NCBI GenBank assembly: GCA_023379075.1
Contig: JAMCSO010000041.1
Location: forward strand, 1-33,911
DNA from: Candidatus Marsarchaeota archaeon
GTDB lineage: Archaea; Micrarchaeota; Micrarchaeia; Micrarchaeales; CABMGC01
DNA: 33,911 nt
Reading direction: 5' to 3'
Program-made: the position numbers and the translations under genes
In this document: one piece after another, positions 1 to 33,911 of the stretch
Numbering within the stretch: the first letter of the stretch is position 1
How the letters are laid out: every line of letters starts with the position of its first letter
The notes under the pieces: model-generated
Database searches by the model: none
The model's input: only the letters and a program-made list of their open reading frames with translations
Told to the model about the DNA's origin: nothing

Positions 1-1100
1 GAGAAGAAAAGTATTAAAAATAACAAAAGATTAGAAATTGAATGGTTTTTCATCACTCTCCCGATAATAATCTTTCATTATAATAGGAACCGATAGATTA
101 TAAATCTAATGTTCGATGAACTCTAGGGCTCTGTCTACATATACGGTTGATCAATAACGTCAAATAAGAATAGGCATCCTGAGTTGCCTGTTTTATCAGA
201 TATCTCAACCTGCTTTCCTCGTTTTTACATCCATAATACTCGATAAGGCCTGCCTTCTCGGCAGGAGTCATCCCGATCGTCATGTGCCTCCTGATAAAGT
301 TGTAATAAATCTCTAAGAATCTCAGTTCCCACCTGCCTGTCACGATTCCTCTGTATCCTCGTCTTTTGTGAGTCAGACTTCTGATTGTATTGTTGAGTCT
401 CTCAATAAGGTTATTATTCTTCTTGTCCTCGAAGTTTGCACAGCGATGGTAGTTGTGCCTGTACCACCAGTGCCCGAACCTTCTTCTTATTACGCCGCCA
501 TATGCGAATGCACCATCAGTAGTGACCTCTAGTGGTGATGGGGACTCATTCAACAACTGATATGCATACTTCTTTGTCCTGTCTCTAGACAGGATCATTG
601 TGGCGAACCTTGTATCTCTACATATCGACGCCCAAACGTAGTAGAATGTACCGCACATCTTGAGGAAAAGTTCGTCCATATGCAGCATATCCGTGAAATT
701 TTGCCTGAATCTTTCTACATATTTATCCAATAACCTGGCATATTCTAAGAACCACCTAAATACAGTCTCCTTTGCAATGCCTAGGAACTGCGATATAAAC
801 CTCAGTGTGTTCCCTATAACAAACAACTCTAGTGCGTCTAATATCGTCTTTACCGACTTATGTTTCCACTTGAATCCCTCGTCATCGCAGAATGTCCCAT
901 GGCACTCTTTACACTGATATCTCTGTATTCTTCCACGTTCCTTTGTCTTTCTCCTACCAAACTTTACTATATATTTGGATTCACAGTATATACAGATGCG
1001 CATCATTTTGGTCGCCAAAACCTCTATGATGCCATCTTTTATATTTGTATCAACCGTATTTAGAACCAGAATCCTTCTTGGAAAACTTGCCTGAAAATGT
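1..1100 (-). mobile_element. IS6-family insertion sequence (boundaries unresolved; may extend past the window start)
   Basis: Contains the DDE transposase ORF 98..1018. I could not find convincing terminal inverted repeats by eye between 1..97 and 1019..1300, so the ends are approximate. Confidence 0.4.
98..1018 (-). CDS. IS6-family (IS240-type DDE) transposase with N-terminal zinc finger
   Basis: 306-aa ORF, ATG start, TAA stop. N-terminal CIYC...CKEC zinc-finger pairs. DDE-like contexts are HMDELF, VTTDGAFAY and NNLIERLNNTIR. The C-terminal YNFIRRH motif is typical of IS6/IS26-like transposases. Confidence 0.8.
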   Translation of the reverse strand: MATKMMRICIYCESKYIVKFGRRKTKERGRIQRYQCKECHGTFCDDEGFKWKHKSVKTILDALELFVIGNTLRFISQFLGIAKETVFRWFLEYARLLDKYVERFRQNFTDMLHMDELFLKMCGTFYYVWASICRDTRFATMILSRDRTKKYAYQLLNESPSPLEVTTDGAFAYGGVIRRRFGHWWYRHNYHRCANFEDKKNNNLIERLNNTIRSLTHKRRGYRGIVTGRWELRFLEIYYNFIRRHMTIGMTPAEKAGLIEYYGCKNEESRLRYLIKQATQDAYSYLTLLINRICRQSPRVHRTLDL

Positions 1101-1579
1101 GCGTATTCTCCTTTTCACCGGTCTGAAACCTATGTCAATCAGTCTCTTATATTTCGATTCCACATTCTTTCCATCCAGGTCGCAAAATCGAGATGGAATG
1201 GGGTGCTTAACCCCTGCACTCTCTATTGGAAGTAATAATTTCTACAGAGCCCGTGTGCAGTATGGCTAATTTTGGCGTGACATCTTACCACCCGTAAATG
1301 ATGTGGGCTTCCTGAACTAAACAATGATGATATTGTGGTTGAGAGAATTTATATGCCTTGCGAGCAAAGTCATACTGTACGCTGGGACACAGCAGAATCC
1401 GAAAGGATAAATTTCGTGGATGGGAACGTAAGATGTGGAATCGAACCATGCAAATCCAATGAAGCGAGAACATACCAAACTAAACAGAGATATGATGTCA
1501 TGGCTTCGAGGATATATGGGGTGTCCTGCTTATCTGCGGTTCGCTTTCATCCCACATCTGAAGAGTATGGGATTTCCCC

Positions 1580-3763
1580 TCACTTTGTTAATTTGGATAA
1601 AGTAATGTTCCTGAAGGCAAGTGTCTGCGAATCCTGATTGCTATTATTAATCACTATAGTCAGATTATTATATCCGGATCTTACTGGGATCTCAGTAGTG
1701 TATTTGGTAGATAGGACATTTACTCTTTGATTGGAAGTTAGGATGCCATTGTTGTATATTGATATTGTAGAGTTGTCCAGTGAGAGAATACTGGAGTTCA
1801 TAATTATCGGGTCGTTTGTAGGGGAGTATATGGATATTGAGCTTCCGCTTGCCACCCACCAAAATCCAGACTCGTTAAGACAATTGCTGCAGACAGCGAA
1901 TTCTGGAACCCATTCTCCTGATATGAATGCAGTGATGTTTGAAGGCGGTTGTTGGGTATGCACCTTCTCTGGAACCTTGAATAGAATTGTAGAGTTGCCT
2001 GTGTATATTGGGCTGCCTAACATATTTGAGAGCGTCGATGTCAGATTCTTAAGTACCGTTGCATTATATAAATTACTGAGGACTGAGATATAACTGATGT
2101 TGTATCTTGAGAGAAGGATGAGTGTTGGTTTTGTGAGATTCTCTTTTATTGGATATGAACCATAGCTAGATAAATTTTCAATAGAGTATGTAGAAACGAG
2201 CGGGATGGAGTATATATAAAAGTCTTGGAGGGGTGTGCTTCTGGTAGTGTACCCACCAATTATTGGCACATTAAATTCTGTTTGATAGTACATAGCAATG
2301 GCTGATTGGTAAGATTGATCCGGAGCAGTGGGTAAGAATAAGACAGAGGAGTTGATGGTGTGATTCATTAGAGAGTATGCTTCAGGTATTGCTGTATTCG
2401 TATAAAAAGTATTTGTAAAAGATGAAGTTAACGGGATTCCTGCACATTCGAGCAAGACTATTGAAGAAATAATTGCAGTATATATTGTCTTTTTTTTCAC
2501 GGAATTGACTTTTGATAAGAGACTTCTGAGACCAAAGGCTGCAAGGATTGCTAGGCAGAGAGAAAACATTATATCGAATCTGCCTGGCTCTCTTATGAGA
2601 TTAAATATGGGTATGATTCGATAAAGAATATATGGACCCGGTATCATGGTTACATTGCCATTTATATGTATTAGTGGGCCTAGAGAGAGCATAGCAAATA
2701 TAATTCCGATAGAAGCCCACACCATAGTATTTTTGAACTTCGTTGATTTAATATCAGAGTATATGCCAAATATAGATAAAAGTATAACGGAGTATCCAAT
2801 ATATGAAACGCCTTCCCAATAGAAACCATATGGCATGAGCGTAGGATAATATTTACTGGCCAATTGATTGAAGAGTCCATTAAAATAACTTGGAAGGAAA
2901 AAAGAAAGCAAATCATTACTCCACGCTTCATTAGCACTAAGGCTTGAGGAAGTTGCTGCAAGAGAAAGTGAATTGCTATGTATTATGCCGTTTATTAATG
3001 GAAATATAAATGGGAGCCCGATTAAAAAGGACAAGAGTAGTATCTCAAAGATTATGGAGATTGTTTTGAGGTTAATTAACTTTCTTGAAGAGCTGAAGTA
3101 TGTAAAGTAGCAGAATAGCAGCACGAAAAGGAATAGCATTATGCCTTGTTCTATGTCACCCATAAAAGATGCCAGAACTAGAGAAAATGCTGCCAGCACG
3201 ATGTATCGCAGCTTTCGTCTCTTTATTGAGAGAAGGAAAGATAGGATAAATAACGGGATCCATTCGGTTGAAGTAAAATTCAAGAATATGAATGAATGGG
3301 CTATGTTAACTGCGCTAAAGGAGAAGATTGCGCCTGCGATGAAGGATGCGTATGTATCTTCAGTCAGATGCATGGCAAGCAGATACATAAAGAATGCGGA
3401 GAGGAGAAAGCCCAAAATAAATATTACATTATATGAGAAAGTAAGGCTTATTTGCTGAAATGGAAAAGAAATTAGGCTTGATATTGGTGAGTCTAAATAA
3501 TTATAAGAAAAATTTGCTCCGTATGGATAATACAAGAAATTTGTTGTATACGGGGAGCTGTGAAGAGTGAATATAGAATAACCAGGCCACCAAAGGAACC
3601 ATAAGAACTGATACGGATCTCCAGTGCCGTTTATGTGGGCAAATACATGCGTTATGTTTGCAAATATGGGCCATGACACAAGTATCGTTAGCAATAAGTA
3701 AAGAGTTAGTACGAGCACTTCTTTCTTTGTAATCTTAGGAAATATGTATTGCATCGTCTTCAC
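1580..3763 (-). CDS. Polytopic GT-C-like membrane glycosyltransferase candidate with a sequon-rich extracytoplasmic C-terminal domain
   Basis: 727-aa ORF (GTG at 3763, alternative ATG at 3754). The first ~450 aa hold more than 10 hydrophobic helices, with an acidic/aromatic first loop (GTGDPYQFLWFLWWPGY) as in GT-C/YfhO/PMT-like enzymes. The last ~280 aa are soluble-looking with about 15 N-x-S/T sequons. No WWDYG motif, so not a classical AglB. Function is inferred. Confidence 0.5.
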   Translation of the reverse strand: MKTMQYIFPKITKKEVLVLTLYLLLTILVSWPIFANITHVFAHINGTGDPYQFLWFLWWPGYSIFTLHSSPYTTNFLYYPYGANFSYNYLDSPISSLISFPFQQISLTFSYNVIFILGFLLSAFFMYLLAMHLTEDTYASFIAGAIFSFSAVNIAHSFIFLNFTSTEWIPLFILSFLLSIKRRKLRYIVLAAFSLVLASFMGDIEQGIMLFLFVLLFCYFTYFSSSRKLINLKTISIIFEILLLSFLIGLPFIFPLINGIIHSNSLSLAATSSSLSANEAWSNDLLSFFLPSYFNGLFNQLASKYYPTLMPYGFYWEGVSYIGYSVILLSIFGIYSDIKSTKFKNTMVWASIGIIFAMLSLGPLIHINGNVTMIPGPYILYRIIPIFNLIREPGRFDIMFSLCLAILAAFGLRSLLSKVNSVKKKTIYTAIISSIVLLECAGIPLTSSFTNTFYTNTAIPEAYSLMNHTINSSVLFLPTAPDQSYQSAIAMYYQTEFNVPIIGGYTTRSTPLQDFYIYSIPLVSTYSIENLSSYGSYPIKENLTKPTLILLSRYNISYISVLSNLYNATVLKNLTSTLSNMLGSPIYTGNSTILFKVPEKVHTQQPPSNITAFISGEWVPEFAVCSNCLNESGFWWVASGSSISIYSPTNDPIIMNSSILSLDNSTISIYNNGILTSNQRVNVLSTKYTTEIPVRSGYNNLTIVINNSNQDSQTLAFRNITLSKLTK

Positions 3764-3789
3764 TGTGAGGGTGTTCTGTGAATTTGTTA

Positions 3790-4482
3790 TTAGTCATTCT
3801 TCACACGTAATCTTAATCTTAATGCTGCATTTATGAAATAGATCACATCTGAGAGATGAACGTTGCTTTGCGGCTGCTCATCCCAAGAGATGGGAAACTC
3901 TCTGACTTTAATACCGTCTCTCTGAGCCAGTATTATTAGCTCTGTGTCAAAGAACCAGTGGTCATCTTTTACCTTTTTTATATATGTTTTTATAAATCCT
4001 GAGGACCAGAACTTGAAGCCGCACTGATGGTCTTTAACTTTAGATTGAAAGAGAAGTGCAATTAACCAGTTGTATGATAAGCTAGCAAATAATCTCAGAA
4101 TACTTCTATTAGCATCCGATCCTTTAATATAACGTGATCCTGTTACAAAAACCTCCCCATTATCAACTAGAGCAAGGGCTTTGTTAAGATATCTTGCAGG
4201 AACTGCCATGTCAATATCCAAGCACCCTATGATATTGCCTTTAGCAAGCGTTATGGCTTTTTTTATTGCTTTCCCTTTCCCGAGCCTATGCTTTGATGTC
4301 ATTAACCGTACGTTGGGCATCTTCGATTTTTCCCTGCAGACAGTGAGGGAATTATCTGTGGAACCATCCTCTGCCAGTATTATCTCGAAATTGCCGAGCT
4401 TTTTGGCTTCTTTGTAAATAAGGTCGAAATTCTTCTTAAGGTTGCCTTCTTCATTATGTACTGGCAGGATTAAAGAAAGCAT
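3790..4482 (-). CDS. GT2-family glycosyltransferase (dolichyl-phosphate sugar synthase-like)
   Basis: N-terminus MLSLILPVHNEEGNL and ILAEDGSTDNS (DxD-type) are typical of GT-A fold GT2 / DPM1-like enzymes. The ORF track starts at TTG 4521; ATG 4482 is preferred. Confidence 0.75.
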   Translation of the reverse strand: MLSLILPVHNEEGNLKKNFDLIYKEAKKLGNFEIILAEDGSTDNSLTVCREKSKMPNVRLMTSKHRLGKGKAIKKAITLAKGNIIGCLDIDMAVPARYLNKALALVDNGEVFVTGSRYIKGSDANRSILRLFASLSYNWLIALLFQSKVKDHQCGFKFWSSGFIKTYIKKVKDDHWFFDTELIILAQRDGIKVREFPISWDEQPQSNVHLSDVIYFINAALRLRLRVKND

Positions 4483-4504
4483 AGTACCATCAACATGCAC
4501 TGAA

Positions 4505-5413
4505 TCATTTAACTGAGGCAATTATACCATCAATTATGCCGTTCACGCCTATTCCGCCTGTCGACCTTACAGCTATCCTGTGGCTGAGGACGGGTCTTGC
4601 AAGGAACTTTATATCATCGATGCTCACTTCCTTTCTGTCTTCTATCAGTGCTTTGGCTTTGGCTGCCTGCATGAAAGATATATCGGCCCTGGGGCTTGCG
4701 CCCATTGTTGTATGGATCTCTTTTCGCGTTGCTCCGACTACTTTTGTTATGTATTGTACAACATTATCAGGCATAACAATGCCTTTGGCTGCCTGCTGCA
4801 TTGATAGAATATCGTTTGTGGAGATGACCTTCTTGGTCTCAACATTCTCCTCGCGCTCCTTTATCCTCAGCATCTCTTGCTCCTCTCCCATGCTTGGATA
4901 ATCCACGTCTATCTTCAAGAGAAATCTGTCACTAAGCACCTTTGGCAATGGCTCTGTCCCTTCTATCTTCAGGGGATTCTGTGTTGCAAATGTTGTAAAA
5001 GGAGATGGAAGCCCGATATTCTCTCCTCCAACAGTGACCTGGCGCTCCTCGAGCGTCTCAAGTAGACCACTCATCGTCTTCGGAGAAGACCTGTTGAGCT
5101 CATCTATCAATAGGATATTTGTAAAGATCGGGCCTTTGTTGAACTTGAGATTTCCGGAAGGGTCTTCAGAGACATATCCGACAATATCCTTTGTTTGCAG
5201 ATCGGATGTTCCTTGGATTCTCTTGAAGTCTGCCTGTATGGTCTCTGCAAGGGTCTTTGTCATTGTTGTCTTGGCGACCCCAGGAACCCCTTCGAGCAAG
5301 GCATGTCCATTTGCCACCAGGGTTATGAAAAGAAGCTCTATGACATCTTTTTTGCCAGATATGTGCTTCTTGACTTCTTCGGAAACTGCGAGATAAGCCT
5401 GATGCGCATCCAA
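4505..5413 (-). CDS. MoxR-type AAA+ ATPase
   Basis: GHALLEGVPGVAKTTMTKTLA (Walker A), LLIDELNRSSPKT (Walker B) and ATQNP sensor-1 context. 302 aa, TTG start, TGA stop. Confidence 0.85.
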   Translation of the reverse strand: MDAHQAYLAVSEEVKKHISGKKDVIELLFITLVANGHALLEGVPGVAKTTMTKTLAETIQADFKRIQGTSDLQTKDIVGYVSEDPSGNLKFNKGPIFTNILLIDELNRSSPKTMSGLLETLEERQVTVGGENIGLPSPFTTFATQNPLKIEGTEPLPKVLSDRFLLKIDVDYPSMGEEQEMLRIKEREENVETKKVISTNDILSMQQAAKGIVMPDNVVQYITKVVGATRKEIHTTMGASPRADISFMQAAKAKALIEDRKEVSIDDIKFLARPVLSHRIAVRSTGGIGVNGIIDGIIASVK

Positions 5414-5520
5414 TAGAACACCATATCTAATAAAAACTTTAATCGTACCTATTTAATAATATTATCATGATGAATATATTAATATTAGATTAAATATTCA
5501 GTTTATACCTGGGTGCAGAA

Positions 5521-5859
5521 ATGATAGGCAAAGGAACATCCGAAAAGAGGCTCGTCTCAATACCAGAGGCTCTCGAGATACTTGAAGGCAGGAGGAAGGA
5601 GGGAGAGCTTGGCTATGAGCAGGAGCTTGCTTATGAGTATGCAAAGAAGTTCTCCAAGATAGATGTGAAGGATTCGGTTAAAATGAGGAAAGATCTTGAA
5701 GAGCTTGGATTTACGGAAAAGGCAGCTATAAAGATAGTAGATATCATGCCTTTGGACATTATGCAGCTCAGGCAGACATTGATAATAGAAAGGAAGACAT
5801 TCGCAGATGATTTATTGGAAAAGGCGATGGAGGTCGTCGAGAAGCACAGAGGTAAATAG
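5521..5859 (+). CDS. rpoF: DNA-directed RNA polymerase subunit F (Rpo4)
   Basis: 112 aa. The N-terminal pattern (..VSIPEALEILE...ELGYEQELAYEYAKKF) and size match archaeal RpoF. It is followed by the DUF655 gene, as in many archaea. TAG stop. Confidence 0.8.
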   Translation: MIGKGTSEKRLVSIPEALEILEGRRKEGELGYEQELAYEYAKKFSKIDVKDSVKMRKDLEELGFTEKAAIKIVDIMPLDIMQLRQTLIIERKTFADDLLEKAMEVVEKHRGK

Positions 5860-5881
5860 ATGTTTAAGCAGTGGAGGAATT

Positions 5882-6466
5882 ATGCAGGAAAGAACGCAAA
5901 GAAGAGAAGAATTGGAAGAATATGCAATAGTTCTTGATTACTTACCTACTGGAAAGTCTTATTCTGTAAAGCCGGAGCCTCTTGTTCAACTCATTGGAGA
6001 GAACAAATTCACACTTTTGGAAGCTGTTGCGAAGGATGTTGAGATAAAGGTTGGAGAGAGAGTTTACATAGGCAGGGAAGAGCGCGATAAGATACTGCTC
6101 ATAAAGGGAAGGCTCTCTTACAACGACCTCACTGAAGGCGCGAAGAAGGAGCTGCAGGATGCGATTTATAAGATAATAAAGTCAAATGAGAAGAAGTTTG
6201 TTGAATTATTCAATAATGCCTCGTCATTGAATATAAGGATGCATTCGCTTGAGCTTCTTCCAGGGATCGGAAAGAGGCACCTGACAGCGATACTTGATGC
6301 CAGAGAGGAGAAGAAGTTCGAATCATTTGAGGATATCACAAACAGGGTGCAGCTACTTCAGGACCCTATAAAATTGCTTGTGGACAGAGTCATAATGGAG
6401 CTAAAGGGAGATAGCAGATTCTTCATGCTCACAAAACCACTGTCACAACAGCCATACAGGCAATAA
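5882..6466 (+). CDS. DUF655 / COG1491 OB-fold plus HhH nucleic-acid-binding protein
   Basis: Starts at internal ATG 5882 (MQERTQRREELEEYAIVLDYLPTGK...). Carries the LELLPGIGKRH helix-hairpin-helix signature. Conserved neighbour of rpoF. Confidence 0.75.
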   Translation: MQERTQRREELEEYAIVLDYLPTGKSYSVKPEPLVQLIGENKFTLLEAVAKDVEIKVGERVYIGREERDKILLIKGRLSYNDLTEGAKKELQDAIYKIIKSNEKKFVELFNNASSLNIRMHSLELLPGIGKRHLTAILDAREEKKFESFEDITNRVQLLQDPIKLLVDRVIMELKGDSRFFMLTKPLSQQPYRQ

Positions 6467-6537
6467 GCTCTCTGTGGCGTCCTCCTGCCAGCTAACATTC
6501 TGGGCTTCTGCATTCAATTAAGAATTAGAATAATGCT

Positions 6538-6831
6538 TCACTTGCCTGCTCTTTCAAGATGAAGCTGAGGCACTATCAGTTTTCTCTTCATTGATTTTGA
6601 TACATAGAGCTCAACAACGTAAGAATCTCCTCTTTTCTCTGTAACTACCGCAGTCTTGCCTCTGTATCTTGGATGTGGTATATTCTTGAAGTTGCTTTTT
6701 GGTACTATTATAACCTTCTCCCCTATCTCAAAATTCTTTATTATATTGCTTATGCTAAGCTTTGAAGGCTTGTGATGCCTGGCGAGATGCCTTGTCCTGC
6801 CCACAAATAAACCATGAGATCGCTCTGTCAT
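6538..6831 (-). CDS. rpl21e: 50S ribosomal protein L21e
   Basis: MTERSHGLFVGRTRHL...HPRYRGKTAVV pattern typical of L21e. The ORF track start is GTG 6840; ATG 6831 is preferred. Confidence 0.85.
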   Translation of the reverse strand: MTERSHGLFVGRTRHLARHHKPSKLSISNIIKNFEIGEKVIIVPKSNFKNIPHPRYRGKTAVVTEKRGDSYVVELYVSKSMKRKLIVPQLHLERAGK

Positions 6832-6911
6832 TCTAACCACTAGATGTTATAAATTTATAATATTCTTGTTCTAAATGAATATAAGCTTTTCGCACAGCAA
6901 CGGCTCCACGT

Positions 6912-7592
6912 ATGGTGTATAAAATTACCGAATTTAAGATATCAGACATGTATAAAGAGCTTAGGGTCAGCTTTGGCTATATGAACTGGTGGCCCGGGGA
7001 GAGCAATGAAGAGATAGTCATAGGTGCGATATTAACCCAGCAGGCCTCGTGGAAGAATGTTGAAAAGGCAATAAGAATGCTCAAGAAAAGGAAGATGCTT
7101 GGGCTCAGAGAACTTTCAGAGAGTAGTATAGAAGAGATAGAGGATGCGATAAAGGCATCGGGATTTTACAGAAAGAAAGCGGCTAGGCTCAAGAGGATTT
7201 CCACATATATTATTAATAGATATGGCAGCCTTGGCGCATTTTTTGATAATGACAGGGATAAGCTGAGAAAGGAACTTCTGGCCATGGAAGGCATAGGCAT
7301 GGAGACTGCCGATGCGATACTTCTTTACGCTGCTAACAAGAGGATCTTTGTTGTAGACGCATATACAAGAAGAATAATGGGCAGGGTGTATGGAATAGAT
7401 CCGAAGATAGGGTATGAAGAACTTAGGAAGATTATGGAAAATGGAGCTAAGAGGGATATACGAGTATATAAAGATTTCCATGCTCAGATTGTCGAATTAT
7501 GCAAAAGGAATTGCAGGAAGCTCCCGTTGTGCGGTGGGTGCCCATTAAAAAGTAGATGCAATCTTGCACGTTCTGTCGAAGGCACAGGATAA
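6912..7592 (+). CDS. Endonuclease III-related HhH-GPD family protein with C-terminal Fe-S Cys cluster
   Basis: ILTQQASW, LLAMEGIGMETADAILLYA (HhH), VVDAYTRR and the C-terminal CKRNCRKLPLCGGCPLKSRC cluster. Confidence 0.75.
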   Translation: MVYKITEFKISDMYKELRVSFGYMNWWPGESNEEIVIGAILTQQASWKNVEKAIRMLKKRKMLGLRELSESSIEEIEDAIKASGFYRKKAARLKRISTYIINRYGSLGAFFDNDRDKLRKELLAMEGIGMETADAILLYAANKRIFVVDAYTRRIMGRVYGIDPKIGYEELRKIMENGAKRDIRVYKDFHAQIVELCKRNCRKLPLCGGCPLKSRCNLARSVEGTG

Positions 7593-7629
7593 GATTAAAT
7601 ATTAACACGAAAATGTTAATCTGATATTT

Positions 7630-8652
7630 ATGAACTTCAAAGAGTACATAGAACTTCATAGGAATGAAGTCCATTCAAAGATCTGCGAATATGTTAAGAT
7701 AAAAGATCCTATCGAGCATTATAAGATGGTGAGGGATTACATAGACAGGCAGGGAAGCTATAGACGGCCCGGACTTCTTATGCTGAGCGGAGAGGTTTTC
7801 GGGGCAAATAAGGAAGAGCTTATCACTCCGGCAGCTGCCATGCAGCTATCCGAGGATTGGATACTGGTGCATGATGACGCAGAGGATGATTCTGAGCTGA
7901 GAAGAGGGAAGGCTGCGCTGCATAGAATGTATGGTATAGAGCAAGCGATAAATGTTGGGGATGCGGGCCACGCTGCAATGTGGAGGATGGTCAAGGACCA
8001 CCTTCTAAGCGCCGGCATAGAGAAAGGCAATAGGTTCTATGAAAAGTTCTATGATATGATAGAGTATACGGTGGAAGGCCAGTACATAGACACTAATTTC
8101 TTTGTCAACATACGCGACCTGAAGAAAGCATCAGAAGATCTTTATTTCAGGATAGTGGAAAGCAAGACATGCTATTACTCTGTTTATGGGCCTCTGCAGC
8201 TCGGCGCAATAGTTGCGAATGCTGACCAGAAGACTATGGATATGCTAAAAGATATAGGAGCGCCAGCAGGGAGGGCATTCCAAATAATAGACGACGTCCT
8301 AGATATGACTGCAGACGAGAAGCTCTTCGGCAAGAAGAATTATGGCGATCTTTATGAAGGCAAGCTAACACTTATCATTCTCAATACATACAAAAATTCT
8401 ACAGAGGCAGAAAAGGCAAGAATAGATAGGATATACAAGAAGAGAAGGAAAGAGAGGACAGATGAGGAGGTTGGCTTCCTGATTGAGATTATAGACAAAT
8501 ATGATGGCATTGAGTATGCAAAGAGCAGGGCTAAGGCATATGGAGAAGAAGCCAAAGGCCTAATAGAGAAATACAAAGACGCACTTCCGAACAATGAGTA
8601 CACGGAAACCATGCTCTCCGCTGTAGAAGAACTTTATATGAGAAAGAAATAA
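7630..8652 (+). CDS. idsA: trans-Polyprenyl diphosphate synthase (GGPP synthase-like)
   Basis: First Asp-rich motif LVHDDAEDDSELRRGK and second motif FQIIDDVLD. 340 aa. Product chain length cannot be read from the sequence. Confidence 0.8.
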   Translation: MNFKEYIELHRNEVHSKICEYVKIKDPIEHYKMVRDYIDRQGSYRRPGLLMLSGEVFGANKEELITPAAAMQLSEDWILVHDDAEDDSELRRGKAALHRMYGIEQAINVGDAGHAAMWRMVKDHLLSAGIEKGNRFYEKFYDMIEYTVEGQYIDTNFFVNIRDLKKASEDLYFRIVESKTCYYSVYGPLQLGAIVANADQKTMDMLKDIGAPAGRAFQIIDDVLDMTADEKLFGKKNYGDLYEGKLTLIILNTYKNSTEAEKARIDRIYKKRRKERTDEEVGFLIEIIDKYDGIEYAKSRAKAYGEEAKGLIEKYKDALPNNEYTETMLSAVEELYMRKK

Positions 8653-8653
8653 A

Positions 8654-8768
8654 TGCCAAACAACAATATGCGTTCCCACCCTAAGGCAGTATTTCATATC
8701 GTGAACAGGCTTAGCTTCCGAGTTCGGAATGGGTTCGGGCGTTTCCCTGCTCCTATGGTCGTTTGACA
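8654..8768 (-). rRNA. rrf: 5S ribosomal RNA (stand-alone gene)
   Basis: The reverse complement reads TGTCAAACGACCATAGGAGCAGGGAAACGCCCGAACCCATTCCGAACTCGGAAGCTAAGCCTGTTCACGATATGAAATACTGCCTTAGGGTGGGAACGCATATTGTTGTTTGGCA. It contains the conserved CCCATTCCGAACTCGGAAG(C/T)TAAGC core. Helix I closes with TGTCAAACGAC / GTTGTTTGGCA. T-rich sequence follows the 3' end. Confidence 0.85.
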
Positions 8769-8789
8769 GATATATATTGTCAGGAAAAG

Positions 8790-8798
8790 TTTAAATAA
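8790..8798 (-). promoter_or_regulatory. Candidate TATA box for the 5S rRNA gene
   Basis: On the minus strand, GAAAG-TTATTTAAA is centred about 26 nt upstream of the predicted 5S 5' end (8768), with a purine-rich BRE-like stretch just upstream. Confidence 0.45.
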
Positions 8799-8882
8799 CT
8801 TTCAACAAAAAGAGTGTATATAACAAATCCTTTTTAATTTGAGTAACATATTGCGCTCTTCAGACAACGTTCTGGTATTCGT

Positions 8883-9278
8883 ATGACTTTCAGAGATCGA
8901 AAGAGTAGGGAGGGCAATTCCATCCAGGATTTAAGAGAAGCTCAGCGGAGAAGAGATAGAATAGAAGAAGGGCGCGTGACTTGGGAATACTACAAATCGA
9001 AGCTTGATCGTGAGGCAAAGGAGCTGAGACGGAAGAAAGGAGAGAGAACAAAGAAGGCCTTCAAGGCAGCTGGAGTCATGCTCTTGGCAGGATATATGGC
9101 GCATGTTACGGTGGAATCATACAGTGTATTTAACAAAACGAACCTTCTGCCAACAAGCATACTGAATAGGGAGTGGAATACTATAGCAAATGTTATCCAT
9201 GGAACAATGATAACGCTAGACATTATATTCGTTGCTGTGGTAATATTTGTATATAAAGAGATAAAAAGAAAACCCTGA
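8883..9278 (+). CDS. Hypothetical protein: highly charged N-terminal half plus two C-terminal hydrophobic helices
   Basis: 131-aa ATG-initiated ORF with no competing gene on the other strand. R/K/E-rich residues 1-60, then AAGVMLLAGYMAHV and ITLDIIFVAVVIFVY helices. No family recognised. Confidence 0.45.
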   Translation: MTFRDRKSREGNSIQDLREAQRRRDRIEEGRVTWEYYKSKLDREAKELRRKKGERTKKAFKAAGVMLLAGYMAHVTVESYSVFNKTNLLPTSILNREWNTIANVIHGTMITLDIIFVAVVIFVYKEIKRKP

Positions 9279-9279
9279 T

Positions 9280-9993
9280 TCAGCCCCACATCTCGGCCTT
9301 TATGTGCTTCTGGTCAACGCCCAGTGAGAACAGAGCTTGCTTTAATGCATTGACAAATGCAGGAGGGCCACAGATGTAGCTTACCCTGTCTACAACGTCG
9401 GGAGCATACTTTTTTATCATCTCGGCATTGACATGTCCAGTATCTCCTTTCCATGTATCATTCTCTTTCGGGCGCGTGACAGTTACCGCAAGTTTTACGC
9501 CCAACTCGGAGGTTATCTGGCTGAGCTCTTCTTGCTCTATTATATCGTCAGAGTACTTCGTGCTGTATATCAGAACCCCATCAATCTGCTGGCTTCTGGC
9601 CTTTGATAGGCGAAGCATAGAAAAGAATGGGGCTAATCCGGTTCCACCAGCAAGGAAAAGAAATTTTGTTCCGGAATTTAGGTCGAACTTGAATTGCCCG
9701 TATGGAGCAGAAATATAGTAAACATCGCCTATCTTTGCTGTGTCAAGCTTTGAAGTGAACTTTCCGTGGACAAGAGATATAAGAAACTCAAGGCTTTGGG
9801 AAGGAGGTGCATTTGCTATGGAAAATGCTCTGCCTATAGATTCGCCAGTCTCCTGATTCTTGTAATAGAGCATGGCAAACATTCCTGGAACAAAGTCTAT
9901 GCTTGTTCCGTCTTGTGCTTCGAAGGTAAATGCACTCACTTCTGGTGTTGACTTCTTAATCTTCTTTAGTACATAAGGTCGGTTAAGTATCAT
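9280..9993 (-). CDS. FAD/NAD(P)-binding oxidoreductase of the ferredoxin-NADP reductase-like family
   Basis: RAFSIANAP (RxYS-type FAD motif) and LFLAGGTGLAPF (NAD(P) motif). 237 aa, no Fe-S domain. Confidence 0.75.
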   Translation of the reverse strand: MILNRPYVLKKIKKSTPEVSAFTFEAQDGTSIDFVPGMFAMLYYKNQETGESIGRAFSIANAPPSQSLEFLISLVHGKFTSKLDTAKIGDVYYISAPYGQFKFDLNSGTKFLFLAGGTGLAPFFSMLRLSKARSQQIDGVLIYSTKYSDDIIEQEELSQITSELGVKLAVTVTRPKENDTWKGDTGHVNAEMIKKYAPDVVDRVSYICGPPAFVNALKQALFSLGVDQKHIKAEMWG

Positions 9994-10051
9994 GAAGTCT
10001 ACCTTTTCATATATGCAAGTGCCTTATTAAAATGCTTTAGATCAAGCAGAC

Positions 10052-10396
10052 CTAATTAGATTTGGCATTTGTTATGCCTTCGACTGTCTTCTCGAACTTC
10101 TCGATTGACTTTATCACTTCTTTCAGTTTAGGGTTAATGTTATAACCGAGATCGTAGCCTCTTTCAGTTCGCATGTGAGTAGGCTGTAGAACATTTAGAT
10201 TCATTGAAAGATTTCTTAATGTTATTATTAGGGTCTTCCGTGTGAAACTCTTCCCAAGTACAGAATATAGCTCTCGTGTAGTCCTTGGAGACTTAAGCAT
10301 TAATAATTTAAGAACTGCGTAATTGGGCTTGCTTAGAAGCTTCCTTATTACCCATATATCATCATCTCCTTCCCTTTGAATTGATGCTCTTGCCAT
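10052..10396 (-). CDS. Small putative winged-helix DNA-binding protein
   Basis: 114 aa. The segment YAVLKLLMLKSPRTTRELYSVLGKSFTRKTLIITLRNL looks like an ArsR/MarR-like wHTH. The call is weak. Confidence 0.4.
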   Translation of the reverse strand: MARASIQREGDDDIWVIRKLLSKPNYAVLKLLMLKSPRTTRELYSVLGKSFTRKTLIITLRNLSMNLNVLQPTHMRTERGYDLGYNINPKLKEVIKSIEKFEKTVEGITNAKSN

Positions 10397-10553
10397 TTTT
10401 ATACCTTCTGAATTGACATGTATAATTAAACATCAAGTTTTATAAACATATACTTGTTGTAAACCGCGTATCCAAAATATATTTGAATATATCTTGATTG
10501 TTGCTCATTCTCGCCATCTTTTTTTCTTTTATAAAAGTAAATGTTTATATATT

Positions 10554-11903
10554 ATGGTAAAGATATTATATTTTGGTATTATGTCTTCCATCAAGGATTC
10601 AGAGGGGGTGCTGCTTATTGAGAGAAAGCATGTCGGGGGAAAGCGCATTGCAGAGAGTGAATTTTCTGAAGTGGTTTTGCTAGGCAAGGAACAGGTATAC
10701 CTTGTTGGGAAGTGTCTCTCTTCAAGGGAGTTCTCCCTTCTCTCTTCAGCAATTGAGAGAGTAAGGTTGACTGGAGAAGGTACAGAAAGTGGTGAGGCCA
10801 CATCCATTGCTCATGAATATTTATCCAGAAATCTTGATGCTGGGGCTGCAGGGCGTTTGGCCGGCCTTTCCGCAAAGCTCTCGGAACGCGGTGGAGTTAT
10901 GAAAGTGATATTCATGGATCCTGATGTTGAGAGGGTTTTGGTTCGGCAGCATGGAGGTGCGTTGATTGTTATAACGAAAAGCTGCGGTGCATGCTCCTCG
11001 AACATTAAAGTTGTTGAGAAGAACATTAAGAAGCTCTCGTTTGTTGTGCGGGAATGCATGATGCAAGATAAAATAGAATTTTTGGACAGCCCTAAGAAAA
11101 CGGCGCTCAGATCGATTCTTAGATCTTATACTAATGACTTCTTTGAGGGGAGAGCCGCGAACAGGAAGTTTATATGTCCCGAATTGATGGCGTATCTGCA
11201 CATGGCGATGGAGACAGGAAATAATATTATTGTTGCTGGGGCTCATGGGAGGATAACACTTCTTAATCTGATGGCACACCTCGTTCCGCAGGATACAAAG
11301 ACCCTGATGTCAGGGATCTCTTTGGAGGATTCCAATAAGAGAAACAGAAAGTACATCCTTTGCGAGGATAAGCCAATAAACAGAGCGAGATCGGTCTGCC
11401 TGCTTGCAGATTCTATTGCTCCAGACTTGCTTATTATTGAAGATGCAGGCAGGGAACTAGGAGAGCTCCTGAAAAGAACAGCCTCTGGGATGAACATTAT
11501 CGCTTCTATAGAGAGCAACTCCCTTGATATACTTTGGACCCTGAGATCTTTGAGATTCGGCCTTACGCCAGCAATAATAGGCATTTTGGATATCCTTATA
11601 TTTGTTGATGTAAATGGGAATTACACAGTCTCTGAGCTCAAATGGCTGAGTAGAGGCGAGACATTTGATGGCAAAAGCTTTGGTGAGGACCTGCTGGAAG
11701 AAGCCAATCTCTTCTGTTCTTCAGTATTCATAGAGAAGAATCTGAATACATCAAAGGTAATAATAGAGTATGCAAAGATAAACGGTCTCTCGACAAAGAG
11801 GGCAGTGGCTGCATTTAATGATAGAGTGCATGCTTTGAGCTGTGGAGATATTTATAGTGGGCTTGAATCTGCAAGGTTATCTCCGAGTTTTGTTTATGGA
11901 TAA
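10554..11903 (+). CDS. FlaI/VirB11/GspE-like secretion-ATPase homologue with degenerate nucleotide-binding motifs
   Basis: Colinear resemblance to type II/IV secretion ATPases: MDPDVERVLV (DPxIEDI-like), PELMAYLHMAMETGNNIIVAGAHGRITLLNLM (Walker A position reads GAHGRIT, no Lys), PDLLIIEDAGRELGE (Walker B/Glu position) and SGMNIIASIES (His-box position, no His). ATG 10554 follows a TTTTATAAAA element; the alternative start is ATG 10581. Confidence 0.55.
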   Translation: MVKILYFGIMSSIKDSEGVLLIERKHVGGKRIAESEFSEVVLLGKEQVYLVGKCLSSREFSLLSSAIERVRLTGEGTESGEATSIAHEYLSRNLDAGAAGRLAGLSAKLSERGGVMKVIFMDPDVERVLVRQHGGALIVITKSCGACSSNIKVVEKNIKKLSFVVRECMMQDKIEFLDSPKKTALRSILRSYTNDFFEGRAANRKFICPELMAYLHMAMETGNNIIVAGAHGRITLLNLMAHLVPQDTKTLMSGISLEDSNKRNRKYILCEDKPINRARSVCLLADSIAPDLLIIEDAGRELGELLKRTASGMNIIASIESNSLDILWTLRSLRFGLTPAIIGILDILIFVDVNGNYTVSELKWLSRGETFDGKSFGEDLLEEANLFCSSVFIEKNLNTSKVIIEYAKINGLSTKRAVAAFNDRVHALSCGDIYSGLESARLSPSFVYG

Positions 11904-11939
11904 AAAGAAATATATTTGCGTTTATCTTACTCTGATGCA

Positions 11940-12854
11940 ATGACAAAACCAGAGTGGCTTACCATAAAGCCGGCATCGACTGAAAGATATGCCGAGATAA
12001 AGGAGAGCATACGCTCTGAGGGGCTGCATACGGTTTGTGTTGAAGCGCACTGCCCAAACATAACAGAGTGTTGGAGTGGAGGCACAGCTACATTCATGGT
12101 TCTGGGAGATGTTTGCACAAGAGGATGCAGGTTCTGTGCGGTTGCGAAGAAGGCTTCGGGTAATGCGCCAGATGAGAACGAGCCAGAGAAACTTGGAAGA
12201 ATAATCAAGCTATGGGGGCTTGATTATGTAGTGATAACATCGGTATGCAGGGATGACCTCAAAGACCATGGTGCAGAACACATCTCAAGATGCGTTGAGG
12301 AAATAAGAAGAGAGAACCCATATACGATAATAGAAGTACTTTCGCCAGATTTTAGGGGAGATTATGAGTGTATTGAGAGGCTTGTAAGTTCGAAGCCGGA
12401 TGTTATAGGAAATAATATAGAGACCGTCAAGAGGCTTAGCCCGTTTGTGAGGGACAGGCGCGCAGATTACATGCAGACTCTTGAGTTTCTTAAGGGAATA
12501 AAGAAGATTAATCCTGAGATATACACAAAATCAGCGATAATGCTCGGCATTGGTGAGAGCTCTGAGGAGATTATCGAAGCTTTTAATGATCTTAGGAATG
12601 CGGGGGTTGACTTTCTCGCTGTAGGGCAATATCTAAGGCCAAGCTTAGCTCAAATAGAGGTTAAGGAGTATGTCAGCCCGGAGAGGTTTGCAGAATTGAA
12701 GAAGTTTGGGGAAGACATAGGATTTGAGTATGTTGCTTCTGGGCCGTTTGTGAGAAGCTCTTACAGGGCTGGGGAGTTCTTCGTCAAAAGAGCCTTAAGC
12801 CAGAAAAGAGGATCTAATCATAAAAGCTTTGACCTCGCTTCTCCCACAAGGTAG
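11940..12854 (+). CDS. lipA: Lipoyl synthase
   Basis: CVEAHCPNITECW plus the radical-SAM CTRGCRFCAV motifs. ATG 11940 is preferred to the TTG at 11916. TAG stop. Confidence 0.9.
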   Translation: MTKPEWLTIKPASTERYAEIKESIRSEGLHTVCVEAHCPNITECWSGGTATFMVLGDVCTRGCRFCAVAKKASGNAPDENEPEKLGRIIKLWGLDYVVITSVCRDDLKDHGAEHISRCVEEIRRENPYTIIEVLSPDFRGDYECIERLVSSKPDVIGNNIETVKRLSPFVRDRRADYMQTLEFLKGIKKINPEIYTKSAIMLGIGESSEEIIEAFNDLRNAGVDFLAVGQYLRPSLAQIEVKEYVSPERFAELKKFGEDIGFEYVASGPFVRSSYRAGEFFVKRALSQKRGSNHKSFDLASPTR

Positions 12855-14128
12855 AGCGATCCCGTTATACATATAACATCGTCAGTTGATGACTCACTGA
12901 GGGCTTTCTTCCACGCCTGCCCAAAATTATCGAATGACTCGGAGCCGGCAGAGAGGGAAGAGAGATATGCGGGATTATAAGACATTCTTCTCCCAAAGTC
13001 TGTGTTTGACTCGAATGCGGTGAAGTAAAACTTTGAGGAGAGAGGGGCAAGCGCCTTAATCATCTCGTTTACATTCTTGTCCTTCTTTGCAGCAAATATT
13101 ACCTTGAGGCTGCGACCCCTAAGACGAGCCTTCAGGGTCTTTACAAGAGCTTCAATCTTCATTGGATTGTGCGCCCCGTCGAGTATCACTTCTGGATTTT
13201 TCATGATGATCTCGAACCTTCCAGGAATATTAAGATGAAGAAGACCTTCGCGAACAGACCTTTCAGAGGCCTTGAAACCGTGAGATTTTAACGCAAGAAC
13301 CGCGCTTATTGCAAGTGCAGCATTGGCCACCTGATGCTCACCGAGAATGCTCATTGTCAAGCCAGTATATCGCTTATTCTCGGTTATGAGATCAAATCTG
13401 GTTCCTTCATCGATTGTTTTGATATTGTATATTATATCCTTTCCTAACAGCTTCAGATCTGCTCTTTCTTCTTTTGACTTCTTTTCCAGTATCTTCACCA
13501 CTGAAGGCTGCAAAGCCCCAGAGATTACAGATATTCCAGGTTTTATTATGCCGGATTTATCGGTTGCGATCTCGTCTACAGTATCGCCAAGAATCTCTGT
13601 GTGATCAAGGCCTACGTTTGTTATTATTGCAACTTTAGGAAGGATTACGTTTGTACCATCATATCTGCCCCCAAGGCCTACTTCTATTACACCTATTTCA
13701 ACCCCGGCCTCCTTGAAGTGTTGGAAAGATAGGGCTAGGAGGGCTTCAAAGTAGGTAGGCAGCCCCCACCCGCTTCTCCTGGAAAGGCATTCAGAGTATA
13801 CTGAAAGATTATTTACTAGGCGTACAAAGGCAGGCTTAGACATGATGCGCATGTTGACCTGCGCCCGTTCGCGCATATCTTCTAGATGCGGAGAGATGTG
13901 CAAGCCGACCTTGTATCCGGATCGCATAAGCATGCTTGCAATCATTGTAGAAGTTGAACCCTTTCCTGCGGTACCACCAATGTGGACAGCGGGGTATGCG
14001 TTCTGTGGATTTCCCATCAGCTGAAGGAGTGCACTCATTCTTCCAAGTCCCTCGCCTTCATTACTCTTTTTATTGAATGGAAGAGATTCCAGATACGCTT
14101 TTGCCTCTGAAAATGTTTTGATCTCCAT
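12818..14128 (-). CDS. folC: Folylpolyglutamate synthase / dihydrofolate synthase (Mur ligase family)
   Basis: HIGGTAGKGSTSTMIASML P-loop and GLDHTEILG. ATG 14128 is preceded by GTGAG; the ORF track start is GTG 14137. The 3' end overlaps lipA convergently by 37 nt. Confidence 0.85.
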   Translation of the reverse strand: MEIKTFSEAKAYLESLPFNKKSNEGEGLGRMSALLQLMGNPQNAYPAVHIGGTAGKGSTSTMIASMLMRSGYKVGLHISPHLEDMRERAQVNMRIMSKPAFVRLVNNLSVYSECLSRRSGWGLPTYFEALLALSFQHFKEAGVEIGVIEVGLGGRYDGTNVILPKVAIITNVGLDHTEILGDTVDEIATDKSGIIKPGISVISGALQPSVVKILEKKSKEERADLKLLGKDIIYNIKTIDEGTRFDLITENKRYTGLTMSILGEHQVANAALAISAVLALKSHGFKASERSVREGLLHLNIPGRFEIIMKNPEVILDGAHNPMKIEALVKTLKARLRGRSLKVIFAAKKDKNVNEMIKALAPLSSKFYFTAFESNTDFGRRMSYNPAYLSSLSAGSESFDNFGQAWKKALSESSTDDVICITGSLYLVGEARSKLL

Positions 14129-14226
14129 GGAGCTCACAAAAAGCTACTCAGATCTATCGAGGAACAGTTGCCCGAACAATTGTATTGAACTAAATAAATA
14201 TTAATATCAATGCGCTAATCTTTACC

Positions 14227-14739
14227 ATGAAGACAATAATGTATCTTGCGATGACACTGAACGGGAAGATAGCAGATGGCAGAGGCTCAATAGGCTTCTC
14301 CTCAGATAACGAGTGGAATTTATTCCAGGAGGAGATGGGGAAATGGGGAAATATCATAATGGGAAGAAGGACTTTTGAGGTAAGTTTGAAGGCAGGGGTC
14401 TTTCCATATAATGGCTTGAATATAGTAATGACTAAAGAGAAGATCAGAAACAGATGGGGCGAGAGTGTGATATTTTTTGGCGGGTCACCGGCAGAAGCAC
14501 TAAGGCTCCTTGATGATCGCGGATTTGAGATAGCATACATTGGTGGAGGAGGCATGTTGAATTACTCTTTTCTTAAAGAGGGGTTAATAGATGAGATAAT
14601 GGTCGATGTAGAGCCTGCAGTAATTGGGGTTGGTGTTGGGCTTCTTGCAGAAGAGGAGATAAGAAGCAAACTTAAGCTTATTGATGTAAAAAGGATATCA
14701 GAAGATGAGGTTCAGCTAAGGTATTCTGTGATAAGGTAA
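14227..14739 (+). CDS. RibD C-terminal domain / dihydrofolate reductase-family protein
   Basis: MYLAMTLNGKIADG...IMGRRTFE...YIGGGGMLNYSFLKEGLIDEI pattern of the bifunctional deaminase-reductase C-terminal (DHFR-like) fold. 170 aa. Confidence 0.7.
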   Translation: MKTIMYLAMTLNGKIADGRGSIGFSSDNEWNLFQEEMGKWGNIIMGRRTFEVSLKAGVFPYNGLNIVMTKEKIRNRWGESVIFFGGSPAEALRLLDDRGFEIAYIGGGGMLNYSFLKEGLIDEIMVDVEPAVIGVGVGLLAEEEIRSKLKLIDVKRISEDEVQLRYSVIR

Positions 14740-14743
14740 GATC

Positions 14744-15184
14744 ATGAAGAGAGTTATGGCATTCGGTTCTTTTGACATTTTGCACCTGGGGCATCTTCTA
14801 TATCTGAAAAAAGCAAGGATGCTTGGCGATTTTTTGATAGTGGTTGTTGCGAGGGATAAGAGCATTGAAAGTATGAAAGGAAGGGCACCGATCATGAATG
14901 AAAAGGCGAGGCTGGCTCTGGTTTCGTCATTGAGGATCGTTGATCTGGCAGTGCTTGGGGAGAAGCTTCCTGGACAGGCATCGAGATATGAGGTCTTGAG
15001 AAAGTATAAGCCTGACGTGATAGCCCTTGGTTACGACCAGAAGGTCGATATTGGCGAGCTGAAAAAATGGCTCTCTTCTAATGGAATCAAGGCAAGAGTT
15101 GTTAGGATACATGGAAAAGCTGATGAAAAAGTATTCAAGAGTTCTCTGATTAAGCGAAAGCTTGCCATCTATCTAAAGAGATAG
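14744..15184 (+). CDS. ribL: Cytidylyltransferase-fold FAD synthase (archaeal RibL type)
   Basis: AFGSFDILHLGHLLYLKKARMLGDFLIVVVARD (HxGH nucleotidyltransferase motif). Size (146 aa) and layout are as in archaeal RibL. Confidence 0.75.
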   Translation: MKRVMAFGSFDILHLGHLLYLKKARMLGDFLIVVVARDKSIESMKGRAPIMNEKARLALVSSLRIVDLAVLGEKLPGQASRYEVLRKYKPDVIALGYDQKVDIGELKKWLSSNGIKARVVRIHGKADEKVFKSSLIKRKLAIYLKR

Positions 15185-15186
15185 AA

Positions 15187-16503
15187 TCAGATTATCTTAT
15201 TGTCTTTCGTCTCTTTTATGAAAGATATAAATATTATTGATAGGATGCAGATGCCAATCGAGACAAACGCTATCTTGGGCCATGCCGCAGTCAGCGTTCC
15301 TGAACTTATTATGATTGCAGGTAGGATGAATGTTGTTAGCACGCCTGCAAGTACTCCGCCAAATTGATTTGATAGGCCGACTCCAGAGTACCTATATTTT
15401 GTAACAAATTGCTCGGCAAGAAAAATTGGTATAACTCCAGCGGCTATGAATATTGAGCCTATGAGAAGCAACTGCGCCAATATTATGAGAGCATAGCTCC
15501 CGGTATTGATAAGCATGAAATAAGGATACGCAAATATCATAGTCAATAGTGCAGATAAGTATAGTGTCTTCTTTCTGCCGATCTTATCGCTGATAAATGC
15601 ACCGCATATTGCAGTGAATATTGCGAATATTCCCCCAAGAATGACAGATACCGTTGCAAAAGCCACATTGCCGTTAAGGATGATGTGGGAAATGTATGTT
15701 TCAGAGAAAGGCACGGCTTCAAGGCTGATCACACTGGCAGCGAATTCTGGAGCTATTGCAAGCGTGAGTATGAGGCGCCAGTTAGATTTAATTATTGTTA
15801 GTGCGGGAGTCTTGTCGACCTTCTTGCTTCCCAGCTTCTTAAATAGAGGGCTCTCGCCAAGGAAGTACCTTATCGCCACACCTATAACTATCAGCACAGC
15901 ACCAAAGAAGAAAGGTATTCGCCATCCGTTGTTTATGAAGGCAGCCTTCTCAGAGGAGGGAGCAGCTAGGAATAGAAAGAAGACTACTGCGCTGCTTATC
16001 ACAAGGCCTATCGCAGTAGCTATCTGCACCCAACTAGTCCAGAAAGCCCTGTTCTTTGATCTTGAGACGAATTCGGAAGTCCATGCTATTGCTCCCCCAT
16101 ACTCGCCTCCGGCACCAATTCCGAAAAGAATCCTGAAAAGTATAACCATTATTGGTGCTGCAATTCCTATTGCTGCGTATGATGGAACCAATGCAATACC
16201 AAGCGTGCTTATTCCCATTGTGGAGAGCGTCCACATCAGCATTTTCTTGCGACCAAAGCGGTCGCCTAGATGTCCGAAGATGAATGCACCTATAGGCCTG
16301 AATAAGAGTGTAACTGCAGCGCTTGATATGGATAGCGCAAGCCCCACATCGGCAGAGGCTGATGGAAAAAAGACAGTTGGCCATGCAATTGAAGCAACAA
16401 GAAGAGCTATGAAATAATCATAATAGTCGATGGTGGTTCCTATCGCTGCCGCAAAAGTCACTTTGGGTATCTCCTTATTATAATCCTGCACACGGAAGCT
16501 CAT
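15187..16503 (-). CDS. MFS transporter (metabolite:H+ symporter-like)
   Basis: About 12 hydrophobic helices and the GHLGDRFGRKKML loop 2-3 signature. 438 aa. Confidence 0.8.
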   Translation of the reverse strand: MSFRVQDYNKEIPKVTFAAAIGTTIDYYDYFIALLVASIAWPTVFFPSASADVGLALSISSAAVTLLFRPIGAFIFGHLGDRFGRKKMLMWTLSTMGISTLGIALVPSYAAIGIAAPIMVILFRILFGIGAGGEYGGAIAWTSEFVSRSKNRAFWTSWVQIATAIGLVISSAVVFFLFLAAPSSEKAAFINNGWRIPFFFGAVLIVIGVAIRYFLGESPLFKKLGSKKVDKTPALTIIKSNWRLILTLAIAPEFAASVISLEAVPFSETYISHIILNGNVAFATVSVILGGIFAIFTAICGAFISDKIGRKKTLYLSALLTMIFAYPYFMLINTGSYALIILAQLLLIGSIFIAAGVIPIFLAEQFVTKYRYSGVGLSNQFGGVLAGVLTTFILPAIIISSGTLTAAWPKIAFVSIGICILSIIFISFIKETKDNKII

Positions 16504-16642
16504 TGAGAATACACCAACACAAGCATCTTAAGAAGACAATAAAAAGATTTAAACTTTTGCCTGTTTTGCCGATTGCTTTGAAGAGATGTGGCAGAGCATA
16601 GCAAGGTTATTAGAATCTTTTATCGATACTCTATAAAAAGAA

Positions 16643-17374
16643 ATGCTGCGGTGTTTGGGATTGGTATATGATTACAATTACCAGGACAGCAAGATCAGCA
16701 CAGGGATAGTAGGTCTTGATGCTATACTATTTGGAGGGATCCCTAAAAATAACCAGGTCCTTCTTACCGGGGCGGCTGGGACTGGAAAGACCTTGCTCTC
16801 ATTCGAGATACTTTATAGGAATGCGAAAGAGAGGAGGCCGTGCACATTCATAACGTTTGACGAGCATAGAACCTCGCTGCTTGAGAATGTCAGGAGCGCT
16901 TTCTCGGATTTCGATGACATAGAAGAGCTAATAGCAAAGAATATAATGATGATTTCGGAGCAGAGGCTTCTCGAGTCTTATGGAACAAGAGAGAACTTCG
17001 AGGCGTTCATATCGGGGCTAAACAAGACGATACGATTAAATAATTCCCAGCTTGTTGTCATAGACTCGATATCGCCAATAAGGCCGTTGTTCGATGATGA
17101 TAGGGTAGTCACAAGAGCCATAAACTTTCTTGCAGAGAACTTCAGGAACCTTGGAGTCACCACCCTCTTTACGCATGAAATTTATAATACAAATACTATA
17201 ATAGACGACCTTCTCGGAACATATATGTTTGATGGTCTCATAAAGCTTAACACGCTCGGAGAAGAGGGCAGCTTTCAGTTCCTTACAAGAGTTGTGAAGA
17301 TGAGAGGCACGGACCACAGCAATGTTTCCATGCCTTATGAAATTACGCCGAACGGCATAAATGTCTTCAGATAG
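16643..17374 (+). CDS. KaiC/RadA-like RecA-superfamily ATPase (single domain)
   Basis: ISTGIVGLDAILFGGIPKNNQVLLTGAAGTGKTLLSFEILY (Walker A) and LVVIDSISP (Walker B). 243 aa. Confidence 0.75.
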   Translation: MLRCLGLVYDYNYQDSKISTGIVGLDAILFGGIPKNNQVLLTGAAGTGKTLLSFEILYRNAKERRPCTFITFDEHRTSLLENVRSAFSDFDDIEELIAKNIMMISEQRLLESYGTRENFEAFISGLNKTIRLNNSQLVVIDSISPIRPLFDDDRVVTRAINFLAENFRNLGVTTLFTHEIYNTNTIIDDLLGTYMFDGLIKLNTLGEEGSFQFLTRVVKMRGTDHSNVSMPYEITPNGINVFR

Positions 17375-17882
17375 GCGCCAAGTGAGAGTGATGAGGAAGG
17401 AAAAGGATCAGTTCCTTAAGAAGATTGTAATCCCTGCATTCTTTACTGCGTTTGCCGCAACCGTGCTGGTACTCGCACTTAAGTATTTAAATTTTAGTAT
17501 AAGGTATGGGACTGGTTCATCGGGGATAATATTTGCTTCTTTTGGATCCAGTCTCTTTCTTCTATTTATGGCGCCGAAGTCAAAGACTGCGTCTGTAAGA
17601 AAGTTTGTCAAGAGCTATCTATTTGGAGGTGTGATAGGGGTTGCGGGAAGCACTATGCTTTCATATCTTCCCCTCTTCATGGTTGCCTTCATAATAATAT
17701 TTGTTGCATCTATTGTGCTCTTTATTTCAGACAGCGTACATCCCCCGGCAATAGCCATAGCCTTTGCATTCGTGCTGTTTAGGATAGATGTGTACGGGAT
17801 GGTGATAGTTGCTTCTACAGCTTTCCTGATAGTGCTTCTTAAGCTATTTTTTGACAGGTTTGTATATCCTTTTGAGAAGTAA
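17361..17882 (+). CDS. HPP-family integral membrane protein
   Basis: Four or five helices, FASFGSSLFLLFMAP and the SVHPPAIAIA (HPP) motif. Overlaps the KaiC-like gene by 14 nt; the alternative start is ATG 17391. Confidence 0.7.
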   Translation: MSSDRRQVRVMRKEKDQFLKKIVIPAFFTAFAATVLVLALKYLNFSIRYGTGSSGIIFASFGSSLFLLFMAPKSKTASVRKFVKSYLFGGVIGVAGSTMLSYLPLFMVAFIIIFVASIVLFISDSVHPPAIAIAFAFVLFRIDVYGMVIVASTAFLIVLLKLFFDRFVYPFEK

Positions 17883-17961
17883 CATTCTCCACATTAAAGA
17901 TGATAAATATGAGTATAATAGAAGATTTCAAGGCCTTCTCAACAAAGGCAATGCGCTGGAC

Positions 17962-18306
17962 ATGGAAATAGCAGTGATAATTGGTGTCGCACTTAACAAC
18001 GTTGTTAACGGCCTCGTTACCAACATAATCACTCCGCTTATAGGAATACCAGGACACGTAGACTTCTCTAGCATGAAATTTGTCATTAACGGAAGTACCT
18101 TTATGTATGGAAACTTCATCAACGCTGTGATAAACTTCGCTGTAGTGTCTCTTGTTGTTTTCTTCGTTATAATCAAGCCCATGTCGAAGCTTCAGAAGAA
18201 GAGGGCAGATGAAAAGCCTGTTACAAAAAACTGTCCAGAATGTCTCTCGGCAATACCTGTAAACGCAAGAAGGTGCGCCTACTGCACATCTCTCCTTGAA
18301 AAATAG
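17962..18306 (+). CDS. mscL: Large-conductance mechanosensitive channel MscL (N-terminus in another frame, C-terminal zinc ribbon)
   Basis: (GNALD)MEIAVIIGVALNNVVNGLVTNIITPLIG...YGNFINAVINFAVVSLVVFFVI matches the MscL TM1-loop-TM2 pattern. The expected N-terminus MSIIEDFKAFSTK is encoded from ATG 17909 in the +1-offset frame. See the findings. Confidence 0.8.
   Translation: MEIAVIIGVALNNVVNGLVTNIITPLIGIPGHVDFSSMKFVINGSTFMYGNFINAVINFAVVSLVVFFVIIKPMSKLQKKRADEKPVTKNCPECLSAIPVNARRCAYCTSLLEK
18299..18303 (-). terminator. Oligo-T tract just downstream of tRNA-Ala
   Basis: The minus strand reads ...AGAGTCCACACCTATTTTTC. A T5 run starts 7 nt after the discriminator base, consistent with archaeal oligo-T termination. 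Confidence 0.3.
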
Positions 18307-18309
18307 GTG

Positions 18310-18415
18310 TGGACTCTGCGGGATTCTCGAGCCTTTGCAGCAAAGCCACAAAGCTTATTCGAACCCGCGGCTTCCTGCATGCCATGCAGGCGCGCTACCA
18401 CTGCGCCAAGAGCCC
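18310..18415 (-). tRNA. tRNA-Ala (anticodon GGC) with a 34-nt intron in the T-loop
   Basis: Reverse complement: GGGCTCT TG GCGC AGTGGTA GCGC G CCTGC ATGGCAT GCAGG AAGCC GCGGG TTCGAAT [AAGCTTTGTGGCTTTGCTGCAAAGGCTCGAGAAT] CCCGC AGAGTCC A. All four stems pair perfectly and G3:U70 is present. 72 nt after intron removal. CCA is not encoded. Confidence 0.85.
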
Positions 18416-18471
18416 ACGAGTAGATATCTGCAGATAAGAATTTATATTGTGCAGCAGAATGGCATTGGGGA

Positions 18472-18696
18472 TTATGCTGGCGAGATAAATAGTATATTGC
18501 CCCCTCTTAAAAGGATTGTGCCTAATTTCGTCTTAAGATCTCCATCATCAAGTTCCTCTGCGCTGTCAAGAACTATGTTCATGTGAGCATCGAAGGAAGT
18601 CACTTTTCCTCTTATGTCAGTACCGTTTTTCAACCTGATCAGGACCTGTTGGCCTATTGCCTTGTTAAGTAAATCGAAAGGCCTCTCTTGTGTCAT
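18472..18696 (-). CDS. Sm-like (LSm/SmAP) RNA-binding protein
   Basis: 74 aa with Sm1 (VLIRLKNGTDIRGKVTSFDAHMNIVL) and Sm2 (LGTILLRGGNILFI) motifs. GGTGA Shine-Dalgarno 4 nt upstream. Confidence 0.85.
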   Translation of the reverse strand: MTQERPFDLLNKAIGQQVLIRLKNGTDIRGKVTSFDAHMNIVLDSAEELDDGDLKTKLGTILLRGGNILFISPA

Positions 18697-18747
18697 CTCT
18701 TCACCAATTAAACCTAAAAGTTAATATTTGAATAAGTCTTAAAACGT

Positions 18748-19788
18748 TTATTTATTTTTCTTTACCTTTGAAGTATCCCCACTCTTCATTGCGAGTTTCA
18801 CTGACCCTGTTCCAAGGGGAATGAGTTTCCCGACAAGAATGTTCTCAGTAACCCCGCTCATCGGATCTATCTCGCCGAAGGCAGCAGCGTTTATCAGGTG
18901 CTTGACGGTCTCTTCATAAGCAGCTCGTGCCAGTACCGAATTCTTCTGTCCTGAGAGGCCATGCCTGCCTATACCTTTTATCGTGCCGCTTGACGTCATC
19001 GCATCGGCTATGAGCAGAAGATGCCTATGGTCTACTGTTATAGACTGCTCAGATAGAGTATGCATCAATTCCTTTGCAAGAGTATATCTTGCGGATTCTA
19101 TTCCAAATTGCTTGTGCATGGCAAATACGTCGTTAGTGTATAGCCTGTATTTGTCAACTCCTGGCACATCCATTATTGCGCTAAGATTATTCCCTGTAGC
19201 TATTATGAAGTATTCTCCAGTCTTTTTATCCTGCTGTATTATTGCTTTCCCAACCCCTTCTATTCCGCTTATCACTGACCTCATTATCCTTACTCCAGTG
19301 TTCCTTATTATTTTCATGTTTGTTGTCTGAAGTCTGACTGTGACTGCGTCTTCCTCGGCTTCGGCCTCGACTTCGAAGAGTTTCTCGATCTTTGAGGCGA
19401 TCTGCTTTGAGGTTAGACCAGCGGCTTCGAGTTCCTGGCTGTTCAGGAAAAATTTGATGCGCTTCTTAGGAAAGTTCTCGACGAACCTCCTCACTATGTT
19501 CTGCATCTTTACCTCGTTTATCTTCTTGGCTATAGCTTCCACTTTCTCGAAATCTTTTTTAGCCCCGTCTTCGATGTAAACATAAGTTATTGGAGTTGTA
19601 GGCCTTTTTTTGGCATCGACAAGCTCCGCAAGCCTTGGAAGCCCAGAGGTAGTGACTGTTGCCTCTATTCCTGCAAAGTGGAAGAGCCTCAGAATCATCT
19701 GCGTTCCCGGTTCACCCACAGATTGGGCCGCGATCATTCCAACAGGTTCTCCATATTGGACATTATAATTATTTGATTTTTTTGCCAT
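18748..19788 (-). CDS. rpoA2: DNA-directed RNA polymerase subunit A''
   Basis: MAKKSNNYNVQYGEPVGMIAAQSVGEPGTQM... Starts at ATG 19788, 4 nt after the rpoA' stop. The ORF track extends to 19824. Confidence 0.9.
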   Translation of the reverse strand: MAKKSNNYNVQYGEPVGMIAAQSVGEPGTQMILRLFHFAGIEATVTTSGLPRLAELVDAKKRPTTPITYVYIEDGAKKDFEKVEAIAKKINEVKMQNIVRRFVENFPKKRIKFFLNSQELEAAGLTSKQIASKIEKLFEVEAEAEEDAVTVRLQTTNMKIIRNTGVRIMRSVISGIEGVGKAIIQQDKKTGEYFIIATGNNLSAIMDVPGVDKYRLYTNDVFAMHKQFGIESARYTLAKELMHTLSEQSITVDHRHLLLIADAMTSSGTIKGIGRHGLSGQKNSVLARAAYEETVKHLINAAAFGEIDPMSGVTENILVGKLIPLGTGSVKLAMKSGDTSKVKKNK

Positions 19789-19792
19789 TTTA

Positions 19793-22216
19793 TCACTCGC
19801 TCTCTTTCTCTTCCAACTCAGCAAACTGGGAGCTTACAGGATTTATAAGGTCTCCGCCATAAACAGTCTGGATCAGGTTGTTGTTCGCATCCCTTACGCT
19901 CTCGTCAGATGTTACATAAAAGTCCTGAAGTGCATTTGATAGTCTTCTGTAAAGATAACCGCTTCTTGTAATCAGGAGATATTTGTACACCTCAGAGACC
20001 CTCGAACCGACGCCGTGCATGAATAGATCTATTGGAGATAACCCCATGTAAAAGTTCGTTGTTACGAATCCATGTGCTGTAGGCCCTATATCATTTGGAG
20101 CTATGTGCGGGAGCACTCTTCCAGTATAGTATCCTCTCTTTATCCTGCCTCCGCTTAGCGTTGCCTGCTGTCCGAGGAACATAGTCATCTGCTCAAGGTT
20201 TAGCATGTTTCCTCTTGATCCTGCGAATGTCATCTGCATGGCACTGTTTGTAGGATCCTCGTTCTTTGAAAGAGAGACTTCTGCCTTGCTTCTTGCAACA
20301 TTGAGCTCTGCGATGATCATCCTCTCCAATGAGTCACGCATCGTATATCCAAGAAGGGGTTCAAGCTTCTTGTTCTTGTACTGGTCCACCATTGATGAAG
20401 CATTATTGAGTGTCTCCTGTATTATCCTTTCCCTGTCTTCCTGCAGCTTTGAATTTGGCGCATATTCCTTGACTCCCACTGTGACTCCTGCAAGAGTGAC
20501 ATATGCATCGGCAACCTTTGATGAGACGAATATGAAGGTCTTCAAGACATCTTCACCGTAATCCATGGCTATCTTGACAAAGAGCCTGTTTCCGCCGCCA
20601 TATGTGGCTTTGGTAACAACCCCTTTCTGAAGGATTCCGTTCTTTATAACAAAGTCGCCTCTCTTTGTCTTCTCCTCGAAGTTCAGCCCTTTTGGAAGAA
20701 GCAGTGAGAAGACATCTTTTCCCTTGTATTTTCCATTCTTATCTGGCTTTGGTAATTCGTATATGCCAGCTATGCCAAGCAGATATGCTGCCTCGTCTTT
20801 TGTAAGGTATGTGTCGTCTTTTGTAAGGAAGTACATCCCAGTGATTCCGTCCTCAGAATTCGTTATTATCGCGTCACCGTCTCTTGGCGAGAATATATGA
20901 TGCTTTACTTCCATCAGGTAGAAAGCCTCTGCCTGGGCTTCGAGGCTTTGGGGAACGTGTAGGTTCATCTCGTCTCCGTCGAAGTCTGCGTTGTAAGGCT
21001 TTGTAACACAGAAATTAATCCTGAAGGTTTTATCTGGAAGAACCTTAACCCTGTGAGCTAGTATTGATAGCCTGTGAAGTGATGGCTGTCTGTTGAATAG
21101 CACTATGTCTCCGTCCATCAGTTGCCTCTCCAATATGTGACCAGGCTGGACCTCTTTGAGAAGGTCTTCCCTGTTGATATCGAGAACCCTCTTCCTCTTT
21201 CCATCTTTTGATACTATATTAAGTATTGTAGGGTACTCTGTCCTTGAAAGGAGCTCCTTTGCCTTCTCTATATTCCAATTCGTAACATAGAACGGAACTG
21301 TGAGCTTTGATGCAATCTCCAAAGGCACTCCAACTTCATCTACATTTATGTAAGGGTCTACACTTATAACCGTTCTTGCAGAATAATTGACCCTCTTTCC
21401 GCTCAGGTTGTATCTGAATCTTCCTTCCTTGCCCTTTAGCCTTTGGGCCAGTGTCTTAAGTGATCGGCCGCTCCTGTGCCTTGCCGGAGGAATTCCTGAT
21501 GTCTCGTTGTTGAAATAGGAAGTTACGTGATACTGCAGAAGTTCCCAGAGATCATCTATTATTATCTGGGGAGCTCCAGCATTTATGTTCTGATCAAGCC
21601 TCTGGTTTATTCGTATTATGTCTACAAGCTTGTGCGTTAGATCATCTTCGCTCCTCTCTCCAGATTCAAGAGTTATCGATGGCCTGACGTTGACTGGAGG
21701 CACGAGCAGAAGGCTTAGCACCAGCCATGAGGGCTTGCTTGCTTCGGGATCTATCCCCAGAATTCTCAGATCGCTATCGTCTATCTTCTCAAGCATGTCC
21801 CGGATCTCGTCCGGCCTTAGCCTTCTCTCGTCTATATAGAAATATGTGGGAGATGAGAATCTGAGCTTTCCTTGGGCCTCGCCGCAATGCGGACATTTCT
21901 TCAGGTTCTTGAGCTTCTTTATTGATGATGTTTGCTCCTCTGACTGCTCATCATGGATATGCCCTGAATCAAATCCTTCCTCCAAGATCTCCCTGTTCTT
22001 TGCTTTGAATATCTCAATCTGTTCGTCATTGAGAAGTATCCTTCCGCAGCGCTTGCATGTTGTCTGGAGAAGCATGTATATTATCTTTGAGAATTCGGAG
22101 TGTATTACTGGCCTGACAAGCTCGATGTGCCCGAAGTGTCCAGGGCAGGTCTTTGCCCTAGCCCCGCAGGTCTTACATATCAATCCTGGATCTATAACTC
22201 CAAGGCGCTGGTCCAA
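19793..22216 (-). CDS. rpoA1: DNA-directed RNA polymerase subunit A' (main part, downstream of an in-frame TAG)
   Basis: RLGVIDPGLICKTCG...CPGHFGHIEL zinc motif, RLKGKEGRFRYNLSGKRVNYSARTVI, and the NADFDGDEMN catalytic motif. The first codon is TTG 22216, two codons after TAG 22220-22222. Confidence 0.9.
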   Translation of the reverse strand: MDQRLGVIDPGLICKTCGARAKTCPGHFGHIELVRPVIHSEFSKIIYMLLQTTCKRCGRILLNDEQIEIFKAKNREILEEGFDSGHIHDEQSEEQTSSIKKLKNLKKCPHCGEAQGKLRFSSPTYFYIDERRLRPDEIRDMLEKIDDSDLRILGIDPEASKPSWLVLSLLLVPPVNVRPSITLESGERSEDDLTHKLVDIIRINQRLDQNINAGAPQIIIDDLWELLQYHVTSYFNNETSGIPPARHRSGRSLKTLAQRLKGKEGRFRYNLSGKRVNYSARTVISVDPYINVDEVGVPLEIASKLTVPFYVTNWNIEKAKELLSRTEYPTILNIVSKDGKRKRVLDINREDLLKEVQPGHILERQLMDGDIVLFNRQPSLHRLSILAHRVKVLPDKTFRINFCVTKPYNADFDGDEMNLHVPQSLEAQAEAFYLMEVKHHIFSPRDGDAIITNSEDGITGMYFLTKDDTYLTKDEAAYLLGIAGIYELPKPDKNGKYKGKDVFSLLLPKGLNFEEKTKRGDFVIKNGILQKGVVTKATYGGGNRLFVKIAMDYGEDVLKTFIFVSSKVADAYVTLAGVTVGVKEYAPNSKLQEDRERIIQETLNNASSMVDQYKNKKLEPLLGYTMRDSLERMIIAELNVARSKAEVSLSKNEDPTNSAMQMTFAGSRGNMLNLEQMTMFLGQQATLSGGRIKRGYYTGRVLPHIAPNDIGPTAHGFVTTNFYMGLSPIDLFMHGVGSRVSEVYKYLLITRSGYLYRRLSNALQDFYVTSDESVRDANNNLIQTVYGGDLINPVSSQFAELEEKESE
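21416..21451. repeat. Arm B of an intragenic inverted repeat (native rpoA' codons LAQRLKGKEGRF)
   Basis: Forward strand GAATCTTCCTTCCTTGCCCTTTAGCCTTTGGGCCAG. Its reverse complement matches 22208..22243 at 34/36 positions, with a perfect 28-nt core at 21419..21446. Confidence 0.9.
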
Positions 22217-22243
22217 AGGCTAAAGGGCAAGGAAGGAAGAATC
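22208..22243. repeat. Arm A of the intragenic inverted repeat (antisense copy placed in the rpoA' N-terminal coding region)
   Basis: Forward strand CTGGTCCAAAGGCTAAAGGGCAAGGAAGGAAGAATC. The perfect core 22213..22240 equals the reverse complement of 21419..21446. The forward-strand translation reads LVQRLKGKEGRI. Confidence 0.9.
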
Positions 22244-22348
22244 CTCATTGTAGGTGTCAGGTATGTTGAGCTTCACAACGCTTAGCTTCTTTATTTGCTC
22301 TGGGGCAATTGTTCCAAATTTTATATCATTTATTATTTCAGCTTGCAT
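22220..22348 (-). CDS. rpoA1: N-terminal 42-codon fragment of RNA polymerase subunit A', ending at an in-frame TAG
   Basis: ATG 22348: MQAEIINDIKFGTIAPEQIKKLSVVKLNIPDTYNEDSSFLAL then TAG. The first ~35 residues match the conserved RpoA' N-terminus. It is in the same frame as 19793..22216. Confidence 0.7.
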   Translation of the reverse strand: MQAEIINDIKFGTIAPEQIKKLSVVKLNIPDTYNEDSSFLAL

Positions 22349-22357
22349 AAATACCAC

Positions 22358-24196
22358 CTACTCTTTCAACCTTACCCTTGGAAGTATGTGCAGGGACTTG
22401 ATCTCGTCAAGCAGAACCTTGAATGCGTAGCTTAGCTCGACTCCGACAAGATCGCCATTCGTGCATATAGGACAGACTGGCATCCTCTTTATGTAGTCGT
22501 AGTAGCCCATGCTTCCGCAGGACTTGCATATTAGCACCTCGGTCTTATCGCTCTGATCCAGGAGACGCTCCTTAAGGAGAAGCGTTGCTCCATGGCCTAT
22601 GAGCGCATCCCTTTCCATTTCTCCGAATCTGAGGGCACCCTGCCTGGCCTTGCCTTCAGTAGGCTGGTGTGTTAATATCTGAACCTTTCCTCTCCCTCTA
22701 ACCTGCATCTTATTGCTTACCATGTGATATAATCTATTGTAATAAACAACGCCAGTGAATATCTTTGCCTTGAACTCCCTGCCAGTTATTCCGTCGTATA
22801 ATGTCTCGTCTCCGAACTCATCAAATCCATATCCCTTAAGCACATCTCCATACTCTTTCATTCTTGCCTTGCCTTCCATTATGAAGCCTGTGCCGTCGAT
22901 CTTCTTACCGTTAAGTGATCCTGCTTTGCCTGCAAGCATCTCCAGCAGATGTCCGAATGTAAGTCTTGTAGGTATGCTATGTGGATTTAGAAGAAGGTCT
23001 GGAACTATTCCACTCTCTGTGAAAGGCATATCTGCCTGATTTGCTATAAGCGCAACTACTCCTTTCTGCCCGTGCCTGCTGGCAAACTTGTCCCCTTTCT
23101 CAGGAACCCTTAAACTCCTTACACGGATCTTTACAATCCTTGTCGCTCCTGTGGACTCGGTTACTATTACGCTATCAACTACCCCTTCCTCTCCTGTCTT
23201 AAGCATTGTGGAATCTTCCCTTGTCTTCTCTTCAAGGCCTCCTGCGCCTATATTCTCTTCCAGGAATCTTGGAGGAGCGACCTTTCCTATCAGCACATCG
23301 CCTTCCTTTACTTCCATCTCTGGCTCTATGATCCCATCCTCGCTGAGTTTTGAATAGACATGCTCACCCATATATCCTTCGGCTGTTGGTGGAGGTATCC
23401 TGAATTTGTCCTTTTGCCCCCCAGGATATCTTCTCTCCTCATCGGAATAGGATTTGTAGAACATGCTTCTTCCCATGCCCCTGTCGACTGATGCCTTGTT
23501 TATGACAACCGCATCTGACATGTTATATCCATAATACGTTGACAATGCGACTACTAAATTCTGGCCGCTTGGGTGGGATTTGATCTCTGCTGCCCTGTAC
23601 GCAGAGGTTGAGACTATTGGAACCTGCGGATAGTAAAGTATGTAAGATCTTGAATCGAATCTAATGTTAAAGTTGGATGAATATAGCCCCTCAGATTGCT
23701 TTATGAAGTTTGCAAGCATTGTGTGCCTTGCAAGGCTGTTGTGCTCTGGGAAAGGAGACGTACTTACAGTAAAACCGAAGACAGAAACAAGATCCATCTC
23801 TAGATGGGTAACATCCTTTGTTATGTCTTTCTCGCTGAGAGCTATAAGCGCATTCTCTTCCTCTTCTGCATCAAGATATTCTATTATGCCATTCCTTATT
23901 AGATAGGTAAAATTGATTTCCTTGCTCTTTATTCTTGCAAGCATATCCTCTGTTAGTTTTGAGCTTCCGTTCTCAACTATTATGTAAGGCTTCCTTATCC
24001 TTCCACGGTCTGTGTTTATATTGATGGTGTTTAGCTTTTCCATGAAGGCGACATTGACCTCTCCTGAGATCAGACCCTTTCGTCTTGTCTTTCTTACTTC
24101 GTTAACAAACGAGATAGGATCCTCAACGAAGCCGATAACTTTTCCGTTGAGATACACATATGATTTTTCTTGTGCTTTCAAACAATCACCAATCAC
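22358..24196 (-). CDS. rpoB1: DNA-directed RNA polymerase subunit B' (C-terminal half of B)
   Basis: GDKFASRHGQKGV, NPHSIPTRLTFGHLLE, GEMERDALIGHGA and the C-terminal CKSCG...CPIC zinc motif. The GTG start overlaps the rpoB'' TGA (GTGA). TAG stop. Confidence 0.92.
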   Translation of the reverse strand: MIGDCLKAQEKSYVYLNGKVIGFVEDPISFVNEVRKTRRKGLISGEVNVAFMEKLNTININTDRGRIRKPYIIVENGSSKLTEDMLARIKSKEINFTYLIRNGIIEYLDAEEEENALIALSEKDITKDVTHLEMDLVSVFGFTVSTSPFPEHNSLARHTMLANFIKQSEGLYSSNFNIRFDSRSYILYYPQVPIVSTSAYRAAEIKSHPSGQNLVVALSTYYGYNMSDAVVINKASVDRGMGRSMFYKSYSDEERRYPGGQKDKFRIPPPTAEGYMGEHVYSKLSEDGIIEPEMEVKEGDVLIGKVAPPRFLEENIGAGGLEEKTREDSTMLKTGEEGVVDSVIVTESTGATRIVKIRVRSLRVPEKGDKFASRHGQKGVVALIANQADMPFTESGIVPDLLLNPHSIPTRLTFGHLLEMLAGKAGSLNGKKIDGTGFIMEGKARMKEYGDVLKGYGFDEFGDETLYDGITGREFKAKIFTGVVYYNRLYHMVSNKMQVRGRGKVQILTHQPTEGKARQGALRFGEMERDALIGHGATLLLKERLLDQSDKTEVLICKSCGSMGYYDYIKRMPVCPICTNGDLVGVELSYAFKVLLDEIKSLHILPRVRLKE

Positions 24197-25662
24197 GCTT
24201 CTTTTATGCTGTATATTTTTTTGAGCTCGTCAGCAGTGAGCTTCTCGTCAGCTCCTACGCTGACCTTTGCCATTACCGCAAGATACTTTGTGAGTCCGAC
24301 CTCCTGTCCTTCAGGAGTCTCTGATGGACAGATCTTACCCCACTGAGTCCCATGAACGTCTCTGGCCTTGAAGTGAGGATGCTTCTTTGCCAATGGAGAT
24401 TTTACCCTCCTGAGATGAGTATAAGTACTTATCAAGTTTGTTCTCTCGAGAACCTGCGAGACGCCAGTCTGCCCTGCGACCCATGTTCCAGTCCCCATTG
24501 CATAGGCCATCTTCTCTGTGAGCGTGTCTGGGCTTATTATTGACTGTATGCTGAGCCTTCTGCCCCTGGCGCTTGACCTTTCTACCTGGTATTTGACTTC
24601 CTTGACGAAGAATCTGAACGCATATGCAAATAAGTCTTCCATCAGCTCTCCGGCAAACTTTACCCTCTTATTTGCGAAATGGTCCTTGTCGTCTTGTTTT
24701 GCCAGCCTGTTAGCTATTATTGTGGATTTCCTTGCCATCTGCATAAGATACTTTGCCTTGGCCAGCCTATCTTCTGGACCATTGCCCATATGTGGCAGTA
24801 GATAGGTATCGAGCTGCATCTCTGCTCTCTTCTGCTGATATTCCTTTGCCTGGGCAGGAGCTGCAAGCTTGCCGACCTCTATGAGCGCCTCGCTCGGAGG
24901 AAGTTCCTTGGCTTCGCTTAGCTCCAGATTTAGAAGTATATCGTTCTTGAAAGCATTGAACTCGCTTGCATATTCTATTATATCTTTTGCCTGGAGACCG
25001 AGAGACCTAAGCATCAGTATCATGTTTATGGGTTTTGAAGTTGTTGGAAAATCAACTTCAAACAATCCATTCTGGTTTCTTGAGACAGCACATTTTGCCC
25101 TGAATCCGGGAGTTGTTGAGAAGACCTGACTCCTAACCTTTGTGCCTTTCTTCTCCCTGGTTGTTATTATCCTATTTGACGCAACATCTTCGAGACCTAT
25201 GAGAACTCTCTCGACTCCTTTTATTATGAAGTATCCTCCGGGATCTTCCGGGTCCTCGCCGTTTTCTACTACCTGACTCTTCGCCATGGTTTTGAGGTGG
25301 CAGAGTGAGCTTCTCACCATTATTGGAAGCTCCCCGACAAAGACCTCTCCGTAAGAGGCTGCTTTCTCAATGCCTCTTATCACAGGCACTACTTCTATGA
25401 ATATCGGTGCAGAATAAGATAAATTTCTCAGGCGCGCCTCATTTGGAGTTATGCTTCGCCTTGAGCTGTCCGCTTCTATTACAGAGGGTTTATCCAGCCT
25501 TACGCTTCCTAGCTTCAGGGCAAAACCCTCGACACCAGGCTCGATTATGTTCTGCGTGCTTACTACTTTCTGCAATCCACCGTCGATAAACCTGTTAAAA
25601 CTCTCAACCTGGTGCTGTACCAAGGAAGCAGGGTTAAGATAAGATTCTAGCAAACCATCCAT
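24193..25662 (-). CDS. rpoB2: DNA-directed RNA polymerase subunit B'' (N-terminal half of B)
   Basis: LVQHQVESFNRFI, RLRNLSYSAPIF, RVKSPLAKKHPHFKARDVHGTQWGKICPSETPEGQEVGL. 489 aa. Confidence 0.92.
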   Translation of the reverse strand: MDGLLESYLNPASLVQHQVESFNRFIDGGLQKVVSTQNIIEPGVEGFALKLGSVRLDKPSVIEADSSRRSITPNEARLRNLSYSAPIFIEVVPVIRGIEKAASYGEVFVGELPIMVRSSLCHLKTMAKSQVVENGEDPEDPGGYFIIKGVERVLIGLEDVASNRIITTREKKGTKVRSQVFSTTPGFRAKCAVSRNQNGLFEVDFPTTSKPINMILMLRSLGLQAKDIIEYASEFNAFKNDILLNLELSEAKELPPSEALIEVGKLAAPAQAKEYQQKRAEMQLDTYLLPHMGNGPEDRLAKAKYLMQMARKSTIIANRLAKQDDKDHFANKRVKFAGELMEDLFAYAFRFFVKEVKYQVERSSARGRRLSIQSIISPDTLTEKMAYAMGTGTWVAGQTGVSQVLERTNLISTYTHLRRVKSPLAKKHPHFKARDVHGTQWGKICPSETPEGQEVGLTKYLAVMAKVSVGADEKLTADELKKIYSIKEA

Positions 25663-25701
25663 ACTATCACAGATACCGCTTAAATATTAGGGCAGAGGCA
25701 C

Positions 25702-25938
25702 TTAGCCCTCTACTACGAGCCTGTAATAAAGATACTCGTTTCCGAAGTCCGTCCTGTGAACTTTTATTATCTGTCCTGGCTTAGCATTCAGCTTTTTCGC
25801 CTGAGGGTCACTCGTGAAAATTTTTGGCAGATTATTCTGCGTTATGTTCATTTTCTCAAAGAGGGACCTAACCTCCTTCTCATCCATGATTTCGTGTACT
25901 GGAACTAATTCGTGGTCGCTCTTCAAAGCTACACCCAA
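25702..25938 (-). CDS. rpoH: DNA-directed RNA polymerase subunit H (Rpo5)
   Basis: HELVPVHEIMDEKEV...LPKI...DPQAKKLNAKPGQIIKVHR...YYRLVV matches RpoH. It is the first gene of the rpoH-B''-B'-A'-A'' operon. Start is TTG (25938 or 25926), uncertain. Confidence 0.85.
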   Translation of the reverse strand: MGVALKSDHELVPVHEIMDEKEVRSLFEKMNITQNNLPKIFTSDPQAKKLNAKPGQIIKVHRTDFGNEYLYYRLVVEG

Positions 25939-26391
25939 AACAAGCGCTAAGACTAAGCATGCAACGCGGACGTTATTAAGTATTATATGAAAACATTTAT
26001 ATATCTTCTTGTAGTAAGAAAGTTTCTTTGCTTTGCAGGGCGTGTTGCATTACTGCCTTAGTTCTCTAGAGAGCTATTCGAGACGTCCTTTGCCAACTTT
26101 CCTTACGGCGCCTTTGGGGCACTTTTTTATTATGTCAGCGATTGGCGCTGGCCCTTGTTCAGGGAAGAGGGCAGCAAAGAGTATGGATTGACATCATCCC
26201 ACGTAATCTCCGACCCAATTAAAGCACCTTTGGAGTCTTAAAGCGAGCATGCAGTAGTGTTGCTGCGAACTCTGTTGAATTTCTAACATAGCTCATATCC
26301 CTATTTGCCAGAATTTTTGCATAGATCATCTTGTAGGTAATGGCAAGAACCAGAACAATCATATTAAAGTGTTTTTCAGATATTTGATAGT

Positions 26392-27312
26392 ATGTTGGCT
26401 GGTAGAGACATCATATCTATATCAGATCTCTCAATTGAAGATATATTTGAGATCTTCAGAGCTGCTGAGAGGTTATCTAATGCAGCTACTGGTAGAGGCA
26501 TTGATCTTCTAAAAGGGAGGGTGCTTGCCTCATTATTCTTTGAACCGAGTACAAGAACAAGGCTCTCCTTTGAGAGTGCCATGGCGAAGCTCGGAGGCAC
26601 ATCAATAAGCATCTCGGATCCAGCCAGCTCGTCTTTGTCAAAGGGAGAGACGCTCGCAGATACCATCAAGATAATAGATTCGTACAGCGATGTGATTGTT
26701 ATAAGGCACCCGAAGGACGGTGCAGCCAAACTGGCTTCAAGATTTGCTGAGCATCCGGTTATTAATGCTGGGGATGGAGCAGGACAGCATCCAACGCAAA
26801 CCCTGCTTGACCTTTTCACAATGTGGAAGGAAAAGAAGGAGATATCGGGATTGAATGTTGGCATAGTCGGCGACCTTCGGTATGGAAGGACTGTGCACTC
26901 GCTTGCAATAGCCCTTGTAAGGATGGGCGCAAACCTCTTTCTTATATCCCCGGAAGAGTTGGCAATGCCATCTCATCTACTAAGGGCTATCTCTGTTGAG
27001 TCCTCTCCGAAAATATCCAACAGCCTGGAAAGGATAATTACGAATCTTGATGTCGTTTATGCGACAAGGATACAGAAAGAAAGGTTCCCAGATGAAGCGG
27101 AATACCTTAAGGTTGCAGATTCCTATAAGATAAACGCAAAGCTGCTTAGTAAAGGAAAAGAGGATGTGATCGTGATGCACCCTCTGCCAAGGGTGAATGA
27201 GATAGACTCAGAAGTAGACTCGACAAAATACGCCAAATATTTTGATCAGGCGAAGAATGGGATTCCAGTAAGGATGGCCATTCTCAGCAAGATTCTTGGT
27301 GAGGAGTATTGA
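26392..27312 (+). CDS. pyrB: Aspartate carbamoyltransferase catalytic subunit
   Basis: FFEPSTRTRLSFESA, GQHPTQTLLD, HPLPRVNEI. 306 aa. Confidence 0.93.
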   Translation: MLAGRDIISISDLSIEDIFEIFRAAERLSNAATGRGIDLLKGRVLASLFFEPSTRTRLSFESAMAKLGGTSISISDPASSSLSKGETLADTIKIIDSYSDVIVIRHPKDGAAKLASRFAEHPVINAGDGAGQHPTQTLLDLFTMWKEKKEISGLNVGIVGDLRYGRTVHSLAIALVRMGANLFLISPEELAMPSHLLRAISVESSPKISNSLERIITNLDVVYATRIQKERFPDEAEYLKVADSYKINAKLLSKGKEDVIVMHPLPRVNEIDSEVDSTKYAKYFDQAKNGIPVRMAILSKILGEEY

Positions 27313-27767
27313 TGGAAGAGCTTAAAATAGAAAAGATAAAGGATGGTACTGTCATAGACCACATACCAAAAGGCAATGCAATCAGTGTGATTAAAATATT
27401 AGGAATATGCAGCGATTCAAGCGCCAGCATAGGCATAAATGTACCGAGCAGTAGGATGGGAAGCAAAGACATAATCAAGATAGAGGGAAGATCATTAAGC
27501 GCCACAGAAATTGCCAAACTCTCCATGGTAGCACCAAAAGCTACAATCAATCAGATAAGGAATTATAAAGTAGAGAGTAAGAGCAATGTCGATCTTCCTG
27601 AGAGAGTTATTGGAATAGTGAGATGCATCAACACACGATGTATAACGAGAGCCATGGAACCAATAAAAAGCGAGTTTTATATAGTTGCATCTGAGCCGAT
27701 GACGATCAGATGCGTCTATTGCGAGATAGAGATGAATGGCAATATGATACACGACAATATTATCTGA
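27312..27767 (+). CDS. pyrI: Aspartate carbamoyltransferase regulatory subunit
   Basis: MEELKIEKIKDGTVIDHIP and the C-terminal CINTRC...CVYCE zinc domain. ATG 27312 shares one base with the pyrB TGA. Confidence 0.9.
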   Translation: MEELKIEKIKDGTVIDHIPKGNAISVIKILGICSDSSASIGINVPSSRMGSKDIIKIEGRSLSATEIAKLSMVAPKATINQIRNYKVESKSNVDLPERVIGIVRCINTRCITRAMEPIKSEFYIVASEPMTIRCVYCEIEMNGNMIHDNII

Positions 27768-29088
27768 GCTTGCGCATCGACTCTTTTTTTATCGAATCTT
27801 CGAGGATATTGAGACCTTCGTTAAGTGCACCATCTGAGACTGTCAGCGGAGGTATTATCCTTATAGATGAGAGTCCTGCCGGAAGTAGAACCAACCCGCT
27901 ATAGAATGCGTCTTCTAGTATGCGCGATCTCTCCTCTCCTGCTGGCTCTTTTCCTTTCTTGCTTTTTACAAGTTCTATCGCTATCATTAATCCGATTCCG
28001 CGTACATCCCCTATTATCTCATATTTATCCTGCATCTCAAGAAGCCTTGATATCACATGCTTTCCCTTTTTTTCCACATTCAGCTCAAGACTTCTCTTGT
28101 TTTTAGAGATATAATCGATAGATGCATCGGCTGCGGCTATGGCCAAGAGGTTTCCCCCAAAAGTATTGGCATGCTCGCCTTTCTCGACATTTCCTAGAGA
28201 GAGTTTTGAGATTGTTGCCCCTATTGGAACTCCGCCACCCAATGATTTTGCCATGGTGTATATGTCTGCGCTCACCCCGAAGTGATCTAGCGCAAGGAAC
28301 TTTCCTGTTCGCATATAGCCAGTCTGAATCTCATCTGCGACGAGAAGTATTCCGTGCTTGTCAGCAACTTTCTTCAGTTCTTTGAAGAAGTCTTTTGGAG
28401 GCACGATGTAGCCGCCCTCCCCCTGGATTGGCTCGAAGAATATCGCGGCAACCTCTTCTGGAGGGAGCTCTTTTCCAAGAAGATAGCTCTCAAGATAATC
28501 GATGGCTGCGGAGGAGCATTCCTCTGGAGTGGAGCTCTTGAAAGGACATCGGTAAGGATATGGATAAATAGAGTGAACTATATTTGGAAAAGGCCCGAGA
28601 TGCTTTTTCTGTATCGTCCTTGAGGAAGTTAGGCCAAGTGAACCGAGGGTTCTGCCATGGAAAGAGTTGTAAAAGGAGATTATGTATTGGCGCTTTGTGA
28701 ATATTCTTGATAGCTTTATTGCATCCTCATTTGCCTCTGTTCCTGAGTTTGAGAAAAATACCCTTCCAAATCCTTTTGGGAACATCTTTACCAGCTTCTC
28801 TGCGAAAGAAACTGGCTTTTCAGAATAGAAATCGGTAAACGCAGGATGAATCAGTTTGTCTGCCTGCTTCTTGATGGCTTCGCGGATCTCCTTGTTTGCA
28901 TTGACACCAAGATTATAGACACTTATGAAGCTTGAGAAATCGATGAATTTGTTTCCAGAGACATCATATATATAGTCACCATCGCCGTGATCTGCAACAA
29001 AGGGATAGTGCTCTCGGGTCGTAGTCAACATGACTTTCTGATCGCGCGCGATTATGCGCTTTGCCTTTGAGTCTATTTTTATCTTCAT
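27760..29088 (-). CDS. Class-III PLP-dependent aminotransferase (acetylornithine / 4-aminobutyrate aminotransferase family)
   Basis: SNSGTEANEDAIKL, LVADEIQTGYMRTGKF and TMAKSLGGG (PLP Lys). Start moved to ATG 29088 (MKIKIDSK...). The upstream 46 in-frame codons look non-native. Confidence 0.85.
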   Translation of the reverse strand: MKIKIDSKAKRIIARDQKVMLTTTREHYPFVADHGDGDYIYDVSGNKFIDFSSFISVYNLGVNANKEIREAIKKQADKLIHPAFTDFYSEKPVSFAEKLVKMFPKGFGRVFFSNSGTEANEDAIKLSRIFTKRQYIISFYNSFHGRTLGSLGLTSSRTIQKKHLGPFPNIVHSIYPYPYRCPFKSSTPEECSSAAIDYLESYLLGKELPPEEVAAIFFEPIQGEGGYIVPPKDFFKELKKVADKHGILLVADEIQTGYMRTGKFLALDHFGVSADIYTMAKSLGGGVPIGATISKLSLGNVEKGEHANTFGGNLLAIAAADASIDYISKNKRSLELNVEKKGKHVISRLLEMQDKYEIIGDVRGIGLMIAIELVKSKKGKEPAGEERSRILEDAFYSGLVLLPAGLSSIRIIPPLTVSDGALNEGLNILEDSIKKESMRKLR

Positions 29089-29362
29089 GATAGCATAGCT
29101 CAACTCATCTTTATATAAGTTACTAAGACAGGAGGATAACAAAAAGTAGATTATGGTGGATAGAAAGAAGCATCTTAAGCGCAGATATGTCTCGTTATTC
29201 TTATTCATGATCTTCCTGTTCGCCATTTTCGCAATGAGTTTACGAGTGCATGGTTCTTGCTGGGAAAAATGCTTTAGGCTGCAATGGCCAGTCTTGGAAT
29301 TGTATGTATTGAATTGATGTAGATAGAGAAAAGGACCAAATACGTCCTGGTTCGGTATAATG

Positions 29363-29401
29363 ACTTGCAGAGTTATTCCTTATTGGAATTATAATGCAAG
29401 T
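29363..29401 (+). other. Two-tier hairpin followed by a T-rich tract in a long intergenic region
   Basis: ACTTGCA-gagtt-ATTCC-ttatt-GGAAT-tataa-TGCAAGT, then TTATTCGTTTTATT. Function unknown. Confidence 0.35.
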
Positions 29402-29417
29402 TTATTCGTTTTATTGG

Positions 29418-29441
29418 AGCATGGTGGCAGGATGCCATGCT
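29418..29441 (+). other. Strong hairpin (7 Watson-Crick plus 2 G-U pairs)
   Basis: AGCATGGTG-gcagga-TGCCATGCT. Lies 17 nt downstream of the first hairpin. Function unknown. Confidence 0.35.
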
Positions 29442-29833
29442 GAACTTCGTCCTTATGCTTGAACGCTAATTGGAAGTATTGAATAAATGTTTAGTATCTG
29501 TATACCAGTGGCTTCAGGAGGATGATGCTTGGTTTCTTTCAGTAGTATTGATTATAATCAGCATCATGGCTACAGGACAGAAGTTCAAACATTGCGATAC
29601 TTGCGTGAGATGGTGTTATTACAGCTTCTTTCTTTTTGGTATCTCTGCTGACGTTGGTCAAAAAATATAAGAAAAAGATTCCTGCGATTGGTTATTGCGT
29701 TCCTTTGAATAAACCATCTTGTGGAAATGCTCCCCATAACCACCTTCGGTGTGCAGGAGAAGGAGATAAACTATGATTTTATATTGTATCATTTACAGCG
29801 CCCATGTAGTTAATGCTTCCTGGATGCTGAGAG

Positions 29834-30082
29834 TCACACTTTCTTTGATCTGGGCTGCTGCAGCTCTATCTCCAGAGTCTTTTCCACCATTGACGCATCC
29901 TTTGCATCAATCTTCTCGTTAAGGAACTCTAAGTGCTTTGTATTGCACTTCCTCTCTTTAGGCCTCTTGGCAGTCCTTATCATGACAGTATTGGCATCAA
30001 GTACTGATGTCACGACAGCCTTGGCTCCTGCATCGCGCCCAAACTTCTTTACACACACCCTACCTGCTTCTATCAATGGCAT
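29834..30082 (-). CDS. rpl14e: 50S ribosomal protein L14e
   Basis: MPLIEAGRVCVKKFGRDAGAKAVV (KOW-like) pattern. Start at ATG 30082 rather than the ORF-track 30121. Position after cmk is as in many archaea. Confidence 0.85.
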   Translation of the reverse strand: MPLIEAGRVCVKKFGRDAGAKAVVTSVLDANTVMIRTAKRPKERKCNTKHLEFLNEKIDAKDASMVEKTLEIELQQPRSKKV

Positions 30083-30086
30083 ATTA

Positions 30087-30608
30087 TCACTCAAATCTTT
30101 TTTTAGCCCTCTGGAGGGCAAGCATGGATATCAGGCTGACGCTTTCGCCAACGCTGACTCTCTCAGTATTAATCTCTATATCGAATACACTATGATCATT
30201 TATATCTATTTTGTAAAGCTTCATGAAGTTCTCAGAATTAAAGGAATCCTTCTCGCTTATGTAATCTTCTATCTTAACTTCAGGATCACCTATCTCCTCG
30301 ACCTTTCGCTCAACTCTTGTATTGAATCCTGCAAAGAGCCATACCCTAAGGGTCGGATTTGTTATCATCCATGGAGAGAGCCAGGTGCTCACAACACAAT
30401 CTCCCTTCTCTGCCTCTTCAACTATTTCCTGGTCAAACCTCTTTTCAAAGGCGGGGGTTGCGTTCTTTGTAAAGTTTATGACGTCCTTGACGCTAGACAC
30501 ATGTGCTTTGTGGGTTATCCCTATGTGCTTCACATTAAGGGCTTTTGATAATGCCTCTCCTATTGTAGTCTTTCCTGAACCAGTAAGACCCGAAATACAT
30601 ATTATCAT
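30087..30608 (-). CDS. cmk: Cytidylate kinase (archaeal type)
   Basis: MIICISGLTGSGKTTIGEALS P-loop at ATG 30608. 173 aa. Sits between rpl34e and rpl14e. Confidence 0.8.
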   Translation of the reverse strand: MIICISGLTGSGKTTIGEALSKALNVKHIGITHKAHVSSVKDVINFTKNATPAFEKRFDQEIVEEAEKGDCVVSTWLSPWMITNPTLRVWLFAGFNTRVERKVEEIGDPEVKIEDYISEKDSFNSENFMKLYKIDINDHSVFDIEINTERVSVGESVSLISMLALQRAKKRFE

Positions 30609-30616
30609 CCTAACAC

Positions 30617-30928
30617 TTAATGTGAAATCATCTGCAATACAAAGGCGCGCTCCTTTATCCCTATGCTCTGCATTTTCATCTCTCCATTTTCTATCCTGCT
30701 TGCAAGCTTGATCACATTCCCTGTGCAGTTTGAGCATAGAACGCCGCCAAACTTCCTAGAATTCGATCTGGAGGTCTTTCCCTTTGAAGCAGAGATTGCT
30801 ATACCATTAAGCTCGGTGCTGCATATTGCACAGTGGGGCAAGGAATTGGATCTCCTGCTGTAATGCACTACGTGCCTGCCTTTTGGGCTTTTCTTCTCAG
30901 ATTTTCTGAAACTTCTTGATCTGTGCAT
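30617..30928 (-). CDS. rpl34e: 50S ribosomal protein L34e
   Basis: MHRSRSFRKSEKKSPKGRHVVHY...CAICSTELNG...FGGVLCSNC pattern. ATG 30928 is preferred to GTG 30949. Confidence 0.85.
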   Translation of the reverse strand: MHRSRSFRKSEKKSPKGRHVVHYSRRSNSLPHCAICSTELNGIAISASKGKTSRSNSRKFGGVLCSNCTGNVIKLASRIENGEMKMQSIGIKERAFVLQMISH

Positions 30929-30979
30929 GGGCTTTGGCAAAATAAACACCTTGATTAGATAAAAGTTATATTGGGAAAA

Positions 30980-31450
30980 CTATTTATTGCTTCGTGAATT
31001 CTGAGAGGCATTCCCAAATCTCTTCTTGTCCCATGCAAGAAGCGTTGTTGATATTATGAAGCTGAGTACAAATATGATCCCGATAAAGAACGCCTGGTAT
31101 TGCGTTAGCGAGAAGAAGAATATCTTTATGCTTGCTATTGTACCTTTTGGTGTGAGGGTAGGTATTACATAATAATATATGAATATTGATAGTGGGAAAA
31201 GTGCCACCATCGACTTCATCTGGTTCTTAAACTGTTCTGAGAACAGCGCTGTAAGCTCACCATTCTTCTTTGATATATCTTCCTTTGATGCATTAGCCTT
31301 GCTAAGTGCTACAAGCTCATTTGATATGGACTTTAGCCTGGTCTGTATCTCGTATGTCCTTTTAGGATCTGTGAGCTTCCTCTGTATTAGTATTGTTAGT
31401 ATTGCATCAGCTATTGCTATGATGGCAAGCTCTATGAAAATTATTGACAA
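30980..31450 (-). CDS. DUF106-family membrane protein (archaeal YidC/Oxa1/EMC3-like insertase candidate)
   Basis: TM helix, a long charged coiled segment (TDPKRTYEIQTRLKSISNEL...), then two more TM helices. Conserved position between adkA and rpl34e. TTG start abuts the adkA stop. Confidence 0.7.
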   Translation of the reverse strand: MSIIFIELAIIAIADAILTILIQRKLTDPKRTYEIQTRLKSISNELVALSKANASKEDISKKNGELTALFSEQFKNQMKSMVALFPLSIFIYYYVIPTLTPKGTIASIKIFFFSLTQYQAFFIGIIFVLSFIISTTLLAWDKKRFGNASQNSRSNK

Positions 31451-32026
31451 TTAATCACCAAATACTTCCTTTGATATCTTTACGAACTCGTTTACCGATT
31501 CGTTTATTTTGTCCTTTTTGTTTTTTATGATATATATAGGTATGTTTAGATGAAGTGCGAAAGAGGTTATTATTGATAGATTAATTATGCGCTGTTCGTT
31601 TATCTCGTCCTCGCTCTCAGCTTCCCGCTTTCTGCTCGAATCGCTTGCTCTTCTCTCGATTATGTCCTTTGCAAATGCGTCTATGAATATTATTGCCTTA
31701 AGTTCCCTGAGTCCTTCCACTTCATTAAGAGAGAAGCCAGGAACGTACCTGCTGTTGCCCTTGACATACGCATGGGTATCGAGTATTACCTGCGCATCCA
31801 TATTGCTTATATTCGCAAGGGCAGCCTTTCTGGCTAGTAAGATCTCAAAAGAAGACATATACTTTATCTCATCCCTGTTTGTTATCTGTCCTTTTGCTTT
31901 GGCCGCGTTGAGTATCTCTGACCCTATGTTCACAATCTTCCTCTTTGAATCGATCTTTGATATTTCATTGAGGATTGTTGTCTTTCCGGATCCTTGAACT
32001 CCGACAACCATGAGTATTTTTCCCAT
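31451..32026 (-). CDS. adkA: Adenylate kinase, archaeal type
   Basis: MVVGVQGSGKTTILNE P-loop, LDTHAYV, and RRASDSSRKREAES (lid Arg cluster). 191 aa. Confidence 0.85.
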   Translation of the reverse strand: MGKILMVVGVQGSGKTTILNEISKIDSKRKIVNIGSEILNAAKAKGQITNRDEIKYMSSFEILLARKAALANISNMDAQVILDTHAYVKGNSRYVPGFSLNEVEGLRELKAIIFIDAFAKDIIERRASDSSRKREAESEDEINEQRIINLSIITSFALHLNIPIYIIKNKKDKINESVNEFVKISKEVFGD

Positions 32027-32085
32027 TCATTCACATTATTTGCATTTTTTGCATTTATATAAAATAAAAAAGAAGAAAGAGCAAA

Positions 32086-33744
32086 TCAGTCAGATTCGCC
32101 CATTCCTGGCATTCCTGGAGGCCCTCCAGCTCCAGACTTTCCTCTTGAACTTATCATGTCGTCGATTCTTAGGATGGCTGCGGATGCCTCTGTTGCGCTT
32201 GCTAGCGCTTGCAACTTGACCTTTAGCGGCTCTATTACGCCAAGCTTCTCCATGTCTGCGATGACATTCTTGTATACATCGATTCCATAGTATTTGCCTT
32301 CTGCGCTCTTATGTTTGCTTCTTAGCTGTACAAGGGTCTCTATAGGATCCATTCCTGCGCTCTCCGCAAGAGCCTTTGGAATCACTTCCAAGGCGTCGGC
32401 GAATGCCTGTATTGCGAGCTGTTCCCTCCCGCCTATGTTTGTTGCGCTTTCCCTGAGCTTTAATGCTATTGCGACTTCCTCGCTGCCTCCGCCGGTTATG
32501 TACTTCCCGTCTTCGACTGCGCTTGTCAATGCTCCAAGAACGTCGTTGAGTGCTCTCTGAATCTCGTCTGTTGTCTGTTTGGCTCCACTTCTTACGAATA
32601 TCGTTACGCTCTTTGGATCTTTGCACTTTTCGACAAATACCATCTGCTCTCCTGAGATCTTCCTCTCCTCCACAAGACCAGCGTATCCAAGGTCTGACTC
32701 TGTCAGATCGTCAAGGCTTGTTATGATCTTCGCTCCTGTTGCCTTTGAAAGCTTCTCCATGTCGCTCTTTTTGATTCTCCTTACTGCAATTATGCCTGCT
32801 TTTGAGAGATAATGTTGCGCTACATCGTCTATTCCCTTCTGTACGAATATTACTGTAGCTTTGCTGTTGGAGATCTTCTCCACCATCGTCTTAAGCATCT
32901 TTTCTTCCTGGGTCAGGAAAGCCTGCATCTGTTCCGGAGAAGTTATTTCTATCCTTGCATCTGTCTCAGTTTTTTCTATCTCTAGGGCAACGTCAAGGAG
33001 GGCTATTTTCGCATCCTTCTTTGACCTTGGCATTCCTGGATGGGATATCTCCTTGTCTATAAGGACACCATTTATGAACTCTGTGTTTTCTATGCTCCCT
33101 CCTTCTTTCTTCTCAACCTTTATGAAGTCTCTGTCTATTACAATTTTTCCATTCCCCCCTTTTGTGGCGACCTGCTTTATTGCCTGTATTGCAAGCTTTG
33201 AGAGGGTTTTCTTTGTCTCATCGGTTCCTATATTCTTTGAACCCAGAGAGATCATTGCGATCCTCTCAAGCTTATCATCATCAGTTATTGATATTGGGCT
33301 TGCTATGCTCTTCAGAGTTTCAATAGAAACACCCTGTGCCATCTCATATCCCTTTATTATTGCGGCTGGAGGAATTCCCTGGTCTAGAAGATTTCCTGCA
33401 TTCTTGAGAAGCTCTCCTGTTATTATTACAGCACTTGTTGTTCCATCTCCTACTTCCTTGTCCTGTGTCTTTGCAATTTCGACCATGATCTTTGCTATAG
33501 GATGTTCAACATTCATCTCTTCGAGAATCGTAGCTCCGTCGTTGGTTATTACTATGTCTCCAAGTTCGCTGACCAGCATCTTGTCCATTCCTTTTGGGCC
33601 AAGTGTCGTCCTTATTATGCTAGCTACTGCGTAGCCTACAGCGATATTTGTCCTCTGTGCTTCCTTTCCTATCAGCCTATTTGCTCCTTCAGGCAATATT
33701 AAGTACTGTTGCCCTCCTAATTGATTCTCTGCCATACGATTCAC
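32086..33744 (-). CDS. ths: Thermosome subunit (group II chaperonin)
   Basis: TTLGPKGMDKML, VGDGTTSAVI, ITNDGATIL and the C-terminal GGPPGMPGMG tail. AGGTGA Shine-Dalgarno 5 nt upstream of the ATG. Confidence 0.93.
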   Translation of the reverse strand: MNRMAENQLGGQQYLILPEGANRLIGKEAQRTNIAVGYAVASIIRTTLGPKGMDKMLVSELGDIVITNDGATILEEMNVEHPIAKIMVEIAKTQDKEVGDGTTSAVIITGELLKNAGNLLDQGIPPAAIIKGYEMAQGVSIETLKSIASPISITDDDKLERIAMISLGSKNIGTDETKKTLSKLAIQAIKQVATKGGNGKIVIDRDFIKVEKKEGGSIENTEFINGVLIDKEISHPGMPRSKKDAKIALLDVALEIEKTETDARIEITSPEQMQAFLTQEEKMLKTMVEKISNSKATVIFVQKGIDDVAQHYLSKAGIIAVRRIKKSDMEKLSKATGAKIITSLDDLTESDLGYAGLVEERKISGEQMVFVEKCKDPKSVTIFVRSGAKQTTDEIQRALNDVLGALTSAVEDGKYITGGGSEEVAIALKLRESATNIGGREQLAIQAFADALEVIPKALAESAGMDPIETLVQLRSKHKSAEGKYYGIDVYKNVIADMEKLGVIEPLKVKLQALASATEASAAILRIDDMISSRGKSGAGGPPGMPGMGESD

Positions 33745-33911
33745 CTATTTTATTTGGATTAAAATTTAGTTAGGAATTATGTCCAGACCTCCAAGCATGT
33801 TGACTATCGCTTGTTTTCGGAAATATCCTTTAGAATTCAATATAATTATAGTAGATAAGATTTTTATACTTTTCTAATTAAAAAATGCTAGGGACTTGAC
33901 ATTTACATACG

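Follow-up and report, generated by a model that had tools for sequence, protein, structure and literature searches.

A 23-nt inverted patch in rpoA' of a Micrarchaeota contig, read as a private template-switch error

A short segment near the start of the gene for RNA polymerase subunit A' (rpoA', Rpo1N) recurs within the same gene in inverted orientation, and the upstream copy carries a stop codon in the reading frame. This raises the question of whether the inverted copy is a genuine feature of the organism, possibly with a role in expression of the gene, or an error, and, if an error, whether it arose in the cell or in the course of sequencing. The gene lies in a window (the whole stretch of DNA that was analysed) of 33,911 bp, the closest named relatives of which are MAGs of Candidatus Micrarchaeota (DPANN). 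The genes of the operon are arranged in the order rpoH, rpoB'', rpoB', rpoA', rpoA'', and the rpoA' product shares 97% identity with intact 851-aa proteins that carry the Pfam domains RNA_pol_Rpb1_1 to Rpb1_5. The rpoB gene is split (window 22358-25662) into B'' of 489 aa and B' of 612 aa, which overlap by 4 nt at 24193-24196, and the end of rpoB' is 10 nt from the start of rpoA'. The start of rpoB' is called differently between records, giving lengths of 607, 612 or 618 aa. With regard to the inverted copy, the comparisons described below lead to the conclusion that it is no real biological feature but an error, or a dead-end mutation, of a general kind already known.

The inverted repeat and the replaced tract

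The sequence at 22208-22243 reads CTGGTCCAAAGGCTAAAGGGCAAGGAAGGAAGAATC and matches the reverse complement of 21416-21451 at 34 of 36 positions, with a perfect core of 28 nt (22213-22240 versus 21419-21446). Both the window letters and a repeat scan agree here with the initial annotation, from which this description is taken. The self-comparison for inverted repeats that had been proposed singles out the same pair, extended to 42 nt at 21416-21457 and 22202-22243, with 38 of the 42 positions (90%) complementary and 744 nt between the arms (Table 1). Beyond one 16-mer, no other exact repeat of at least 16 nt, direct or inverted, was found in the 33,911-bp window. This 16-mer is an inverted pair (13460-13475 and 32068-32083) with arms 18.6 kb apart, and is probably a coincidence, since chance alone would give approximately 0.1 pairs of this kind. 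For an exact inverted match of 28 nt in 33.9 kb, approximately 5.7e8 position pairs multiplied by 4^-28 give an expectation of approximately 1e-8, and the longest exact inverted repeat among 90 related rpo loci does not exceed 15 nt. The repeat can therefore be taken as real; chance does not explain it, as had been argued from its length.

Table 1. Coordinates of the features of rpoA' and of the inverted repeat in the window
Feature	Position	Strand	Description
rpoA' (RNA polymerase subunit A'/Rpo1N)	19793..22348	-	From translation; 851 codons including the in-frame TAG at codon 43
Truncated ORF, 796 aa	19793..22183	-	TTG start at 22183; exact-sequence match in NCBI / NCBI nr, one 33,911-bp contig
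Arm A of the inverted repeat	22202..22243	.	42 nt; complementary to arm B at 38 positions; perfect core 22213-22240
Arm B, donor	21416..21457	.	Encodes KTLAQRLKGKEGRF (codons 298-311) as native sequence; the same in intact L003 and L004
Replaced tract (acceptor)	22218..22240	.	23 nt, reverse complement of 21419-21441; 19 positions differ from native
In-frame TAG stop made by the patch	22220..22222	-	Codon 43, read 22222-22220
Pre-existing priming homology	22202..22217	.	Native AAGGCGCTGGTCCAAA, 13/16 complementary to 21442-21457; TTTGG/CCAAA exact at the junction

The two arms differ in their standing. Arm B, which had been described as encoding a conserved motif of RNA polymerase, is indeed native coding sequence and is identical in near-identical relatives. 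Arm A, placed initially at codons 33-44, lies slightly off that range, at codons 36-49, where it reads DSSFLAL-stop-PLDQRL and relatives read DGYPIDGGLLDQRL. The altered tract was delimited by ungapped comparison with a native reference, the intact allele of a Logan contig (L004), and all 19 base differences are confined to 22218-22240, a strict exchange of 23 nt for 23 nt. The left junction reads GAGGAT/TCTTCC and the right junction TAGCC/TTTGGACC (native counterpart GAGGATGGATATCC; the slash marks the junction), and the sequence is native everywhere outside the patch, so that a paste preserving both length and frame, as first described, is borne out. The same is true of the two mismatches of the repeat, at 22241 and 22212, which were thought to preserve native Asp codons and which sit in the native GAT and GAC codons, identical to those of the intact allele.

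At the protein level, the patch changes the conserved GYPIDGGL to SSFLAL-TAG-P, and the replacement of the conserved segment by DSSFLAL-stop-PLDQ, with an in-frame TAG at codon 43, is confirmed. Six of the 34 long reading frames in the window are terminated by TAG, which is therefore an ordinary stop in this window, and the code is standard. Recoding of TAG, for example as pyrrolysine, was considered and ruled out by the same count and by the nonsense residues at a near-invariant motif. The patch should inactivate rpoA', an essential gene.

The native state and the privacy of the allele

Contigs of a near-identical strain were located in Logan assemblies of two sequencing runs, by exact-protein look-up with the neighbouring rpoB''. 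In run SRR10273178, one contig of 10,652 bp (L004) agrees with the window base for base outside 22217-22240, and a further 13,892 bp (L009) shows one difference from the window, at 13676. Over 24.5 kb, only the patch and this synonymous SNP (at which the window has G and both Logan assemblies have A) distinguish the contigs of this run from the window, suggesting that the window comes from the same population as SRR10273178, perhaps from another read set. Contigs L003 and L008 of the second run, SRR28285716, are approximately 99.9% identical to the window outside the patch. An intact 851-aa RpoA' is encoded in the Logan assemblies of both runs. A normal GYPI..GGL-type sequence in independent data had been named beforehand as the outcome that would indicate an artefact, and this is the sequence that the contigs of both SRR10273178 and SRR28285716 carry. 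Comparison of the window with L003, L008 and L009 revealed no further templated patches or clustered differences, and isolated SNPs only. Within rpoA'', L004 ends at 19076 and L009 starts at 19078, which suggests a drop in coverage or a polymorphic site at 19077 in the SRR10273178 data. No mention of SRR10273178 or SRR28285716 was found in the literature.

NCBI and NCBI nr both list the truncated product of 796 aa, on exactly one contig (33,911 bp), so the patch was already in the sequence at deposition. Planting or scrambling of the sequence in silico was ruled out by this entry, together with the 13/16 complementarity that pre-existed at the site. At the site of the patch, NEDGYPIDGGLLDQRLG is the reading in the nearest members of a collection of 5.8 billion proteins, which have 851 aa and are 97% and 95% identical. 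The 90%-identity cluster that contains the truncated product has nine other members, which come from more than 20 contigs of NCBI, JGI, ENA and Logan; eight are complete proteins of 851 aa and the ninth is an N-terminal fragment of 60 aa, and all nine read GYPIDGGLLDQ. A search for the junction pattern in the GTDB species-representative genomes gave no matches, the protein scan there having returned relatives of at most 73% identity and not the species' own representative. The same pattern gave no matches in JGI metagenome contigs, which is uninformative, as the native allele of the strain is also absent there. The comparison with sister genomes that the initial annotation had called for thus returns an intact sequence in every other member of the cluster, and no copy of the junction in the GTDB species representatives.

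In a wider comparison of 79 archaeal rpoA' loci, the residues G37, P39, I40, G43 and L44 are conserved in 74-79 loci each, and no locus has a stop codon in the N-terminal region, which counts against a natural split gene. The patch and the inverted repeat are absent from the near-identical strain, from the nine other members of the cluster and from the 90 related loci, and the patch allele is private to one deposited contig. This absence speaks against both a functional long-range RNA structure and a regulatory inverted repeat.

Junction asymmetry, proposed mechanism and comparison with known systems

The two ends of the patch are unlike each other. On the 22217 side, the native flank was already complementary to the donor at 13 of 16 positions, a degree reached by 29 of the 6.46 million position pairs in the gene (4.5e-6). 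At the second junction (22240/22241) no base is shared, and no similarity was found beyond it, on the 22241 side. The initial annotation proposed either a template-switch (quasi-palindrome) event or a chimeric artefact, pasted between short microhomologies. The first part of this proposal is supported; the second holds for one junction only, where 5 nt are exact within the 13/16, the other junction being blunt. The one-sided homology points to an event of annealing and polymerase extension, as opposed to random scrambling or a de Bruijn error, and its position on the 22217 side would set the polarity, with a nascent + strand having its 3' end near 22217. The patch does not represent a genetic element; under the favoured explanation, it is a template-switch error that occurred once and is private.

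In the proposed sequence of events, a growing + strand with its 3' end at approximately 22217 would leave its template, and the freed 3' end would anneal to a strand of the same polarity 0.75 kb away, at 21442-21457, where it is 13/16 complementary. The annealing partner could be its own upstream part, the displaced strand or a sister template. Extension by 23 nt would copy 21441 down to 21419, after which synthesis or joining would pick up the original template again at 22241. The outcome is an overwrite of 23 nt by the reverse complement, producing an inverted repeat of 28 nt (perfect) or 42 nt (imperfect), with loss of GYPIDGGL and gain of TAG at codon 43. The part of this scheme that is least well explained is the blunt return in exact register (23 nt out, 23 nt in), which models of simple mispriming do not predict; it could reflect the filling of a gap of fixed length, or the two lengths may be equal by chance.

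In several respects the patch is like the short-range template switches described by Ripley and, as a four-point model, by Löytynoja and Goldman (PMC5453318). With its two switches, its geometry as a whole fits the four-point model of mutation clusters formed in vivo. One event explains a cluster of substitutions, the altered tract is the reverse complement of sequence nearby on the same molecule, the ancestral state is known, and a perfect inverted repeat is formed in one step where an imperfect repeat was already present at the switch point. Nevertheless, classical switches act over tens of bp, whereas the donor here is 756 bp away, with 744 nt between the arms, and the four-point model is explicitly short-range and does not cover long-range switches (PMC5453318). 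The patch also differs from the classical Ripley model in that its complementarity is one-sided (13/16 on 22202-22217) and its return junction is blunt.

Multiple displacement amplification (MDA) yields approximately one chimera per 22 kb of reads, of which 85% are inverted, and most of these chimeras join segments less than 10 kb apart (Lasken and Stockwell 2007, PMC1855051). The inverted forms arise when the 3' end of a displaced strand finds a priming site on single-stranded DNA of the same polarity close by, and complementarity of 2-21 nt is used for priming (PMC1855051). The patch is similar in being inverted, in the distance of 0.75 kb between its segments and in the 5 nt exact within a 13/16 priming site, but MDA chimeras have a single junction with an intervening deletion (the A'C form), whereas the patch has two junctions 23 nt apart, no deletion and an in-register return. 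Chimeric reads at natural inverted repeats are produced by sonication and enzymatic libraries too, as explained by the PDSM model (PMC10908179). As in those reads, the patch is an inverted copy of nearby sequence nucleated at a natural imperfect inverted repeat; unlike them, since they are low-frequency, read-level artefacts reported in human capture data, it reached the consensus of an assembly. The patch therefore acts like a template-switch event, with a first junction like that of an MDA or library inverted chimera, and, given its long range and its two junctions, it is typical of neither family.

Origin and significance of the patch

Two facts, the loss of an essential gene and the absence of the patch from independent assemblies of the strain, make an in vitro origin the most likely, with a fair degree of probability. 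The error would have been made during amplification, whether by strand displacement or by PCR, or through mispriming at the end-repair step of library preparation, and would then have entered a consensus of low redundancy, in which case the deposited contig is wrong at the patch. Per molecule, complex mutations of this kind are rarer in vivo, by orders of magnitude, than chimeras are in vitro. Against this origin, simple mispriming predicts a single junction and a deletion, as opposed to the two junctions found here. An in vitro artefact is normally confined to a minority of reads, and can enter a consensus only where coverage is very low or the error occurs early in amplification. A genuine template switch in vivo (quasi-palindrome or four-point), or a templated repair of a break or gap, is a less probable source that nonetheless deserves weight; it would represent a dead-end loss of function in a rare, dying or polyploid-heterozygous lineage, caught by chance. 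The near-complementary flank already at the switch point is consistent with such an event, as is the rest of the contig, which is free of errors relative to the independent assemblies, so that the assembly was not generally sloppy. Moreover, the filling of a gap of fixed size, of the excision-repair or Okazaki type, might be expected to give a length-preserving return. On the other hand, the event would kill rpoA', which is essential and presumably single-copy, at codon 43, with loss of near-invariant archaeal residues, and the result could not be the majority allele of the population. The patch was not seen in other assemblies of the species (protein-collection look-up, 90% cluster), and the distance of 756 bp is far above the short range of classical quasi-palindrome events. 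The patch may be a real strain-level allele if the MAG and SRR10273178 represent different samples. It is very improbable, though, that living Micrarchaeota cells carry it as the result of a fresh 0.75-kb template switch, tolerated through polyploid heterozygosity or through termination at the TAG and reinitiation at TTG 22216 to give a two-piece RpoA'.

A purely computational artefact, in which graph mis-traversal, bubble resolution, polishing or scaffold repair produced a sequence for which no DNA molecule ever existed, is improbable. The exact retention of length and the blunt, homology-free second junction do resemble an in-place substitution between anchors, and a different assembler (Logan), working on closely matching data, arrived at the native sequence. 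However, the native arms share five exact bases at the junction and no de Bruijn k-mer (>=21) connects them, while both junction k-mers would be needed in the reads. In addition, the 13/16 flank (4.5e-6 by chance) indicates annealing of nucleic acids, which software does not reproduce, and no second anomaly was found in the 24.5 kb compared. A mis-join by a de Bruijn assembler was judged unlikely, there being no k-mer common to the native arms. The assembly artefact allowed for by the initial annotation is accordingly unlikely as a k-mer error, for want of a shared k-mer of usable length. A selected, functional feature is the hardest reading to credit, whether as a long-range mRNA duplex regulating rpoA', an RpoA' split by reinitiation at TTG 22216 or 22183, read-through of the TAG, or a DNA inversion switch. 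The duplex predicted between the arms has an energy of -64.7 kcal/mol, compared with -24 for the native sequence, the TTG at 22216 is situated 3 nt past the TAG, and archaeal RNA polymerase subunits are split naturally elsewhere, as in A'/A'' and B'/B'' of the window. Yet the patch is absent from the nearest strain, which is identical over 24.5 kb bar one synonymous SNP, and from all relatives; near-invariant residues are removed, TAG is a normal stop, and the absence of any other divergence from the intact allele leaves no time for selection. The long-range mRNA duplex put forward initially is thus physically possible, but it is conserved nowhere and belongs to an allele that gives no full-length protein; a regulatory role is therefore unsupported, and the duplex is an accidental by-product of the paste in a dead allele.

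The biological weight of the patch is small, because it is a private, gene-killing error without sign of selection. At 22218-22240 the GenBank record, both the contig and the 796-aa RpoA' entry, is erroneous or at best not representative. rpoA' is a standard phylogenetic marker, and a truncated entry can therefore distort marker-gene sets and estimates of completeness of a DPANN MAG. The locus, whose ancestral state is known, also offers a clear case study of a templated inverted patch, which could serve in screens of MAGs for template-switch artefacts. Should the event have taken place in vivo, its range would be unusually long for a template switch in an archaeon.

Two minor observations concern the contig and the remainder of rpoA'. 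Other assemblies of the species yield contigs of 33,994 and 34,244 bp, near the 33,911 bp of the window, suggesting that identical repeats bound the region in every assembly of the species. Further along rpoA', on the minus strand at 20793-20828, an exact direct repeat of 15 nt, TCGTCTTTTGTAAGG, is present in two copies 21 nt apart and encodes the tandem peptide LTKDDTY / LTKDEAA. Relatives read LTKDDTYLTNDEA at this position, and the repeat is therefore best read as an old duplication of seven codons, the DNA copies of which appear nearly identical in the strain of the window.
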